From a virus: a stretch of 64,000 nucleotides of DNA. A model generated the notes under the pieces. That model was not told the origin of the DNA. It saw only the letters and a list, made by a program, of their open reading frames with translations, and did no database searches. The stretch lies in IMG/VR virus record IMGVR_UViG_3300021185_001231. The stretch is one strand, 5' to 3'. A program made the position numbers and the translations under genes. Positions within the stretch are counted from its first letter, which is position 1. Each line of letters opens with the position of its first letter. Of the stretch, positions 1-64,000 are shown one piece after another.

Positions 1-222
1 AATGTTAACGTCAGTGTCGTGATCCATACCATCCATACCCAGATGAGTAGGCACCAAAGGATGGAATCCATATTCGTTACCAGTAAAAGCAGTCTCTATA
101 GAAGACTTTCCCTTTGCCCCATACTTTTCTATAATGTACTGTCCAACCAAAGAAGCAACTAAAAAGGCGCCACCTGTGGGATAACTTACAGCAAATCTTG
201 AACGCTGTTCTTGTGTTTTCAT
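1..222 (-). CDS. hypothetical protein, 5' part (runs off window)
   Basis: ATG at 222 after GAGG SD; open frame MKTQEQRSRFAVSYPTGG... to the window edge; late promoter upstream. Confidence 0.55.
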   Translation of the reverse strand, partial: MKTQEQRSRFAVSYPTGGAFLVASLVGQYIIEKYGAKGKSSIETAFTGNEYGFHPLVPTHLGMDGMDHDTDVNI

Positions 223-280
223 AGAATTTTCCTCGTTAGTTCTTCTACGTTTGTCCTTTAAGAAAGGTATTTTCTAATAC

Positions 281-288
281 TATTTATA
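281..288 (-). promoter_or_regulatory. T4-type late promoter TATAAATA
   Basis: exact gp55 consensus in an intergenic gap upstream of the ORF ending at 222. Confidence 0.55.
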
Positions 289-315
289 AAAATAACCAAC
301 TATATATCAACATTT

Positions 316-1308
316 TCACAAGTTTTCTGGGGTTTGGAAATCTTTTAAATCAAATTCTGTTCCATGCATTTTCATAAGATCTCTCTCATGGTTAGTATAC
401 ACTAGAACTTCCGGATCGTCAATTAAGAAATCACAATTTTTACAGAAGTCTGGGTAGTTTCCGGAAGTATGTTGTTCTCTCAGTTCAGTATATTGAGGAC
501 CGTTCCAAATCTCTTCTATAGTATTGTCTTCCATATGTCCCAACACAGCCTCAGTATCCCTACCAAGAACTTGACAACAAGGATGAACCGCACCACTTTT
601 ACCGTCCAATCCTCCAGCACGGATAACTACGTCCGGAGAAAAGGGTCTTCCGCAAGTTTTTACTGAACCTGACCTAACACCCACATCCTCAATATCTTGC
701 ACACCAGACCAGTTGTGCATTTTCCATATCTCAGTTTTTACACCCAGTTCATCGACAATTCTTTTATACTGCTCTAACTCTTGATCGATATTTTTATTAT
801 CAGTGATGAGATGATATGTAGAAATTACACAATCAGAACCACTAGAATTAACATACTCTACCATTTCCTCAATATTCTGACGAATACCAGCGTATGTTCC
901 TCCTACCGCATTGTGCATCCATTTAGTGTAGTCTTCTTGGTTTGAACCAATGAAGGAGAATCTATAGAAATCAAGACCAGCATCAACACAATCTCTCATG
1001 TACTTACCTTCCATTTTGAATCCATTAGAAAAGATAAAACATTTAGCTCCATATTTCTTTACAACTTTAATGAACTCCGGAAGTTTCTTTTGCATAGTCG
1101 CTTCACCGGAACCGTCTAAATTTATAACCCTTACTCCGTATTTCGCACAATCGGCCACATAACCTTCAAATTCCTCAAGTTTCATCATACGACGAAACCC
1201 CTTGTCTCTACCACCTTCACGCAAATCCTGTGGGCACATACTGCAAGAATAGTTACAACCACCCACAACTTCTATTACAGCTCTGTCTATATGTAATGGT
1301 AATTTCAT
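316..1308 (-). CDS. radical SAM protein with SPASM/Twitch domain
   Basis: CNYSCSMC (CxxxCxxC); C-terminal C...PCC...CKNC and IEEIWNG SPASM-type motif. Confidence 0.9.
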   Translation of the reverse strand: MKLPLHIDRAVIEVVGGCNYSCSMCPQDLREGGRDKGFRRMMKLEEFEGYVADCAKYGVRVINLDGSGEATMQKKLPEFIKVVKKYGAKCFIFSNGFKMEGKYMRDCVDAGLDFYRFSFIGSNQEDYTKWMHNAVGGTYAGIRQNIEEMVEYVNSSGSDCVISTYHLITDNKNIDQELEQYKRIVDELGVKTEIWKMHNWSGVQDIEDVGVRSGSVKTCGRPFSPDVVIRAGGLDGKSGAVHPCCQVLGRDTEAVLGHMEDNTIEEIWNGPQYTELREQHTSGNYPDFCKNCDFLIDDPEVLVYTNHERDLMKMHGTEFDLKDFQTPENL

Positions 1309-2171
1309 TGTCTAAGTTCTCTTATTCTCTCTCTAAAATTGTCGGCTTTTTTCTGGGAGTGTTCCAACATTATTTCAGGGTTATCTACCCAAAACCATAT
1401 ACTTGCATCAACTTCGGAATTGTGACTGGTTCTTACTGCATATTTAGTATGATACTTGGTAACTCCCTCTTCACTTATTACTATTAGAGGTTTGCAGAAG
1501 TTCTTTGCGACATAGTGCCACATACCATCATAACATATAACCTGTCTACAAGTAGAAATATGCCACATAGCTTCTCTTATGGGAGTTCTGTATGTCAGTT
1601 CGACCATCTGAAAACCATGAGATTTTAATTTATCTATTATAACATCCCAATCGTTGTTTGTCAACTGTCTCTTCCAAGTTCTTGGAGTTTCAGCGTTAAA
1701 TGTGGGTCTCCAAAAAACTATTTTATTAGGAACAATATCTAAAAAGACATCCTCCCGAAAAATCCAATCATTATCAGGAACCTGATCTCCTTCTTTATCA
1801 GAATATCTTCCAGACTCAAAATAAAACCTAGTTTTGTCAAAATGTTTTGCAACTTGTCTCTTAGATCCATCAGGCATAAGTTCCGTGTCGTCTTCATACT
1901 TCCAAGAACTATAACGACCATTAGAATTAATCATATGCGATATTTGAACATCCTCTTTTCTATCATAAAACCTGTGCATGTATTGCATTCTTTCTATAAT
2001 GGTTTCTGGGTCCTCAAAGTGATGGATATGATTCTCGCCATGAGACCAATGCATTTCTAGGTCTATCGGAGTTTTGGTTCTCCAAGAATGTAAATGGACA
2101 CTATTCAACGCCCACATAAAATCTCCAACCCCAGGCGTTCCTCTCCAAGTTACCAATTCACGTTTTAACAT
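1305..2171 (-). CDS. putative GT-B glycosyltransferase (GT9/heptosyltransferase-like)
   Basis: N-terminal PGVGD and C-terminal YDGMWHYVA resemble the GT9 G-x-G-D and D(S/T)GxxH motifs. Confidence 0.5.
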   Translation of the reverse strand: MLKRELVTWRGTPGVGDFMWALNSVHLHSWRTKTPIDLEMHWSHGENHIHHFEDPETIIERMQYMHRFYDRKEDVQISHMINSNGRYSSWKYEDDTELMPDGSKRQVAKHFDKTRFYFESGRYSDKEGDQVPDNDWIFREDVFLDIVPNKIVFWRPTFNAETPRTWKRQLTNNDWDVIIDKLKSHGFQMVELTYRTPIREAMWHISTCRQVICYDGMWHYVAKNFCKPLIVISEEGVTKYHTKYAVRTSHNSEVDASIWFWVDNPEIMLEHSQKKADNFRERIRELRQ

Positions 2172-2527
2172 TATTTTTTGGTGCCTATGGCTTCCTTCGC
2201 GTAGAATGCTGCGACTATAGCTGCAACCGAAACAAAGTATGTGGGAGCCATAGAACCTAGGGTCTTTGTAGCTTCATCTAATCCCACAACAGATGCGAGT
2301 ACGACTGCGAATGGATATAACAACATACCATAGAGAGAAAACCAAGCCATCTTCCTCTGTGCGTCTCGCATTGCATCAGCGTCTTCCAATTCCTTTCTTT
2401 TGAACTCCATATGCATTTCTAGTTCAGTTTCCGTTACGTGTCCATCACCATTAGTATCAGCTTTGGCTAGAGAACCATCACTATCCACTGTGAGTGTTTT
2501 TTCTTTTATTTTCGCTGCTTTTGCCAT
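2171..2527 (-). CDS. membrane protein with EF-hand-like loop and 2 TM helices
   Basis: DTNGDGHVTETE EF-hand loop; two hydrophobic segments. Confidence 0.65.
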   Translation of the reverse strand: MAKAAKIKEKTLTVDSDGSLAKADTNGDGHVTETELEMHMEFKRKELEDADAMRDAQRKMAWFSLYGMLLYPFAVVLASVVGLDEATKTLGSMAPTYFVSVAAIVAAFYAKEAIGTKK

Positions 2528-2562
2528 TTTAAAAACCTTAATTATATATTAATTTATGTGCC

Positions 2563-2570
2563 TATTTATA
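2563..2570 (-). promoter_or_regulatory. T4-type late promoter TATAAATA
   Basis: exact consensus just downstream of the terminator and upstream of ORF 2171-2527. Confidence 0.6.
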
Positions 2571-2572
2571 AT

Positions 2573-2596
2573 AAAAAAACCCTTCCGAAGAAGGGC
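2573..2596 (-). terminator. rho-independent terminator with C(UUCG)G tetraloop
   Basis: GCCCTTC-TTCG-GAAGGGT followed by T run; typical T4-family terminator. Confidence 0.9.
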
Positions 2597-2618
2597 AAAA
2601 CGAACAGGAAAACATTAA

Positions 2619-2894
2619 TTATACTAACCACCACCGATATATTCCCCACAGATCAATTGTAGTAAACATAATATTCTGTGTCAACATAGGACGATCTTTC
2701 CAAAAAACATAGATGAAAATTATATGTCCGATAAAAAATAGAATATATCCCCATCGACTTATTTCTATATTACTACTTAGTAAAATTCCAGCTGTAAAAA
2801 ATAATATAGTGCCTATCCACTTAAGAACAGATACTTGTTTATCAGTTCTCGGAGACAACAATGTCATCATAATATAAGGACCTTTCTTCTTCAC
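2619..2894 (-). CDS. small membrane protein (3 TM)
   Basis: hydrophobic ORF; exact start uncertain. Confidence 0.6.
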   Translation of the reverse strand: MKKKGPYIMMTLLSPRTDKQVSVLKWIGTILFFTAGILLSSNIEISRWGYILFFIGHIIFIYVFWKDRPMLTQNIMFTTIDLWGIYRWWLV

Positions 2895-3168
2895 TCGAAA
2901 ATAAGTTAGACCATATTTTTAGTTTATCTAATTTTTTTTGTCTAGAATTTTCTACGGCACTATAAGAAACAACTTCCCATTCCTGTAGTAGTTCGATCAT
3001 ACAAACCAAGTCTCCCACCTCTTTAGCGAGTCGATTTATATTGTATTTTTCTTGACCAAACCTCTTTACCTTAGAAGCTTCCTGTATGACTTCTGCACAC
3101 TCTTCTTGAAGAATGGTTAATAGTTCGGTAGCAGAATCGTTGTGTTTCAACATCTTTAGTCGGCCCAA
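2842..3168 (-). CDS. MazG-like NTP pyrophosphohydrolase
   Basis: LQEECAEVIQ...EVGDL acidic helical motif. Confidence 0.7.
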   Translation of the reverse strand: MGRLKMLKHNDSATELLTILQEECAEVIQEASKVKRFGQEKYNINRLAKEVGDLVCMIELLQEWEVVSYSAVENSRQKKLDKLKIWSNLFSSEEERSLYYDDIVVSEN

Positions 3169-3431
3169 TCTTTATTTGGATTTTTTTCTTCAACTCTATT
3201 ACTATACATAGTTTCATTGAGTTGCACAGATGAAGTTTTTTCTACATCAAAAGAATCAAATACTACCTCTCTTATTACAGGTGGTTCTGAAGGAGCAGAC
3301 GCTCTAAAGAACTCAGAAATTTGTTCAGTTGTGATTGATTGCTTCTTATACACTTCTCCAGTGACAGGATTTTCCCATCCCTTTAAAGTGGGTACCGCAT
3401 GTGGACACCAGTTAGGCGCTTTAATAGTCAT
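3156..3431 (-). CDS. hypothetical protein
   Basis: ORF with GGAG SD in a minus-strand operon. Confidence 0.65.
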   Translation of the reverse strand: MTIKAPNWCPHAVPTLKGWENPVTGEVYKKQSITTEQISEFFRASAPSEPPVIREVVFDSFDVEKTSSVQLNETMYSNRVEEKNPNKDWAD

Positions 3432-3440
3432 AGTAACTCC

Positions 3441-4022
3441 TTATTCAGTAATAACTTTGTAAATTTCTTTCCAGTCTCGGACACGTGTTGCATGTCCTTT
3501 ATAATTAGCGTTATGTTCATGAGCGACCAACAAACTTTCTAAACCCATATTAGATCCAACATCACAGTTCTCAGGTTTGTCTTCTATCCAGTAACATCCA
3601 GTATCACGATACTCTTCTAAAGCCTCATCTTTATCGGCACCAGTATCTAAGTAAACATATTTTTCAAATGGTGTTGGACCGAACAATTCTATTAGGTTTT
3701 TTGTTCTCAGATGTTGTGCGTATTGGTCATTACTCAAACTAGTTATCGCGTGAAACACATAACCATGTTCTTCATGAAGTTTTCTAACGTACTTCATAGC
3801 GTCTCTGAGAGGGGGCAATTTACGAATCACCGCACTCTCATTGAACATTCTAACTAATCTCTTACCTTCTTCTCTAGATATGTTATATCTTTGGTTAATA
3901 CTATAAATCTTATCCGCATTCGAATCTAACTCATATCCATGACGATCCATCCACTGGGTGAATGCGTAGACCCAGTCTAACAATACGCCGTCACAGTCTA
4001 CTAATATTACTTTGTCTTTCAT
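3441..4022 (-). CDS. HAD-family 5'(3')-deoxyribonucleotidase-like protein
   Basis: VDCDGVL motif I, ITS motif II, WIEDKPEN motif IV. Confidence 0.8.
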   Translation of the reverse strand: MKDKVILVDCDGVLLDWVYAFTQWMDRHGYELDSNADKIYSINQRYNISREEGKRLVRMFNESAVIRKLPPLRDAMKYVRKLHEEHGYVFHAITSLSNDQYAQHLRTKNLIELFGPTPFEKYVYLDTGADKDEALEEYRDTGCYWIEDKPENCDVGSNMGLESLLVAHEHNANYKGHATRVRDWKEIYKVITE

Positions 4023-4045
4023 TTATATCTCCATTCAATACAGGT

Positions 4046-4074
4046 ATTATAACCTATTGAACTAGAAATGTCAA
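4046..4074 (-). promoter_or_regulatory. sigma70-type early promoter
   Basis: TTGACA-N17-TATAAT perfect consensus. Confidence 0.85.
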
Positions 4075-4084
4075 GTGTTTTTTT

Positions 4085-4930
4085 TTATGGAACTAAAGTT
4101 CTTTCCCAAGGCATAACACTATACTTTTTTTCATACCAATGCCGAGTCATATCGATCTTCCAATCTCCTCCGGTATAATGACAGAAATTAGCCTTCTCGA
4201 AAAACTCCTCTTCTGTATCGTAATGTGGGGAATCGTTCCATTCCTGACCCAAACACTCTAAGTCAAACTCATGTTTTCCAAGTTGTGCAGAGATATAGGG
4301 TTGATCATTCATAATTGACATATGAAAAGATGGTTGCGAGTAACACCAATCTTCCCAAGAATCGAACTCTTCTCTCGCACGAAGTCTAGCTTCCTTAGTC
4401 CATATAACTACTCCAGTATTGAGGATTGTCAACTTGGATGGTCTACTTGGAGGTAAAGTTGGGAGTATAGGGCAGTTATGCATATTAAATTTAGAACAGA
4501 AATCGTTATAAGTACTTTCTTTATAGTCCCAAGAATTATATCCGCCACCATTAGATGTCACTATATCCGATTCTAATACACCATAAACTTCAGCGTCAAG
4601 ACAGCATTCATCAAATATGTTTTTTGTTGTGTTAACTACAATATCAGTATCAACAAATAGAACATTATCATATTTGTCAAACATAGGATCGTAAATTACT
4701 CGGAGACACTCGTAGAGAAGTGATGTCGAACAACCATGTCCTTCAGTGAATACTCTTTTATCAGAATAGTGATGGTCAGCGCAGATCAAATCTGCATATG
4801 CCTCGAAGGATTTTCTAGATATTGATGCACACTCCTGATAGAGTTCTGAACGGTTTCTTCCTTTGATGTCTCCACGTTGGTCGACAACATCACTTGTTAT
4901 CATATATTGGAAGATTGCGTTCTTAGACAT
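4085..4930 (-). CDS. GT-A glycosyltransferase (GT8/GT34-like)
   Basis: FVDTDIVV DxD motif, LNTGVV, NDQ, WN, and HYTG motifs. Confidence 0.75.
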   Translation of the reverse strand: MSKNAIFQYMITSDVVDQRGDIKGRNRSELYQECASISRKSFEAYADLICADHHYSDKRVFTEGHGCSTSLLYECLRVIYDPMFDKYDNVLFVDTDIVVNTTKNIFDECCLDAEVYGVLESDIVTSNGGGYNSWDYKESTYNDFCSKFNMHNCPILPTLPPSRPSKLTILNTGVVIWTKEARLRAREEFDSWEDWCYSQPSFHMSIMNDQPYISAQLGKHEFDLECLGQEWNDSPHYDTEEEFFEKANFCHYTGGDWKIDMTRHWYEKKYSVMPWERTLVP

Positions 4931-5369
4931 TCTCTAGTCTCACCATTAATCGTTCTGCACGATTAGTTACTTGTTTATGCCAACGAGAATCCCTACCTTC
5001 TACGGCAGCTCTTTCCCAGTCACCATCGAGTAGTGCGGCAGTCATATTCTTAAACTTACTGAGACGAGTTCTTCCCATATTGAACATCATATTAACCAAG
5101 ATTTCTTGGACTTCGTCGGGGAAATCTCCATAAGTCCGCTCTTCGTATAGAGCTTCGCACTCGGAAATCGCGGTGTCCAGATCGGTCTCGAAACATTCCC
5201 AGACTCTCTCTTCAGAGATCTCTGTTCCAACATCCTGTCCATATTCTGGGTCACTGTCCTTGACCAAATGCCCCACACCAAAAGTAGGGTAGCCAAGATG
5301 GTCGAGATAAATTTCATACTTAACCCCTTCGTCTATTTTTAATGTTTTAAAAACATTTTCTCTGTTCAT
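4923..5369 (-). CDS. T4-lysozyme-family endolysin (GH24)
   Basis: DEG...YLDHLGYPTFGVG catalytic E-D-T pattern; NMMFNMG; SRWHKQVTNRAER. Confidence 0.92.
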   Translation of the reverse strand: MNRENVFKTLKIDEGVKYEIYLDHLGYPTFGVGHLVKDSDPEYGQDVGTEISEERVWECFETDLDTAISECEALYEERTYGDFPDEVQEILVNMMFNMGRTRLSKFKNMTAALLDGDWERAAVEGRDSRWHKQVTNRAERLMVRLENV

Positions 5370-5384
5370 GTATATATTCCTATA

Positions 5385-5621
5385 TTAAGTGTTGATTGTA
5401 GAATGCTTACCAGCACCCTTCTTGATATTTTTCAGATGATCATTCCATTCCGAACCGGCCAACTGACGAGCTGTGGTATGACCAGAGACGAGTTTAGGCG
5501 CAGATAATATAACCTGAGTTAGTTCTGGATTGTTTTCTTTAAATTCATCTAGGTCAGAAATCCGAAGAGTCTTTTCAAAGATCTCTCCGGTTTCTTTATT
5601 TTTAAAATTGTAAATTGCCAT
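5385..5621 (-). CDS. FmdB-like small protein (Cys-less variant)
   Basis: MAIYNFKNKETGEIFE N-terminus like the phage FmdB family; start placed at the internal ATG. Confidence 0.55.
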   Translation of the reverse strand: MAIYNFKNKETGEIFEKTLRISDLDEFKENNPELTQVILSAPKLVSGHTTARQLAGSEWNDHLKNIKKGAGKHSTINT

Positions 5622-5703
5622 AATAAAATTCACTGGTCATAAAGTAGATCAATACGACAGGATACGCGAGATCTGATCCTGAAGAGATATGATCACCCCC
5701 TAT

Positions 5704-5847
5704 TTAACAGTTAAAACCCTTTGTTGTAGTATAATAATTATCCATTGTCACATTCGAGTTACAATTATTATTGTATGTCGTTTGGGAGAGTGACATGGAT
5801 GTTCTATGAATTGTTGCAGTTTTATTACTTACTTTAGTATTCGACAT
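5704..5847 (-). CDS. 47-aa N/T/S-rich peptide (not in ORF track)
   Basis: TAAGGA SD then MSNTKVSNKTATIHRTSMSLSQTTYNNNCNSNVTMDNYYTTTKGFNC. Confidence 0.4.
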   Translation of the reverse strand: MSNTKVSNKTATIHRTSMSLSQTTYNNNCNSNVTMDNYYTTTKGFNC

Positions 5848-5892
5848 AGTAGATTCCTTATAGGTCGAGTGGGTTTAAGCTGCTACCTTGGG

Positions 5893-6330
5893 TTACTTAC
5901 GGATCAAATCGGGGAATGCCTCCTGTACAAGTTTTTTAGTTAAGAATTTTGTTGGCGATTTCTTTTCCACCATAGAAAGAACTAAATCAGCATCTTTAGG
6001 ATGAATAGACTCTAATAGTTCTATAAATTTGTTTTCTCTTTTGTGGGCAGGGAGATCAGTGCCAGGCCCACCATTTACAAAAATACCAAACATCTTATGT
6101 CCTCTCAATAGAGTGGAGGGAACACTTCTTTCGTTATTTGGGGTGAATGGAGGTTTTCCTTCGGGTAAAAGAAACTCTAAAGAATCGTCAAAAGTTCCTC
6201 TTAAAACATCCTTCAATGCCTGAACATCAGAATATTTACTTAGAACCTCCAATCGAGATTTTTTATTTTTAGATTTACTGAACTCTTCAAGTATCTCAAA
6301 AACTTCAGGATTTCTGGTAGTATATGCCAT
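5893..6330 (-). CDS. conserved T4-like phage hypothetical protein (DUF6433-like)
   Basis: LPEGxPPF and RExxFIxLLESIHPxDA pattern recognised from marine T4-likes. Confidence 0.7.
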   Translation of the reverse strand: MAYTTRNPEVFEILEEFSKSKNKKSRLEVLSKYSDVQALKDVLRGTFDDSLEFLLPEGKPPFTPNNERSVPSTLLRGHKMFGIFVNGGPGTDLPAHKRENKFIELLESIHPKDADLVLSMVEKKSPTKFLTKKLVQEAFPDLIRK

Positions 6331-6501
6331 AATTTAATTGCCTCTGTTAATATTATATATACTTTTTATTAGGTTTATCTTTTACTAATCTACGACATTC
6401 GTTAAATCTACGAATACTTGTCAAAACACCAAACAATTCATCATCAGCTTTCTGTGAAAAACTTAACCAAAATATAAGCATTATTCTTAGTATCCAAACG
6501 C

Positions 6502-7047
6502 CTACTTTTCCAGAAACCATTTTGGTACCTCTCGGTTAGACCATTTCGCAAAGTATCTTTTTTCTTCTCGATAGTACTTACGGTAACCTTCAGTAACATT
6601 ATCATCCTTACAGTATTCAGGCATACATTGTGGCATAATAGTCTCAGATCCTACCTGATTAATATTCTTAGGGGCGAACCACAACTGACCAGATAGTTTA
6701 TCATAAGTAGCGTGTATTCTTCCATAACGGTGCGTATATTCCTTAGCACAAGCTACGAAATGATTATACAACCATCGATAGTTCCTTTCGTTTTCTCTTG
6801 TCCAGATAGCGGATGGGTGGTTAACATGACAAGCTTTGTATAACAGTCTTTCTTGCGCATCTCCATTGAGTCTCCATCGTTTTATCCTACGGCCGCCCTT
6901 AGTTCTATCGGCATATTCTTCACCATCAATAACACGATGAGCGGTTGATAGTAACTGGGCATATTCAATGACCATTTTGACCACATGTTTGTCACACATC
7001 ATTTGAGCTGATATAACAGGGTCATCATGTAATCTAAAAATATTCAT
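6502..7047 (-). CDS. pyrimidine-dimer DNA glycosylase family protein
   Basis: MNIF...CDKHVVKMxxExAQLLSTAH...HxNHPS...YR.YY motifs; start at ATG 7047 overlapping the upstream stop (ATGA). Confidence 0.75.
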   Translation of the reverse strand: MNIFRLHDDPVISAQMMCDKHVVKMVIEYAQLLSTAHRVIDGEEYADRTKGGRRIKRWRLNGDAQERLLYKACHVNHPSAIWTRENERNYRWLYNHFVACAKEYTHRYGRIHATYDKLSGQLWFAPKNINQVGSETIMPQCMPEYCKDDNVTEGYRKYYREEKRYFAKWSNREVPKWFLEK

Positions 7048-7175
7048 TCGTAATCCCAAATACAAGAAACAATATCTTTAACAAATTCTAAAGGCAGGTC
7101 TAACTTACTAGAAATATCCTGTACCGAAACTGTTTGTTCATATAACTCTTGAACCTCAAAAACCACTGTACTCAT
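7044..7175 (-). CDS. 43-aa hypothetical, HTH-like (not in ORF track)
   Basis: MSTVVFEVQELYEQTVSVQDISSKLDLPLEFVKDIVSCIWDYE; translationally coupled to the next gene. Confidence 0.55.
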   Translation of the reverse strand: MSTVVFEVQELYEQTVSVQDISSKLDLPLEFVKDIVSCIWDYE

Positions 7176-7180
7176 TTTAC

Positions 7181-7378
7181 TCATTTTACTTCTCCCAAGT
7201 TTTTTACTTTAAGTTCTTTCATCGTATCACTATCAAGAAAATGTCTGTCCATTAGATTAGGTCCAGTAGCAATACTGTAGTAATCAATATCTTCAGGGGT
7301 ATGCACAAACATTATTTCACCAGAAAAGACACCACTAGGAGTGTTCCACCGAATCGTCTCACCAACTATACCGTACAT
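7181..7378 (-). CDS. hypothetical early protein
   Basis: coupled ORF (TAATG overlap). Confidence 0.6.
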   Translation of the reverse strand: MYGIVGETIRWNTPSGVFSGEIMFVHTPEDIDYYSIATGPNLMDRHFLDSDTMKELKVKNLGEVK

Positions 7379-7710
7379 TATGTCTTCCTCCTATATCCAA
7401 GAGTTTCCATTGCGAAGACAGGAGAACCTCCAACTTCGTATCCATAATCTTCATCGAAGAATTTGTTGTTGTGGTCAGAAAGATACATATACTCCTCAAC
7501 ATGAACATTTTTTACTAGGAAGTTAATCCATGTTTTCCAAGGTTTGTAACCATGTTTGAATCTCGCGACAAAAGCAGGCTTTAACTTACCATACCAGCTT
7601 GGGTGACAGTTAGGATGAACATCTTGCATCAACTTGGCACCTTCGAAATCACCTTTGTATGTTAAGTACATACCGTCCCATTGGAAATCTTCTTTAACAA
7701 AATAAGTCAT
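7378..7710 (-). CDS. hypothetical early protein
   Basis: first gene after the promoter cassette; start at ATG 7710 after GAGAGAG SD. Confidence 0.7.
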   Translation of the reverse strand: MTYFVKEDFQWDGMYLTYKGDFEGAKLMQDVHPNCHPSWYGKLKPAFVARFKHGYKPWKTWINFLVKNVHVEEYMYLSDHNNKFFDEDYGYEVGGSPVFAMETLGYRRKT

Positions 7711-7754
7711 AATAAACACACTCTCTCAATCATCAATACATAGGTATTATACAA
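7707..7754. repeat. 48-bp direct repeat, copy 1 (-10 box, leader, RBS, start codon)
   Basis: tcataataaacacactctctcaatcatcaatacataggtattatacaa, identical to 8640-8687. Confidence 0.95.
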
Positions 7755-7774
7755 TATTTCACACACTTTGTCAA
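7746..7774 (-). promoter_or_regulatory. sigma70-type early promoter
   Basis: TTGACA-N17-TATAAT. Confidence 0.85.
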
Positions 7775-7782
7775 CACATTTA

Positions 7783-8019
7783 TTACTTATTTTCAAAATA
7801 ATATTTAATATCTTTCTTGTTAAACTTGCGAAACTTTCGTCTACTCACACTCCAAGATTTTTTCGGAGCACTGAAGATTTTCACATCCTTTGTACCATAA
7901 GGAACATAACCCACAAGGTCCGTACCCTTAGTTATGTAGACGTGATTGGGAACTTTGTACTCGCCCCAGTCGGTCAACTCTTCTCGCCACAAATAGTGAC
8001 AGGCTTCATCAAAAGTCAT
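7783..8019 (-). CDS. hypothetical early protein
   Basis: likely start MTFDEAC after GGAG SD. Confidence 0.6.
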   Translation of the reverse strand: MTFDEACHYLWREELTDWGEYKVPNHVYITKGTDLVGYVPYGTKDVKIFSAPKKSWSVSRRKFRKFNKKDIKYYFENK

Positions 8020-8020
8020 A

Positions 8021-8374
8021 TTAAAACTCCACTCGGTCAAAGACAGCGACAGCACCATAGAAGTGACCGTCAATCAACTGGTCACACAGTTTAGAAAATC
8101 GTGAGTCAGATGTTGCGGCATAGTTACCACCGAACATTGTCCATTTACCTTTTTTTGATAGAGGAACGACTCTGAGACACTTACGACCACCGATAGGTTC
8201 TTCCATAATCAGTTCCGCAGCTGGGTAATCTGAACAAGGTTCGAAAGGACCCTCTGCATTGACTATAGTAAAACCCTTACTATATGAAGACTCACCACCA
8301 GCGGTGCAGTCAACATTATCTAAAAAACTGTTTCTATACGGAACTTGTTTGTACACACTAACATGAATTCCCAT
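8021..8374 (-). CDS. hypothetical early protein
   Basis: MFGGNY...SDSRF...DRVE; coupled to the upstream ORF. Confidence 0.7.
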   Translation of the reverse strand: MGIHVSVYKQVPYRNSFLDNVDCTAGGESSYSKGFTIVNAEGPFEPCSDYPAAELIMEEPIGGRKCLRVVPLSKKGKWTMFGGNYAATSDSRFSKLCDQLIDGHFYGAVAVFDRVEF

Positions 8375-8643
8375 TACACATACCTCACATTATTTTTAAG
8401 AAACCATTTCTCGACTACGGGATTACCGCAATCATCCTCATCAACCGCAATATATGCTACGGTCTTCTTGACATTGGCATAACGATACTGTTGACCGATA
8501 CCACCAACCCAAACTATATGGGGATAGTCTTTGTGGAAGTCCAAGAAACAGTGATTATTCTCACTGTAATGAAAGTAATTACCGAAGTCTTTCTCAGTAA
8601 ACTCACCTAAAACATTTTCAACACTCGAAGGGGCAAAACTCAT
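8374..8643 (-). CDS. hypothetical early protein
   Basis: start at ATG 8643 within repeat copy 2. Confidence 0.7.
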   Translation of the reverse strand: MSFAPSSVENVLGEFTEKDFGNYFHYSENNHCFLDFHKDYPHIVWVGGIGQQYRYANVKKTVAYIAVDEDDCGNPVVEKWFLKNNVRYV

Positions 8644-8687
8644 AATAAACACACTCTCTCAATCATCAATACATAGGTATTATACAA
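8640..8687. repeat. 48-bp direct repeat, copy 2
   Basis: identical to 7707-7754. Confidence 0.95.
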
Positions 8688-8707
8688 CGCCCAACAAGGT
8701 TTGTCAA
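8679..8707 (-). promoter_or_regulatory. sigma70-type early promoter
   Basis: TTGACA-N17-TATAAT. Confidence 0.85.
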
Positions 8708-8749
8708 GCGTTTTCTTGAAATTAAATGAAGTTTTTTTTATGTGGAAAA

Positions 8750-8840
8750 TGGCGGAGAGGGTGGGATTTGAACCCACGATACGCTATTAACGTATGCCAG
8801 TTTTCAAGACTGGTGCATTCAACCGCTCTGCCACCTCTCC
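8750..8840 (-). tRNA. tRNA-Ser(TGA)
   Basis: cloverleaf with long variable arm; anticodon arm CCAGT-CTTGAAA-ACTGG; encoded CCA. Confidence 0.95.
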
Positions 8841-8850
8841 GAAAATATTA

Positions 8851-8934
8851 TGGTGGGGGGAGGTGGATTCGAACCACCGAAGCTTTCGCGTCAGATTTAC
8901 AGTCTGATCCCTTTGGCCGCTCGGGAATCCCCCC
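8851..8934 (-). tRNA. tRNA-Tyr(GTA)
   Basis: TCAGA-CTGTAAA-TCTGA; GGTTCGAATCC T-arm; CCA. Confidence 0.95.
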
Positions 8935-8942
8935 CGATTAGA

Positions 8943-9059
8943 TTAATCTTTGAACTTGTTATCGATCCAACATTTACCGTAGTACAAAATTCCCAACCAA
9001 ACAGAGAAGAGTATTCCGTCTAGGTAACTGAGTGATTCCCAAACATTTATAGGGTCCAT
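8943..9059 (-). CDS. 38-aa single-TM peptide inside the tRNA cluster
   Basis: AGGA SD; MDPINVWESLSYLDGILFSVWLGILYYGKCWIDNKFKD. Confidence 0.55.
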   Translation of the reverse strand: MDPINVWESLSYLDGILFSVWLGILYYGKCWIDNKFKD

Positions 9060-9074
9060 GATTTTTTCCTATAT

Positions 9075-9151
9075 TGGCGGACTGGACGAGACTCGAACTC
9101 GCGACCTCCGGCGTGACAGGCCGGCATTCTAACCAACTGAACTACCAGTCC
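9075..9151 (-). tRNA. tRNA-Asp(GTC)
   Basis: CCGGC-CTGTCAC-GCCGG; CCA. Confidence 0.95.
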
Positions 9152-9158
9152 TAGTTAA

Positions 9159-9234
<76 letters not shown>

Positions 9235-9245
9235 ATAAATTTGTC

Positions 9246-9341
9246 TGGTGACACAAAACTCTTCTTTGACCTTATACGTTGCACGTGCATAGTCTCCAAG
9301 CCTTCTGACTAACGGTACCAGTTACCGACCTACTTGGTGTC
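9246..9341 (-). ncRNA. candidate CCA-terminated structured RNA (not a canonical tRNA)
   Basis: GACAC...GTGTC-A-CCA acceptor-like stem plus internal helices, between tRNA-Ala and tRNA-Asn. Confidence 0.4.
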
Positions 9342-9422
9342 GTGTTTCTATTTAGGATGATTAATCCCATTCTCATCATAGGAGAAACAAATAACTACTA
9401 GTCCGCAATCATAGGACTCGTT

Positions 9423-9498
9423 TGGTGGAGGTATGCGGGATCGAACCGCAGACCTTCGCCGTGCAAGGGCGACGCTCTCCCAGCTGAGCTATACCCCC
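9423..9498 (-). tRNA. tRNA-Ala(TGC)
   Basis: G3:U70 pair; TCGCC-CTTGCAC-GGCGA; CCA. Confidence 0.95.
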
Positions 9499-9502
9499 AA
9501 AA

Positions 9503-9578
9503 TGGAGCTCGGAACAGGAGTCGAACCTGCGACCTGCTGATTACAAGTCAGCTGCTCTACCAACTGAGCTATCCGAGC
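9503..9578 (-). tRNA. tRNA-Thr(TGT)
   Basis: GCTGA-CTTGTAA-TCAGC; CCA. Confidence 0.95.
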
Positions 9579-9595
9579 TTTAAACTAAGGTGTGT

Positions 9596-9624
9596 ATTAT
9601 AACACAATAAAAAATATTTGTCAA
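9596..9624 (-). promoter_or_regulatory. sigma70-type promoter for the tRNA cluster
   Basis: TTGACA-N17-TATAAT with extended TG. Confidence 0.85.
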
Positions 9625-9627
9625 ATA

Positions 9628-10986
9628 TTATTTTTTATAATTTTCTAAAAAATATTTCAAATCTTCTGGAGTTCCCAATCCCCACATTTTGGAAGCATTA
9701 TGTGTATATATTTTTTTACAATCTTCGATCGCCTGATTAAAAACTGGACACACATAAAACTCATTATTTACTCTAATATTTTTTTCTATCATTTGTTCAG
9801 CATATTTAACAAAATCACTACCACTCTTCCAATAGTAATAACCGACTGTAGCAAGATTACTTATAGGATTTTTTTCCGCAACTTCTGTTACAAGACCAAA
9901 GTTATCTATTTTGGCAAAAGACCATTTTGGATGAGTAGCCTCAAATGTGACAATACCACCGTCAGCATTCTTTTCGTTCATTGAATACATAAACTCCATA
10001 ACTTCCCATTCAACATACTGATCAGAATTGGCAAAGAATAGTGGATTTTCATTGTTTATATATTCTTTTGCTAAAAGTGCGGTACATGCCGCTCCCTCAG
10101 TCATCTTATCCACCTCAATAATTTTGCATTTTGGGGATATTAGTCCTAACATAGTATCTAGGTTATAATCTTCTCTGTGTTCTTTTTGTACTACAAATAT
10201 ATAATTAGCATCTAATCCCAGATTTTCAACAACATTCTGGATCATAGGTTTACCATTCACATCTATCAGTGGTTTAGGAAAAGTGTAACCCGCCTCTTTA
10301 AAACGACTACCAGCTCCAGCCATTGGTATAAGAACATTCAATTTATCATTTTTCCACTTTTTTATCATAGGTGCACCCTCAATTTTTGGGATTATATTAT
10401 GTATATTTGTATTATAAGGATTGTCCACTCGTATATAATTAGCGCGAGATCTTTGTGCGGACAGTAATCCAGCTGGACTATCTTCAACGATTATAGTTTC
10501 TTCCGGCAAAACCCCCATCATAGACATAGCCTTCCAATATATCTCTGGGTGAGGTTTAGCATTTTTGACATCTTCATTGGAAAGAATTACCGAACAATGT
10601 TGTATTATTTTTGCTTGTGAAAGCGAAGTTAAAACCGTTCTTCTTATTGAATTTGAACATACTCCAATTTTATATCCGAGTTTTTCTAACTCTAAAAATA
10701 ACTCACATATTTCTTCTATTGGTTTTTGTTCGGATAACATTTCTCTAGTAAGTTTTTGTTTATTTTCACTTATTTGTGAATGTAGTTTCGGATCTAAACC
10801 CTTACGTTCCGTTAACATATTTAATTTTTGTATAGTTTTTAATCCATCATAAATTGAAAGATGTTCCTTTTCGGTTATAGAATATTTTTCACCTAAAGCT
10901 TTGTTTAAAGCCTTATAATGTATATTTTTAGCATCTACTAATACTCCATCTAAATCAAAGAGAATTAATTTTATAGGACGATTCAT
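9628..10986 (-). CDS. HAD phosphatase fused to a sugar-phosphate nucleotidyltransferase
   Basis: N-term FDLDGVL...KPHPE...VEDS; C-term PMAGAGSRF...PKPLI...LGTPEDL. Confidence 0.88.
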   Translation of the reverse strand: MNRPIKLILFDLDGVLVDAKNIHYKALNKALGEKYSITEKEHLSIYDGLKTIQKLNMLTERKGLDPKLHSQISENKQKLTREMLSEQKPIEEICELFLELEKLGYKIGVCSNSIRRTVLTSLSQAKIIQHCSVILSNEDVKNAKPHPEIYWKAMSMMGVLPEETIIVEDSPAGLLSAQRSRANYIRVDNPYNTNIHNIIPKIEGAPMIKKWKNDKLNVLIPMAGAGSRFKEAGYTFPKPLIDVNGKPMIQNVVENLGLDANYIFVVQKEHREDYNLDTMLGLISPKCKIIEVDKMTEGAACTALLAKEYINNENPLFFANSDQYVEWEVMEFMYSMNEKNADGGIVTFEATHPKWSFAKIDNFGLVTEVAEKNPISNLATVGYYYWKSGSDFVKYAEQMIEKNIRVNNEFYVCPVFNQAIEDCKKIYTHNASKMWGLGTPEDLKYFLENYKK

Positions 10987-11849
10987 AACATATTAACTCT
11001 ATTTAATATGTCATAACTTCTTTTACTCGTATCTATATTTCTATATATTGAAACAAGTCCATCTATATTAATATGTTTTCTTTTTCTACATAAAATTTGA
11101 TGCCAACCATATTCAGCTCCATACAAATTTTCTTTCACATAGTGATCCATTATGTCAAAATCTATTATGTCATCCTTTTTAAATACTATACAAAAATCTT
11201 TTAAGTAGTTGTTCCATTTGCATGGAGAATAATCATTATTAGATCCGACTTCATCTATGATACAATAGATGCCCCCATCTACCTGTTTTTTTACGGATTC
11301 TCTTCTAGACCTAACTCGAAGGTAATTATCATTTTGATTACGAACCGTTTTTCCCAAAACACTACTATGATTAGGTATAGTAGCTATCCCTATGACATTA
11401 TCTTTAGCTAATTCTAAAATATCGGAAAGAGGAAATTCATTATTAAAATAAGCATCCCACCTAGTTCTTATATAAAAATCATAATCTTTAGGAATAGAAT
11501 TGAACTGTTCCAATAGAGATATGTGTTGAAAACAACCGTGAGCTCTCATAAGTTTTCCGGACTCTGAAGAGTTCTTTATTCTATTAATTCCGGAAAAATC
11601 TTTTTTAGGAAGATTTTCTACAGCCTTAAGATAAGGATCGTAACTAGCTAAAGGAGGTTTAGGTACCCACTTTATATCAACAATATTCCTTATATCCTTA
11701 AATATATGTCGATCTTCATCATTATCCCAAGTTTGATAAAATATATCACAACCGGAAAATATTTTTTGAAGAGAACTTAAATTTTCTTTAAGTATTTCTC
11801 GTCTCAAATATGGATGAAAATTTCCATTTATAAGTACAGCAATTTTCAC
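10983..11849 (-). CDS. putative glycosyltransferase-like/polysaccharide biosynthesis protein
   Basis: MKIAVLING...YD...RTRWD pattern seen in capsule-cluster proteins; coupled to the NTP transferase. Confidence 0.45.
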   Translation of the reverse strand: MKIAVLINGNFHPYLRREILKENLSSLQKIFSGCDIFYQTWDNDEDRHIFKDIRNIVDIKWVPKPPLASYDPYLKAVENLPKKDFSGINRIKNSSESGKLMRAHGCFQHISLLEQFNSIPKDYDFYIRTRWDAYFNNEFPLSDILELAKDNVIGIATIPNHSSVLGKTVRNQNDNYLRVRSRRESVKKQVDGGIYCIIDEVGSNNDYSPCKWNNYLKDFCIVFKKDDIIDFDIMDHYVKENLYGAEYGWHQILCRKRKHINIDGLVSIYRNIDTSKRSYDILNRVNML

Positions 11850-12043
11850 TAATCTTCAACAACTTCAGCCACTAAGGGTGCCTTACGACGAACCAGTTCA
11901 TTTCTAGCTTTTTGTTTTTTCTTGCCTGTAGCGTTGTCTTTGGCAATAACCTCTTGTAGTTCTTCGGTAGAAACAGTGTGTATATAATACCGAGTAATGT
12001 TTCTTTTCCTATCCTTTGCATCGGGTTTCCATTTGATTGGCAT
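11849..12043 (-). CDS. small basic hypothetical protein
   Basis: ORF with SD in operon. Confidence 0.65.
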   Translation of the reverse strand: MPIKWKPDAKDRKRNITRYYIHTVSTEELQEVIAKDNATGKKKQKARNELVRRKAPLVAEVVED

Positions 12044-12053
12044 AATAAATTTC

Positions 12054-12482
12054 CTATTTTTTCATGTTAACAGATAGGTGTTTGGAATGTACCTTACACC
12101 CAATAAACTCATTGTAGAAGTCCGAAGACTCAAGTACTTCGTATTGAAATTGATACTTTGCTTCATAGTAAGAACAGTCTCCTTTAGATTTGCATAATCT
12201 AAGTATCTCCCTACTAAAAGCTTCGTTACCCTTTTTTTCAACTAAAGCTTTAACATTCTCACTAGATCCATAGTAATCCATCCAATCAGACTGAACTTTA
12301 GTTTTAACTCTTCTCTTTCTCTTTTTGGTGACGGGTAAAGTCTTAGGTTTCCAAAATAACTTCTTACCGATATATTTTTTACCACTATCCTTTTCGGTCA
12401 CCATATAAACAAACCCAACATAAGTTTTAAGGAACTCATCGTCGGGTTTAAATTCTTTATCTTCATATATCCACATAACCAT
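12054..12482 (-). CDS. GIY-YIG endonuclease (Seg-like)
   Basis: GFVY...KYIGKK...YYGSS...E...YN motifs. Confidence 0.85.
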   Translation of the reverse strand: MVMWIYEDKEFKPDDEFLKTYVGFVYMVTEKDSGKKYIGKKLFWKPKTLPVTKKRKRRVKTKVQSDWMDYYGSSENVKALVEKKGNEAFSREILRLCKSKGDCSYYEAKYQFQYEVLESSDFYNEFIGCKVHSKHLSVNMKK

Positions 12483-12500
12483 TATATATGCCTATACTAA

Positions 12501-12641
12501 CTACTCGTGATCTTCCACCTCTTCGGCATCGATATCGGAACCACACATAGGACAGAAACGAGGGACTTCATCCTCATCTATTTCATACTTTATCTTTACA
12601 ACGGTAAAGATATCGCATATCGGGCATTCTATTTCCCACAT
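12501..12641 (-). CDS. 46-aa zinc-ribbon/rubredoxin-like protein (not in ORF track)
   Basis: MWEIECPICD...RFCPMCGSD; coupled to the nrdB stop (TAATG). Confidence 0.7.
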   Translation of the reverse strand: MWEIECPICDIFTVVKIKYEIDEDEVPRFCPMCGSDIDAEEVEDHE

Positions 12642-13642
12642 TACGCTAAACAACCTTTACCATCTAAACCACAAACAGGGCTTTCTTCTTCCTCTTCCCA
12701 TCCCCATTCTCCATCCATACCATTTACAGAATACTCCGTCACTCTTTTTTCAAAGAAGTTATCATGCGAGGCACCATTAAGGACCCAGTCTAACCAAGTC
12801 AATGGGTTATCCTTAACTCCAAACTTCGGTTTCATTCCAAGTTGAAGGAGCCTACGATCAGCGATGTGACGGATGTATTGTTTAACATCGGTTTCATCTA
12901 AACCTTCAATAGTACCCGACTTATATGCAAGTTTGATAAATCGGTCTTCTAACCTAACAGCATTCTTGGCCATCTCATATATCTTGGACTTCAACTCATC
13001 GTTCACGATACGTGGATGCTCTTCACAGAACTCACGGAATAGTTTCGCATTACCCTGTACGTGCATAGTCTCATCACGTATAGACCACTCCACAATTGTC
13101 CCCATACCCTTCATCTTACCGAAACGTTGAAAATTCAATAACATCACGAATGATGCGAACAATGACATACCCTCGTTGAATACGGATTGTGCTAGAACAA
13201 GAGCCAACCCAGTATGAGAGTTTATATTCCCCTCTTTCATGAAGTCTAACTTATCGGCCATTTCACTATATTCTAGGAATGCGTGATGTTCTTCGTCCGG
13301 TAAACCCAGAGTGTCATTTAACAATGCGTAAGCGCGTTGATGAACACCTTCACGATTAGCAAAAGAAGATAACATATTTCTTATTTCATTATTCTTGAAT
13401 TTAGGTATAAGAAGTTCATGATAGTTTTCTCCTACCTGAACATCAGACTGCGTGAAAAGTCTCAATATCTGAGTTATAAATTCTTTCTCTTGTTCAGAAA
13501 GTTTAGTCTTCCAATCCTGAATATCTTCAGAAAGTTCGGCTTCATCCTCTACCCAATGAATCTCTTCGTGTTTTTTTACCATATCTACCGCCCAAGGATA
13601 GACGAAAGGTTTGTATGATTTACTAAATTCTAATAGTGACAT
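12641..13642 (-). CDS. nrdB: class Ia ribonucleotide reductase beta subunit
   Basis: W-x-x-x-E, EGVHQRAY, EGMSLF, RDETMH diiron ligands; FFEKRVTEY. Confidence 0.97.
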   Translation of the reverse strand: MSLLEFSKSYKPFVYPWAVDMVKKHEEIHWVEDEAELSEDIQDWKTKLSEQEKEFITQILRLFTQSDVQVGENYHELLIPKFKNNEIRNMLSSFANREGVHQRAYALLNDTLGLPDEEHHAFLEYSEMADKLDFMKEGNINSHTGLALVLAQSVFNEGMSLFASFVMLLNFQRFGKMKGMGTIVEWSIRDETMHVQGNAKLFREFCEEHPRIVNDELKSKIYEMAKNAVRLEDRFIKLAYKSGTIEGLDETDVKQYIRHIADRRLLQLGMKPKFGVKDNPLTWLDWVLNGASHDNFFEKRVTEYSVNGMDGEWGWEEEEESPVCGLDGKGCLA

Positions 13643-13645
13643 TTT

Positions 13646-15634
13646 TTATCCCTCACAAGCTCTACATTCTTCGGATTCTTCTTGTACCGGATTGTCCAAG
13701 AACTTCATTAAATCTTCATACCCACCAACATATTTTCCTGAGATATATATTTGAGGTACACTTTTTACTTTTCGGCCAGTAACTTCTGCTGCACTTTTGC
13801 CGACTTCTTTTAGGTTTATATAGTCGTAGTCTATGCCTCGAAGTTTAAGTTCATCTTTCGCCAACTGACAGAAAGGACAATTGGGGATGCCGTAAACTAG
13901 AGTTCTTGTATCTTCTCCTAAAGCAACACGTTCTACCTTTTCAGAAACATTTTCCGCACGACTCTTCGCCTCAGTTCTAAGGTAATAAAGACCTTTTAAA
14001 CCTATCTTCCAAGCCATCAAGTGAACTTTATTGACATAGGCTTTATCCGCACCAGAAGGGAAAAATACATTTACAGACTGTCCTTGACAAATATATTTCT
14101 GTCGGTCACCAGCGTGTTGTATAACCCAAGTTTGATCCAATTCTTGAGCAGTTTTAAAAACTGATTTTTCACCCTCAGTAAGGAAAGGTAATTGTTGAAC
14201 CGATCCCTTATTGGTTATAATTGATGTCCAGTTCGACTCGTTATTCTCTCCCTTCTCCTCTAATAGTTTAGTGAGATAGTTATTCTTAACTAAAAAAGAA
14301 CCAGCACGAGTTCTATGAGTATATGCATTTGCTTTAGAAGGTTCTATTGAAGGACTTGTACTCAAAATAACACCAGAAGATGCGTTAGGGGCAATAGCCA
14401 TCAAGTGAGCGTTTCTACGACCACTACCCACACCATCGGGGTACTCCCCTCTAAGTTCTGCAAGTAGTTTAGTTTCTGATACAGCTTCAGAGTTGATATG
14501 GTTAAATACTGTATTGTTTATACTTCTGGCAGTCTCAGATTCCCACGCAACTCCGTGTTTCTGTAATAAGGAATGAAAACCCATTGCACCAAGACCTATA
14601 GATCTTTCCCTATATGCAGAGAATCTCGCTCTTTTAATACTATCTGGTGCATTCTGAATAAAATGTTCTAAAACATTATCCAACATACGAATCAAATCTC
14701 TAACGATATTCGTATCTTTCCATTCCTCATAGTACTCAAGGTTAAGAGAAGACAAACAACAAACCGCAGTACGATCTTTGTCCGTAGGTAAATGTATTTC
14801 ATTACATAGATTGCTGCCTCGGATTTTTAAACCTAGATCTTTTAGTGGTTGAGGAAGATCTCTATTCGCAGTATCTATGAAATTAAGATAAGGTTCACCT
14901 GTACGGAATCTTGTTTCTAAAATACGTTCCCATAGCTTACGAGCGTTGACAGTATCTTTTATAGTATTTCCTTTAGGACAAACTAGATGAAAGTTTCTAT
15001 TATTTTTTACGGCTTCCATAAAATCGTCACTGATATTAATAGCATTATGAAGATTTAACGCTTTACGTTGAACATCTCCAGTAGGTATACGCATATTAAG
15101 GAATTCTATTATTTCTGGATGGGAGACATCCATGTATGCCGCATAAGAACCCTTTCGAGTCTTACCTTGTCGATATGCAATCATATCAGCATCTACAGTA
15201 TGTAAAAAGGGCATAGGGCCGGGAGCTATATCGGAGACGGATCTGACATCAGACCAATGACCCCCTACTCCACCACCCATAATAGACAACCATCTAAGTT
15301 CGGAAGAGTGTTCTATAAGTCCCTCAACTGTATCAGGAACATAGGTAAGAAAACAAGATATCGGAAGACCCTTGTTTTTCTTTTTTGTTCTGGAATTGGG
15401 GGCATTAGATAATACTGGAGAGGCAAACATGAACCACTTCTGACTCACGTACTCATAAAGTCTCTGTGCGAGACCTTCGTCGAGTTCTCCATTATAGGTT
15501 GACCAAGCAGTGGCGGCACGGGCATATGCGTTTTGAGGACTTATTTCTCCCTCTTGCATATAGAAGTCTTGTAACATTGATAGAGCATAGTCTGTAAGTA
15601 ATTCATCTCTTTTTTTATTAATTCTTACAGACAT
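13646..15634 (-). CDS. nrdA: class Ia ribonucleotide reductase alpha subunit with inserted glutaredoxin domain
   Basis: ISCF, SNLCNEI, APNASS, GLYYLR; Grx CPFC...VPQI...GG; terminal CRAC. Confidence 0.97.
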   Translation of the reverse strand: MSVRINKKRDELLTDYALSMLQDFYMQEGEISPQNAYARAATAWSTYNGELDEGLAQRLYEYVSQKWFMFASPVLSNAPNSRTKKKNKGLPISCFLTYVPDTVEGLIEHSSELRWLSIMGGGVGGHWSDVRSVSDIAPGPMPFLHTVDADMIAYRQGKTRKGSYAAYMDVSHPEIIEFLNMRIPTGDVQRKALNLHNAINISDDFMEAVKNNRNFHLVCPKGNTIKDTVNARKLWERILETRFRTGEPYLNFIDTANRDLPQPLKDLGLKIRGSNLCNEIHLPTDKDRTAVCCLSSLNLEYYEEWKDTNIVRDLIRMLDNVLEHFIQNAPDSIKRARFSAYRERSIGLGAMGFHSLLQKHGVAWESETARSINNTVFNHINSEAVSETKLLAELRGEYPDGVGSGRRNAHLMAIAPNASSGVILSTSPSIEPSKANAYTHRTRAGSFLVKNNYLTKLLEEKGENNESNWTSIITNKGSVQQLPFLTEGEKSVFKTAQELDQTWVIQHAGDRQKYICQGQSVNVFFPSGADKAYVNKVHLMAWKIGLKGLYYLRTEAKSRAENVSEKVERVALGEDTRTLVYGIPNCPFCQLAKDELKLRGIDYDYINLKEVGKSAAEVTGRKVKSVPQIYISGKYVGGYEDLMKFLDNPVQEESEECRACEG

Positions 15635-15979
15635 TCAAATAGACTCCGAATTTAAATCATTAAAGGTAAGTCTCTTTCCTTCATTGATAAAAGATTTAAT
15701 TGTGTCTAATATATATGAATTTTCTTTACTATAACTAGAGAAATTTTTAGATATTATGTGACTTCTTAGGGATAACTTGGGGTCAGATAATAAGAATCTG
15801 TTTAGAGGGAGATCGTGATTTTCTTCCATAGGATCAAGGTTTACCAAGACAACCTCATTATGTTTTCCATAGTGTGCTTGGACAACGCCTTTGGCTCCAC
15901 CTATTGCGGATTCATCAAAGAAGACTACCGCCTTGTCTTCAATGTTCATAACAACGACTTTCATTTTGATAATTGACAT
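15635..15979 (-). CDS. hypothetical protein
   Basis: ORF between the promoter and nrdA. Confidence 0.6.
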   Translation of the reverse strand: MSIIKMKVVVMNIEDKAVVFFDESAIGGAKGVVQAHYGKHNEVVLVNLDPMEENHDLPLNRFLLSDPKLSLRSHIISKNFSSYSKENSYILDTIKSFINEGKRLTFNDLNSESI

Positions 15980-16005
15980 TTCAATCCTCGCATAATTTAG
16001 TATGT

Positions 16006-16034
16006 ATTATATCACAAAAGACAAAGAATGTAAA
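16006..16034 (-). promoter_or_regulatory. sigma70-type promoter for the nrd operon
   Basis: TTTACA-N17-TATAAT with extended TG. Confidence 0.75.
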
Positions 16035-16037
16035 GAA

Positions 16038-16229
16038 CTAAATTGAAGGATTTTCTCTTCTGTCAATCATTCTTTGTAATATTGGTGGTACATCTTTTCT
16101 TTTCTTTTTTCTGTCGTATTTTTTTCTAACGACAACTGTAGAACTATCATCTCCAGTTCCTACAACCGAAGTTGTAGATGTTGAGGCTGTTTCCTCAAAA
16201 TTATCTTTCCACTGTTTAAATGTTCTCAT
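16038..16229 (-). CDS. small basic protein with CTS-like N-terminus
   Basis: MRTFKQWKDNFEE. Confidence 0.6.
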   Translation of the reverse strand: MRTFKQWKDNFEETASTSTTSVVGTGDDSSTVVVRKKYDRKKKRKDVPPILQRMIDRRENPSI

Positions 16230-16813
16230 TAATCTCTCTCCAATAAAATCATGTGATTTTGTCTGTCTGTTGCTGGATATATATACTCTTTCAATTTATG
16301 ATACGGAAAATCTAGTTTTGTAAGATAATGATCGACCAAATCTCTTGGATATATGTTATCTATTTCTGACATACATCGCACATAATCATCTACTAATATG
16401 TATTTTATATTTGCATTATTACACAGATTCAAATCTCTAGACATTGAATCTGTTCTATGGTCACCATCAATAAAAACCATATCATAATGTTCTATCTCAT
16501 GAGGTTCTATAGAGTGAGAATTTCTATGAGAAAAAGTAAATCTCTCTCCGAACATATTCTTAAGTTTTTCTGCATTTACAAGAGTATGATCATACTGACC
16601 GATATCCACCGAATGTAAATTCAGTTCTTTCATTATACTCATAAAAGTATAAGAACTATGTCCATAATTAAAACCAATCTCAAATAAATTATTGCAGTTA
16701 GTTTCTTTTAGTATTGCAGAAAATATAAGACATGTTACCTCACTAGGAACAACATGACCCTCTCTTTTGGGCCAACCTTCAGTGAGAAACTCGCAGTCTT
16801 CGACGAGATTCAT
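16229..16813 (-). CDS. class I SAM-dependent methyltransferase (Methyltransf_24-like)
   Basis: FEIGFNYGHS, SVDI, FIDGDH, VDDY. Confidence 0.85.
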   Translation of the reverse strand: MNLVEDCEFLTEGWPKREGHVVPSEVTCLIFSAILKETNCNNLFEIGFNYGHSSYTFMSIMKELNLHSVDIGQYDHTLVNAEKLKNMFGERFTFSHRNSHSIEPHEIEHYDMVFIDGDHRTDSMSRDLNLCNNANIKYILVDDYVRCMSEIDNIYPRDLVDHYLTKLDFPYHKLKEYIYPATDRQNHMILLERD

Positions 16814-17409
16814 TTTTTTAGTTCACCTGTGGTTACATACATGGGTTGTTGAGATTTTAGGTGTATTGCTTCATATATGTTTATACCAAAAATCTCGCCG
16901 CATGGATGAGAATTATCTTCTGTTATTCTTATCTGGTCATTAGAAGAAACTACCTCAACAAAGTTAGAGGTCACAGTCTCTTCCTTTATTCTATAGACGC
17001 CAGGTGAAACTTGTTTGTTTTCTAACATAAACCATTCAGATTGTTCTTGTAGAATATCTAATATATCTATTCCAGTATCTTTATGAATCTTGGTTATTCC
17101 CTTGTCGTTTAACTCTCCGTGTTCCTTAATCAAATATAGTGCAGCTGCATATGATGCAAGACGACTACTGCCGCCCGGAGCTTTCGCCATAAGTTTCTTT
17201 ATATTGAAAACAAGTCTATGAAACGGAGTATAATAATTACGGTAAGCTTCGCGTTCGTCCATAGTATTCATACTATAATCTTTGCGTTTTTTACCATCTC
17301 TATCGATAATGCCCGCTTTAAAAGTTTCGGTTTCTTCTATGGGTGTGACCAATAGTTTTAAAAATCTTACCGTATAAACTAAGTCTGCTGCTGATTTTAA
17401 TAGTCCCAT
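16810..17409 (-). CDS. conserved marine T4-like hypothetical protein
   Basis: D..Y..RFLKLL...AYT.FHRLVFN.K pattern. Confidence 0.7.
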   Translation of the reverse strand: MGLLKSAADLVYTVRFLKLLVTPIEETETFKAGIIDRDGKKRKDYSMNTMDEREAYRNYYTPFHRLVFNIKKLMAKAPGGSSRLASYAAALYLIKEHGELNDKGITKIHKDTGIDILDILQEQSEWFMLENKQVSPGVYRIKEETVTSNFVEVVSSNDQIRITEDNSHPCGEIFGINIYEAIHLKSQQPMYVTTGELKK

Positions 17410-17774
17410 TATCTCATATCTCTTAATGTCTTTATTACGTTTTTGTCCATACTAATACCAGTAAGATCATCATTAGTTATCGCCTTTAAAAATATAAGAA
17501 AAGGTTTCAACGCGTTCCATTGTTCAATACCTTCTATTTTTAATGCTAACATCTCTACTCCAGCTTCATTCCCGAAGACATTAAAAATCACGATGAGATG
17601 ATTTAATATAAGTCTTTCTGACAATTCATTAGAAGATACGTATTTATTTAATAATCTTTTTACGTACTTGAATCTTTTTAAATCAGAAAAGAATTCTTCA
17701 CTGTCTATACATGTCGGATTATAATAATGTTGTGCTGCATATAATATTAAATTTTTACTTGTTAATTCCATCAT
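17409..17774 (-). CDS. conserved T4-like hypothetical protein
   Basis: Y.NP.C...EF..DL.RFKY.KRL...RLILNH. Confidence 0.75.
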   Translation of the reverse strand: MMELTSKNLILYAAQHYYNPTCIDSEEFFSDLKRFKYVKRLLNKYVSSNELSERLILNHLIVIFNVFGNEAGVEMLALKIEGIEQWNALKPFLIFLKAITNDDLTGISMDKNVIKTLRDMR

Positions 17775-18627
17775 CTAAAAACTCTGGTAAACTCTGATAT
17801 TCCGGTAAAGTCCCTAATCGTTCTACCATTTTATTAAATGGTCCAACCCAGTCCCAATTATTTTTTTTAACAGTTCCCTCATAGTCTTGCATATAGAAAT
17901 ATGTGGGTTTAGTTCTTTCTCTGTATCTTACCATATTTAGACCACCACTAAGTGCGATCCTTTTAAGTTTTAAAAATTGTATCGTATCTTCACCAATAAC
18001 TAAAGAGTTATCGTAGTGCATCATCTCCGCACATTTCTTAGAGAAGAAAACTATCCTACACATAGATTCGTGAGATTCTCCATACCTTTCTATTATTTTA
18101 TTAAATTTTAATCTTTCTTCACTTAATTTTTGTGCCTCGTCCTTTGAGTAGTTTCCATATTCTTCGGACATAAAAAAATCTGTAAGATCTTCTTTAGATA
18201 TATTTTGATTTTCTAAAGAAGACTTATCAAATGGGAAGTAATGTACATACCAGTCTCCCCTTATAGATTTTTTTACTGCTTTTTGTCGATATAAAACCAA
18301 ACAATCTGGTGCATTATACCACATAGACATGCGTTTGTAAAGGTCTATTCCATATTCGGTTAATATATCATCTCCATCAATATGTACCATGTATTCGTTA
18401 TCACTTTCTCGGAATAATTTTAGTACAGAGTTTTTACCAGTTGCTGGAGTTCCGTCCGATTCAGTAACATAGTGTTCTATTTTGTGTTTTACACAAAAAG
18501 AAACCGCAGCATCTATATAATTCTCATCCAAAGAATTAATGACGACTACGGCTTCACCAGTAGGTATTTTATAAAAGTGTCTTTTTAGGCACTCTATATG
18601 ATTAGAAGTGAGAATGTAAAACTTCAC
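17755..18627 (-). CDS. putative GT-A glycosyltransferase-like protein
   Basis: GKNSVL...HIDGDD and GED motifs. Confidence 0.55.
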   Translation of the reverse strand: MKFYILTSNHIECLKRHFYKIPTGEAVVVINSLDENYIDAAVSFCVKHKIEHYVTESDGTPATGKNSVLKLFRESDNEYMVHIDGDDILTEYGIDLYKRMSMWYNAPDCLVLYRQKAVKKSIRGDWYVHYFPFDKSSLENQNISKEDLTDFFMSEEYGNYSKDEAQKLSEERLKFNKIIERYGESHESMCRIVFFSKKCAEMMHYDNSLVIGEDTIQFLKLKRIALSGGLNMVRYRERTKPTYFYMQDYEGTVKKNNWDWVGPFNKMVERLGTLPEYQSLPEFLDDGINK

Positions 18628-18633
18628 AGAAAT

Positions 18634-18903
18634 TTATTCTGACTTAAGACCACAGTTTTTCAATGTGGTCAACATATCTCCTTTTTTCAAATCCTTTACT
18701 ATATCTATTCCATGATGACTAGCAAGTTCGATGAGTTCTTTTTTAGTCATCTTTTCTATAGATTTGTTAGGAGGTGACTCAGTCAAAAACCTAGAAGTTA
18801 ATTGTCCAGTTTTAGGATCAGTTTTCTTAAATAACATTATATACCCTATGATACCAATAACCAAAGATATTAATACGCATGTAAATAAAGTATCAATTTC
18901 CAT
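18634..18903 (-). CDS. N-terminal TM plus HeH/SAP-like domain protein
   Basis: TM residues ~6-25; MTKKELIELA..HGI....KKGDML. Confidence 0.6.
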   Translation of the reverse strand: MEIDTLFTCVLISLVIGIIGYIMLFKKTDPKTGQLTSRFLTESPPNKSIEKMTKKELIELASHHGIDIVKDLKKGDMLTTLKNCGLKSE

Positions 18904-18925
18904 AATAAAACCTTTTTATTAACCC

Positions 18926-19666
18926 CTACTTAGAACCCTTTAAAATTTTCTTATCACCAGTATCATTATCGCCCGGTCTTTTCTTCTTTGATGGTCCACC
19001 TCTTCCAGCTTTAGATGCTGTCTCCGCAGCTTTCTCTCCATCAGCAACAACTTCCGGACTATCTGCACCATGTTGTTTTGCGAATTCTTTAGACTTAGGA
19101 GATTCCTTGTCCATGATGCCTTCGGGTTTTGAAGCGGAATCGGGAACTTGTTTAGGTTTTGCAGCCTCTACAATCTGATCCCACATAGCATCAAATGATT
19201 CTTTTATTTTTGATATCTCCGCTTTCTTGTCCGCAGTCTTAGGGTTTTTCTTCATATCAGAACCGTCACCTACTTCAGGTTCCTTGTCAGTATCAACCGG
19301 AGATTCCTCATCGTCTTCCTTTTCAGCTTCAGTCTCTCCATCATCTTCCTTACCCTTTTTCTTGGGTGGGAAAGGTTTCTTTTTGTCGTCTTTTTCCGCT
19401 TCAGTATCATCTACAGCTTCGTTCTTTGCTGGCTTCTTACCACCATCAATAGCGTCGTCAGTAGCTTTGCGACGTTTGTGTAGATACTCATCAGAGGAAT
19501 CAACATCTCCGTCATTATCGATATCCTTGTCTTTTCGATCTTTGAACTTCTTATCGTTCGCTTTATCATCGACAGGGTCTAGAGTTTTCTTTTCTTCCAG
19601 CGATTCTTCTTGAGAGACCATTGACTTATATGCCTCTATCGCACCAATTAATTTATTATTTGACAT
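18926..19666 (-). CDS. highly charged probable internal head/prohead-associated protein
   Basis: K/D/E-rich; LEE, IKE, IVE possible gp21 sites; DIDNDGDVDSSDEYL motif. Confidence 0.6.
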   Translation of the reverse strand: MSNNKLIGAIEAYKSMVSQEESLEEKKTLDPVDDKANDKKFKDRKDKDIDNDGDVDSSDEYLHKRRKATDDAIDGGKKPAKNEAVDDTEAEKDDKKKPFPPKKKGKEDDGETEAEKEDDEESPVDTDKEPEVGDGSDMKKNPKTADKKAEISKIKESFDAMWDQIVEAAKPKQVPDSASKPEGIMDKESPKSKEFAKQHGADSPEVVADGEKAAETASKAGRGGPSKKKRPGDNDTGDKKILKGSK

Positions 19667-19675
19667 TTTAGCCTC

Positions 19676-19975
19676 TTAGTGTATATTCATTGTTAAAATT
19701 TTAAACATTGTACCTAAAGCAGCAGTAGCAACAACATACATAATACCGTATAGGATTTTTACCGCACGATGAGATTCATCGGCTTTACTTTCTAGATTGT
19801 CTATTTTTTCAGACATTCTATTAATTCTTTTGTACTGATTCTGATTTGAAGTCTCTATCGCAATGAGTTTTTCTTCAGCTCTAGCCAAAGAAATCATAGC
19901 ATCAGATAATTTATCTATCTTCTCTTCAATTCTACTGAGACGATCATCTCTCCAATTTTCTTGTGATTCCGACAT
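19676..19975 (-). CDS. coiled-coil protein with C-terminal TM
   Basis: RLSRIEEKIDKL heptads followed by a hydrophobic helix. Confidence 0.65.
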   Translation of the reverse strand: MSESQENWRDDRLSRIEEKIDKLSDAMISLARAEEKLIAIETSNQNQYKRINRMSEKIDNLESKADESHRAVKILYGIMYVVATAALGTMFKILTMNIH

Positions 19976-20004
19976 TAATGGACTTTCCCATATTATATTA
20001 GTTT

Positions 20005-20012
20005 TATTTATA
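20005..20012 (-). promoter_or_regulatory. T4-type late promoter TATAAATA
   Basis: exact consensus in an intergenic gap. Confidence 0.55.
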
Positions 20013-20017
20013 AAAAA

Positions 20018-20281
20018 CTAAAAACCTGAATTTATCGCTAATGTTCTTAGAACTCTAGCGTCGACATTATATTGTTTAGATACGACACCAGCATAATATT
20101 CAAGTCCATGACGGCGTCCCTTTTCCGATTTTTTTCTATCCCAAATATCCTTTAGGATTTTAAGTGCGGCAGAATACTTTTTTTTCTGAATAGTATTTGC
20201 CATAACCTTTTTTAAAAACTGACCAGTAGGTGCTTCAGTTATGACTTCAGATGAAATATACTCCTTAAAGGATTTCATCAC
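20018..20281 (-). CDS. small basic protein with CTS-like N-terminus
   Basis: MMKSFKEYISSEVITE. Confidence 0.65.
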   Translation of the reverse strand: MMKSFKEYISSEVITEAPTGQFLKKVMANTIQKKKYSAALKILKDIWDRKKSEKGRRHGLEYYAGVVSKQYNVDARVLRTLAINSGF

Positions 20282-20631
20282 TCCACCTTTGCACTAGCAC
20301 GCCACTGACGACAGCTCCAGTACCTAGCTTTCCACTTAGGGCCTGGATCTGAACAATTATGTCTTGCGCGGAAACTTTTTCTTCTTTCGGGGTCATCTCT
20401 TTTGATCTCCATATTAGGATCACCAAAAGATACCTTTACCACATTACCCTTATCGTTCTTTACATACACATAAAACTTCTTAGAACCACCACGTTGAATC
20501 TTATTCAACTTGACGTTGTCTTTCTTACCTTCTTCAGATACATATTCCGCATCCTCAATGACGAGTTCTTCATCTAAGGTAGAACAATCGTCACAACAAG
20601 ATTCAGATAAGAACTGTGAAAATCTTTTCAT
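20278..20631 (-). CDS. basic protein with CTS-like N-terminus
   Basis: MKRFSQFLSE; V.FGD...RRKSFRARH.C...ARYWSC domain. Confidence 0.7.
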   Translation of the reverse strand: MKRFSQFLSESCCDDCSTLDEELVIEDAEYVSEEGKKDNVKLNKIQRGGSKKFYVYVKNDKGNVVKVSFGDPNMEIKRDDPERRKSFRARHNCSDPGPKWKARYWSCRQWRASAKVE

Positions 20632-20635
20632 GGTA

Positions 20636-21271
20636 TTATCCTTTCATATTCATTGCTTTCTTCATAGAAGACAATGACTTATTAATCTCATCCTGAAACT
20701 TCTTACGTACAGCAGGCTTCTTGAAAGAATCAAATTTCTTGGAAACTAATTGACAAGCCTTTTGTGGGAACTTTTGAGTCTTACCATCCTGAAAAGTTAC
20801 AGTACAACCCTTAGGCATATCAACACCGCGACGAATCTGCATAATCACATTCTTATCCGCAGCTTTACGATCATCAGAAGATGCTTTGTAATCATCAACG
20901 TCAGCAGAGTCCTTTTCTGTAGATTTCTTAGGACGACCATATGAGATTGCTTCTTCAACAGATTCCTTCACTTCTGGATTTTCGTGAGAGTAACTGTGAG
21001 GTTCGAAAGCCTCTGCCAAAGACCAACCCTTTCTTAGGTATTCCTTTTCTTTGGACTTATCGATTACGATTGTCTTACCGCCCTTCTGAACCATAGAGTC
21101 CTTCTTAGGATCTTTCATCTGTCGGGCTTCTTCAACCTCTTCACGAGCAACTAGTTTCCAACCCTGTCTTTTCATTCGGTCAGCAGTCTTACCATCAACC
21201 TTACGAGTGTAAGGTCCTTTCTTCATGGTGTAGTTCTCTGCACCTTCTCTTATCTCTTTAAACTGTTTCAC
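20636..21271 (-). CDS. basic multi-module protein with CTS-like N-terminus
   Basis: GTG start MKQFKEIRE; two (R/K)xGWxL(V/A) repeats; VEEA junctions. Confidence 0.65.
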   Translation of the reverse strand: MKQFKEIREGAENYTMKKGPYTRKVDGKTADRMKRQGWKLVAREEVEEARQMKDPKKDSMVQKGGKTIVIDKSKEKEYLRKGWSLAEAFEPHSYSHENPEVKESVEEAISYGRPKKSTEKDSADVDDYKASSDDRKAADKNVIMQIRRGVDMPKGCTVTFQDGKTQKFPQKACQLVSKKFDSFKKPAVRKKFQDEINKSLSSMKKAMNMKG

Positions 21272-21273
21272 GT

Positions 21274-21456
21274 TTAACTTCCTCTTGATGCGCCACGAAT
21301 CATTTTCGTTGCTGCTCGGTTTGTATTATTTAATTTGAGACTGGGGCCTTGCGACCCCGTCATGTTAAACTTATTATTTTCAGAACTAGTAGACTGCAAC
21401 CTTTCTCGTTTCTCTTGAGACATCTTTTTGTTGCGAGGTTTCTTAGTCTTACTCAT
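21274..21456 (-). CDS. small basic hypothetical protein
   Basis: AAGGA SD; K/R-rich. Confidence 0.55.
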   Translation of the reverse strand: MSKTKKPRNKKMSQEKRERLQSTSSENNKFNMTGSQGPSLKLNNTNRAATKMIRGASRGS

Positions 21457-21468
21457 ATTTATTCCTTA

Positions 21469-24400
21469 TTATGATGGTAATGCAGTACCTACTGATATGT
21501 TGGTACCAATCTTTTGATCGGCGACAGTTCCATAGAATATATCCTGTAGAACACCAGAGTCATTATAACGATATACCGCACCACAATTAGTGATACCATT
21601 GTTATCCGTTTCTTTAGCAGATACTAAGATATATTCACCGAAGACTTCAAAACCACCACTATTGGTTGTAGTTCCATAACCCCACTTTGAAGCAATACCA
21701 TTTGGTATATCTGCCGGTTTAAACTCAATTTCATTGGTCAGACCTTCATCATATAAGAAAATCGAGTACTCTTCTGGGTTATAATGTATTTTGTTTGAAA
21801 CAACTAATTTTCCAGTAGAAGTAACCGCAAAGTCTCTGGCGAACTCATATGTTTCAGTCGAATAAGTTTTAGCCAAACTATGTAAAGTTGCACCCGATGA
21901 ATCAATTACTTCAATAGCGTTTTCTTTACTAACTACAAAGTTATCTCCCCACTTTACAAGTCCCGAACCTGAACCCATTCCTGGCACAGGAATAAACTGT
22001 TCATCCGAACCGTCTGGGGCAAAATGCCATATTCCCTGATCAGCAGAAGACCACTGACTTGTATGACCATATATTCTACCATCAATGAAGTGAATTCCAC
22101 CCCAATCGGTCATGCTCAGTCGACTAAACTTACCCAATGTCGGTGTAATTAAATATGTAGCAACATTACGATCCAATAGATCGACAACAATTATTGAACC
22201 AACTCCTTGAGGATTGTATTCAGGTGCACTAATGAATATCTTTCCTGCTCCAATAACAGCATCATTTGATGAGTCATACGGAGCGGATGGTCCACTTGCT
22301 TTTGCTGAATCAAGGTATGAATCATTAAATGTTTGTTCTAACTGACCAGTAGATTCGTCATAAACTTTAATTTCACCATGTTGGGAAATAGTTACGACTT
22401 TACCTTCTCCACCAACTACCATTTGCGGAGAGTCTAACTGTATAGTGGTAGGATTGCTGAAGTCACCATCCGTCATTACCACACCACCTACATCTGAACG
22501 TCCAACACCACCTTGGTAACTAGCAGCATCTGAACTCCACATGAAGATTTTATTTGATACTAGACCAGATGATGATGGTGCTGGCGGTGCAATGAATGCT
22601 GGTAGTGTGGGAACAGGTGACACACCCATCCCTGTTGTGTAAAAACCATTATGGTCGAATGTAGATCTAGGGTCAACGATAGAAAGTTCTGATCCATTAG
22701 ACGATAAATTAGACCAAGACCACTCAACAGTCTTCATGTTATTTCCTGAAGAACCTTTGTGAGTTGCATAGATTTTATCACCGAAAGATTTAACATGTTC
22801 GCCAAGTCTATCACCATCTGCAACAGACAATCCAGAATTAGATAACTTCGTAAGAGTTCCTAAGTTACCACTAGAGTCCATAGGAATAACAAAAACCTCA
22901 CCTGTAGAGTAATCATCTTCATTAGGGGAAGACGTTGGTGCACCAATCACGACACCCTTGTCAGATACGTATACAGATCGTGGCCAGGCCGCAAATTTAC
23001 CCCCCCAACCATATTGTCCAATATTCTCAGCGGAGAATTTCTGAATAAAAGAGAGATCCGAAGTATCATAGACATAGAGATCTTCCTTCCTGTTTCCCTC
23101 AGCAAGGTGTCCAATAAACAGTTTACCGTTGTGATATCTTACACAAGAACCGAATTTGTCATTCCAATCTCTATCTGTGTCTGTGTTCAATATTGTTGCG
23201 GTATGTGTGTTAATATTCGAAGATAAGTCCGACACGTCATATACTAGAACAATTCCCGAAATATAGTCTAATGTCCGATATGTCGCTCCATCAACCATTG
23301 AACTCCAACAACCCACATAAAGTTTTTTACTAACAGGATCAATATCAAATGAATTTCCAAAAGACCCAATATGCCATCCACTTAGGTTTGGAGTAATCTC
23401 TATAGGATTAGCGGAAAGATCGGTTAAATCATAAACGTAGATGTTGGTGTCATTGTCGTTTGCCCCTTGGAGAAACAGTTTATCATCCATTACCATCGAA
23501 GTTCCTTCAATCGTGCCGAATCTTTTGGCGGTAGATCCTAAAGGGTGGGAAATAGTTGTTGGGGGAGAGGATAAATCATCCAAAGACCAAATCATTATTT
23601 GGGGTGTTTTCCCACTACTATTAACTGGTGTCGAGGTTTCGTTATGGTAAACAGAATTTCCTACTATGATGTGAGTGTCGGTCAATAGTATAGAAGACCC
23701 TAAGTGTATACCGTAATTGATTCCGGAGTCTGAATACATCACACCTTCTAGAATCGTAACAGGAGCAGACATGTCACTTTGATTATAGATGTACACTCCA
23801 CCAACACTTTGATTGGAAGAATTTTTATAGTGGGGATCTCCTAGAGCCAAATAAGATGTGGTTGTGGATAATGGTGCAATGAATGTTGGACCTGAATTGG
23901 TAATTGTAGTTCCACTTAAAGTAAACTCCCAAACATCTACTTTAGTACCAGAATTACGGGTTCCAGATCCATCTGGTTTGTTTAAGTAGTGCAGTTTTAA
24001 ATCATCTTGGACATAAATTCCATGTTGTGCATAACCACCACCACTCAAGTCTTGTGTGTTAGTTATCAAACCAAGACCAGTAGTCATAACTGGGGTTGTT
24101 AAATCGTCTTTATGATACCAATGAAGTTTTTTCATATGGCTGTTATTATATTGAGCCAAAATGAGTAAATAATCTCCTATGGTCCTAATGTCTACATATT
24201 TCGTGGAATTATTTTGACCATCGTTAAGAGTGCCGATAAGATTGGATACTGTATCAGTAGGTATGTCATAAACAAGTGGAGTATACTCATCATCAATGTA
24301 TGTGAGCATTGATACTTTATCATCACCTAATAAATGTAGACCTCCGTAGGGATAACCTGTCCAATGAATAGGGCCAGAGATACCAGTGTAACGTATTCCC

Positions 24401-25242
24401 CATTTTCTTACTCCAGTATTTTTATCAATAGCAATAACATGTTCCTTACCATCACCAGTATTTGGGAAAGATGTACTACTATTCCAGTCAGCCACAGCAA
24501 CAATAGTATCACCTTTTACATCGAAACCATTATTAAATTTACCATTCATATAACCTGAACCAGCTATATGAGACTCAGACCATGTCGATAATTGTGTATT
24601 GGAAGATATGTCATATCTAGCAATAGCATTATTGGAGGGTAAGTAGATTACATCATCGGATATGTAAATACCGGCCGTGGTTGATGAATTGAAATTAGAA
24701 AACACATACGTACCTTCTACCACACCACTTGATAGATTAACTTTAAATATTGTGGTGGTGTTTGGAGATGTGTATAGAACAGTAGTAACAAAAATATGTG
24801 TCTCAGTTAATATTGTTGATAAGGGCCTGATACGGTTTGTTACACCCTGTCCTCCACCAAGAATATCCGTTGTGTGATTCCAAGCGTAGGTTTTGGTATT
24901 TTTCTCATTTTGATAATAGATATCTAAGTATGAATCTTCATCATTACCACTATTATCCCCAAGAACTGTCCAGTCACCCTTTTGTAAGAAAATAGAACCT
25001 GTTTGGTTTCCGTAATGTAAAAAAGAATAATCATTGATAGTATGACCAGCAGCTTCATCTACTGGATAAAAACCATAACTAGTGTTAAGACTAGGAGGAT
25101 TTGTAGATATATCATCTTGTACTACATACGGTTCCGCTAGTGGTGGCGGTGCAATGAATGTGTCTAGGATGGTATCTGCATCAATACCAGCAATTACCTG
25201 ACCAGCTTGAAATACAGCACCCGCTAAAATTTGATTTGCCAT
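21469..25242 (-). CDS. large modular beta-propeller protein (probable virion adhesin/structural protein)
   Basis: 1257 aa, G/S/T/N-rich; FG-GAP-like blades (FG.S, GAP, G.VY.Y); three modules separated by FIAP linkers. Confidence 0.7.
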   Translation of the reverse strand: MANQILAGAVFQAGQVIAGIDADTILDTFIAPPPLAEPYVVQDDISTNPPSLNTSYGFYPVDEAAGHTINDYSFLHYGNQTGSIFLQKGDWTVLGDNSGNDEDSYLDIYYQNEKNTKTYAWNHTTDILGGGQGVTNRIRPLSTILTETHIFVTTVLYTSPNTTTIFKVNLSSGVVEGTYVFSNFNSSTTAGIYISDDVIYLPSNNAIARYDISSNTQLSTWSESHIAGSGYMNGKFNNGFDVKGDTIVAVADWNSSTSFPNTGDGKEHVIAIDKNTGVRKWGIRYTGISGPIHWTGYPYGGLHLLGDDKVSMLTYIDDEYTPLVYDIPTDTVSNLIGTLNDGQNNSTKYVDIRTIGDYLLILAQYNNSHMKKLHWYHKDDLTTPVMTTGLGLITNTQDLSGGGYAQHGIYVQDDLKLHYLNKPDGSGTRNSGTKVDVWEFTLSGTTITNSGPTFIAPLSTTTSYLALGDPHYKNSSNQSVGGVYIYNQSDMSAPVTILEGVMYSDSGINYGIHLGSSILLTDTHIIVGNSVYHNETSTPVNSSGKTPQIMIWSLDDLSSPPTTISHPLGSTAKRFGTIEGTSMVMDDKLFLQGANDNDTNIYVYDLTDLSANPIEITPNLSGWHIGSFGNSFDIDPVSKKLYVGCWSSMVDGATYRTLDYISGIVLVYDVSDLSSNINTHTATILNTDTDRDWNDKFGSCVRYHNGKLFIGHLAEGNRKEDLYVYDTSDLSFIQKFSAENIGQYGWGGKFAAWPRSVYVSDKGVVIGAPTSSPNEDDYSTGEVFVIPMDSSGNLGTLTKLSNSGLSVADGDRLGEHVKSFGDKIYATHKGSSGNNMKTVEWSWSNLSSNGSELSIVDPRSTFDHNGFYTTGMGVSPVPTLPAFIAPPAPSSSGLVSNKIFMWSSDAASYQGGVGRSDVGGVVMTDGDFSNPTTIQLDSPQMVVGGEGKVVTISQHGEIKVYDESTGQLEQTFNDSYLDSAKASGPSAPYDSSNDAVIGAGKIFISAPEYNPQGVGSIIVVDLLDRNVATYLITPTLGKFSRLSMTDWGGIHFIDGRIYGHTSQWSSADQGIWHFAPDGSDEQFIPVPGMGSGSGLVKWGDNFVVSKENAIEVIDSSGATLHSLAKTYSTETYEFARDFAVTSTGKLVVSNKIHYNPEEYSIFLYDEGLTNEIEFKPADIPNGIASKWGYGTTTNSGGFEVFGEYILVSAKETDNNGITNCGAVYRYNDSGVLQDIFYGTVADQKIGTNISVGTALPS

Positions 25243-25264
25243 TTGTTTTAAATTCCTTAAATTT

Positions 25265-27079
25265 TTATGCTAAGTCTTTGTCGTGGTTAAGACCACCCTT
25301 TTTCTTCTTTACTATAAACGCATTCACTCTTGCATGACCCCATTGTTCCGGAGTCGTGCCGGGCCTATGGCCAGTTTTCCATGCAGCAACACCTCGTCGA
25401 TATACCTTCTTAAGTGTTGCAACTGATATTCCACTCTTCTTTGACTTGTCTTCAAAAGAAGATTCATTAACATTTTCCATACTATGTTCTTCATTGTACA
25501 TATCTCTGAAAGCCTTAGTGTACTTTGAAGGTTTAGTTTCGGCAGATTTGTCGCCCGGAGCTGGTTTGTATGCAGATGAATCATCGTCCGCTTTCTTACC
25601 ATGCTTCTTAAAATGAGCGTCTCTCTTAGCCTTTGTAGACTTCTTCAATCCTTTATGGTATCGTGCTGGTTGTGTACCTTCACGATCCTTAATATCTGGG
25701 TCTTGTGCTTCGTATTTAATTTGTGGATCAGGAGATTTGAATGCCTTCTTCCGCATAATCGTTTTATTTACAACTTCAAACTCACCATTCTTCCAGTTAA
25801 CCACGACAGGTAAATTTAGGTCAGACTGCATATCCTTTAGGATTGCTTCTCTGTTACCATGTTTCTTTATCTTTTTACCTTTGTTCATCGCCATCTTCTT
25901 AAACAGACGCTGTAGTTCAGCGATAGTAATGGATGGTTTGTTTCTTTTATCATTCATTCGGTCAGCAAAGTGACGAGTAAATTCTATATCAATATCAAAC
26001 TTATTTAGTAGTCTGTCAGCAAATTTCTCTAAGTCATTTAACTCTTTTTGAGAAACTTCTTCCATCATACTCCTAATAGATAATCCCTCAGAAACCTTTC
26101 GTTTCTTTTCTTGCATAGGCGTATCTTTCTTATACTTTTTAACTAACTTATCAGTTCCTTCTTCACCAGCACCAGACTCTTCTGGTACGCAGTCAGGTAC
26201 CATCTTAGCACCTTTCTTCTTCATTCCAACTTGTTTGTAACCTTTCCAACAAGCTTCATCCAGTTTCTCAATCGAATTCAACCACTTTCGGTATTCCTTA
26301 CCGTTAGACTCGACTATAACAAAGTTAGCGCCTAATTGAATAACCTTACCGATTTCTTCAGATTCTTTGATGACAACCATATCACCAACGGAGAATAATT
26401 CTCCACGTACAAACGCTTCTCTTTCTTCTGAAAGAGGAGTAAGTGACACATGATTTCTGAATTCGGTAGTTTCTTTTAGTCCCATACCCGAACGAACATC
26501 GTTAAACAACTTACGTGCGTCCGAATTAGACATAGACTTAGAAACACCTTGAGAGAATGAGACAAAGTCATTCTTTTTGGCGTTCTCTCTTTGTTTAGAT
26601 GCGGACATACCCTCGACACCTTCAGCGTCAGGGTCTCTTGCACCAGCAGAAACAATGTTAATATTCTTAAAGTTGTAGAATCCGTGTCGAGCTTTGACTC
26701 CGTTGTATTTCTTTAGGAGTACATCAAACTCACGAACTCTATCAGCACCGACAATCATAGTTACACTCTTATAACCTTGATCATAAAGAGATACAACCGC
26801 ATCAAATGCTGTCTTGACTTTCTTGTCAATCATGATGTTCCTACCGTGTTTTGGGAACATCTTTCGAATATGTTTTACCTTGTCTCCATAAGAGAGTGGG
26901 TCTTTCTTGGAGTTTTGTGATTGAGACACATATACTTTATAGTCATTCTTACCAGACTTTGCGGCAAGAGTGTCCATGACTTTCCCATGACCAATAGTAG
27001 GAGGATTCATTCTCCCAAACGTAAAAAATACCGATCGTTCTTCTTCAACTAGATATTGAGAAAAATTCTTAATTGGCAT
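25265..27079 (-). CDS. HIGH-family nucleotidyltransferase (cytidylyltransferase/NadD-like) multi-module protein with CTS-like N-terminus
   Basis: FGRMNPPTIGH, VGADR, MSASKQR; MPIKNFSQYLVE; several C-terminal modules. Confidence 0.8.
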   Translation of the reverse strand: MPIKNFSQYLVEEERSVFFTFGRMNPPTIGHGKVMDTLAAKSGKNDYKVYVSQSQNSKKDPLSYGDKVKHIRKMFPKHGRNIMIDKKVKTAFDAVVSLYDQGYKSVTMIVGADRVREFDVLLKKYNGVKARHGFYNFKNINIVSAGARDPDAEGVEGMSASKQRENAKKNDFVSFSQGVSKSMSNSDARKLFNDVRSGMGLKETTEFRNHVSLTPLSEEREAFVRGELFSVGDMVVIKESEEIGKVIQLGANFVIVESNGKEYRKWLNSIEKLDEACWKGYKQVGMKKKGAKMVPDCVPEESGAGEEGTDKLVKKYKKDTPMQEKKRKVSEGLSIRSMMEEVSQKELNDLEKFADRLLNKFDIDIEFTRHFADRMNDKRNKPSITIAELQRLFKKMAMNKGKKIKKHGNREAILKDMQSDLNLPVVVNWKNGEFEVVNKTIMRKKAFKSPDPQIKYEAQDPDIKDREGTQPARYHKGLKKSTKAKRDAHFKKHGKKADDDSSAYKPAPGDKSAETKPSKYTKAFRDMYNEEHSMENVNESSFEDKSKKSGISVATLKKVYRRGVAAWKTGHRPGTTPEQWGHARVNAFIVKKKKGGLNHDKDLA

Positions 27080-27543
27080 TACTTATTACCTTCCTTATTC
27101 TTACTTCCTCGTTTTTTCTCGATCTCTGCACGTCTTACCTTGGGTAATGATTTACGTGCAATTCTATCTATACGATTCTTAAAGGCAGGTTTTTCTAATC
27201 TCTTTTCGATTTCCTTCTTTCTAGCCATTGAAAGGTCAGCTTTAGGAATATCTTTAGTAATTTTTTTGACCATCATGTTTCGCGCTTGTCTTCTAGCACG
27301 AACCTTGAGTTTGTCAATGGATGCCACTTTACGTGCGGCACGTCTTTTACCCATAGCAATTTTAGACTTCATGCGCTTCATCATTCTACCACGCGCACGT
27401 CTCTGGGCAATGTCAAGAACTTCGTTGGTATCTTCTACCTCTTCGTTCTTTCTTTTCTTTGAATTTTTTACTAACTGTTCGTCACCAGTCATGGTGTTAT
27501 CAACAGCAATAAAATCCTTTAATCCTAGAATTTTCTTGGCCAT
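27079..27543 (-). CDS. very basic (R/K-rich) protein, probably DNA-associated in the virion
   Basis: start moved to MAKKILG after GGA SD; very R/K-rich. Confidence 0.65.
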   Translation of the reverse strand: MAKKILGLKDFIAVDNTMTGDEQLVKNSKKRKNEEVEDTNEVLDIAQRRARGRMMKRMKSKIAMGKRRAARKVASIDKLKVRARRQARNMMVKKITKDIPKADLSMARKKEIEKRLEKPAFKNRIDRIARKSLPKVRRAEIEKKRGSKNKEGNK

Positions 27544-27544
27544 T

Positions 27545-28765
27545 TTAGTTCCTAGTTGGTTTATCCCATCCTTTAAGTATATCAGGTGAAAAGTTATTGT
27601 ATGAGAACTCCATACGATCAACTAACTTCACCGCATCACCACCAATTACATCAATAGCTACGTAACCTTCTTCTCCAGTTACCTTGTAACCATTGGGTGT
27701 TTTGACAAATGTGTCAATTTTCTTCAATCTGTTAAGTTTATTTATAAGAATTAACTTCGCAAGTACGATACTTTTTTGTAATTCATACATGCTAATAAGA
27801 GATTTTCTGTTCTGAGGAGAGAAGAATTTTAGTATTTCGTCTAACTTCTTCTGCTGAACACCTTTACCCTTCTCAGTCTTTCTCTTATCTATCTCTTTCT
27901 GGTACTTAGATTCTATCCATTTCAACAATCCTTTTACGTGCATAGAAGTGTCACCTATGATCATTCCTTTGCGCACTAAAGTGTTGTTGTATTGTTCCAG
28001 TAGTTGTGCGAGATCTTGATTACTCTCCAGTTGTCGTAAAGTAGTCCCAGATATCTTATTAAACAGGACTCCACAAGTACTTAGGTGTTTATTAACTTCC
28101 TCAGTTTCCTTCTCATTCATTGTCGCACTAGAGACATCACGCAACATTGCATCCTGTGACCATACGTTTACAGAATTGCGAAATTTCGACACGTCAACAC
28201 CATATGTCGCTCGCATCGACTCAAATGTATCGCCAGTGTATGTTGTGTGCCACACAATACCGATCTTCGCACGAAGTATTTCTTTAGCTTGTTCTACTGG
28301 AACTGCATACGCAATAGTGTTTGGATGAAACACAACATAACTTGTACCGTCAATCTTTTTCTTAGATAAATCTTGTTTTGAAAACAGGAAGTCACCTTGG
28401 ACAACTCCTTTGATTCCTAATTCTGGAAGATACTTTAATGCATCTTTCATCTTTGAAGCCAAGTCTCCAGACATATCCCTATCAATTTCTTCATCTGTCT
28501 TATAAACTTTTGGGTTCTTGGCGAAGATTCCTTTCTTCGCTACAAAGAACTTGCCGTCCGAAGGATCTTGTCCAGCGAACACAGCGGGTGCGCCATCCCA
28601 TTTTACTGAGAGTTTGGAAGATTTCTTCCCAGCCAACATATCTCGCAAACTCCTTAATGCAAAGATAGCCTGACGTGTGCCATTCACACCCCCATAGAGA
28701 ACCTTATCCTCTATGTGGGTCATGTGAGTGTTCTTTTGTTCTGTTATAAATTGATTAAATTGCAT
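27545..28765 (-). CDS. DUF6267-like protein with ligase (covalent nucleotidyltransferase) motifs and CTS-like N-terminus
   Basis: MQFNQFITE; H.EHxED-like HMTHIED; KWDG, QGD, EGYV, VKLV. Confidence 0.65.
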   Translation of the reverse strand: MQFNQFITEQKNTHMTHIEDKVLYGGVNGTRQAIFALRSLRDMLAGKKSSKLSVKWDGAPAVFAGQDPSDGKFFVAKKGIFAKNPKVYKTDEEIDRDMSGDLASKMKDALKYLPELGIKGVVQGDFLFSKQDLSKKKIDGTSYVVFHPNTIAYAVPVEQAKEILRAKIGIVWHTTYTGDTFESMRATYGVDVSKFRNSVNVWSQDAMLRDVSSATMNEKETEEVNKHLSTCGVLFNKISGTTLRQLESNQDLAQLLEQYNNTLVRKGMIIGDTSMHVKGLLKWIESKYQKEIDKRKTEKGKGVQQKKLDEILKFFSPQNRKSLISMYELQKSIVLAKLILINKLNRLKKIDTFVKTPNGYKVTGEEGYVAIDVIGGDAVKLVDRMEFSYNNFSPDILKGWDKPTRN

Positions 28766-28773
28766 TTATATAC

Positions 28774-30186
28774 CTAGTATAACTTAGCGAATGGCCCAAA
28801 AAGAGAACCCTTTTTCTGTGCTAAATACCCAATATCACTTAACATATCATTAAGTTTATCACCTTTAGCTTTAGAAAAAATAATATTTAAGAGATCTAAT
28901 TGCATCAACTTACTGTTCGCAACGTCTGAATCAATGGTTTTAAATATTTCTGATACATTGTCGGCAAATTCCTCTCCTGTACGAACCCCTAGATTTATAT
29001 GTCCAGTCTTTTTTAAAGACTCAAATCTAGAAATGTGAACATCTCTTTCTTTATCAAACTCTTCAGAGTTTCTAGGATAATTTTTCCAACTTCTCCATCT
29101 TTGGGGTTCTAATCTATTAGACCTAAAAGCTTGACTAACCATGTCTAAAGGAGCTTTACCCAGTCTAGCACCAGTTGCCGAGATATCTGTAGCCTCAACC
29201 TTGAGGTTATTAAATCCTTTACTGTTCTGTCTAATCTGAAACTTTATAGTTTGTTTACTGGAACCAATTTTTAATGTGGAGTCAGTATTAGTAAAAGTTT
29301 TCTGATTTGATTTTAGAGAAAATAAACATTGTCCCTCATCGAAAGAAAACGAATATTCGTCACCATCAAACACATCAGAATTATCTAGGTTCACCAATTC
29401 CCATCTAGCGTATTTACCAGACATTTTCTTTAGAGAAATACCCACGACAGTTCTATCGTGGAACATGTCTCTGAGAATAAGATTGAATTCTTGTAGACTC
29501 GTAGTATTGTCTTTAATCTTAGAATCTAGAGTTCTTTTTACAGAATTTAAATCTTTAACTAACCAGATGTCAGCTGGGTTCCAATTGTCTTTTTTACTTA
29601 TACCATACAGTTTAGAACATGTTTGTGTAATATAATCCATAAAACCACCATCACGAGAATAGTGACCAAACTTAAATTTACCACCCTTATTGATCTGATC
29701 ATAGGTAGTTTTTTGTTGTTCGAATAGAGTATTCTCCCAATCCTCATTTAAGTTTGGATATATTTCGACCAGTTTATCACGATGTTCACTGAAAAATTTT
29801 GTTCTGTCTGTATACTTTCCGTTCTCCAAAGCCATTTCTATAGAATAAAGAGAGGCAAGTTCTTGCATAGCTGTTGTTTTAGCGTCTGGTTTTCCTGTAC
29901 CACCCATACCACTATACGGAGATTTGTCAATTTTAGTCCAAGTATTGCCATTAAATATTGGTATAAATTTTCCAGATTTTAAAGTGGTTCCTCTCATTGA
30001 GAGATTAACATTTGATATGTTATTATCATTTACACCTTTAATAAATTTCTTTATTTCTTTTGTTATCTCAATCTTTTCTTTGGATCCATTTATAAACTTT
30101 ATTTTGTTTCCTTTTTCGATATCGGAAGCTACCATCTTAAGGTATGGTTTATTAAATTCAGCTTCCTTTCCTCCAAGCGCAGCCAT
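28774..30186 (-). CDS. putative PD-(D/E)XK restriction-endonuclease-like protein
   Basis: QE helix, WNPADIW, GISLKK. Confidence 0.5.
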   Translation of the reverse strand: MAALGGKEAEFNKPYLKMVASDIEKGNKIKFINGSKEKIEITKEIKKFIKGVNDNNISNVNLSMRGTTLKSGKFIPIFNGNTWTKIDKSPYSGMGGTGKPDAKTTAMQELASLYSIEMALENGKYTDRTKFFSEHRDKLVEIYPNLNEDWENTLFEQQKTTYDQINKGGKFKFGHYSRDGGFMDYITQTCSKLYGISKKDNWNPADIWLVKDLNSVKRTLDSKIKDNTTSLQEFNLILRDMFHDRTVVGISLKKMSGKYARWELVNLDNSDVFDGDEYSFSFDEGQCLFSLKSNQKTFTNTDSTLKIGSSKQTIKFQIRQNSKGFNNLKVEATDISATGARLGKAPLDMVSQAFRSNRLEPQRWRSWKNYPRNSEEFDKERDVHISRFESLKKTGHINLGVRTGEEFADNVSEIFKTIDSDVANSKLMQLDLLNIIFSKAKGDKLNDMLSDIGYLAQKKGSLFGPFAKLY

Positions 30187-30226
30187 AATTTTATCCTCTA
30201 ACCTAATTGAAGAATGATTATATCAC

Positions 30227-30234
30227 TATTTATA
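30227..30234 (-). promoter_or_regulatory. T4-type late promoter TATAAATA
   Basis: exact consensus upstream of the 30186-21469 block. Confidence 0.6.
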
Positions 30235-30910
30235 ACAAAACGCAAGTAGATTCTTGTTCCTTATTATATTTTGCGATAGTTTCTCTGAGGGGACGAACCC
30301 AATTGTCACGATGTTCGACAAATATTTGTGGTTCATTAGCACCATCAACAGATATGATAGTGACTAACTGAGTGATAGGAAGACCAGTTCTTTCTTCAAA
30401 CATAATAGCATAAGCAGCTTCTTGCATGAAGTAATTGTTAATCCAGGCTTTACGTTTCGGTTTCATTGCAGTTTTAAAATCAATGATAGATAGTTTGCCG
30501 TTGTATTCTGCGATACAGTCAACACGACCAGCAACACCAAGATGGTTGCTGTAGAGGGGTGCTTCTTGCGCATAGACCTTACCAATGTTATCATCTAGAA
30601 TAGACTTAACATCATTTAGGGATGCTACGATATCGGGAGTGTAACCATCCCTGTAGTCAGGATCATTATTAATATACTTCTCAATGATTTCGTGAACAGA
30701 AGTTCCACGAGTAGATGCGCGATAGGATATTCGGTTAGCTTCTTTTTCTCCAACCCTAGCACGCCACTTCGCTATGGATTCTCTACTTAGAATAGATAGG
30801 ACTGTAGTTATAGAAGGTAAGTTTACACCTTCAGGTGTTTCGTACTGACGACCTTTATCGGTAGTTACCGCAGTCATCTCTTTCAATTCAATATCAACAT
30901 GATTGAACAT
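30230..30910 (-). CDS. PD-(D/E)XK exonuclease (Cas4/RecB-like)
   Basis: PSITTVL, RGTSVH, E, AGRVD, IIDFKT, Q..AYA. Confidence 0.85.
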   Translation of the reverse strand: MFNHVDIELKEMTAVTTDKGRQYETPEGVNLPSITTVLSILSRESIAKWRARVGEKEANRISYRASTRGTSVHEIIEKYINNDPDYRDGYTPDIVASLNDVKSILDDNIGKVYAQEAPLYSNHLGVAGRVDCIAEYNGKLSIIDFKTAMKPKRKAWINNYFMQEAAYAIMFEERTGLPITQLVTIISVDGANEPQIFVEHRDNWVRPLRETIAKYNKEQESTCVLL

Positions 30911-30944
30911 TACAAGTTCTCACTTTAATCATTAATGTAGGGGA

Positions 30945-30973
30945 ATTATAACACACTTTTCATTCATTGTCAA
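30945..30973 (-). promoter_or_regulatory. sigma70-type promoter
   Basis: TTGACA-N17-TATAAT. Confidence 0.85.
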
Positions 30974-31659
30974 GCATTTTTTAATTTTCTTAGTCTTCTT
31001 TTTTCTAGTTTCTCGTGCATTGCAAGACACTCGGCACGGAACTCTTTCTCTTCTCGAAGTTTCTCCATACGTTTTCGAGACTCCATCCACGCATCAAATG
31101 TGAGGGGAGTTCTAGATTTTCCTACAGACAACTTTCTTTGCTTGAATTGAGACTTAAGAATATCTCTTTCTTTAGTTCCCATAAAGGTACCAACTAATTT
31201 CAGGAGAGTTCTTCGAAAAGATCTACCATGATGCATATGACCTAGACAGTGTGTAAGTTCATGAATGAGAGTGTATCTATTGAATCCGCCATCAGAGTTT
31301 AGTACTACAGTGAATCCATCAGTTTTACCACTGAATCGACTACTCTTTCTTTGCATTTCAACTATCTTAGGTTGACTCCTAACCAATGACAACACATCTT
31401 CTTCAACACTTTCCATCCAAAGATTTCTCCAAGTCTTAGACTTGTATATTCGCTTTGCGTATTTTTTAGCTTCCTCAATAGTATCGAACTCAATGTCTTC
31501 GATCTTTCTCTGAAAGTCCCACTCAGCACTATAGGTCCTAGTTCTTTCGGTATCTCTACCACGACTGCCTTTATTTTGTTTGTTGATATGGTTTCCTAAG
31601 TACTGGTTGTACTTATATTCGTCAGAGTCATAGACAGGGTAGTCAAAGTAATTATACAT
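30970..31659 (-). CDS. zincin-like HExxH metallohydrolase
   Basis: IHELTH...HHGRSF. Confidence 0.7.
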   Translation of the reverse strand: MYNYFDYPVYDSDEYKYNQYLGNHINKQNKGSRGRDTERTRTYSAEWDFQRKIEDIEFDTIEEAKKYAKRIYKSKTWRNLWMESVEEDVLSLVRSQPKIVEMQRKSSRFSGKTDGFTVVLNSDGGFNRYTLIHELTHCLGHMHHGRSFRRTLLKLVGTFMGTKERDILKSQFKQRKLSVGKSRTPLTFDAWMESRKRMEKLREEKEFRAECLAMHEKLEKRRLRKLKNA

Positions 31660-31832
31660 TACTGACCCCCAACAAAAGCGTATCGAGGATTTTCACAGAA
31701 CATTCCAACTTCATCAAAACCTAGAAGACAGAAACCATCTAAAGGATCGGTACCAGCTTCGTACTCTACTAGTTCATAACCAGAACGAAATTCTCTAACA
31801 TCTTTTATATCTACTTTAATCACTTTCATAAT
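31659..31832 (-). CDS. hypothetical early protein
   Basis: likely start MKVIKV after GAGAGAG SD. Confidence 0.55.
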   Translation of the reverse strand: MMKVIKVDIKDVREFRSGYELVEYEAGTDPLDGFCLLGFDEVGMFCENPRYAFVGGQ

Positions 31833-31866
31833 ATATTCTCTCTCAGTTCTCATAATCAATACAAGT

Positions 31867-31895
31867 ATTATACTTTATTGGGCAAGTATTGTCAA
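31867..31895 (-). promoter_or_regulatory. sigma70-type early promoter
   Basis: TTGACA-N17-TATAAT with A/T-rich UP element. Confidence 0.85.
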
Positions 31896-31923
31896 GTATT
31901 ATTTTGAAAATAAGTTAAATAAT

Positions 31924-32160
31924 TTAGTGTTCGAACTCAAATCCTTCAAAGAAGTCTACGAATTCTCGGTAGTCTTCGAATTTAAAGAAGAAAAATTTGT
32001 GAGAGTCATCAGGGTTAGAATGTCTTTGTCGATGATAATTTTTAGGTTCGAAATTATTTTTGCAGAAGTAGGTAGCTGTCCAATAGGCCATAGTGGAGTA
32101 TGTATAGGGGGTCTCACTCATCCAAGATTGCTTGAAGTCTGATATCTCTTGCGGTGTCAC
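31924..32160 (-). CDS. hypothetical early protein
   Basis: coupled ORF. Confidence 0.6.
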   Translation of the reverse strand: MTPQEISDFKQSWMSETPYTYSTMAYWTATYFCKNNFEPKNYHRQRHSNPDDSHKFFFFKFEDYREFVDFFEGFEFEH

Positions 32161-32387
32161 TAGTCAATTTCCTCTACGGTTACTCTGTACATCTTTCCAT
32201 TAACATCTACAACATCTACCCATTTTAATGTAGATACCATATAACCTTCTTCTGGTTCAAGATCCATCTTAACCAACCCAACAGATTCGACAATACCTTC
32301 ACCAATCCTATCTTTTTCTAAAGCTGGTTTGAGTATAGTATGAGCGATGTAATCACAGTAGGCCATATTCATAATCATCTCACCCAT
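32160..32387 (-). CDS. hypothetical early protein
   Basis: coupled ORF. Confidence 0.6.
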   Translation of the reverse strand: MGEMIMNMAYCDYIAHTILKPALEKDRIGEGIVESVGLVKMDLEPEEGYMVSTLKWVDVVDVNGKMYRVTVEEID

Positions 32388-32590
32388 ATGTGTGTGTATT
32401 TAGAAGGCATGTTCTCACAAGTGTAGTTATCTCCTTCAACATAATTCATAACATCAACGCATTTTCCGGTGGCATTACTTACATAAACTTCTGGCGTGTT
32501 AAGTGCGTTCATAATAATCGATAAGAATGTCAGTACAAAAATAACCAATACAATACCACCCAAAATATCTTTCAAAGTTTGTTTACTCAT
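32375..32590 (-). CDS. small membrane-anchored protein
   Basis: TM helix then P.V..S..TG.CV...C; likely start MSKQTL. Confidence 0.6.
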   Translation of the reverse strand: MSKQTLKDILGGIVLVIFVLTFLSIIMNALNTPEVYVSNATGKCVDVMNYVEGDNYTCENMPSKYTHIWVR

Positions 32591-32700
32591 CTTCTTCTCC
32601 GATATAGTTTCCATAATAATCGTAGTTGGGGTCTTCCCTCATTTTTTTCATCGATTCAATTTCGTATTGTCCGGTGGCACACATAAAAAAGTGCAGAATC

Positions 32701-32883
32701 TTATTCAATAAACTCATCATCTTCCTCCAAAACCTCAAGTAACATTTCCAAACGATTTCTTTCTTTGATAATTCTTTCCGACATATAGTCCGGTAAGTGG
32801 TCAAAGTCTCCATCTTGCATAAGGAGAATAAATCCTTCTAACTCCTCAGACAGTTCTTTGTGCGCTATAGCTAGTGGGGTCAT
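32701..32883 (-). CDS. acidic hypothetical early protein
   Basis: AAGGAG SD directly after the promoter. Confidence 0.65.
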   Translation of the reverse strand: MTPLAIAHKELSEELEGFILLMQDGDFDHLPDYMSERIIKERNRLEMLLEVLEEDDEFIE

Positions 32884-32909
32884 AATATCTCCTTATTATC
32901 AATACAAGT

Positions 32910-32938
32910 ATTATAACAGATTAAACAAACATTGTCAA
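32910..32938 (-). promoter_or_regulatory. sigma70-type early promoter
   Basis: TTGACA-N17-TATAAT. Confidence 0.85.
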
Positions 32939-32943
32939 CAGTC

Positions 32944-33339
32944 TTACCAACATTTTTCGTAGAGAATATCTTCAAGATCGTATGCTTCGACTTCCCAAGG
33001 TTCCTCTCCATTAGTATCCATCCCCTTCCAAGTATCGCCCTGATCGTTTATTTCTCCTCGCAACCATTGCTTTGCGTGAACCATCTCATGAGCTAAGGTT
33101 TTCATCATAGATTCCACACCCAAAGGGTTTCCTCGACTGGTTCTTGCAATATCAATTTCAACTTCTTCTCTATCGCCCAGACAATATCCTTGGGCATCGG
33201 AATCCAATTCATTTTTAAATGTAACAGTAATAGATTTTGTACGGAGTCGGTGAATACCTAACTCTTTAGATAACGCATGGATGTAAGATTCCACACGTTT
33301 TTTGTTTTTAATACGACCTGAAATATATAACAAATTCAT
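32944..33339 (-). CDS. SprT/IrrE-like HExxH metalloprotease
   Basis: LAHEMVHAKQ...PWEVEA; start moved downstream of the promoter. Confidence 0.75.
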   Translation of the reverse strand: MNLLYISGRIKNKKRVESYIHALSKELGIHRLRTKSITVTFKNELDSDAQGYCLGDREEVEIDIARTSRGNPLGVESMMKTLAHEMVHAKQWLRGEINDQGDTWKGMDTNGEEPWEVEAYDLEDILYEKCW

Positions 33340-33366
33340 ATGAACATCTCTCAGTAGTAAGTAGAC

Positions 33367-33395
33367 ATTGTACCACATACTGAGAGGAATGTCAA
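33367..33395 (-). promoter_or_regulatory. sigma70-type promoter
   Basis: TTGACA-N17-TACAAT with TG. Confidence 0.75.
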
Positions 33396-33404
33396 GTCTT
33401 TTTT

Positions 33405-33569
33405 TTATTTATCTTCAGACTTTAATAATGTCCAAAGACCGTAACCAAGGCCTACCCAAGCGATAAGTTTAGCAATACCACCAAATAAAATAACCGAACC
33501 ACAGATACCCACCAAAGTGATTCCGTCCCAAGATGTTCTTTCACCCATTAACTTTTTTAAGTATGACAT
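33405..33569 (-). CDS. 54-aa two-TM membrane protein (not in ORF track)
   Basis: MSYLKKLMGERTSWDGITLVGICGSVILFGGIAKLIAWVGLGYGLWTLLKSEDK. Confidence 0.65.
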   Translation of the reverse strand: MSYLKKLMGERTSWDGITLVGICGSVILFGGIAKLIAWVGLGYGLWTLLKSEDK

Positions 33570-34340
33570 TTATTTATCCTCTTCTATCCAATTATCCAGA
33601 TGTTCAATATAAGCACCAATATTATGATCACTAAAATTATCTATGCGGCCGACTTTGATGCCCATCCACATCCCTCTTAATTTATCTTTGACTCTTTGCC
33701 AAGTAGTTAAATCACGGACCTTACCATAAGCGTTAATGTAACAAGAATCTCCGTGATGGGTATAACCCATTAATACTAAAGGAACTGTAGTAACGATATC
33801 GTTGTTATTTCTCCATCGATAATGTTTTACTGGGAGACTTTGACAGTATTTTCTCCAACCAACTCTAGGGGAACCGTAAGTGTAAAGTTCCTCAACATTA
33901 GGCATATCCTCGTCCAGAGTACACCTTGCAGCTATGATAGTTGCCATTGCGGCACCTAGACTATGACCAGTCACCCATAAAGTTCTTTTTGCGAAAACTT
34001 TAGGTACTAGATCTTCTTTTATCATAGGCCAGAGTTCATCTACCTCTCCTTTAAATCCTCGATGAACCCTACTTATAGTTTCGGAAATAACAGGTATCGC
34101 TTTGAGGTCAGCACTAATATCATTAAACTCGGTAGGTTGCGTTCCTCTACAAGCAATAACTAAATCTTTTTTATTCTGAAAACGATATGCCTGAGCACCA
34201 TCCTTATCATAAAATTCTACTTGAGTAAAACCAAGTTTCTTAGATTCCTTTTTAGCTTCCTTCAAAGGTAGGTAAGCGATAGCACTAAGCTTTGCGAACA
34301 AGGAACTTCTCTCGCGGACATTGGTCAATAATATACTCAT
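33570..34340 (-). CDS. class 3 lipase
   Basis: ACRGT, VHRGF, TGHSLGAA nucleophile elbow, YGSPRVG, D.V..VP, DH. Confidence 0.92.
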   Translation of the reverse strand: MSILLTNVRERSSLFAKLSAIAYLPLKEAKKESKKLGFTQVEFYDKDGAQAYRFQNKKDLVIACRGTQPTEFNDISADLKAIPVISETISRVHRGFKGEVDELWPMIKEDLVPKVFAKRTLWVTGHSLGAAMATIIAARCTLDEDMPNVEELYTYGSPRVGWRKYCQSLPVKHYRWRNNNDIVTTVPLVLMGYTHHGDSCYINAYGKVRDLTTWQRVKDKLRGMWMGIKVGRIDNFSDHNIGAYIEHLDNWIEEDK

Positions 34341-34618
34341 AGTTCTTTCTCCAATTCTATAATTCTATCTTCTAGTTGATCTATTTTTCTGGCAATGTTG
34401 GGGTTTACTTTCTTCCAAGCATTGGGATCTTGGGTTAACCAAGTCCATTCATACTTCTCAACTAAACTATCTATTAAAGTGTCCCACTTACCGAATGTCC
34501 ACATAGCGATTTTAGTATCCCTCATGTATGCGATAAACAATGCACCTAGAATACTTCCACCTATAGCGGTGTAGACCCACAGAGTGTCACCAAACATACG
34601 TTCAATATTTTCCCACAT
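34337..34618 (-). CDS. small membrane protein
   Basis: N-terminal TM and C-terminal coiled coil. Confidence 0.65.
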   Translation of the reverse strand: MWENIERMFGDTLWVYTAIGGSILGALFIAYMRDTKIAMWTFGKWDTLIDSLVEKYEWTWLTQDPNAWKKVNPNIARKIDQLEDRIIELEKEL

Positions 34619-34816
34619 AACTACAATCCTTTATGAAATTTAAGCAACTTCTTAAGTCGGTTAAGTTTTTTGGTATACCTAGGACCTTTATTAGATAAGA
34701 GTCTTATCTCTTTTTCTAGTTTTATTCCGTAAGTATCAAGTTTATCACCATCAACAAAAACCTTCCGGTTTTCTTTAATGTCAATACTCCATTCTTTCAT
34801 AATATATATTCCTTAA

Positions 34817-35512
34817 TTATCTAGTCTTATTTTTCTTCTCTTGTGATACCCATTTCTTAGCAAGTCTAGATGATGGAGGTTTCTTTGACCATTGTCCCAC
34901 ACCTTTATATGCTGCCATAGTTTCTTTCTTAAAATCTTTTCCATCACTGTTATCAACTATGTATGTGTTCGATTTTCCAAACATCTGTTGAAACTTTCCA
35001 ATATTATCTTGTACAGCCTGCCACATAGGAGACAACATTTTTTTACCGATAGATCTTTTACGTTGTGCATCACGATCTACAGCTGTATCAAGGTTAGTGT
35101 TGACAATAATAATGGCAGTTTCATAACCCATTTTTTCAAGTTCTTTTTTCTGCTTCAACATCTTATCAGCATCTTTACCTGTACCATCGATAACAATACC
35201 AAGACGACCCTTAAGGTACATCTCTTTCTTAGTTGATGTAAGTTCTGTTGCCTTACCTCTGAGTTCTTGACCTTTAACAGAGAATATATTATCTGGACTC
35301 ATTTCCATTCCAGCTTTCTTCATTGCATTCTCAAACGCATCATCAGAATTTATTACTCTAAAACCAAAAGAAGTCAGAGCAGTTTTTCCAGCAATAAAAG
35401 ATTTTCCTGAACCCGGCCCTCCAGCAAGGAACACCGCTTTAAATATAGCAGGATCATTTACACCTTCTTCGAGATGTTCCAGTTCCTCACAGAATTGTTT
35501 AAACTTTTTCAC
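34817..35512 (-). CDS. P-loop kinase (zeta-toxin/AAA_33-like) with CTS-like N-terminus
   Basis: GGPGSGKS, INSDD, VIDGTG, R...R lid, VDNS; MKKFKQFCEE. Confidence 0.8.
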   Translation of the reverse strand: MKKFKQFCEELEHLEEGVNDPAIFKAVFLAGGPGSGKSFIAGKTALTSFGFRVINSDDAFENAMKKAGMEMSPDNIFSVKGQELRGKATELTSTKKEMYLKGRLGIVIDGTGKDADKMLKQKKELEKMGYETAIIIVNTNLDTAVDRDAQRKRSIGKKMLSPMWQAVQDNIGKFQQMFGKSNTYIVDNSDGKDFKKETMAAYKGVGQWSKKPPSSRLAKKWVSQEKKNKTR

Positions 35513-35515
35513 GAT

Positions 35516-35776
35516 TTATCCTTTTGACCACAAATGAAGTGCGATATCTATTAATTCGGCCTTTTTAGTAGGAAGTCTTCCAGATTTTCCTTTAGATTGT
35601 ATGTATTTTTTAATTTCGGGAACAGTCATTTTTGCGAAAACTGATCTTTGTTTTTCTTTATCTTGTCTAGAAGGTCCATTAAGAACCGTTCGAATATTTT
35701 TGTCTCTTCCTTTGAAAAATAAAACTAAACCTATAACTACTACAAAAAGTACTAAAGCTACTATCTCATTACTCAT
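35516..35776 (-). CDS. N-terminal TM plus HeH/SAP-like domain protein
   Basis: TM residues ~5-21; MTVPEIKKYI...KKAELID. Confidence 0.6.
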   Translation of the reverse strand: MSNEIVALVLFVVVIGLVLFFKGRDKNIRTVLNGPSRQDKEKQRSVFAKMTVPEIKKYIQSKGKSGRLPTKKAELIDIALHLWSKG

Positions 35777-35812
35777 TTTTCTTCCCCTATATTCCTGTGT
35801 GGCAGTTTGCTT

Positions 35813-35841
35813 ATTATAACACAGAAATCTGTGTTTGTCAA
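35813..35841 (-). promoter_or_regulatory. sigma70-type promoter (late TATAAATA also at 35846-35853)
   Basis: TTGACA-N17-TATAAT. Confidence 0.75.
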
Positions 35842-35848
35842 ATACTAT

Positions 35849-36646
35849 TTATAATATATTATCTACCAATATCAAATCAAATGTAGCACTACAAGAAGTT
35901 GCTTGAGCAGCCTCAACATCAATGCGGATATCTGTTTTTTCGAGAAATTGTAGGGGTACAGGATATTCCATACGGATATTCTGTCCGCCCGCTGAATTAA
36001 ATTGCCCTTTGATTCTGGGTACACCTCCGTTAAAATCTTCTCTGACAATCAAACTGTAAATCATTGCAGAGTTAGTAGATGCCTTATCAGAACCCAGAGT
36101 TAACTCTAATAGGTATGCAGTCTTACCAGCAGGGACAGTATAAACTGCCATAAGGGTTTGACCATTGCCCGCAAGAATTATCGCCATATTTACTGGGATA
36201 CCCGCCATATTAATAGTAACGTCAGATAAGTTAATAGTGTCTAACATATATGCGCGAAAGACGCGTCCAAAAGAAAGAGTAGCGGTATCACCGATTGCAA
36301 CTTCCTCTGTCTGTTCGTTGAAGTCTAAATCTAGACCTTCGATAACCACAATGTCTCCAATATTATTAAGAGAATTGACCTCTGGAGTTCCTGTTATTGG
36401 GCCTGGGTAGGTATCATTATTATCATTACCGTCCCAGATTACTCCGGAAGTAACATCACCATCGGTAGCACCGAATTTATGGACATGTTTATATCCAGTA
36501 ATTTGTCCCGCTGCAAGCGGAATGTTACTTGCTGCACCAGAAGTATTCAGTATATTACCGTCTTTATCAGCAATCATGACTACTTCATGAAGATTGTTAT
36601 TACTGGGATTAAAATGTTCTCCCCTTTTTACTGACCATTGAGCCAT
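35849..36646 (-). CDS. conserved phage protein, probably structural
   Basis: HKFG...RVFRA...QTLMAVYTVPAGKT...EKTDI pattern; late promoter at 36691-36698. Confidence 0.55.
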   Translation of the reverse strand: MAQWSVKRGEHFNPSNNNLHEVVMIADKDGNILNTSGAASNIPLAAGQITGYKHVHKFGATDGDVTSGVIWDGNDNNDTYPGPITGTPEVNSLNNIGDIVVIEGLDLDFNEQTEEVAIGDTATLSFGRVFRAYMLDTINLSDVTINMAGIPVNMAIILAGNGQTLMAVYTVPAGKTAYLLELTLGSDKASTNSAMIYSLIVREDFNGGVPRIKGQFNSAGGQNIRMEYPVPLQFLEKTDIRIDVEAAQATSCSATFDLILVDNIL

Positions 36647-36693
36647 AAAAATCTCTCCATATATATTTTATTATTGTTGAAGTTTAATACTAT

Positions 36694-38514
36694 TTATATA
36701 AGTTTGGGTTTATAAATGGTTATTAGTTCTTCCTTACCCTTAACCTTTATGTTTCCTATTTCTTGACACCTAAAACTGTCACTTAGTTGTTCCTGTGTAT
36801 AACTAGATATAATAGTCTTATGTTCTAAGTAATCTCCTCGTGCTGCCGTAGCTTCTAGTCTAGCTGCCAAGTTGACTGCATCTCCAATAACCGAATAGTC
36901 AAATCTGGATTCACTACCCATGTTACCAACAATACAATCGCCGGTGTTAATCCCAGTACCAACATTAATGTCAGGAAGACCACGGGCTTTATATATTTCT
37001 TTAAGTTCATTTGTTTTTTCTTCTATCTCAATAGCTGATTTAACTGCCATTTCAGCATGGTTTTCACAGGATAATGGCGCATTCCAAAATGCCATTATGC
37101 AGTCTCCCATATACTTGTCAATAGTTCCTCCATTAGATAATATAATTTTTGTCATAGCGTCTAAGAATTCATTTACCAACTCTACTAATCCTTCAGGGTC
37201 GTCTTTGTTCTTGTAGTGTTCACTGATAGGAGTAAATCCACATATGTCCATAAAAAGAAAGGACATCTCTTTCTTCTCTCCTCCAAGTTTTAGGAGTGAC
37301 GGATCCTTCTGAAGCATGTAGACCATGTCTGGAGATAGATAAGTTCCAAATTGTTTCTTTATCTGCTCTTTGAGTTGGAAAGTAACATAGAATCTATTAA
37401 AAGAAGAGTGCGCAAAAACTACAAAAGATGACATCACCGGATACAATACGTCCAGTAGTATAAGAGATTCCATCCAATAGTAATGACCCACAACAAACCA
37501 ACTAGACATTATTCCTAATGAACCGAGGGCGGAAAACCATGTCGGTGTTTTGTAGACTATGAGAAGGATAAGAAATGAAGACATAATGATGACTAGTATT
37601 TCTAACTGATCTGCATACCAAGGCCTTTGTATTTGAATACCGTTCACTACAGTAGATATTAAGTGTGCTTGGATATCATGAGGCAGCATAGCACCAGTAG
37701 GAGTCGCGACAGGATTGACTAATCCTCCGGCGCTCAAACCCAGTATGATTATTTTTTCATCTGGTAGAGGGTCTCCAAAGGATACTCTTTCGTAGGTGTT
37801 CCAGTAGGCTATTTGTACATTTGAGTTTGGTGTGGTGTACATAAGAGGAAGTGAACCCATTCTCACCCACTCCACTCCAGCTTCTTTTATTTTTATTGCG
37901 AGGTTGGGTTGGAACTCCCAGACACGAAGTATCTCCAAAGCAACGGAAGGATAGAGGTGATCATTAGATAATACTGCTAAAGGAGACTCCCTCACAATAC
38001 CATCTACAGAAGGGGCGACAGTAACAGTTCCGACTCCGGCGGAGTCCTTTCCCATTATAGGATTTCTTATTCCGTTGTAGGAATACAACCAGTCAGAAGG
38101 ATTTCCATTACCGAGTTTGCCGAACCCCCTAGGAGGTGCCTTATTACTCTCTAACTGATTTGTTGTTAATGAAGATAGAATGACATCCCTATTAGACATA
38201 GAAGATATAAATTTTTCATCCCCACCAAACCTATCCCTTTCAGTAAAACCCATATTGAAAACATAGGCACTATTCTCTGGAGAAGACATCAACCAGTCTG
38301 CATATATGTCTCGACTAAACGGAAACTGACCATACCTATCTAAAGCCTTCTCGTCGATATCGACAATGACTATGTTATCCGATCGTATAGGTTCTTGATA
38401 TGACTGAAGAGAATCAAAATAATTTAGTCGGAATTGTTCGACTAGTTTGGGGTCAATTACTCTTACTGTACACAATAGAAGTATTGTTATGAGAACAACT
38501 TTCCAATTATACAT
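36694..38514 (-). CDS. CHASE2-domain class III adenylate cyclase
   Basis: N-term TM; CHASE2 (IVIVDIDE...FPFSR...DG.VR...TP.G.M); 3 TM; cyclase FMDICGFT, IDKYMGD, DYSVIGDAVNLAARLE, VKGK. Confidence 0.92.
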   Translation of the reverse strand: MYNWKVVLITILLLCTVRVIDPKLVEQFRLNYFDSLQSYQEPIRSDNIVIVDIDEKALDRYGQFPFSRDIYADWLMSSPENSAYVFNMGFTERDRFGGDEKFISSMSNRDVILSSLTTNQLESNKAPPRGFGKLGNGNPSDWLYSYNGIRNPIMGKDSAGVGTVTVAPSVDGIVRESPLAVLSNDHLYPSVALEILRVWEFQPNLAIKIKEAGVEWVRMGSLPLMYTTPNSNVQIAYWNTYERVSFGDPLPDEKIIILGLSAGGLVNPVATPTGAMLPHDIQAHLISTVVNGIQIQRPWYADQLEILVIIMSSFLILLIVYKTPTWFSALGSLGIMSSWFVVGHYYWMESLILLDVLYPVMSSFVVFAHSSFNRFYVTFQLKEQIKKQFGTYLSPDMVYMLQKDPSLLKLGGEKKEMSFLFMDICGFTPISEHYKNKDDPEGLVELVNEFLDAMTKIILSNGGTIDKYMGDCIMAFWNAPLSCENHAEMAVKSAIEIEEKTNELKEIYKARGLPDINVGTGINTGDCIVGNMGSESRFDYSVIGDAVNLAARLEATAARGDYLEHKTIISSYTQEQLSDSFRCQEIGNIKVKGKEELITIYKPKLI

Positions 38515-38518
38515 TCTA

Positions 38519-38686
38519 CTACCAGTCCTTTATAATATTAACCATAATCAATATGCCACAAAGAATATTTATTCCCACTATAAAAGTTCTTATTATCGCT
38601 ATAGCATTCTCAGAATCTGGGTTATAACCATCTTCTTCATCAAATGCTCCTAGTGAATGTTTCCATATCTGCCAATACTTTTTCAT
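38519..38686 (-). CDS. small membrane protein
   Basis: W.IWKHSLG...A.IRT..V pattern; likely start MKKYW overlapping the upstream stop. Confidence 0.6.
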   Translation of the reverse strand: MKKYWQIWKHSLGAFDEEDGYNPDSENAIAIIRTFIVGINILCGILIMVNIIKDW

Positions 38687-39432
38687 TGTTGTGTTACCGT
38701 AATTGTGCAACCACCCAAAGTCACACAGTTCTGTGTTAGGGTGTAGTTCATAACACCACTACCTTGTTGTGTAAGATTTAACATGGTTGGGTCTGAACCA
38801 TCTAAGGTAACATTAGCTGTGTGAGTTCCGTACAATTGGTTAACTGTAACATCATTAGAATCATTATCTATATTAAGTGTTAGATTTTTTTCTCCACTTC
38901 CAGCTTGTGTGTAAAAGACATCATTACTATCAGAATCGACATCTATAGATAAGTTGTGATCGGGGTTAGCTGTACCAGATTTCTGGCCACCCTTGATAGT
39001 ATTACTACCACCTAGAATATCGACATAAAGTGTATGGCCAGCATCCTCATGAGTATCTCTATCACAGGATGTGTCTGACATTCCCCCAGCAAATTTACAT
39101 CCCTGACCGACGTTTACGGTGTTATTATTTCCGTTAACATCAATGTACATCTTATTTACATCAGAGCTGATCGTGTTATTCCATTGTTGCGTGGTAATAG
39201 AATTTCCGTCTCCAGATATTCCCGACCCAGACTTCAACAACTCATTTCTATTTCCTTCCTGAAGGACATCCATAGTTAGTTGGTATCCACTCATCACAGT
39301 ATCGACTTTGTTGTTGTCACCAAATTGTCTTATTTTTAAGTTAAGATTATCGCCGGACTGATTGATATATATCTCATTATCAGCGCACAATTCGATACTA
39401 AACATTATAATTATAAAGAATATTTTTTTCAT
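38683..39432 (-). CDS. curlin-like secreted beta-solenoid protein (CsgB/CsgA-like)
   Basis: signal peptide; N-x-(I/V)-x-(I/V)-x-Q-x-G-x-x-N repeats. Confidence 0.7.
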   Translation of the reverse strand: MKKIFFIIIMFSIELCADNEIYINQSGDNLNLKIRQFGDNNKVDTVMSGYQLTMDVLQEGNRNELLKSGSGISGDGNSITTQQWNNTISSDVNKMYIDVNGNNNTVNVGQGCKFAGGMSDTSCDRDTHEDAGHTLYVDILGGSNTIKGGQKSGTANPDHNLSIDVDSDSNDVFYTQAGSGEKNLTLNIDNDSNDVTVNQLYGTHTANVTLDGSDPTMLNLTQQGSGVMNYTLTQNCVTLGGCTITVTQQ

Positions 39433-39433
39433 A

Positions 39434-40576
39434 TTAATTAACCTGAGTGATGTTTATAATAACACTCTGTCCGTCACCCAAAACTATTTCAGATTCTTTC
39501 TGATTAGATATAGTTCTTATGGTTGCGTTCTGAGACATTAACAATGTAAGGCTTATTATACCGTCAATGTTTCTATAAAATTTTACAGTTCCTAGACCAG
39601 TGTCGAGTATAGTGTTATACTGAGTGTCGACATTAAACCCTAATGTAGTTCCGGTAAGATCTATTCCCGTATTTAGTTTATCTTTATCTAGTCCTGTCAT
39701 TTTATCTAGATCATCAATAATATCCAAGACATCCTGAAGAAAATCTACATCCAGATAATCAATATCTAGTTCAGTAAATTCCAGATCATCATACTCCAAG
39801 TAATCATTTTCAAGTTCATTAAACTCTAGGAAATCTACATCCAATATATTATCCGAAGAATTTTCAGAAGACAACCCCTCTTCTCTTTTTACATCTTCAA
39901 TTTCTTTCGGTTCTACTATGATGAATATATTGCTAATCATAGAAGTATTGATTCCCGACAAGACGACTGGTTTTGTCGGAGCAGTATCATAGGAGGACAC
40001 CACAGAAGCTTGATAAGGTTCTTCTAATAAAGTTGTTCCACCATTATTGCTTATCATTATCTTTCCGGAAGACTTGCCAGTCTTTTCGTCAGGCAATAAT
40101 ATTATAAGAGATCTTCCGATCTCATCGATAGTGGTGGTGAAGTCTGTCCCAAGAACTGCGATCTGTGCGGTGGGAGTAGTGAGGTTTATATTAGATTTTT
40201 TTATTCTTTTACCGCGTCCAGAAGTAAATCTTGCGGTACCTTGGGCCATGCGGATAGCCATCCTAGACTTGGATGGATCAGGATCGTAGTATGCCTCATC
40301 AATATATATTTTTGTATGTTCTATCAGTGAAAGTTCTTCCTCATCCTTAAACTGAATGAGCATTCTTCCATTACCAGTTACCGCAGTATCCAGCAATTTT
40401 ATTTCTGGGACATTTTTTTCAGAAACAGAGAGTTCCTCACCACCCTTTCGAACTAGTGAGGCAACTCCATTTCTTTCTACTATATCACCAATGGGATCGG
40501 TAGATCCCAGAGATATATTAGTTAGCGTCAGACTGAATAATATTAATATCTGAATGAGTGGTAGCAAACGTCGCAT
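39434..40576 (-). CDS. FecR-domain secreted protein with acidic repeat
   Basis: signal peptide MRRLLPLIQ...; D.AVTG.G...F.D...G.ARF...TPTAQIAVLGTDF FecR pattern; start moved to 40576. Confidence 0.8.
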   Translation of the reverse strand: MRRLLPLIQILILFSLTLTNISLGSTDPIGDIVERNGVASLVRKGGEELSVSEKNVPEIKLLDTAVTGNGRMLIQFKDEEELSLIEHTKIYIDEAYYDPDPSKSRMAIRMAQGTARFTSGRGKRIKKSNINLTTPTAQIAVLGTDFTTTIDEIGRSLIILLPDEKTGKSSGKIMISNNGGTTLLEEPYQASVVSSYDTAPTKPVVLSGINTSMISNIFIIVEPKEIEDVKREEGLSSENSSDNILDVDFLEFNELENDYLEYDDLEFTELDIDYLDVDFLQDVLDIIDDLDKMTGLDKDKLNTGIDLTGTTLGFNVDTQYNTILDTGLGTVKFYRNIDGIISLTLLMSQNATIRTISNQKESEIVLGDGQSVIINITQVN

Positions 40577-41366
40577 CGAGTATTGCATTGTTAGTAACTC
40601 CAGTTGTGGAACCAGTATTCTGACCCACGAAAACAAAGTTATAATCACCAGTCACACCAACTGTTTGTCTGTTATCCGAACCGTCTTCCATACTTGTCTG
40701 AATCCAGTTATTAGATCCAGTAACATCCCAGTTCCAAGTGGCATTGTCCGAATTGAAGAAAACATTCAATGTGTTATCCGAACCAGTAACATCTAGATCC
40801 ATATCTAAAGTATCAGCTGTACCTTCAGTAGGATCCCAAGTTCCCCAGTATGCAGTTTGACCACTATTAGTCCTAGACCAAGTGCTTCCACTAACTGTCC
40901 AAAATTGTTCTGCGTTGGACTGATTCCAGAGGGGAGTGGATATGTTATAAACATCATCCGCATTACCAGCTCTTAGAATAACTGTGTTAGTATTACCCGT
41001 TATAGCAGAATCTATAGTTAGTGTATCTGCATCATTAGCAACACCTATCTTCTGATTCCATATGTTGTAGTTACCTACAGTGAAATTGTTGATAGTCGAA
41101 CCAGTAGTTACGATAGTACCAAACATTTTGTTGTAGTCACCATCTTGTTTTAAATCTAAGTACGAGTTAGAAATTGTCATGGTCATATCAATAGATGTAC
41201 CAGTAAAATCATCTCCACCGTATTTATTACCAGCACCGATTTGTTGTATAGTCAACTCAACGTTATCACCACTCTGTGCAATAAAAATCTCATTGTCGTT
41301 AGCATCACTAGCATAGGTATTAGTCGCAGCAAGACCGAGGACCAAGTATAGTGATTTTTTATTCAT
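40518..41366 (-). CDS. curlin-like secreted beta-solenoid protein (CsgA/CsgB-like)
   Basis: signal peptide; DNEIFIAQSGDN, QIGAGN, QDGDYN, TGSDN, TGSNN repeats. Confidence 0.7.
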   Translation of the reverse strand: MNKKSLYLVLGLAATNTYASDANDNEIFIAQSGDNVELTIQQIGAGNKYGGDDFTGTSIDMTMTISNSYLDLKQDGDYNKMFGTIVTTGSTINNFTVGNYNIWNQKIGVANDADTLTIDSAITGNTNTVILRAGNADDVYNISTPLWNQSNAEQFWTVSGSTWSRTNSGQTAYWGTWDPTEGTADTLDMDLDVTGSDNTLNVFFNSDNATWNWDVTGSNNWIQTSMEDGSDNRQTVGVTGDYNFVFVGQNTGSTTGVTNNAILDATFATTHSDINIIQSDAN

Positions 41367-42201
41367 CTTCATTTGTTTCTCCTATTACCCAATAGCCCCT
41401 GTCGTGCCCTTGGTAAATTAATTCTAATACAGCTTCTTCTACGGCAGCACGTGTTGCATATGTGACACTTTCGTTGAAACCATTTCCATCTTCGAATTCT
41501 ATAAGTTTGGTATCCATATCAACAAACCTAAAGACATCATAACCACCACCAGCAGACAATATAGATTTCCTTGTCTGTACATTAAGTAATATTTCACCAG
41601 TGAGAGTCGATGTTGCCCTAAGACTTATGACAATCGAATCCCTCCTATATTGAGAACTTTTACCTATTCCTAGGTACCTAGCTCCCCTACCACCACTTTC
41701 AATGTTAGTATCATAACCTATGATACCTCCATCAATGATAATACCTGCGAATAGAAGAGGATCGAGTTTATTATCTTTACTTTTCTTCTCCCACTCCTCT
41801 CTCGCAGATCTTATAATCTGTCTCTCTCTAACAAGGTTGTCTAACCCTACTCTATCAACTACCCGAAACCAAGAACCCCCGCCCGCAGTTTTTAATGCGT
41901 CTATTACAAACGCCTCTGCTCCTTGGGTTACCGCAGTAGAAAAATCCGCAATATTATCTCGACTTTTTCTTTGACCTGTCAAGTCTTTAAAACTGTAAAC
42001 CGCAACTATAGGTCTAACCTTAGCTGCCGGAAGATTCGCAAGTTTCTCCGAGGCCGGTAAAGTCACAACCTCAGCACTTTCTCTACACTCATAAACATAT
42101 TGATTCAAAAGACCTTCTCGATCTTCACAATCTATTATGGATGGTCTGGGTATTCCAGCGCAACCCGATAGAATAATAAGAGATAATAAAATTAGTCTCA
42201 T
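41359..42201 (-). CDS. csgG: curli secretion channel lipoprotein CsgG
   Basis: lipobox LSGC; VAVYSFKDLTGQ, STAVTQG, WFRVVDR.GL.NL..ERQIIR, GGIIGYDTN..SGG.GARYLGIG. Confidence 0.95.
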   Translation of the reverse strand: MRLILLSLIILSGCAGIPRPSIIDCEDREGLLNQYVYECRESAEVVTLPASEKLANLPAAKVRPIVAVYSFKDLTGQRKSRDNIADFSTAVTQGAEAFVIDALKTAGGGSWFRVVDRVGLDNLVRERQIIRSAREEWEKKSKDNKLDPLLFAGIIIDGGIIGYDTNIESGGRGARYLGIGKSSQYRRDSIVISLRATSTLTGEILLNVQTRKSILSAGGGYDVFRFVDMDTKLIEFEDGNGFNESVTYATRAAVEEAVLELIYQGHDRGYWVIGETNEDE

Positions 42202-42671
42202 TAAAATCCACCAGCACCGATAGGAACATCCAAAGTAGTAACAGTTCCATCTTCACTGACTACCGTGATTCTTATCACGTCAGTACCATCAGCTCCACCA
42301 CCGTATATAGTTTCATAGGTGATAGAGTTTCCTTCAATCTCAAAAAAACCAGACTCCGAGGAATCTGTATTACCAAACATATTGTCTACCAATTGTTTGG
42401 CAATCTGTGCGTATATTCTACTTTCTAAATTACGCAAGAACTTTGCTTGCGTAGTATTGTTTGCATCTCTTTCAGCTTGTGCGATTGCCGATTCTATATC
42501 ATCCTTTATTTCTTCCCTACGAGATCTTTCTTGATTCTCGATAGTAAGATAATGTGAAGAAGTTCCTATACCACTAAAAGAAGGAGATTTAAACTTATGA
42601 GTAATTTGATCTGAGTAAGAGTAAGTTGCATATAGTAATAAACTAATCAGTGTTCCGGTTATTTTTTTCAT
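42201..42671 (-). CDS. csgF: curli assembly protein CsgF
   Basis: signal peptide; HKFKSPSFSG (cf. FxNPxFGG); F...LESRIYAQ.; C-terminal beta hairpin. Confidence 0.85.
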   Translation of the reverse strand: MKKITGTLISLLLYATYSYSDQITHKFKSPSFSGIGTSSHYLTIENQERSRREEIKDDIESAIAQAERDANNTTQAKFLRNLESRIYAQIAKQLVDNMFGNTDSSESGFFEIEGNSITYETIYGGGADGTDVIRITVVSEDGTVTTLDVPIGAGGF

Positions 42672-42909
42672 TCTCTTTCTCCTGAATTATCATGTCCAAT
42701 TTAGTTTTCATACGAATCAAATCATTATCCAACATTCTAACCCTGTCAATAAGTGCTATCAATGTCATATGAGATTCTGAAACTACAGGGTCAACTTCTG
42801 TCGTAACCCACTTCCAGATATAAAATATAAAGTAACCCAATCCAAATGCTGCAATAATGGGAAACCCATATTTACTTATAGCATCAGCAATAGTCAATTC
42901 TTCCATCAA
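42643..42909 (-). CDS. small TM plus coiled-coil protein (YvrJ/BhlA-like)
   Basis: YGFPII..GLGYF...LIDRVRMLDND. Confidence 0.65.
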   Translation of the reverse strand: MMEELTIADAISKYGFPIIAAFGLGYFIFYIWKWVTTEVDPVVSESHMTLIALIDRVRMLDNDLIRMKTKLDMIIQEKENEKNNRNTD

Positions 42910-43184
42910 TCCTTTCTCGCATCCTTTTGTCCGTCAGCTCGCGCAATTCTATCTACATCCGGAGTAACTCCAAATGCTTGACACATAAGAACATCGACAC
43001 GAACAAGTTCATTGTTCATAGTTTTGACACGATTGTCTAAGGATTTTGCAAACCCACGTTGGGTTTTTATGTCACTAAGAACACCATCAAGAATAAATCG
43101 TAAAGTTAGGAATACAAAGAAACCCCCAGCGAGAGCGGAGGCAATAGGAAAACCTACATCAGTTACCATTGTAAGAAAGTTCAT
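42906..43184 (-). CDS. small TM plus coiled-coil protein (paralog of 42643-42909)
   Basis: VGFPIA..GGFF...LDNRVKTMNNE. Confidence 0.65.
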   Translation of the reverse strand: MNFLTMVTDVGFPIASALAGGFFVFLTLRFILDGVLSDIKTQRGFAKSLDNRVKTMNNELVRVDVLMCQAFGVTPDVDRIARADGQKDARKD

Positions 43185-43221
43185 TCTAGTAGTATCGTAT
43201 ATGTCAAATAAATTATACTAC

Positions 43222-43229
43222 TATTTATA
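43222..43229 (-). promoter_or_regulatory. T4-type late promoter heading the curli cassette
   Basis: TATAAATA about 40 nt upstream of ORF 43184. Confidence 0.65.
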
Positions 43230-43253
43230 ACAGAATAGATCTCTAAATTAAAT

Positions 43254-43318
43254 AAAAGAGCAGTTTTCCACATACTCAGGTGGTTTAGATCCCAAGGTAG
43301 CATCAAGGGATATAAACC
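43254..43318 (-). ncRNA. candidate small RNA: hairpin plus H-type pseudoknot after a late promoter
   Basis: TATAAATA at 43319-43326; GGTTTA.ATCCC/GGGAT.TAAACC hairpin; CCAC/GTGG plus GAGTA/TGCTC pseudoknot; T-run. Confidence 0.5.
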
Positions 43319-43342
43319 TATTTATACTGAGAAGTGTAAAAT

Positions 43343-43585
43343 TTATACTATTTCCTTTTTCAATCTTTCAATGTAGATGGTAGCGTCCATCAGTTCTTCC
43401 TGTAGGTGCGTTAACCAACCCATCAAATCTATATCTGTTCTGGTGGTATCCGTTCCATATTTATCAAATCCCGCTTTAGCTCTGGACCTATAAGAATCCA
43501 TAACAGATTCCACATTAGGGTCTACCATATCATCTAATATCTTGTGTGCGTTCAACATAGTTAAACTCATAACACTTTCCTCCAA
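43343..43585 (-). CDS. hypothetical phage protein
   Basis: R...G..KYG...R.D....W..HLQEELMDA..Y pattern. Confidence 0.7.
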   Translation of the reverse strand: MEESVMSLTMLNAHKILDDMVDPNVESVMDSYRSRAKAGFDKYGTDTTRTDIDLMGWLTHLQEELMDATIYIERLKKEIV

Positions 43586-43773
43586 TCATCATCGACATCA
43601 TCATTAATAATCACACTAGTATCCTGATCTAACCCCACGGTATTGAGATTAACATAATCTTCTATCATCTCTCTGACAACATCACTCATAGATACTTCTT
43701 TCTTGTCACAAACTTTTCTGAACCTTTCCTTTAATTCAGGGGCTATTCTAAATTGTGTCATTGGTGTTTTCAT
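43567..43773 (-). CDS. ribbon-helix-helix DNA-binding protein
   Basis: QFRIAPELKERF..VC....SMSDVVREMIEDY. Confidence 0.75.
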   Translation of the reverse strand: MKTPMTQFRIAPELKERFRKVCDKKEVSMSDVVREMIEDYVNLNTVGLDQDTSVIINDDVDDDWRKVL

Positions 43774-44480
43774 TGTACTCTTAACCTATCCTGTGACTGA
43801 TGTCCATTATGAGTTTTTGGAATATAATTTCTGTCTACGTATTCCCAAGCAATACTATATCTATACGAAGACTCGCTGGTATTACGATAACAACCATGAA
43901 CTAAATTGACATCAAAAAATACCGCAAAGGGTTGTTCCATTTCTATATCGATTATCGAGGGGTGAGATTCGTTTACACTCATCCATCTAAAAAAACCATG
44001 AGACTCTTTCTCATGATCATGTATTTTCTTATGAGACTCAGGAATTATTCTTAGACATCCATTTTCCTTAGTCGCACCATTAACAAAAAAATCACAACTC
44101 ACCAGTTTAGAAGAGTCTGCTTTAATATAATAGTTATCTTGGTGCCAATCTACAGAGAAACCTTCCTTCGGAACCATAGGAAAAAATTTAGATATGTAAG
44201 TATCAATATCATTATTTCCTAGAATTTTTGTAGCAATGGATTTTAATGTGGGGTTGGACGCTACACTCCTAAAGGTATTATTAGCCTTGAAAACACCGTC
44301 TAACTTACATGGATTATTTGGTGAGTTCATTACCCATCCATCTCTATTACTCTCTAGAGATTTCGCTAACGCTGTTTGCGTGTGACATTCTTGATTTATA
44401 TTAAAGTGTTCTTCTTCAGACATGAAGTCTGTAACTATAACATAACCCAATTCGTTAAACTTTTCTATGTCATAATTCAT
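43770..44480 (-). CDS. PhyH-family 2OG-Fe(II) dioxygenase
   Basis: F.E.GY, WHQD, ENGCLRIIPESH, LVH, R. Confidence 0.88.
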   Translation of the reverse strand: MNYDIEKFNELGYVIVTDFMSEEEHFNINQECHTQTALAKSLESNRDGWVMNSPNNPCKLDGVFKANNTFRSVASNPTLKSIATKILGNNDIDTYISKFFPMVPKEGFSVDWHQDNYYIKADSSKLVSCDFFVNGATKENGCLRIIPESHKKIHDHEKESHGFFRWMSVNESHPSIIDIEMEQPFAVFFDVNLVHGCYRNTSESSYRYSIAWEYVDRNYIPKTHNGHQSQDRLRVQ

Positions 44481-45154
44481 TCGGTTTCAATATCTTCTAT
44501 CAACAAATCTCTAAGGTATCTAGCCTGTTCGTCCTTTACTGTATTTTGTTTGCCACCATCATTAACAAACTTATATGCTAGAGTAAGACGTTCACCACCA
44601 GCATAAGCAGAGTGCCAACAATGATCTTCGACTTCATGTTCCGCACCAAAATAGTAATGTCGTGCTTGCCAGCCCGGCACGTCCTGTTCCGTCACAATTT
44701 TTCCGTCCTTGTCTCGGTACCGGAAAAAACCATTTCCATCCTTTGACCAAGTGAATAAAACTTGATACGCATTTGCATCATAGTTAGTATGCCATCCCAC
44801 AAAACCGCCTGGCGGATAGTATGATAATAATGCTGAGGTGTGAGCTCCTAAGTCTGCGGCAAAGTCATACTTCACTTTCTGCATATAATCTGTCCACTGG
44901 TCAGGGTACTCTCTAACCAACTTCGCAATAGGAATAGCGAAATATCTATCAGGAGGACCGACCAGTGTGGGGAATCTACTTAGACAATCTTGAAGATACT
45001 CTTCTGAACAATAGTACTCTCCCCTTTCCATATCAGACTTTTCGTGGTAAGTGAAACATTTGGGATCTTTGTATGTAGAATTACTGAACATATCTTCAAC
45101 AAATCCATCTAAAGTAGAAAGAAGTTCCTTGTTTCGGATAGTTATTTCAGCCAT
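44477..45154 (-). CDS. putative 2OG-Fe(II) oxygenase
   Basis: YPPGGFVGWHTN...CWHSA...RLTL double-stranded beta-helix motifs. Confidence 0.65.
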   Translation of the reverse strand: MAEITIRNKELLSTLDGFVEDMFSNSTYKDPKCFTYHEKSDMERGEYYCSEEYLQDCLSRFPTLVGPPDRYFAIPIAKLVREYPDQWTDYMQKVKYDFAADLGAHTSALLSYYPPGGFVGWHTNYDANAYQVLFTWSKDGNGFFRYRDKDGKIVTEQDVPGWQARHYYFGAEHEVEDHCWHSAYAGGERLTLAYKFVNDGGKQNTVKDEQARYLRDLLIEDIETE

Positions 45155-45444
45155 TAGATTATGATCCCACTTGTTGCTGTTATGTATGCCTTCTCTATAT
45201 CTTCATTTACCGGAGTGACAAAGACTATTCCGGCTGTATAGAAAGAAACTTCTTCCGGATTTTCCTTACCAGTGACACACACTCCCATAGCGAATCCCAT
45301 ACCTTGGTCACCATTAACAACCATTCTAGGATTTTCCAATACAAGTTTCGTAGAAGACTCCTCTTTAATTCTTCCTACATACTCGCCAGCCATATTTACT
45401 ACTGATACTACTTCACCTTTTTTCATTTGAATCTTTCCTTTCAT
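45154..45444 (-). CDS. Sm-like hypothetical protein
   Basis: GEYVG...LENPR...Y...TSGI pattern common in T4-likes. Confidence 0.6.
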   Translation of the reverse strand: MKGKIQMKKGEVVSVVNMAGEYVGRIKEESSTKLVLENPRMVVNGDQGMGFAMGVCVTGKENPEEVSFYTAGIVFVTPVNEDIEKAYITATSGIII

Positions 45445-45583
45445 CTATAAATAATTTTAATGTTTGTCCCTCATCTTGAAGGGATAGTATAAAATCCTTA
45501 ACTTTTAAATTAGTATAGGACCTTCCGGATCCATCAATAACTTCAATCCTATTGACAGATTTAAATCTAGAGTCGCATTCCAT
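45413..45583 (-). CDS. small hypothetical protein (paralog of the C-terminal domain of 58793-59062)
   Basis: RIEVID..GRSYTN...SLQDEG.TLK.FI; start moved to MECDSR. Confidence 0.6.
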   Translation of the reverse strand: MECDSRFKSVNRIEVIDGSGRSYTNLKVKDFILSLQDEGQTLKLFIDERKDSNEKR

Positions 45584-45584
45584 T

Positions 45585-45929
45585 TTATTGTAAATCCACC
45601 AATATATGAGAATGTCTAACAAGAAAAAACCATATACCCACGAAGACACTTGCCCAAAATAAAGCAATAAAGTAGGACCCAAGAGATTCTGATATCCTAT
45701 AAAGAGTATTAAATAATACCCACATGATAAGTAACATGCAAGCTAGGAACCCATATATGGGAGAATGTGTTGTGGCAAACAGAATAGAAAATAAAGACAA
45801 CCAACATAAACTGGAATAAAAAATTAAATTCTTCCTGTTATATTTACGATTTTGATTAAGAAAATCTACCCATAACCAAATCACTCCAGTACTAGAAAAT
45901 ATTTTCCATAACAACCTTTTTATCTTCAT
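45585..45929 (-). CDS. putative membrane protein
   Basis: several hydrophobic segments; ATGA overlap with the upstream stop. Confidence 0.5.
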   Translation of the reverse strand: MKIKRLLWKIFSSTGVIWLWVDFLNQNRKYNRKNLIFYSSLCWLSLFSILFATTHSPIYGFLACMLLIMWVLFNTLYRISESLGSYFIALFWASVFVGIWFFLVRHSHILVDLQ

Positions 45930-46237
45930 CTTTTTTTATACCTATCGTCACACTCTAAATGACCATCACTTAGATGTGTCATAAGAATAAGAAGTTGAGT
46001 AGCGGCATGTGCTAAATGATTTCTACCAGACTCAGGATCTAAGTCCTCACCCGACCAAAAAGATGTTAGATGTCTTTGGATAGACGCGTAGGTTCGGGAC
46101 CACTCGGTGTTACCACCATCATGTCTCCAATCATCTCTAGCATACTTTTCCGCACCGAATGTCATTACATGGGCAATTTCCACTAAGGCCTCCGGTGGTA
46201 TCAAACTCAAATCGGGTTTACCGTTATCATACTTCAT
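45926..46237 (-). CDS. DUF5664-family dATP/dGTP diphosphohydrolase-like protein
   Basis: K.D.GK...L.P...V.TFGA.KY...W...RH......GE..DPESG..HLAHA. Confidence 0.8.
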   Translation of the reverse strand: MKYDNGKPDLSLIPPEALVEIAHVMTFGAEKYARDDWRHDGGNTEWSRTYASIQRHLTSFWSGEDLDPESGRNHLAHAATQLLILMTHLSDGHLECDDRYKKR

Positions 46238-46265
46238 AATTTATCCTATAATATATATATTTTTA

Positions 46266-46628
46266 TTATCCTTCTTTGTCTAAATCCCACCTTACTATAT
46301 TCTTTCCCCTTAAATAACTAAATAAGGTTTTCTTATTTTTCCACTTGGTTAACCACGGAGCATTATTTCTTTCAGCATCGAGGAAAACCGCATTAGTAAT
46401 AACTGTAGGAATAAGTATCGCAAGGTGAACTCCAATACTAACAGGAATACTATAACCAAGCCATCCAAAATAGTAGATAGCAATCAACCCGAAAAAACCA
46501 CTCCACATGGTGAATAGAGCTAACATAAGATAAGACTGAAGTACAGGATCGGGAATATATCTCAAAGGGTTGAATCGGAGGTCCATAACAGACCTCCAAG
46601 AATTTACTACAAAATCTAAAAATTTCAT
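46266..46628 (-). CDS. membrane protein
   Basis: W..VMD...NPL..IPD pattern plus 2 TM. Confidence 0.65.
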   Translation of the reverse strand: MKFLDFVVNSWRSVMDLRFNPLRYIPDPVLQSYLMLALFTMWSGFFGLIAIYYFGWLGYSIPVSIGVHLAILIPTVITNAVFLDAERNNAPWLTKWKNKKTLFSYLRGKNIVRWDLDKEG

Positions 46629-47596
46629 TATGCTGCCTCCGCGAAATCAATTGCTTGAGATAGTGCGACTTGTTTACGGTTTTGATTAGAACCAAACCAC
46701 GCAGAAGTCATTCGAGTATCCGCACTACGACCCATCTCGTGATCAGTCAAGTAAGTTACACTGTTAAGTGCTTGCCACCAAGAACCTCTGCCAAACTCTG
46801 CGCCAGGTTGAGTCTGAAGAACATCAAAGGCCTTCTGACCGTTAGTAGTCAAGTCTTTGTATTCGTTGACAGTAACTTGATTTTTTCCCTGATAAGTTCT
46901 AGGAAAAACTTCGTTGTAGTATTTGATCAAAGATTCTGGAGTAAATCTTTTACTCGCAAGGAACTTCGCAACTTCTTTGTATTCCTCAAATCTACGATGT
47001 GCGATACCCATAGTCACTTTGACATGGTCAGCATCAAACGCACGACGATGGTTAATCTTCGCGCCATTTATAGCACGACCCTTTAGAGCCATCGCAAGAC
47101 TATTCATACATGTTACACGAACCGGAGTGAATCGGATATCAATTGATTTTCCGTACTCGTGAGGGTTAGAGAATAGAAGGTAAGAGTCAACTTGGTCACC
47201 ACCAAGGATGTCGAAAGACTCTTTGATGCGAGCCATTGCATAAACCATCTTACCACCTTTCAGAGAACCAGCGGTAGACATTTCCATACCACCCTCTAAA
47301 CAGTACTCATTGAAAAATTCAAAAGCAGTTTCGTTTTGACAAGGTTCCCAATTACCGCCCACTTGGGTTAGGACCTTATTGTCGGAAGATCGAACGAGAG
47401 CTTCTTTACCAGTAGGTATAAGGTCTACACCGTCCTTTGCGGCAAAAGTAGGACATTTTTCTACGGTCCAATTAGTTCCGGACTTCTCCATCATTTGTTG
47501 TGGAGACAAGTCATTAGAGACTTGAGTTCCAATACCCCAAGGACACTTACCCACAGTCGCAGAGGTTTCTATTTGTAGTACATCGTTCATGCTCAT
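46628..47596 (-). CDS. DUF932 family protein
   Basis: QN..AF.F, TAGSL.GG, TPVRV.C.N.L, H, W.A.N.VT...DH. Confidence 0.85.
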   Translation of the reverse strand: MSMNDVLQIETSATVGKCPWGIGTQVSNDLSPQQMMEKSGTNWTVEKCPTFAAKDGVDLIPTGKEALVRSSDNKVLTQVGGNWEPCQNETAFEFFNEYCLEGGMEMSTAGSLKGGKMVYAMARIKESFDILGGDQVDSYLLFSNPHEYGKSIDIRFTPVRVTCMNSLAMALKGRAINGAKINHRRAFDADHVKVTMGIAHRRFEEYKEVAKFLASKRFTPESLIKYYNEVFPRTYQGKNQVTVNEYKDLTTNGQKAFDVLQTQPGAEFGRGSWWQALNSVTYLTDHEMGRSADTRMTSAWFGSNQNRKQVALSQAIDFAEAA

Positions 47597-47634
47597 AATA
47601 TAATCCTATATGCTTTCTCAGTTTTAATACAAGT

Positions 47635-47663
47635 ATTATAACACAGAGGAATAGTTTTGTCAA
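47635..47663 (-). promoter_or_regulatory. sigma70-type early promoter
   Basis: TTGACA-N17-TATAAT. Confidence 0.85.
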
Positions 47664-47682
47664 CACTTATTTTAAAAATAAT

Positions 47683-48813
47683 TTAACGAATTATATCAAT
47701 ATCTTCAGCATTAACATTCCAAGTCTCAACTTGGTGACGTAGTCTGTTATCCGACCTAAGATTCTCGTATCGTTTGGAAGCTTTCTTTCTCCACCATTCG
47801 ATGACATTCTCAAGTTCGAATCTATCAAAGTTCTCTTTCTTTATTAATGTATCAGTTTCACCATTAAGATATTGCGGAACATTATCATAACCGTAAGTAG
47901 AATAGAAAGAACGTTTCCTTTCTGTTAATCCTTTAGCATCTAGGAAGGTCTGACAGAACTTCGCATAGGCATCTTCATCACATGACTTGAGAGAGGATTT
48001 GATAATAGATACCATTTTACTTTGGGTTTTCAACTTTCGAGAACTGGCGTCAGCTGGAACCAAATAGTCACCGTCATTGCGTTCCTTGAACCAATCGTTT
48101 AGTCTTCGGAAGTTATCATCATTTATGAGCGGAGCGAAGTTAGAGTCTGTCAGACCGTTAAATCGTAACAATGGTTTCATTCCGTCATACATAGAAGATG
48201 ACTTAGACGAACCATAGAGTGATGTTGTCTCAAACATACAGATATTCGAGTTGTACTTCTTATTGAGAGTTTCTCTTACTGTATGTGAACAACAGATAGC
48301 GGCAAGAAGTTTTCCGCCAAGATAATTAAAACCAAATGGTTGTGTAGGCACAATATTAAAACCCATGATAACAGAATCATTGAATCTCTTCATTGTAGCT
48401 GGGTCTAGAGTATTGAGAGGTTTACCTAACCACTCATTTCTAGGACGAGAATTTATTGTAGGAGAACCGAAACGAATCATGCCCATAACCATTCCGGAAT
48501 TTTTCTCTTTGACCAACCACAGCATTTGTTTGCCTGGGATGCTCTTCTCAACCGGAGCTGAAGTCGTTATTTCCATGTAGGACATAAACTGATCCTGTTT
48601 ACATGGCATTACCACAAATTCCATATCTTTAGGGTGCATATCGAATTTATCAAATAAATCGTTTTCTGGGCCCATGCCGGGCAAAGAATAAGGAAATGTT
48701 TCCATTCTTTCCATTTTTATTTGACGCATATAATCATCAATACGATTAAAGGTATCAAAGAAATTCTCGAATATATTTGCTGCATGGTAAGCATCAGTCT
48801 TGTTTAGAATCAT
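47683..48813 (-). CDS. DUF4338/DruA-like protein
   Basis: PG...GSP....PR..W.G...P.QPF...LGGKLLA...TTSLYG...S.Y. Confidence 0.6.
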   Translation of the reverse strand: MILNKTDAYHAANIFENFFDTFNRIDDYMRQIKMERMETFPYSLPGMGPENDLFDKFDMHPKDMEFVVMPCKQDQFMSYMEITTSAPVEKSIPGKQMLWLVKEKNSGMVMGMIRFGSPTINSRPRNEWLGKPLNTLDPATMKRFNDSVIMGFNIVPTQPFGFNYLGGKLLAAICCSHTVRETLNKKYNSNICMFETTSLYGSSKSSSMYDGMKPLLRFNGLTDSNFAPLINDDNFRRLNDWFKERNDGDYLVPADASSRKLKTQSKMVSIIKSSLKSCDEDAYAKFCQTFLDAKGLTERKRSFYSTYGYDNVPQYLNGETDTLIKKENFDRFELENVIEWWRKKASKRYENLRSDNRLRHQVETWNVNAEDIDIIR

Positions 48814-48841
48814 AATAATAAAACCTAATAATATAACGTGT

Positions 48842-48870
48842 ATTATACACTAATCAAAAGAAAAAGTCAA
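48842..48870 (-). promoter_or_regulatory. sigma70-type promoter
   Basis: TTGACT-N17-TATAAT. Confidence 0.75.
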
Positions 48871-49049
48871 GGAGTTTTTAATGGTCTTCATCGCTGTCAT
48901 ATTCAACATCGATTATTCCTTGAGACTCAAAAAAACTCAGTGTAGATTTTATACCTTGTTGATTTCCATAGTACCTACCTGTATAATATGATATAGCCAT
49001 TAAGACCAAACAAGTTAGTGTAAATTCGTAACTAGTCATAAAACTTTCC

Positions 49050-50459
49050 TTACATTTTAAAGTTTGAGAAATTTCCCTTCTCTGATTTTATTCTTTGTCC
49101 AGAAGCACTATTGTCGAAAACTGGACCTGTATCTTCTTCAGGTTTGTTTAATACACAAAGACTCTCATCAACATCGTGAAGTCGCATCTTAGATCTTTCT
49201 ACACCTATAGTAAATCTTTGATTGACACTTGGATCATTATATCTGTTTTTTAATTGTTTGACCAATATTTGATTGTTGTTTGCAAGTTCATCATTTGATA
49301 TGAGAGCAAACATTAAGTCAGCTGTCGCAGGCAGTCCAAATGATTCAGAAGTATCTTCAAGACCGACATCATCATTACTATAACCTGATCTTGTAGTCTG
49401 AGTCGCAGACATTATTGGTAAGTTAAATTCTACCGCAAGACCTCTCATCTCTTCTGCAATAGACTTTATGTAAGTATAGGAGTTAATCGAACCTCCCATA
49501 GACTTCATTCGAGCAGAGGCACAAATATTCAGATAGTCAATATAAATAAGTTCCGGTACAAAATTCTTCTTAAGTTTCAACTCATTTAATAATGCACGAA
49601 AATGTGAAGTGTTTGCTTGACCAGTCGGGTATTCTTTAATAATAAGTTTACCTTGAGTCTTATCCGCAATTGACTTCACTCTATCCTTAAACTTATCCTC
49701 TTGCATATACTCAAGAGAACCTATATCAACATTCAGAAGGTTCGCATCAATACGTTCTGCGATACGTTCTTCCGCCATTTCCATAGTGATATATAGGACA
49801 TTACGACCCTGTGATAAAGCGGAAGCTGCACAATGACACATGAATAAAGATTTACCAACACCAGTTCCAGCGAGAGCAATATTCAAAGTCTTATTGGGAA
49901 GTCCACCCTTAGTAATACGATTAAAGTAATCTAGATCAAAAGGAATGCGTTCCTCTTGTCTATGGTAAAACTCAAATCTTTCGTCTATGTTCTCTAAGTA
50001 ATCGTGACCAACTGCTGTATCGAATGTAACAGCAAGTGCTTTACTAAGTACATCGGGTATAGCATTCTTTGAAAGAGTTTGATGTTTTCCATCAATTATC
50101 TGAATTGACTCCATGACACTATTAAACACGGCACGATCTTGACACCACTTCTCAGTGGAATCAATCAACCATTCTAAGTTTTCTTTTTGCGGAGTAAATA
50201 TATTCGGCAATATTTCTATTGCGTGTCGATACTGTTCGTCGTTTAGTCTGTCGCCAGAATCGATTTCAATTTTGAAAGCTTCCATACTAGGAAGTTTATT
50301 GTATTTAGCAATGAATAACGTGAACTCTTTAAAGAGACCTTTGTAGACCCCCTCAAAGTATTCGGGTTGTAAAAATGCAGCAACCTTTCTTGCGTAATCA
50401 TCATTCGTTAACAGATTCCTCAGAATCGTCTGTTCCAGTGTTATCTCCAACTTCATCAT
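49050..50459 (-). CDS. gp41: DnaB-like replicative helicase gp41
   Basis: AGTGVGKS, ITMEMAEERIAERIDAN, IKEYPT, DYLNI, ATQTTR, KQLKNRY. Confidence 0.96.
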   Translation of the reverse strand: MMKLEITLEQTILRNLLTNDDYARKVAAFLQPEYFEGVYKGLFKEFTLFIAKYNKLPSMEAFKIEIDSGDRLNDEQYRHAIEILPNIFTPQKENLEWLIDSTEKWCQDRAVFNSVMESIQIIDGKHQTLSKNAIPDVLSKALAVTFDTAVGHDYLENIDERFEFYHRQEERIPFDLDYFNRITKGGLPNKTLNIALAGTGVGKSLFMCHCAASALSQGRNVLYITMEMAEERIAERIDANLLNVDIGSLEYMQEDKFKDRVKSIADKTQGKLIIKEYPTGQANTSHFRALLNELKLKKNFVPELIYIDYLNICASARMKSMGGSINSYTYIKSIAEEMRGLAVEFNLPIMSATQTTRSGYSNDDVGLEDTSESFGLPATADLMFALISNDELANNNQILVKQLKNRYNDPSVNQRFTIGVERSKMRLHDVDESLCVLNKPEEDTGPVFDNSASGQRIKSEKGNFSNFKM

Positions 50460-50760
50460 CTCCTGTAACTAAGCTACCTTCATTATATGCTACCTCAAGA
50501 ATATTCTCAAGTATTTTTGTGGTCTTGTTTTGTAAATCAACATCTTCAGATGTAAGACCATCAATGGGAGAGGAGACTACCGAAAAACTAAACTTCAGTC
50601 TATCCATCTCTCCGTCAAATTGTATGTTACCATACACAATTACAGTTTCAACAAAATCTCCAGTAAGAATTCTTACGTGCCAGGCTTGTTGGTTACTTGC
50701 TTCACCAACAGGTACTAACTCATAATCTACATTCTCAGTTTGATTAGATTGTTCATTCAT
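50401..50760 (-). CDS. probable gp40 head vertex assembly chaperone homolog
   Basis: size and position between uvsX and gp41 as in T4; I..G.F....I.YG motif. Confidence 0.55.
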   Translation of the reverse strand: MNEQSNQTENVDYELVPVGEASNQQAWHVRILTGDFVETVIVYGNIQFDGEMDRLKFSFSVVSSPIDGLTSEDVDLQNKTTKILENILEVAYNEGSLVTGDDEVGDNTGTDDSEESVNE

Positions 50761-50771
50761 AATAATACCCT

Positions 50772-50800
50772 ATTATACACTATTCTGGGGGGTTTGTAAA
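50772..50800 (-). promoter_or_regulatory. sigma70-type promoter with -35 inside a GGGGG/CCCCC stem-loop
   Basis: TTTACA-N17-TATAAT; inverted repeat about 50788-50805. Confidence 0.7.
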
Positions 50801-50818
50801 CCCCCTTTTAAAAATAAA

Positions 50819-51856
50819 TTATGCTGCTTCATTCTCTACTTCGATATCAAGTTCAACAACACTCTGTAGACCTATTTGATATTGTTTCTTTAGGAAGTCT
50901 TTGAAGTCAGTTTCTTTAAATATAGGAGACCAGAAGTCTTCTGTGAGAGTAACATCTTTACGAACCTTCTTATCAGTTCCAGCTCGTTGATACCAACCGT
51001 TAGATGGTTTTTCCACATAACCTCCAGCCAATGCCACATCAAGTAGACCCGACCATTTTTCTACACCACCATTCCAAGACACACTGATAGGAATCTTAGA
51101 ATTTTCTTTGGCGTATCGAGACTTCTCAACTTTAATTACAAAATCATAACCAGTAACTTCTGTACCAGTCTTGTTCTGTCTACGACCAATGATCCATACA
51201 TTGTCTGCACTATACATGATACCAGTACCGCCAGAGACAACATCTTTAGGATAGAGACCGATCTCTTTGTATGTATGGTTAATAGCGATCATAGGAATCT
51301 TCTTCATATTTAAGTATGGTGTTGCCATACGGAATAAAGACTTGAACGCTTTTGCACGTGACATATCAGCAACAGACTTACCATCTCTAGCATCATCTAA
51401 TTCTTTCTTAGATGCAAGGTTACCGACAGAGTCAATTACTATAATAACATCATCTTTCTCAGTTAAGTTTTCTAACTGATTGATTAAGTCAAACTTTAAT
51501 TCCTCAACATCTTTGATAGGTACGTGTAATACACGAGTAGTGTCTATACCAAACTGATCAAAATAAGACTGAGGAGATCCAAACTCAGAATCATAAAAAA
51601 GCATCACTGCATCTTTTTTATGTTTAAGGTAAGCACCAGCCATCAATAATGCAAAGGAAGTCTTGAAGTGTTTAGATGGACCAGCAAGAACCGTAAGGCC
51701 TGGCGTTACTCCCCCATCAGTAGAACCAGAGAGTGCTACATTTACCATAGGCACTTCAGTAGGAACCATATCCACTTCAGTAAAAAACTTACTATCCGCA
51801 AGGGTAGAACTATCTTTTACTCTAGACTGTTTTTTCAATTTATCCATTAAATTCAT
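50819..51856 (-). CDS. uvsX: RecA-like recombinase UvsX
   Basis: AGPSKHFKT, YDSEFG, DSVGNLASKKE, ADMSRAK, SGGTG. Confidence 0.96.
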   Translation of the reverse strand: MNLMDKLKKQSRVKDSSTLADSKFFTEVDMVPTEVPMVNVALSGSTDGGVTPGLTVLAGPSKHFKTSFALLMAGAYLKHKKDAVMLFYDSEFGSPQSYFDQFGIDTTRVLHVPIKDVEELKFDLINQLENLTEKDDVIIVIDSVGNLASKKELDDARDGKSVADMSRAKAFKSLFRMATPYLNMKKIPMIAINHTYKEIGLYPKDVVSGGTGIMYSADNVWIIGRRQNKTGTEVTGYDFVIKVEKSRYAKENSKIPISVSWNGGVEKWSGLLDVALAGGYVEKPSNGWYQRAGTDKKVRKDVTLTEDFWSPIFKETDFKDFLKKQYQIGLQSVVELDIEVENEAA

Positions 51857-52764
51857 TCTTTATCTTCTCCAAAATTCACAAATGTAATATTATTAACTCT
51901 TTCACGATCATCTAACTCATAGTCCTTTCGGTAACGAGTGTTGATATCTAGAATTCTTTCTAGAATATCCATTGATACTATGTTCCCATCTTCATCAGTC
52001 TGTTCAGAAAACTTTAAGAGAGCATTAGTATCTTTCGGCAAACATGCGCCACCGAAACCACGTTTCTTATCGAAGCCCGGCACACGTGTATGACCGATTC
52101 CGACTCTGGGATCTAATCCCACAGTACGTGATATAATATTGTAACTGCAACCATACATATTAATCAAATCATAAATCTGATTAAAGAATGTAACCTTAGT
52201 CGCTAGGTACGAATTGATTGTATACTTTACAAAGGAAGCTTCAAATGCTGTCATATAGTGGTAGTCATTAGATGCACATCCACTAAATATATCATAAATT
52301 TCACTTAGTTCACGAGTTGCAGATTCTGATCCACCCATGACATGATAGTCAGCATTGACAAAGTCCGCCTTGGCATTAGACTCTGTAAGAAACTCTGGGT
52401 TATAAACAAAACGATCCGTATCCTTAAGATCCATAGAACTATAAATCTTATCAATTATATCGGGAGTTACTGTCGATTTAACAACAACTAATGCTTTAGT
52501 ATGGATAAGAGATTTTTGTACTGCATCAATAACAATAGTAGCATCAACCTTACCATCTTCGCCTTGTGGTGTTGGTGCGCATACGAATACGAGATGAGGA
52601 GAAAACTCTTTCAAGTCATCAATGGAAGTATTATATTTTGGGTCTACAGCATAAGACTTCACCAAAGGATGGGTGAATGCATATTCTACAGCCTGTCCAA
52701 CAAACCCATGACCTACTATAGCAAGTCGGAATTGGTTATTAGGACTCAATGGTTCATTATTCAT
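51853..52764 (-). CDS. ugd: UDP-glucose 6-dehydrogenase-like (lacks C-terminal domain)
   Basis: GHGFVG, CAPTP, KST, NPEFL.E, K...N..LA.KV.F.N, GFGGACLPKD. Confidence 0.85.
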   Translation of the reverse strand: MNNEPLSPNNQFRLAIVGHGFVGQAVEYAFTHPLVKSYAVDPKYNTSIDDLKEFSPHLVFVCAPTPQGEDGKVDATIVIDAVQKSLIHTKALVVVKSTVTPDIIDKIYSSMDLKDTDRFVYNPEFLTESNAKADFVNADYHVMGGSESATRELSEIYDIFSGCASNDYHYMTAFEASFVKYTINSYLATKVTFFNQIYDLINMYGCSYNIISRTVGLDPRVGIGHTRVPGFDKKRGFGGACLPKDTNALLKFSEQTDEDGNIVSMDILERILDINTRYRKDYELDDRERVNNITFVNFGEDKE

Positions 52765-53711
52765 TATTTAACCTTATGGTAATCTTTGTACCACGCATAA
52801 AAGTTTTTAATACCGTCTTCGATATTAGTTTTAGGGACGTAACCCAATCCCTCCAGTTTAGTCGTATTAGACCAAGTCTCTAAAGAATCTGCTGGATGTC
52901 TAGGAACCAAATCAATTATGGCATCTATACCACAGTTCTTTTCAATCTCCCTTACAAAATGCATAAGGTCAACTTGTTTGCCACGACCAATATTAAAGAT
53001 TTCACTATTCCCAATTTCATTATTGTGAATAACGATTTCAATACCATCTAAGATATCTTCAACGTATGTGAAGTCTCTTTTCATATTACCATAATTATAC
53101 ACTTTTATTTCGTTTTTGTCAAGTATATTTTTAGTAAAATCAAACAAAGCCATATCGGGTCTTCCCCAAGGGCCATATACAGTAAAGAATCTAAGTCCTG
53201 TATTATTCAGTCCAGATATCTCAAACTGAATTTCGTTGATGTATTTGGTATAAGTGTAGGCGTTTAACTGTTTTCCGAGTATCTGATTTTCTTTCCATCC
53301 ATCTTCAGGTATCTCGGTTCCACCAAACACACCAGAAGTTGATGCATAAATGACTCTAACATCAGGAACAACTTCCTTACACATTTCAATAAGGTTTTGT
53401 GTACCGTCAATGTTGTTTGCATGGTATTCAGATTCCTTTCCGAAAGAATCTCTAACTCCAGCATGTGCCGCAAGGTGAACTATAGTATCAGGTCTAAAGT
53501 CACCCAATACAATTCTTAATCCATCCCTATCTCTCAGATCACATTCAGAAACATCTAATCCAAAATGATTTACTCTATCTCTTTTCAGTTCTGGTTCATA
53601 AAGATGATTGTTGTAGTTATCTAAACCACGAACATCATGTCCACTATTCCTTAACCTATTTGTTAATTGTGAACCGATAAATCCTGCGGCTCCAGTTACT
53701 AATATTTTCAT
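52764..53711 (-). CDS. NAD-dependent epimerase (UDP-glucuronate 4-epimerase-like)
   Basis: TGAAGFIG, HLAA.AGVR.S, YxxxK, LRFFTVYGPWGRPDMA, RDFTYV.D. Confidence 0.88.
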   Translation of the reverse strand: MKILVTGAAGFIGSQLTNRLRNSGHDVRGLDNYNNHLYEPELKRDRVNHFGLDVSECDLRDRDGLRIVLGDFRPDTIVHLAAHAGVRDSFGKESEYHANNIDGTQNLIEMCKEVVPDVRVIYASTSGVFGGTEIPEDGWKENQILGKQLNAYTYTKYINEIQFEISGLNNTGLRFFTVYGPWGRPDMALFDFTKNILDKNEIKVYNYGNMKRDFTYVEDILDGIEIVIHNNEIGNSEIFNIGRGKQVDLMHFVREIEKNCGIDAIIDLVPRHPADSLETWSNTTKLEGLGYVPKTNIEDGIKNFYAWYKDYHKVK

Positions 53712-54655
53712 TAACCTTTCCTATAAACGTATTCTAGCGCTCTATCGGCTTCTACGATAATTGGACGATTCTCATACCAATTGCCATTACAAGCGTCAAA
53801 CTCTTTACACAATTCAGCAATCTGAATTGCAGTTATTGGGTATCCTTTCTTTATAGCGTTTCCAGCTATCGCTATCATTATCTGGTACATTTTTGCGTAC
53901 CATCCAGTTCCAGTTATAGTTTGATATTCCATCGCCATTCTTTTTGGAAAGAATGGACAATCTCTAAAACCCGTCCATCGATACTCAGTATTATTTAGAC
54001 TATTCTTACGATGTTCTATGACCGCACTTTGCATTTGTGGTGGTAATCTATCAAGAAAAGAATTTCCGGTCTTCTGAACATAAGGATGTTTAGAGATAAG
54101 TTCGGAAGTGTTTAATGCCTTACCAGATGTATTATGAAAAATAAAACCATAGGCGTCAGGATAATCAGCTGGTACATAATACATACGCGCCAAGTCTTTA
54201 GTTTGCGGATCTCCCATTTCCCCCAGTTCGGTATTGAGGGCGTGCCAGAACGCTTTGATATTATCTCTCTGTATCTGTTCATCAATCCTAAATACAATAC
54301 GAAATTTAAGATAATCCATGCGACTAGAAGCAGTGCTATAAACCACATAATCGACATCTCCCAGTTGTTCAGAAAGTTGTTCATTTAGAGTGTCCACACT
54401 GTTAGAAAACCTATGAGTATCAACATCAACAGCACACCAACCACCCCAATATAAAGTATTGTCATTAGAACGCGTACTATCGGTTTTAAAAACAGCAGGA
54501 CTAATAAGAGGACTAGAATTATTTCCACCTTTCTTTCCTTTTTGTTTGATCAATCCATAAAGTTCTTGGACGAACTTATCCCAAGTATCGTAAGAAACTT
54601 TTCTATGAGTCTTGTTATCAAACTGATTTTTGAATATAGTTAATTCGTAATTCAT
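53711..54655 (-). CDS. archaeo-eukaryotic primase (primase-polymerase)-like protein
   Basis: AVDVD, YSTAS, KFRIVF, D.QTKD.ARMYY.P; helical C-terminal domain. Confidence 0.6.
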   Translation of the reverse strand: MNYELTIFKNQFDNKTHRKVSYDTWDKFVQELYGLIKQKGKKGGNNSSPLISPAVFKTDSTRSNDNTLYWGGWCAVDVDTHRFSNSVDTLNEQLSEQLGDVDYVVYSTASSRMDYLKFRIVFRIDEQIQRDNIKAFWHALNTELGEMGDPQTKDLARMYYVPADYPDAYGFIFHNTSGKALNTSELISKHPYVQKTGNSFLDRLPPQMQSAVIEHRKNSLNNTEYRWTGFRDCPFFPKRMAMEYQTITGTGWYAKMYQIMIAIAGNAIKKGYPITAIQIAELCKEFDACNGNWYENRPIIVEADRALEYVYRKG

Positions 54656-54661
54656 AGTGGT

Positions 54662-54690
54662 ATTATAACATACTTAGGAGTATTTGTCAA
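54662..54690 (-). promoter_or_regulatory. sigma70-type promoter (probably leaderless transcript)
   Basis: TTGACA-N17-TATAAT with ATG 6 nt downstream of the -10 box. Confidence 0.75.
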
Positions 54691-57185
54691 CAGAAGAAAT
54701 CCTCAAGTGATGCGCGAGGTTCAGCTGACCAGTCAACTGCCTCTAGTATAGGTAACAATGGATCGAGGAAAGTCTTATCAAACATCTTATCATAGTCGAT
54801 GTACTTATGTAGATTGACCTCGGGCGGTAAGAACTGAGGATAAGATACTACGTTCTCACTGATAGGATTAGGCATCTTAAGATAACAAAACTTGATCTTC
54901 TCACCATTCTTAATATATTCATATCTTTTATCGAGGGAAAGTTTTTTAATCTGATCATTGTACAACAAACTACCACGAACATGTATGGGAGTACCTTTTG
55001 AGTATATACTCTTGGCATCTCTCCACTTCTTAAGATCAGAAACAGACCGAGGGAAGGATACCGACTCTGGGGGAAGAGTACGAAAATCTGTGCGGAAGTT
55101 TCTTATAAAACTTTGAGTATCACTCTCACTACCATTTATAATAACGTGGAAGATTTCCTTGAACTTATCCCTGACCGTCATAGGAGTACTAGACTTGATT
55201 GCCTCGATACCCATCATCTTTAGTTTAGGTTCTGCGTACTGGACACCCTCATTATTATGTACGTTGAGGATGTATCGTTTCTTGGCTACCCAGATACCCT
55301 TGTCCGCGATTACCTCACGACCCATCTCCATTCGGTTTTCATACGCGCCAGTCATGTCAGCCATCTCCTGATACGACTTAGTCAGAACAGGTTCAAAATG
55401 ATCCTTACAAATGTTATCTAAAAACTTAACAGGATTCTTGGGAGAGAACTTTTCGACCAAGGATTCCATTCGGATATATACTGAGTCGGTATCGATCGCA
55501 ACAACATAGTCTTCCTCCGTCTTAAGAAGTTTTTGCATCTCGTCGTTGACGGTTCTTTCTGCCCACTTAATGGCTAACTGTCCAGCCATAGTAATAGACT
55601 CCGCAACACGTTGATCGAAATATCTGAACCATCGGTTACCCAAAGCACCATAAAGTGAGTTCATAAGAATCTTGATTGCCATTTGTTGGTTATCAAGTTG
55701 GGATATCTTATTCTTAAGCGAAGGGTCTTTGGTATTCTCAAACTCTTGTTGGGTCTTCAACATCTCCTTCTTAATAACTTTACGATCATTATAATAACGA
55801 GTAATAATCTCTGGGACAATACCCTTTCGATCATGAGAGAATCTGACTCCGGTGGGAGCGATAGAGTGACAGAGTTTTGTATAATCAAAGTCATCCTTAA
55901 ACAAATTACCTTCTAGTATTTTCTCTACCGATACATCGGGGACAATACCATCAAGGACAGTTTCGGGGGACATATTATATTGAACGATCAGATTGGGATA
56001 GAGTGAGTTCAAGTCAAATGAAGTTACCCAGTTATGTTGACCAACTTGAGGTTCCTTAACATATCCGCCGGGATATGGGGTCTTAGACTTCTCTATCTTG
56101 GGAGGACATGCAATCTTGGATTGGTTCAACATACGATAGATAATGACATCCCATATAGTGGTCGTACCTAGGGTGTCGGAATAGTTAACTCCAGCTCGGT
56201 AGGCCATTGTCATAACCAAATCAATAAGGCCGAGAACTTCATCAATGCGAAGTACGAGTTCGGTATCTTTAATGTTGTAGTCAATATATTTTTGTGGGTC
56301 TTCGATATATAGATTATGCAGACTTCCGTGTTCCTCATAGGACAACTTACGTTCTCCAAGAACAACATTTGCGATGTGATCCAGTCTATAGGATTCTTGT
56401 TGACCTAATGTATTGTAAGTAAATTTACGGAATAGATCAAAGTAATCTAGTTGCGCCACACCCATAATATCAAATGTGTCAGCTTCGTCCATACCAAATT
56501 TATTGACTCGACCCTTCTTAAGTCTGACCACACCCCAAGGAGAAAATTTCCTAGACTCTTCCTCACCGAACAAACGCATGGTCCTATTAATAAGATAGGT
56601 CATATCAAAAGAAGTACTGTTCCATCCAGTGATGATATCGGGGGTCCACTCTTTCCAGTGTTCAATAAACTTGGTCATCAACTCAGCTTCAGTCTCACAC
56701 TTAACATAAAGAACATCGTCTCTAGTATTCTCATAATCAATACAAGACCAGACCCGACGAATTCCATCTCTCTGAATTATCGTGATAGCAGTGACAGGAT
56801 GTTGCGCTAATGTTGGTTCGGGGAAACCTTCCTCAGAGTGAACCTCAATATCTATGTAGGTTACCTCAACATCTTTGGAATCGAAGTTTATGTTGTTGGG
56901 AAACTTTTCAGAAATATATTGGTAAATAAAGTTGTTCATACCATAGACTCGGAAATTTTCTACGTTGTCATAACGTTTTATAAAGTCTGAGGCTTCCTTC
57001 ATAGAATCTAACTGGATGGGTTCTAGATTAATTTGATCTAGTCCTTTCCAAGGAGTCTTTTGTTTTGGGGTAGGAATGAAAAGTGTGGGTTGAAAAGGAA
57101 CGCGTTTTTTTACACGAACGCCGTCTTTATACCCACGGTAGAGGATGTTATTACCGTAACGAGTTACTGATGTATAAAATTCCAT
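54687..57185 (-). CDS. gp43: family B DNA polymerase gp43
   Basis: DIEV exo I, GWN...[28 protein letters not shown]. Confidence 0.98.
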
Positions 57186-57210
57186 AAAGTCTCCATAATA
57201 TATAACAGGT

Positions 57211-57239
57211 ATTATACACTATTCAGCATGGAATGTAAA
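57211..57239 (-). promoter_or_regulatory. sigma70-type promoter for gp43
   Basis: TTTACA-N17-TATAAT. Confidence 0.75.
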
Positions 57240-57245
57240 GTCTTT

Positions 57246-58055
57246 TTAATCGATAACGTGAAAATAATTATGTCTTGTCCAAGGTTTTTTTATATGTCGG
57301 TCTATGTATGTGTGATGATCTTGAGTGACCATCAGACTTTTGGATACTACCTGAGTGGTTGGGTTGGGTATACTGTTCTCTTCGTCTAAATCTGGTTTGT
57401 TAAAGTAAATTCCACAATCTCTACCAAATCCCAAAGTGGTACATTGAGTCCAAGGGTGTACGACGGTAACTTCCTTACCGTGGTATCTAACGCCAGATTT
57501 CTCTAAGTACTGAGTAGAGTATGTTCTATACAATCTCTGAAGAGTGCAGTAAGGACCACAGTTTATAGGGAAATCTTTATTTATTAAAAGATCGTACTGC
57601 CAGGCAGCGCAATGAGTATCTAGAGAGTAACAACCCATAAACAAACCAATGTTTACATAAAAAGGTTGATGTGATCGAGTAAAATCTACCATCAATTCGA
57701 AAGTATTCAAGTGTTGAGGTAACAGGTAGGTATCATGTTCCATCACAAAAAATCTTTCGTCAGATTCAGATTGCATTCTCATAAGTTCCCAATGAGAACA
57801 CATGCCAGCTTTTTCTGTTTCAGAATGATCCTGAGTTTTTTTGCCAGATCTTGTGTCTGCGAACATCAAACTGGGAGACCAATCATATCGATTCAAGTGT
57901 TCCTCAAAATCTGGGGATTGTGGTGTTATCGCATCAAAGGTTCTTATTTCGGAAATGATACCAGCATCGATAACTGGTTGGAAGGATCTTCTAGAAATTT
58001 CCGCGTATTGTTCAGACTTATAGTCTCCTTTCATTACAATTTGATACGCTATCAT
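57246..58055 (-). CDS. GT25-like glycosyltransferase
   Basis: FDAI...E.AG..SH..L......V.EHD pattern; likely start MIAYQI. Confidence 0.6.
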   Translation of the reverse strand: MIAYQIVMKGDYKSEQYAEISRRSFQPVIDAGIISEIRTFDAITPQSPDFEEHLNRYDWSPSLMFADTRSGKKTQDHSETEKAGMCSHWELMRMQSESDERFFVMEHDTYLLPQHLNTFELMVDFTRSHQPFYVNIGLFMGCYSLDTHCAAWQYDLLINKDFPINCGPYCTLQRLYRTYSTQYLEKSGVRYHGKEVTVVHPWTQCTTLGFGRDCGIYFNKPDLDEENSIPNPTTQVVSKSLMVTQDHHTYIDRHIKKPWTRHNYFHVID

Positions 58056-58065
58056 ATATTTTCCT

Positions 58066-58096
58066 AAAAGGTCGGGTGAGCGGTTTAGACTCACCC
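58066..58096 (-). terminator. probable terminator hairpin downstream of hsp20
   Basis: GGGTGAG...CTCACCC followed by GACCTTTT. Confidence 0.55.
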
Positions 58097-58256
58097 TATT
58101 TAAAAAGTTTCTTGACGGTGTTACCTTAGTGGAAATATTGCCATAAAGTAACTTGCCATTAAGACTGAGATTACCAGATACTCAAAATGTTCTACTTCCA
58201 TTTTTTTCACTGTTTTTTTAGTCTTTCTGATTATAGTCCGCATTAGATTCTCCTCG

Positions 58257-58667
58257 CTAATTAATTGAAATTTTGCGAGGTCGCCTTTCTTCAGGTAACT
58301 CTATCTCCATTTGGATCGATAGAATACCGTCCTTAAGAAGGGCACCAGCCACTTCTACATATTCGGACAATCTGAATACCCTTTTAAACTTTCTTGTTGA
58401 GATGCCACGATGGATATAATCCTTGTCAGCAGAACCGCTACTATCACCCACAACAGTGAGAGTACGTTCTATAGATTCAATTTCGATTTGTTCTTGGGTA
58501 AATCCCGCAACAGCGATTTCAATAAGGTAATCTGTGTCTGATACCTTTATTATATTATGAGGAGGATAGTTATCGTTTGCGTTTTTTGCAACGAAGTCCA
58601 ACTCATTAATAAGATGATCGAAACCCACAAACGCGTTACGTGGGAATAATTGCTTTACAGTAGTCAT
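58257..58667 (-). CDS. hsp20: small heat shock protein Hsp20 (IbpA-like)
   Basis: VGFD, YPPHNI, IAVAGF, YIHRGIS.R.F.R.F.L, A.L.DGIL. Confidence 0.95.
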   Translation of the reverse strand: MTTVKQLFPRNAFVGFDHLINELDFVAKNANDNYPPHNIIKVSDTDYLIEIAVAGFTQEQIEIESIERTLTVVGDSSGSADKDYIHRGISTRKFKRVFRLSEYVEVAGALLKDGILSIQMEIELPEERRPRKISIN

Positions 58668-58727
58668 ATTTTTTCTCCATTAGTTTCATGCAAGATTAAT
58701 GGGTACCCGACCATTCGGCATACCCGA
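58668..58727 (-). promoter_or_regulatory. ROSE-like RNA thermometer in the hsp20 leader
   Basis: GGGTA-CCGA/TCGG-TACCC hairpin, then TCTTGCAT pairing with ATGGAGA (SD) with a bulged G. Confidence 0.6.
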
Positions 58728-58792
58728 TTATATATATAAGTATTATAACACAAAGTTTATAAAAAATAAAGTTTTTTTTTTTAAGGAATACT

Positions 58793-59062
58793 ATGTCGAA
58801 CGACAATGAGGAAGAATGGCACGACTACGAAGAATGGAAGCGCCAACATGAAGAGGATAATCCAGATATCAACTATCCATTTGGCATAAACAATTTTAGA
58901 CAGGAAATACCAGCCACAACAACACGCATAGAAGTAGTGGACAAGAATGGTAAGTCTTACACTAATTACGACTGTGATAGAATAACTTTATCTTTTAAGG
59001 ACGAAGGTTTGACTATGCAAGTCGTAATAGAGGATGTTTTGAACAACGCCCCCTACTCTTAG
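58793..59062 (+). CDS. hypothetical protein (only clear plus-strand gene)
   Basis: TAAGGA SD; fills the gap between convergent and divergent genes; paralog of 45413-45583. Confidence 0.65.
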   Translation: MSNDNEEEWHDYEEWKRQHEEDNPDINYPFGINNFRQEIPATTTRIEVVDKNGKSYTNYDCDRITLSFKDEGLTMQVVIEDVLNNAPYS

Positions 59063-59598
59063 AAATATGTTGAGGGGTCCGGATCACCTTCCACACCGAA
59101 AGAAAAAGTTACTCTAGAATCTTTAGGTATTATTTGATGGTGAGTTCCTCTAGGAATCCAAACATAGTCTCCAGCACTAAAAGGGAAAGCTTCATTATCA
59201 TTGATACCTTCTATCCTTAAACCTATAGTAGATATAGCCTGACATAAAAAAACATCCATAGAGTCTTTATGCCAAGGATAACTGTCACTCTCCCTACCAA
59301 AACCACTGAATGCGATATTGGTTATCTTACCTTCATGGAGAGAAAAGAAGTCTTCCATTTCGGAGACTATTTCTTTTGCGAATTCTGGTGCGGAAGGACG
59401 ACTGTGGAAAGAGTTTAAACCAAGTCTCATCTTCTTAGTATTTCTATCATACAACTCTTCGGGGTGAGAATCCATTAAGTGCATATACTTGTTCCAATCA
59501 AAAACTGAAGGAACATCAATTGGAAGTTTTCCGAAAAAGGGCGTTTTTGTTTTTATATTTTTTTCTCTTTCTTCAGAGAAAATTCCATATCCTACCAT
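59059..59598 (-). CDS. cupin/JmjC-like protein
   Basis: WHKD.MDV...GD.VWIPRGTHH...R.TFSF. Confidence 0.75.
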   Translation of the reverse strand: MVGYGIFSEEREKNIKTKTPFFGKLPIDVPSVFDWNKYMHLMDSHPEELYDRNTKKMRLGLNSFHSRPSAPEFAKEIVSEMEDFFSLHEGKITNIAFSGFGRESDSYPWHKDSMDVFLCQAISTIGLRIEGINDNEAFPFSAGDYVWIPRGTHHQIIPKDSRVTFSFGVEGDPDPSTYF

Positions 59599-59612
59599 AA
59601 TACAATCCTATA

Positions 59613-60023
59613 TCAACTATTTCCTATATTGTACTTAGGTTGCAAATTCCAGTTAGTTTTATCTTTATGAGATATTATCTTAATCTGTCTCATTGGGGCA
59701 AATTCTTTTACCATATTCTTATTTTCAATATCTATAAGACCCCAATCCTGTAAGAGAATAGCTATAGTGTTTCTTCTCATAATATCATTCTCTTCCAGAT
59801 TAGATTTCTTACCGTCCAATAAAAACAATTCCTTAAAGTGAACTATAAAGTATCTACCTTGTTTGTGCAGTATGTGACATGATTGATATAATGTGTTGTC
59901 TCTTCTCGACGACACTCCAATTCTAGTTAGAGTTTCCCTCACCTTGAGAAAATCATCGGGTTCTGTCAACACTATTTCTAACATCTTCAGAGGATTCCAT
60001 TCTACTAAATTATTTTCTTCCAC
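59613..60023 (-). CDS. regA: translational repressor RegA
   Basis: DDFLKVRETLTRIG...LYQSCHILHKQGRY.IVHFKELF.LDG. Confidence 0.97.
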   Translation of the reverse strand: MEENNLVEWNPLKMLEIVLTEPDDFLKVRETLTRIGVSSRRDNTLYQSCHILHKQGRYFIVHFKELFLLDGKKSNLEENDIMRRNTIAILLQDWGLIDIENKNMVKEFAPMRQIKIISHKDKTNWNLQPKYNIGNS

Positions 60024-60408
60024 CTTTAAAAACCTTATTTTGTATCACCGCAATCTGTTCTTTCGATAATATAGTTAATGCTTGTTTTGCTTTACTATCA
60101 CTATAACCAAAATACTCTTTCACAGTTTCTATGTTATTAATATTATCCGCTTTAGACCATTTACTAAAACGTTTACGTTTACGTACAATATTTATAAAAA
60201 AATGATATTGTAGTTTACTATCGAGATGATGGAATCTGTTCATCTCATTAGCCATAAAAACTGTGTCGGGAAAATAAGAAAGACTGCGATTAACCATAAA
60301 CGAATTATAAACCTTTTCGTTATCAGTATCTATAGACATAATATCTATCTTAGAATCATTTATACTATTCAGAAAATCGAATGGGGAAAGTGATTTCACC
60401 TTTTTCAT
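60010..60408 (-). CDS. gp62: clamp loader small subunit gp62
   Basis: Y..F.VNR.LS...D......NEMN...KRFSKW; synteny. Confidence 0.93.
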   Translation of the reverse strand: MKKVKSLSPFDFLNSINDSKIDIMSIDTDNEKVYNSFMVNRSLSYFPDTVFMANEMNRFHHLDSKLQYHFFINIVRKRKRFSKWSKADNINNIETVKEYFGYSDSKAKQALTILSKEQIAVIQNKVFKGGRK

Positions 60409-60425
60409 AACAAACCTTATATATT

Positions 60426-60788
60426 TTAATTAGAATCTTTAACAAAAACCCCATCGACCATTCGACCCTTTCTATCTTTAATATCATCGTATGCGACGTT
60501 TAAACAATGTTTTAAAGACAAATTATTTCTTACAGCAATGTTAATGAGGACAACCATAATATCCCCAATGTCATCTGAGATATCATTACCCTTACAAATA
60601 TTATCGGAAAGTTCTCCACACTCCTGCATCAACTTACAGAACTGATCTTTGTCGTTGGAACCCTCGATCAGATTTCTGTCTAGATGCCATCTTTCAATAG
60701 ACTGAATAAGTCTTTCCAAACTTTTTAAAGATTTGTCTCTCTTGAGGAGCTCTCTTTTAGTATAAGTCATAACTTCCATATTACCCAT
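60426..60788 (-). CDS. MazG-like pyrophosphohydrolase
   Basis: W...RNL...Q..KL..E.GEL...DDIGD..VVL...AY..IKDRKG...GVFVK. Confidence 0.85.
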   Translation of the reverse strand: MGNMEVMTYTKRELLKRDKSLKSLERLIQSIERWHLDRNLIEGSNDKDQFCKLMQECGELSDNICKGNDISDDIGDIMVVLINIAVRNNLSLKHCLNVAYDDIKDRKGRMVDGVFVKDSN

Positions 60789-60789
60789 T

Positions 60790-61725
60790 TTATTTTATCT
60801 CCACATTGGCCATGACTTCGGTAAGACAGGCAACTAAGTTAAGTTCGTGATCTGCCACGAACGCATTTTTGTATTGATAGTCCGCAAGTATAAGAACTAA
60901 TTGAGGAATACTCTCGGACACTACATAGTCTTGCATATTGTCGTAGACATCTCTAAATATCGAAGCGGGTTCTAAGTCCATATTATTGACAACCCACTTG
61001 CGCATTTTTTTGAAGTCCTTGTTTTTGATATGAGAAAATAGTTGTGCATAATTACTATTATTATCATTATCTATAACAGTAGTTAGTAAGGTACCACTAA
61101 TAGAACCTCTTTGAGCTTCATTAAGGACTCGTCTCCAATCTGGGGCGTGGCGCATAATGAGACCAGCAACAACATCTTTATTATACTCGACATCCTCTTC
61201 ATTAAGAATAGTTTGAAGACGAGTCATAAACTGACCGCACAATTGAACCATTGTATTCTTACCAAAAGTAAACTCATAATTAGAACAACGAGAATGCAAT
61301 GGTTCGATTATACGATTCTTAAAATTACAAGTGAGAATGAATCGACAGTTCTTAGAGAACTCTTCTATGAAACCTCTAAGGGCGGGTTGAGTAGACTGTG
61401 GATTAAGGTAGTCCGCCTCGTCAAGGATTACAACTTTGTAACCCCCTGAGAGAGATACGGACGAGGCGAACTGTTTAATCTTACCACGTAGGGTATCAAT
61501 ATTACCCTCTTCAGAACCGTTGATGACGATATAGTCAAGTCCAAGTTCTTCGCACATGGCACGAGCGATAGTGGTTTTACCAGTACCAGCCGTACCACTA
61601 AACATCATATTGGGCATATCTCCACCATCCACAATAGACTGGAAAGTGTTTTTAAGATCTTTTGTGAGAATGGTTTCCGATACTTTTGAAGGGCGATACT
61701 TCTCCACCCATAGAAATTCTTTCAT
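60790..61725 (-). CDS. gp44: clamp loader large subunit gp44
   Basis: WVEKYRP, GTAGTGKTT, ILDEAD, SRC. Confidence 0.96.
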   Translation of the reverse strand: MKEFLWVEKYRPSKVSETILTKDLKNTFQSIVDGGDMPNMMFSGTAGTGKTTIARAMCEELGLDYIVINGSEEGNIDTLRGKIKQFASSVSLSGGYKVVILDEADYLNPQSTQPALRGFIEEFSKNCRFILTCNFKNRIIEPLHSRCSNYEFTFGKNTMVQLCGQFMTRLQTILNEEDVEYNKDVVAGLIMRHAPDWRRVLNEAQRGSISGTLLTTVIDNDNNSNYAQLFSHIKNKDFKKMRKWVVNNMDLEPASIFRDVYDNMQDYVVSESIPQLVLILADYQYKNAFVADHELNLVACLTEVMANVEIK

Positions 61726-61757
61726 AGTTACTCCATAATATATAAGTCAATACACAT

Positions 61758-61786
61758 ATTATAACATAATACGTAAGGTTTGTCAA
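61758..61786 (-). promoter_or_regulatory. sigma70-type promoter for gp44
   Basis: TTGACA-N17-TATAAT. Confidence 0.85.
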
Positions 61787-61807
61787 TCAGTTTCAAGTCT
61801 ATCTTAA

Positions 61808-61949
61808 TAGTTGTGTACATGTTCGGCCCGCCCTATATCTAGACAACCAGATCTAAACATTAGTCTCTTAATCAGTCGACGGGCAACCGATTCGTATTCC
61901 AATCAACTAGGTTGTGTATGAAAGAACTGGACTGGAAAACAGTTCTTTC
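61808..61949 (-). ncRNA. candidate structured ncRNA downstream of tRNA-Arg
   Basis: 10-bp perfect hairpin 61920-61949 and nested long-range stems 61808-61909. Confidence 0.35.
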
Positions 61950-61960
61950 GGGTTTCGGTG

Positions 61961-62037
61961 TGGCACGCCCGGCACGATTCGAACGTGCGACCCACAGCTT
62001 AGAAGGCTGTTGCTCTATCCAACTGAGCTACGGGCGC
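61961..62037 (-). tRNA. tRNA-Arg(TCT)
   Basis: ACAGC-CTTCTAA-GCTGT; CCA. Confidence 0.95.
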
Positions 62038-62041
62038 ATAT

Positions 62042-62117
62042 TGGAGCGGATAGTCGGGTTCGAACCGACGACCTCGACCTTGGCAAGGTTGCGCTCTACC
62101 AACTGAGCTATATCCGC
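62042..62117 (-). tRNA. tRNA-Gly(GCC)
   Basis: CAACC-TTGCCAA-GGTTG; U73-CCA. Confidence 0.95.
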
Positions 62118-62122
62118 AATAT

Positions 62123-62192
62123 TGGAGCGGAGTGTAGGAACTTCCCCTACCTTCAATGAGTGGTACTCATCGACCCAATAACTGACCTCCGC
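62123..62192 (-). tRNA. aberrant tRNA-Gly-like RNA (anticodon ACC, non-canonical D and T loops)
   Basis: GCGGAG/CTCCGC-T-CCA acceptor; GATGA-GTACCAC-TCATT; GTAGG-GGAAGTT-CCTAC; 70 nt. Confidence 0.65.
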
Positions 62193-62197
62193 AAATT

Positions 62198-62273
62198 TGG
62201 CATCCCATACCGGATTCGAACCGATGTTGCTAGGATGAAAACCTAGTGTCCTAACCAACTAGACGAATGGGAC
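62198..62273 (-). tRNA. tRNA-Glu(TTC)
   Basis: CTAGG-TTTTCAT-CCTAG; CCA. Confidence 0.93.
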
Positions 62274-62278
62274 TCTAG

Positions 62279-62470
62279 TTACTTTTCCGTTTTTTCTTCC
62301 GAAACTTCTTCAACCAAACTAATAACTTGAATAGACTGTTCCCTTAGTTGTCCGATAGTAAGAAGTTCTTCACCCTTAAACCCACCTCTACCAGATATAG
62401 TATCAATAACAGCAACAGTAGATCTCGCAATTTTATTGGCTAGGTCATTTAATTTTTTCTGATCGGTCAT
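62279..62470 (-). CDS. small hypothetical protein
   Basis: ID....RG.FKGEEL..IG.LR motif; follows gp45. Confidence 0.7.
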   Translation of the reverse strand: MTDQKKLNDLANKIARSTVAVIDTISGRGGFKGEELLTIGQLREQSIQVISLVEEVSEEKTEK

Positions 62471-62474
62471 CTAT

Positions 62475-63152
62475 TTATTCCCCATATACCGATGATTTTT
62501 CTAAAGCGACAAAGTATTCAATATTAGAATGTGTGCTTCGGAAGTTACTTATAAGTTTGCTAGAGATAGAAACTTCGAAAGATTCATTTACAACTTTGAT
62601 GTTGTTAACGTTTAAAATAAAACTGAAGTCCATGTCTTCAACATAACTACCATCCACACTTATAGAGAAAGAGTTTGAAGTCGGATCTTTAGAATCTCCT
62701 ACAGTTAAAGCGATAGATCCGTTTGATGGTGTTATAGAAATCTCTTGATGACCTAAAGCTGAAGAAGCACGTTTAATCTTGGCGAGAGTTTCCACACTCA
62801 AAGTGAACTTAACCTCACCTTCAGGCATTACAATGTCCTTTGTGGGGGTTGTTAACATGTCCGGATCAGAGTAAAAGTAACGAATAGAAGAGAGTCCTGA
62901 ACCATCTGTGATGGTTGCATAATCTTCACTAAAACTTATATTGGGGCGTTCAACCAACCCAAGAACATTTAAGAACTCATTCAAATCATAAATACCAAAT
63001 GATTTGGGAAAGGTCTCGTCGACAGTAGCTGAAGATACGACATTTCTCGCTACAGCCATAGTTTTAATAGTATTACCCTCACTGATAACGATGTTAGGGT
63101 TAATGTTAGAGTAGTTCTTGAGAACTGATAGAGTACGATCTGATAATTCCAT
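62475..63152 (-). CDS. gp45: sliding clamp gp45
   Basis: LS..TL.VLKN.S.IN, FGIYDLNEFL, Y.VALE; synteny. Confidence 0.95.
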   Translation of the reverse strand: MELSDRTLSVLKNYSNINPNIVISEGNTIKTMAVARNVVSSATVDETFPKSFGIYDLNEFLNVLGLVERPNISFSEDYATITDGSGLSSIRYFYSDPDMLTTPTKDIVMPEGEVKFTLSVETLAKIKRASSALGHQEISITPSNGSIALTVGDSKDPTSNSFSISVDGSYVEDMDFSFILNVNNIKVVNESFEVSISSKLISNFRSTHSNIEYFVALEKSSVYGE

Positions 63153-63181
63153 AATATAATTCCTTAGTTAATATGACATAC

Positions 63182-63210
63182 ATTATACACTATTTCTACA
63201 CTTTTGTAAA
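63182..63210 (-). promoter_or_regulatory. sigma70-type promoter for gp45
   Basis: TTTACA-N17-TATAAT. Confidence 0.75.
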
Positions 63211-63215
63211 GCACT

Positions 63216-64000
63216 TTATGCAACTTTTTTTAATGTGGAGAAATTTTGTTTCTTACTAAACACAAGTTTATTCTCAAAGTGAGCATCCTCAAGTTCAGCC
63301 TTATGAGAGATAACAAAAACATTTGTGTCGTCTCCCAAGGAGTAGATGATCTTCATTAAGTTATCTACACCGTCTTCGTCTAGAGAAGAATCAAAAGTCT
63401 CATCTAGAATCAAAAGATTTGTTGCAACAGAGTTCTTCATCTTAGCCACTTGTCTCCAAGTAAACAATAACGATAAATCTATTCTCTGTTTCTCACCTTC
63501 AGAAAAAGAATCGTAGGTGAATGAATCACGATGTCTAGATCGGATAGTCTCTTGAAAACTTTCGTCTAAATCAAAATGAACAAAGAAGTCTAAAGTCTGT
63601 AAGTACTGATTCGTTAACTGATTTATAACAGGTATATACTGTTTAATAATTTTAGTCTTAATTCCAGTATCTTTCAAAAGTTCAGAAGATACCTGATTGT
63701 AAGAGTGTTGTTCATTTAACTTATACTTCTCATCTTGGAAGGAATGTAACTGATCTCGCAATTCATCCAAGTCTTTATTCGCTTGACCCATATCACCTTC
63801 ACTATCAACAAGACTATCTATGTCAGCCTGTATTCTATCTATCTGAGTCTGGAATTGACTGATAGATTTATTGTTACTGTACATTTCTGTTTGATCTTTC
63901 TGAATAAGAACTAATTCCTCATTAACTCTTTCTATATCGGAATTGACTTCAGACAGTTCTTCAGTAACCTTATGCATTGCTTCATTTAGTTGTTTGGCAC
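63216..64000 (-). CDS. gp46: recombination endonuclease subunit gp46 (SbcC/Rad50-like), C-terminal part
   Basis: coiled coil, FSEGEKQRIDL signature, LILDE.FDSSLD, ISH; frame open to the window edge. Confidence 0.96.
   Translation of the reverse strand, partial: AKQLNEAMHKVTEELSEVNSDIERVNEELVLIQKDQTEMYSNNKSISQFQTQIDRIQADIDSLVDSEGDMGQANKDLDELRDQLHSFQDEKYKLNEQHSYNQVSSELLKDTGIKTKIIKQYIPVINQLTNQYLQTLDFFVHFDLDESFQETIRSRHRDSFTYDSFSEGEKQRIDLSLLFTWRQVAKMKNSVATNLLILDETFDSSLDEDGVDNLMKIIYSLGDDTNVFVISHKAELEDAHFENKLVFSKKQNFSTLKKVA

Follow-up and report, generated by a model that had tools for sequence, protein, structure and literature searches.

A viral curli module with a FecR-domain protein and a predicted CHASE2 adenylate cyclase in a marine T4-type phage: comparison with phage and bacterial relatives

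Regions coding for a type VIII (curli) secretion system are known from pelagiphages and methylophages (Zaragoza-Solas et al. 2020, PMC7029224; Buchholz et al. 2022, PMC9004378; Wittmers et al. 2022, PMC9599517). In SAR11 podophages and myophages, the complete module with its curlins, FecR and cyclase was described in 2022 by Wittmers et al. (PMC9599517), and it is annotated in GenBank for Pelagibacter phage HTVC008M (gp011-gp019) and for Methylophilales phage Melnitz (_97-_104). Few accessory gene sets are as widespread among phages of the ocean's most abundant bacteria. Hosts without any curli genes acquire from it an envelope structure that is new to them and, probably, a source of cAMP. What the module does thus matters for aggregation, lysis and marine carbon flow. 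In the published accounts, FecR is called an iron regulator and CHASE2 goes unmentioned; neither fits the evidence assembled below.

We analysed a viral DNA stretch of 64,000 nucleotides (IMG/VR record IMGVR_UViG_3300021185_001231), here called the window, which stems from a marine HTVC008M-like T4-type phage related to SAR11 phages. Its cassette shows the same order as HTVC008M and Melnitz (two small proteins, CsgF, CsgG, curlin, FecR, curlin, cyclase), with identities to HTVC008M of 51% for CsgG and 44% for the cyclase. Unlike the published module, it contains an extra small transmembrane (TM) gene before the cyclase. The locus is an instance of what is already known as the 'viral type VIII secretion (curli) module' of pelagimyophages. 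An earlier note on this DNA had pointed to csgF/csgG pairs reported in marine T4-like myophages, which is out of date, since the full module was published in 2022 (PMC9599517). The same note had described the locus as 'more than a pore'. This holds in so far as a channel, two curlin-type proteins, a FecR protein and an intact-looking cyclase are combined in one conserved unit, but it is not new (PMC9599517). What we add is a reading of the FecR protein as a CHASE2 partner, the finding that the two small proteins TM1 and TM2 are not kinases, a bacterial chromosomal copy, the restriction of the promoter core to the head of the unit, and the absence of a phage-encoded cNMP-binding protein from the phages searched.

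The nine genes of the cassette are packed or overlapping and occupy positions 36694-43184 on the minus strand, to which all coordinates below refer; every gene-gene junction is either an overlap or a gap of 1-4 nt. All nine open reading frames proposed to follow a T4 late promoter were recovered in their places. An exact T4-type late promoter box, TATAAATA, lies at 43222..43229, 37 nt before the ATG at 43184. The next TATAAATA (36691..36698) overlaps the cyclase stop codon, stands at the head of the gene that follows and sets the 3′ boundary of the unit. Throughout the window the box occurs 12 times against 7.8 expected, a count which is not significant alone. The significant signal is its position, because the core ATAAATA is enriched before the first gene: it is present within 80 nt upstream of this gene in 24 of 46 distinct relatives, compared with 2.7% of background windows. 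Upstream of the inner genes the core was found in 0-1 of 44-50 cases and upstream of the cyclase in 3 of 30; the enrichment is confined to the head of the unit. Contigs from RNA libraries of at least three studies span most of the cassette genes; several bins are uncovered, and as these are assembled contigs, DNA carry-over is possible. Metatranscript evidence for the module has been reported (PMC9599517).

Among IMG/VR contigs with a CsgG identity of 56-96%, all related viral contigs of sufficient length keep the gene order (79/79, 61/61 and 28/28). TM1 is kept in 79/79 relatives, and co-occurrence of the curli and FecR/cyclase parts is 61/61 and 28/28. Only the small TM gene before the cyclase (38519..38710, probable start MKKYWQ at 38686; phrog_1679, 5.8e-15) is restricted to part of the relatives. 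Adjacency survives the inversion of the cyclase or of the TM pair (contigs L085, L088 and L091). The cassette is a single conserved unit which is inherited together, and the proposal that FecR and cyclase are conserved beside csgFG is borne out by this synteny survey, rearrangements included. Our preferred reading, to which we give somewhat less than an even chance, is that of a late-transcribed unit which exports surface curlins and couples the state of the envelope to cAMP through the FecR protein and CHASE2. Late in infection, the CsgG/CsgF channel would be installed in the host outer membrane; curlin-like subunits would be exported and might polymerise at the cell surface; and the FecR-domain protein, as a periplasmic partner of CHASE2, could link envelope or surface state to cytoplasmic cAMP synthesis. 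Amyloid formation, cAMP synthesis and any relay are what we infer for this unit; the amyloid coat or plug of the earlier note, and its suggested roles in lysis timing or superinfection sensing, are conjectural.

The secretion part of the cassette comprises four genes. The CsgF homolog (42201..42671; Pfam PF10614, 3.4e-11) has a conserved N-terminal motif F-K-S-P-S-F-S-G, and CsgG (41359..42201; PF03783, 3e-47; NCBIfam CsgG, 4.2e-49) is an outer-membrane lipoprotein with the lipobox LSGC. Signal peptides were read from the translations of CsgF, the FecR protein and both curlin-like proteins: Cur1 (40518..41372, 284 aa), which carries Q-x-G-x-x-N repeats, and Cur2 (38683..39432, 249 aa), which has a C-terminal Cys pair. 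Neither Cur1 nor Cur2 matches a Pfam family at E <= 0.1; we identify them by profile and by fold. The Cur2 profile matches the CsgA structures 8c50 (7.8e-5) and 8enq (0.003) as well as the NCBIfam CsgA family (1.1e-4), and the best fold match of its AF2 model (pLDDT 81) is CsgA 8c50, with a VIA-align Z of 19.4. The AF2 model of Cur1 (pLDDT 74) is strand-turn-strand throughout and resembles two-strand beta-helices, among which CsgA 8c50 (Z 15.5) is tied with the top rows. VIA-align was needed here after Foldseek against the PDB had given, for both models, beta-helix matches only, none of them significant. Cur1 and Cur2 are homologous to each other (hhalign probability 99.35, E 6.4e-21). On these models they are paralogous secreted proteins of the curlin beta-solenoid fold, in agreement with the earlier prediction of beta-solenoids. 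An apparent absence or hypervariability of Cur1 in near-identical relatives was rejected, since contigs L003 and L005 carry the same 284-aa gene. Cur1, Cur2 and the FecR protein have a common C-terminal ending, I-x-I-x-Q.

Three elements which characterise a type VIII system are present: a CsgG lipoprotein, CsgF and subunits of CsgA-type beta-solenoid fold. As had been claimed, csgE, csgC and csgD are not recognisable; no such family was matched among the nine cassette proteins in Pfam or NCBIfam. The same three components are also missing from alphaproteobacterial systems (PMC9599517). A channel without a CsgE gate is compatible with a different function, in which CsgG/CsgF, as a gated pore of the outer membrane comparable to a secretin or pinholin, time lysis or admit macromolecules, with TM1 and TM2 acting in the manner of holins or antiholins and the solenoid proteins being accessory rather than fibres (Buchholz et al. 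2022; Zaragoza-Solas et al. 2020). Late expression, as predicted from the promoter, would suit such a device. So would the report by Buchholz et al. that Melnitz-infected cells do not clump (PMC9004378), which also counts against our preferred reading, as does the lack of a CsgE.

The two small proteins bear directly on this proposal. TM1 (42906..43184; 92 aa, bitopic; phrog_18771, 2.5e-25) has an N-terminal TM segment of GFPI type and a charged helical C-terminus, and is phage-specific; TM2 (42643..42909; 88 aa; phrog_18771, 4.5e-30) is its paralog, with relatives in the Atlas only in viral clusters without a Pfam family. Their confinement to phage versions, and their absence from the bacterial copy described below, speak for a role in lysis. 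However, they match no holin or spanin family, two secreted proteins of curlin fold are universally kept, and the inner membrane cannot be depolarised by an outer-membrane pore. We consider a lysis or permeability device improbable. The small proteins have been labelled 'histidine kinase' (PMC9599517). We reject a sensor histidine kinase: at 88-92 aa, TM1 and TM2 contain no HisKA/DHp or HATPase_c domain, nothing in Pfam or NCBIfam was matched at E <= 0.1, and their relatives are viral only.

In our preferred reading, the connection between the surface and the cytoplasm falls to the soluble periplasmic FecR-domain protein (39434..40588, 384 aa; PF04773, 2.8e-10; phrog_37870, 1.8e-61). Its conserved start is the ATG at 40588 and not the GTG at 40648. 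The gene overlaps Cur1 by ~70 nt, an overlap which is kept in all relatives. After the signal peptide, the protein consists of the FecR domain with a beta extension, a conserved acidic linker and a C-terminal domain; mean column identity among phages is 68%. The C-terminal domain was also considered as a curlin-like repeat, which was rejected (hhalign E 0.066 over 15 columns, no similarity).

The Pfam name of the domain is what favours a role in iron or nutrient regulation, as proposed by Wittmers et al. (PMC9599517), in which FecR would regulate in the manner of the ferric-citrate system and cofactors or siderophores would enter through the channel. The protein differs from an E. coli FecR-type anti-sigma regulator. 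It contains a signal peptide and the FecR domain but no cytoplasmic anti-sigma part, Pfam giving PF04773 alone; the cassette holds no FecI- or FecA-like gene; and the FecR profile found no solved PDB structure by sequence. It is a FecR-domain protein and not the FecR regulator. Moreover, its relatives (the family counts 13,112 representatives) adjoin CHASE2 cyclases or are giant secreted proteins. We regard the iron proposal as very unlikely. For the genome scan, the narrower FecR alignment (A5) was used, the broad one (A4) being too divergent. FecR-family ORFs were found 133-2777 nt from CHASE2 cyclases in 9 of 30 alphaproteobacterial loci and in 0 of 15 controls (Fisher p = 0.02). This adjacency leads us to read the cassette protein as a putative periplasmic CHASE2 partner rather than an iron regulator.

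Comparable pairs are described in bacteria. In Burkholderia, and in S. meliloti with CyaD1/D2/K, SMc02177 and NsrA, a secreted FecR-domain protein is encoded beside an inner-membrane CHASE2 sensor, as here (PMC5192318, PMC5498481, PMC13001267). A LysM/FecR protein adjoins a CHASE2 histidine kinase in the Burkholderia biofilm operon 'BiofilmReg' (PMC5192318). Clr, a cAMP regulator fed by the CHASE2 cyclases CyaD1, CyaD2 and CyaK, has a FecR-domain protein among its targets, and CyaD1 becomes constitutively active when its CHASE2 domain is missing (PMC5498481). CHASE2 cyclases also answer an outside protein signal via the outer-membrane protein NsrA (PMC13001267). In contrast to the cassette, these bacterial pairs are not accompanied by curli genes, and some of their FecR partners carry LysM or are giant proteins of several thousand residues.

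The last gene (36694..38514, 606 aa) codes for a protein with one TM segment, the periplasmic sensor domain CHASE2 (PF05226, 5.2e-29), three TM segments and a class III adenylate cyclase domain (PF00211, Guanylate_cyc, 3.2e-21). In an alignment of the catalytic domain with CyaB of P. aeruginosa (3r5g, E 3e-34), both metal-binding aspartates, the adenine lysine and the asparagine and arginine motifs are kept. Judged by these residues, the inner-membrane cyclase looks intact and is probably a source of cAMP. In four phage records, namely HTVC008M, Melnitz and two related IMG/VR records, no cNMP-binding domain or protein was found, which weighs against the preferred reading.

A stronger version of our preferred reading, which we rate as rather unlikely, is that of one trans-envelope sensing machine. 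Here the FecR protein would monitor the CsgG/CsgF channel or the surface fibre (for example contact with other cells or another phage, or completion of export) and switch the CHASE2 cyclase. The cAMP would reach a non-canonical receiver, possibly TM1/TM2 or a protein of the host that lacks a cNMP-binding domain, and set the timing of lysis or exclude superinfection. Should this be true, it would be without precedent among phages: an outside-in second-messenger pathway of their own, built around an amyloid secretion system.

The bacterial loci bear on whether the two halves of the cassette work together at all. They may instead be two independent modules travelling together, with the curli genes serving aggregation ('sibling capture') or superinfection exclusion, the FecR/CHASE2 cyclase reprogramming host metabolism via cAMP, and no signal between them. 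In bacteria the halves are usually apart. Alphaproteobacterial curli operons resemble the cassette in their adjacent CsgF, CsgG and curlin-repeat genes without csgC/D/E, and their CsgG shares 41-52% identity with that of the cassette type in a bacterial genome (L094, see below); but FecR, the CHASE2 cyclase and TM1/TM2 are absent within 9 kb in 7/7 genomes. Conversely, none of the 30 alphaproteobacterial CHASE2 loci, whose usual output is a class III cyclase, has csgG nearby. In some phage versions the cyclase is on the opposite strand (L085), which likewise suits two modules. Against them stand the complete co-occurrence given above, an adjacency kept through inversions, a FecR gene which lies between the genes of both curlins and whose start overlaps Cur1 in all relatives, and the same block in a bacterial chromosome. 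Two independent modules appear to us a less probable account, one that we would expect to fail more often than not by a clear distance.

The chromosomal block, which is consistent with the coupled unit that we prefer, was found in two metagenome-assembled genomes (MAGs) of Caulobacteraceae (L093 and L094). It contains the six-gene core csgF-csgG-curlin-curlin-FecR-CHASE2 cyclase, i.e. the same six core genes as the window in the same order, except that both curlin genes precede FecR. It lacks TM1/TM2 and is flanked by housekeeping instead of phage genes. Compared with the window, identities are 50% for CsgG, 41% for the cyclase, 34% for FecR and 36% for CsgF. Cassettes also occur in MAG bins assigned to Verrucomicrobiota, Bacteroidota, Legionellales and other groups. 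We do not take them as bacterial carriage: one of these contigs, L085, belongs to a T4-like phage, and the phage-only pair TM1/TM2 is present in most of the rest. In a quick CsgG tree, sequences of the cassette type group in a separate clade (SH-aLRT 99), inside which the bacterial pair is placed on a long branch.

The cassette is a known system, carried here by one more phage of an already recognised group. The csgF/csgG pair and its neighbours were reported by Zaragoza-Solas et al. (2020), who suggested 'sibling capture' (PMC7029224); Buchholz et al. (2022), who observed no clumping, put forward a pore that times lysis (PMC9004378). The whole module, with both curlins, FecR and the cyclase, was described in podophages and myophages by Wittmers et al. 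(2022), who found it absent from canonical bacterial operons, globally abundant and expressed (PMC9599517). The earlier note had proposed that the system is 'more than a pore'. We confirm the observation of the cassette itself; as for the interpretation, its anatomical side has partial support, since a channel, solenoid proteins, a FecR protein and a CHASE2 cyclase are present, but the idea is not new, and the function is putative.

Nine open reading frames lie on the minus strand (36694-43184), with ends that overlap or nearly abut. Their order is two small membrane proteins (TM1 and TM2), CsgF, CsgG, the curlin-like Cur1 (40518-41372), the FecR protein (39434-40588), the curlin-like Cur2 (38683-39432), a small TM protein and the cyclase. 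Pfam matches were obtained for CsgF (3.4e-11), CsgG (3e-47), FecR (2.8e-10), CHASE2 (5.2e-29) and the class III cyclase domain (3.2e-21). The CsgG translation contains a lipobox, CsgF, Cur1, Cur2 and the FecR protein begin with signal peptides, and the cyclase is arranged as 1TM-CHASE2-3TM. The conserved FecR start is the ATG at 40588, which corrects the previous reading. An exact T4-type late promoter box, TATAAATA (43222-43229, minus strand), precedes the first ATG by 37 nt. At the CsgG end and Cur1 start, contigs from three runs carry 123 other letters in place of 63 nt (41325-41389); this corresponds to the variant of one comparison locus (L003), in which CsgG has 295 residues, ends in a different tail and does not overlap Cur1.

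TM1 and TM2 are paralogs (both match phrog_18771) of 88-92 residues, well conserved including the charged C-terminus. They were labelled histidine kinases by a method that is not stated (PMC9599517). Their small size, the lack of any Pfam or NCBIfam match and their exclusively viral relatives speak against this label.

Neither Cur1 nor Cur2 has a Pfam match. The profile of Cur2 relatives matches solved CsgA structures (Pontibacter 8c50, 7.8e-5; E. coli 8enq, 0.003), Cur2 matches CsgA in NCBIfam (1.1e-4), and the two proteins are homologous to each other (hhalign probability 99.35, E 6.4e-21). AlphaFold models of Cur2 and Cur1 (pLDDT 81 and 74, pTM 0.78 and 0.76) consist of stacked paired strands of 6-9 residues each. 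In an all-against-all structural search, CsgA 8c50 is the top match of Cur2 (Z 19.4, rmsd 8.7 Å over 200 residues) and is tied with the top rows for Cur1 (Z 15.5 versus 16.5), where the other leaders are SufD-type beta-helices. The expected beta-solenoid is thus borne out for both proteins, which are identified as curlin-like on profile and fold evidence, with putative amyloid behaviour. D-N-E-I directly follows the signal peptide in Cur1 and Cur2. A C-terminal strand, I-x-I-x-Q, is common to both and to the FecR protein, with I-T-I-x-Q-R in distant FecR-family members; profile comparison of FecR with the curlins found no similarity.

DNA and protein searches group the window with marine T4-like myophages akin to Pelagibacter phage HTVC008M and Methylophilales phage Melnitz, in both of which the same gene run is already annotated in GenBank. 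Among database records, an 88-kb IMG/VR contig comes closest, its cassette proteins being 96-99% identical. A CsgG scan yielded 80 viral loci (56-96% identity). Among contigs reaching far enough, TM1, TM2 and CsgF lie upstream of CsgG in 79/79, and FecR (61/61) and the cyclase (28/28) lie downstream. A curlin-like frame flanks FecR on either side in all these loci, and throughout the viral relatives Cur1 overlaps the FecR start by 40-70 nt. In three versions from MAG bins (L085, L088, L091), either the cyclase or the TM pair has been flipped but stays next to the other genes; linkage that survives rearrangement is stronger evidence of coupling than common order alone. Full cassettes also occur in bins labelled Verrucomicrobiota, Bacteroidota, Legionellales, Pirellulales, Polynucleobacter and Rhodobacteraceae (L085-L092, L095). 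They appear to be phage contigs that ended up in bacterial bins, and L085 is a T4-like phage contig with DNA polymerase, ligase and clamp loader. As several come from fresh water, the module extends past marine pelagiphages.

A cellular counterpart exists in two Caulobacteraceae MAGs as a 6-kb block, csgF-csgG-curlin-curlin-FecR-CHASE2 cyclase (L094:6990-13085; L093), flanked by ordinary chromosomal genes (methylmalonyl-CoA mutase, acyl-CoA dehydrogenase, amidohydrolase, TetR, DsbA, phosphoesterase). CsgG and CHASE2 Pfam matches were confirmed in the Caulobacteraceae genome. Identity to the window is 50% for CsgG, 41% for the cyclase, 34% for FecR and 36% for CsgF; in contrast to the phage version, TM1 and TM2 are missing. 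In seven further alphaproteobacterial genomes with related CsgG, the curli loci are plain and contain neither FecR nor a cyclase. A quick CsgG tree gathers all cassette-type sequences in a single clade separate from plain curli (support 99), with the Caulobacteraceae pair on a long branch inside it.

In the FecR protein, the signal peptide is followed by a FecR domain that has a beta extension, then by a highly conserved acidic linker and a C-terminal domain. An iron regulator would be suggested by the name, but Pfam finds no anti-sigma part such as true FecR regulators have, and some relatives adjoin CHASE2 cyclases (L103, L115, L117, L120, L123). The family counts 13,112 representatives (E <= 0.001), and a genome scan placed the closest cellular relatives in Alphaproteobacteria. 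There, CHASE2 occurs in 129/301 genomes; a FecR-family frame lies 133-2777 nt from it in 9/30 loci with flanks versus 0/15 control regions (Fisher p = 0.02), and csgG in 0/30 CHASE2 loci. Published work describes this pairing for a Burkholderia biofilm operon and for P. aeruginosa (PMC5192318). The regulon that CHASE2 cyclases feed in S. meliloti includes a periplasmic FecR-domain protein, and CyaD1 without CHASE2 is constitutively active (PMC5498481); these cyclases sense an external protein via outer-membrane NsrA (PMC13001267). The missing anti-sigma part, the bacterial neighbourhoods and these papers together make a periplasmic partner of CHASE2, rather than an iron regulator, the best reading, by analogy, of the FecR protein. 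In Alphaproteobacteria, FecR-family domains related to that of the phage protein also head giant open frames of ~2,400-3,600 residues (L098:1570-12531, L099:9710-17095, L101:9524-17389), probably large secreted surface proteins.

For the catalytic domain of the cyclase, P. aeruginosa CyaB (3r5g, 3e-34) gives the best alignment. Both metal-binding Asp motifs, the adenine-selecting Lys and the Asn/Arg pair are kept, so that an active adenylate cyclase is expected. A search for cNMP-binding domains found none in HTVC008M, Melnitz and two related IMG/VR records.

From its sequence, the cassette would be transcribed as one late unit. The promoter core ATAAATA occurs <=80 nt upstream of TM1 in 24/46 distinct relatives, often directly preceded by a terminator hairpin. 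The same distance upstream of TM2, CsgF, CsgG, Cur1 and FecR gave 0 of 44-48 relatives, with 1/50 for Cur2 and 3/30 for the cyclase (background windows 2.7%). No convincing terminator was found within the cassette, and the next TATAAATA (36691-36698, minus strand) overlaps the cyclase stop codon. Parts of most cassette genes are spanned by contigs (93-99% identity) from the RNA libraries of three or more studies, which indicates presence in libraries and is not a transcript map; metatranscript hits for the module have been reported (PMC9599517).

Downstream, a 265-aa gene of phrog_8198 (unknown function; 35849-36646, minus strand) is flanked by two exact TATAAATA copies (36691-36698 and 35846-35853). 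One RNA-library contig runs from 35852 to 36691, omitting the 838 nt between. Some relatives therefore lack the gene, with a breakpoint that coincides exactly with the repeated promoter box; this suggests that genes flanked by such promoters are gained or lost. A perfect sigma-70-type promoter (35813-35841, minus strand; TTGACA, 17 nt, TG, TATAAT) follows shortly after the late genes and is probably an early promoter of the next block.
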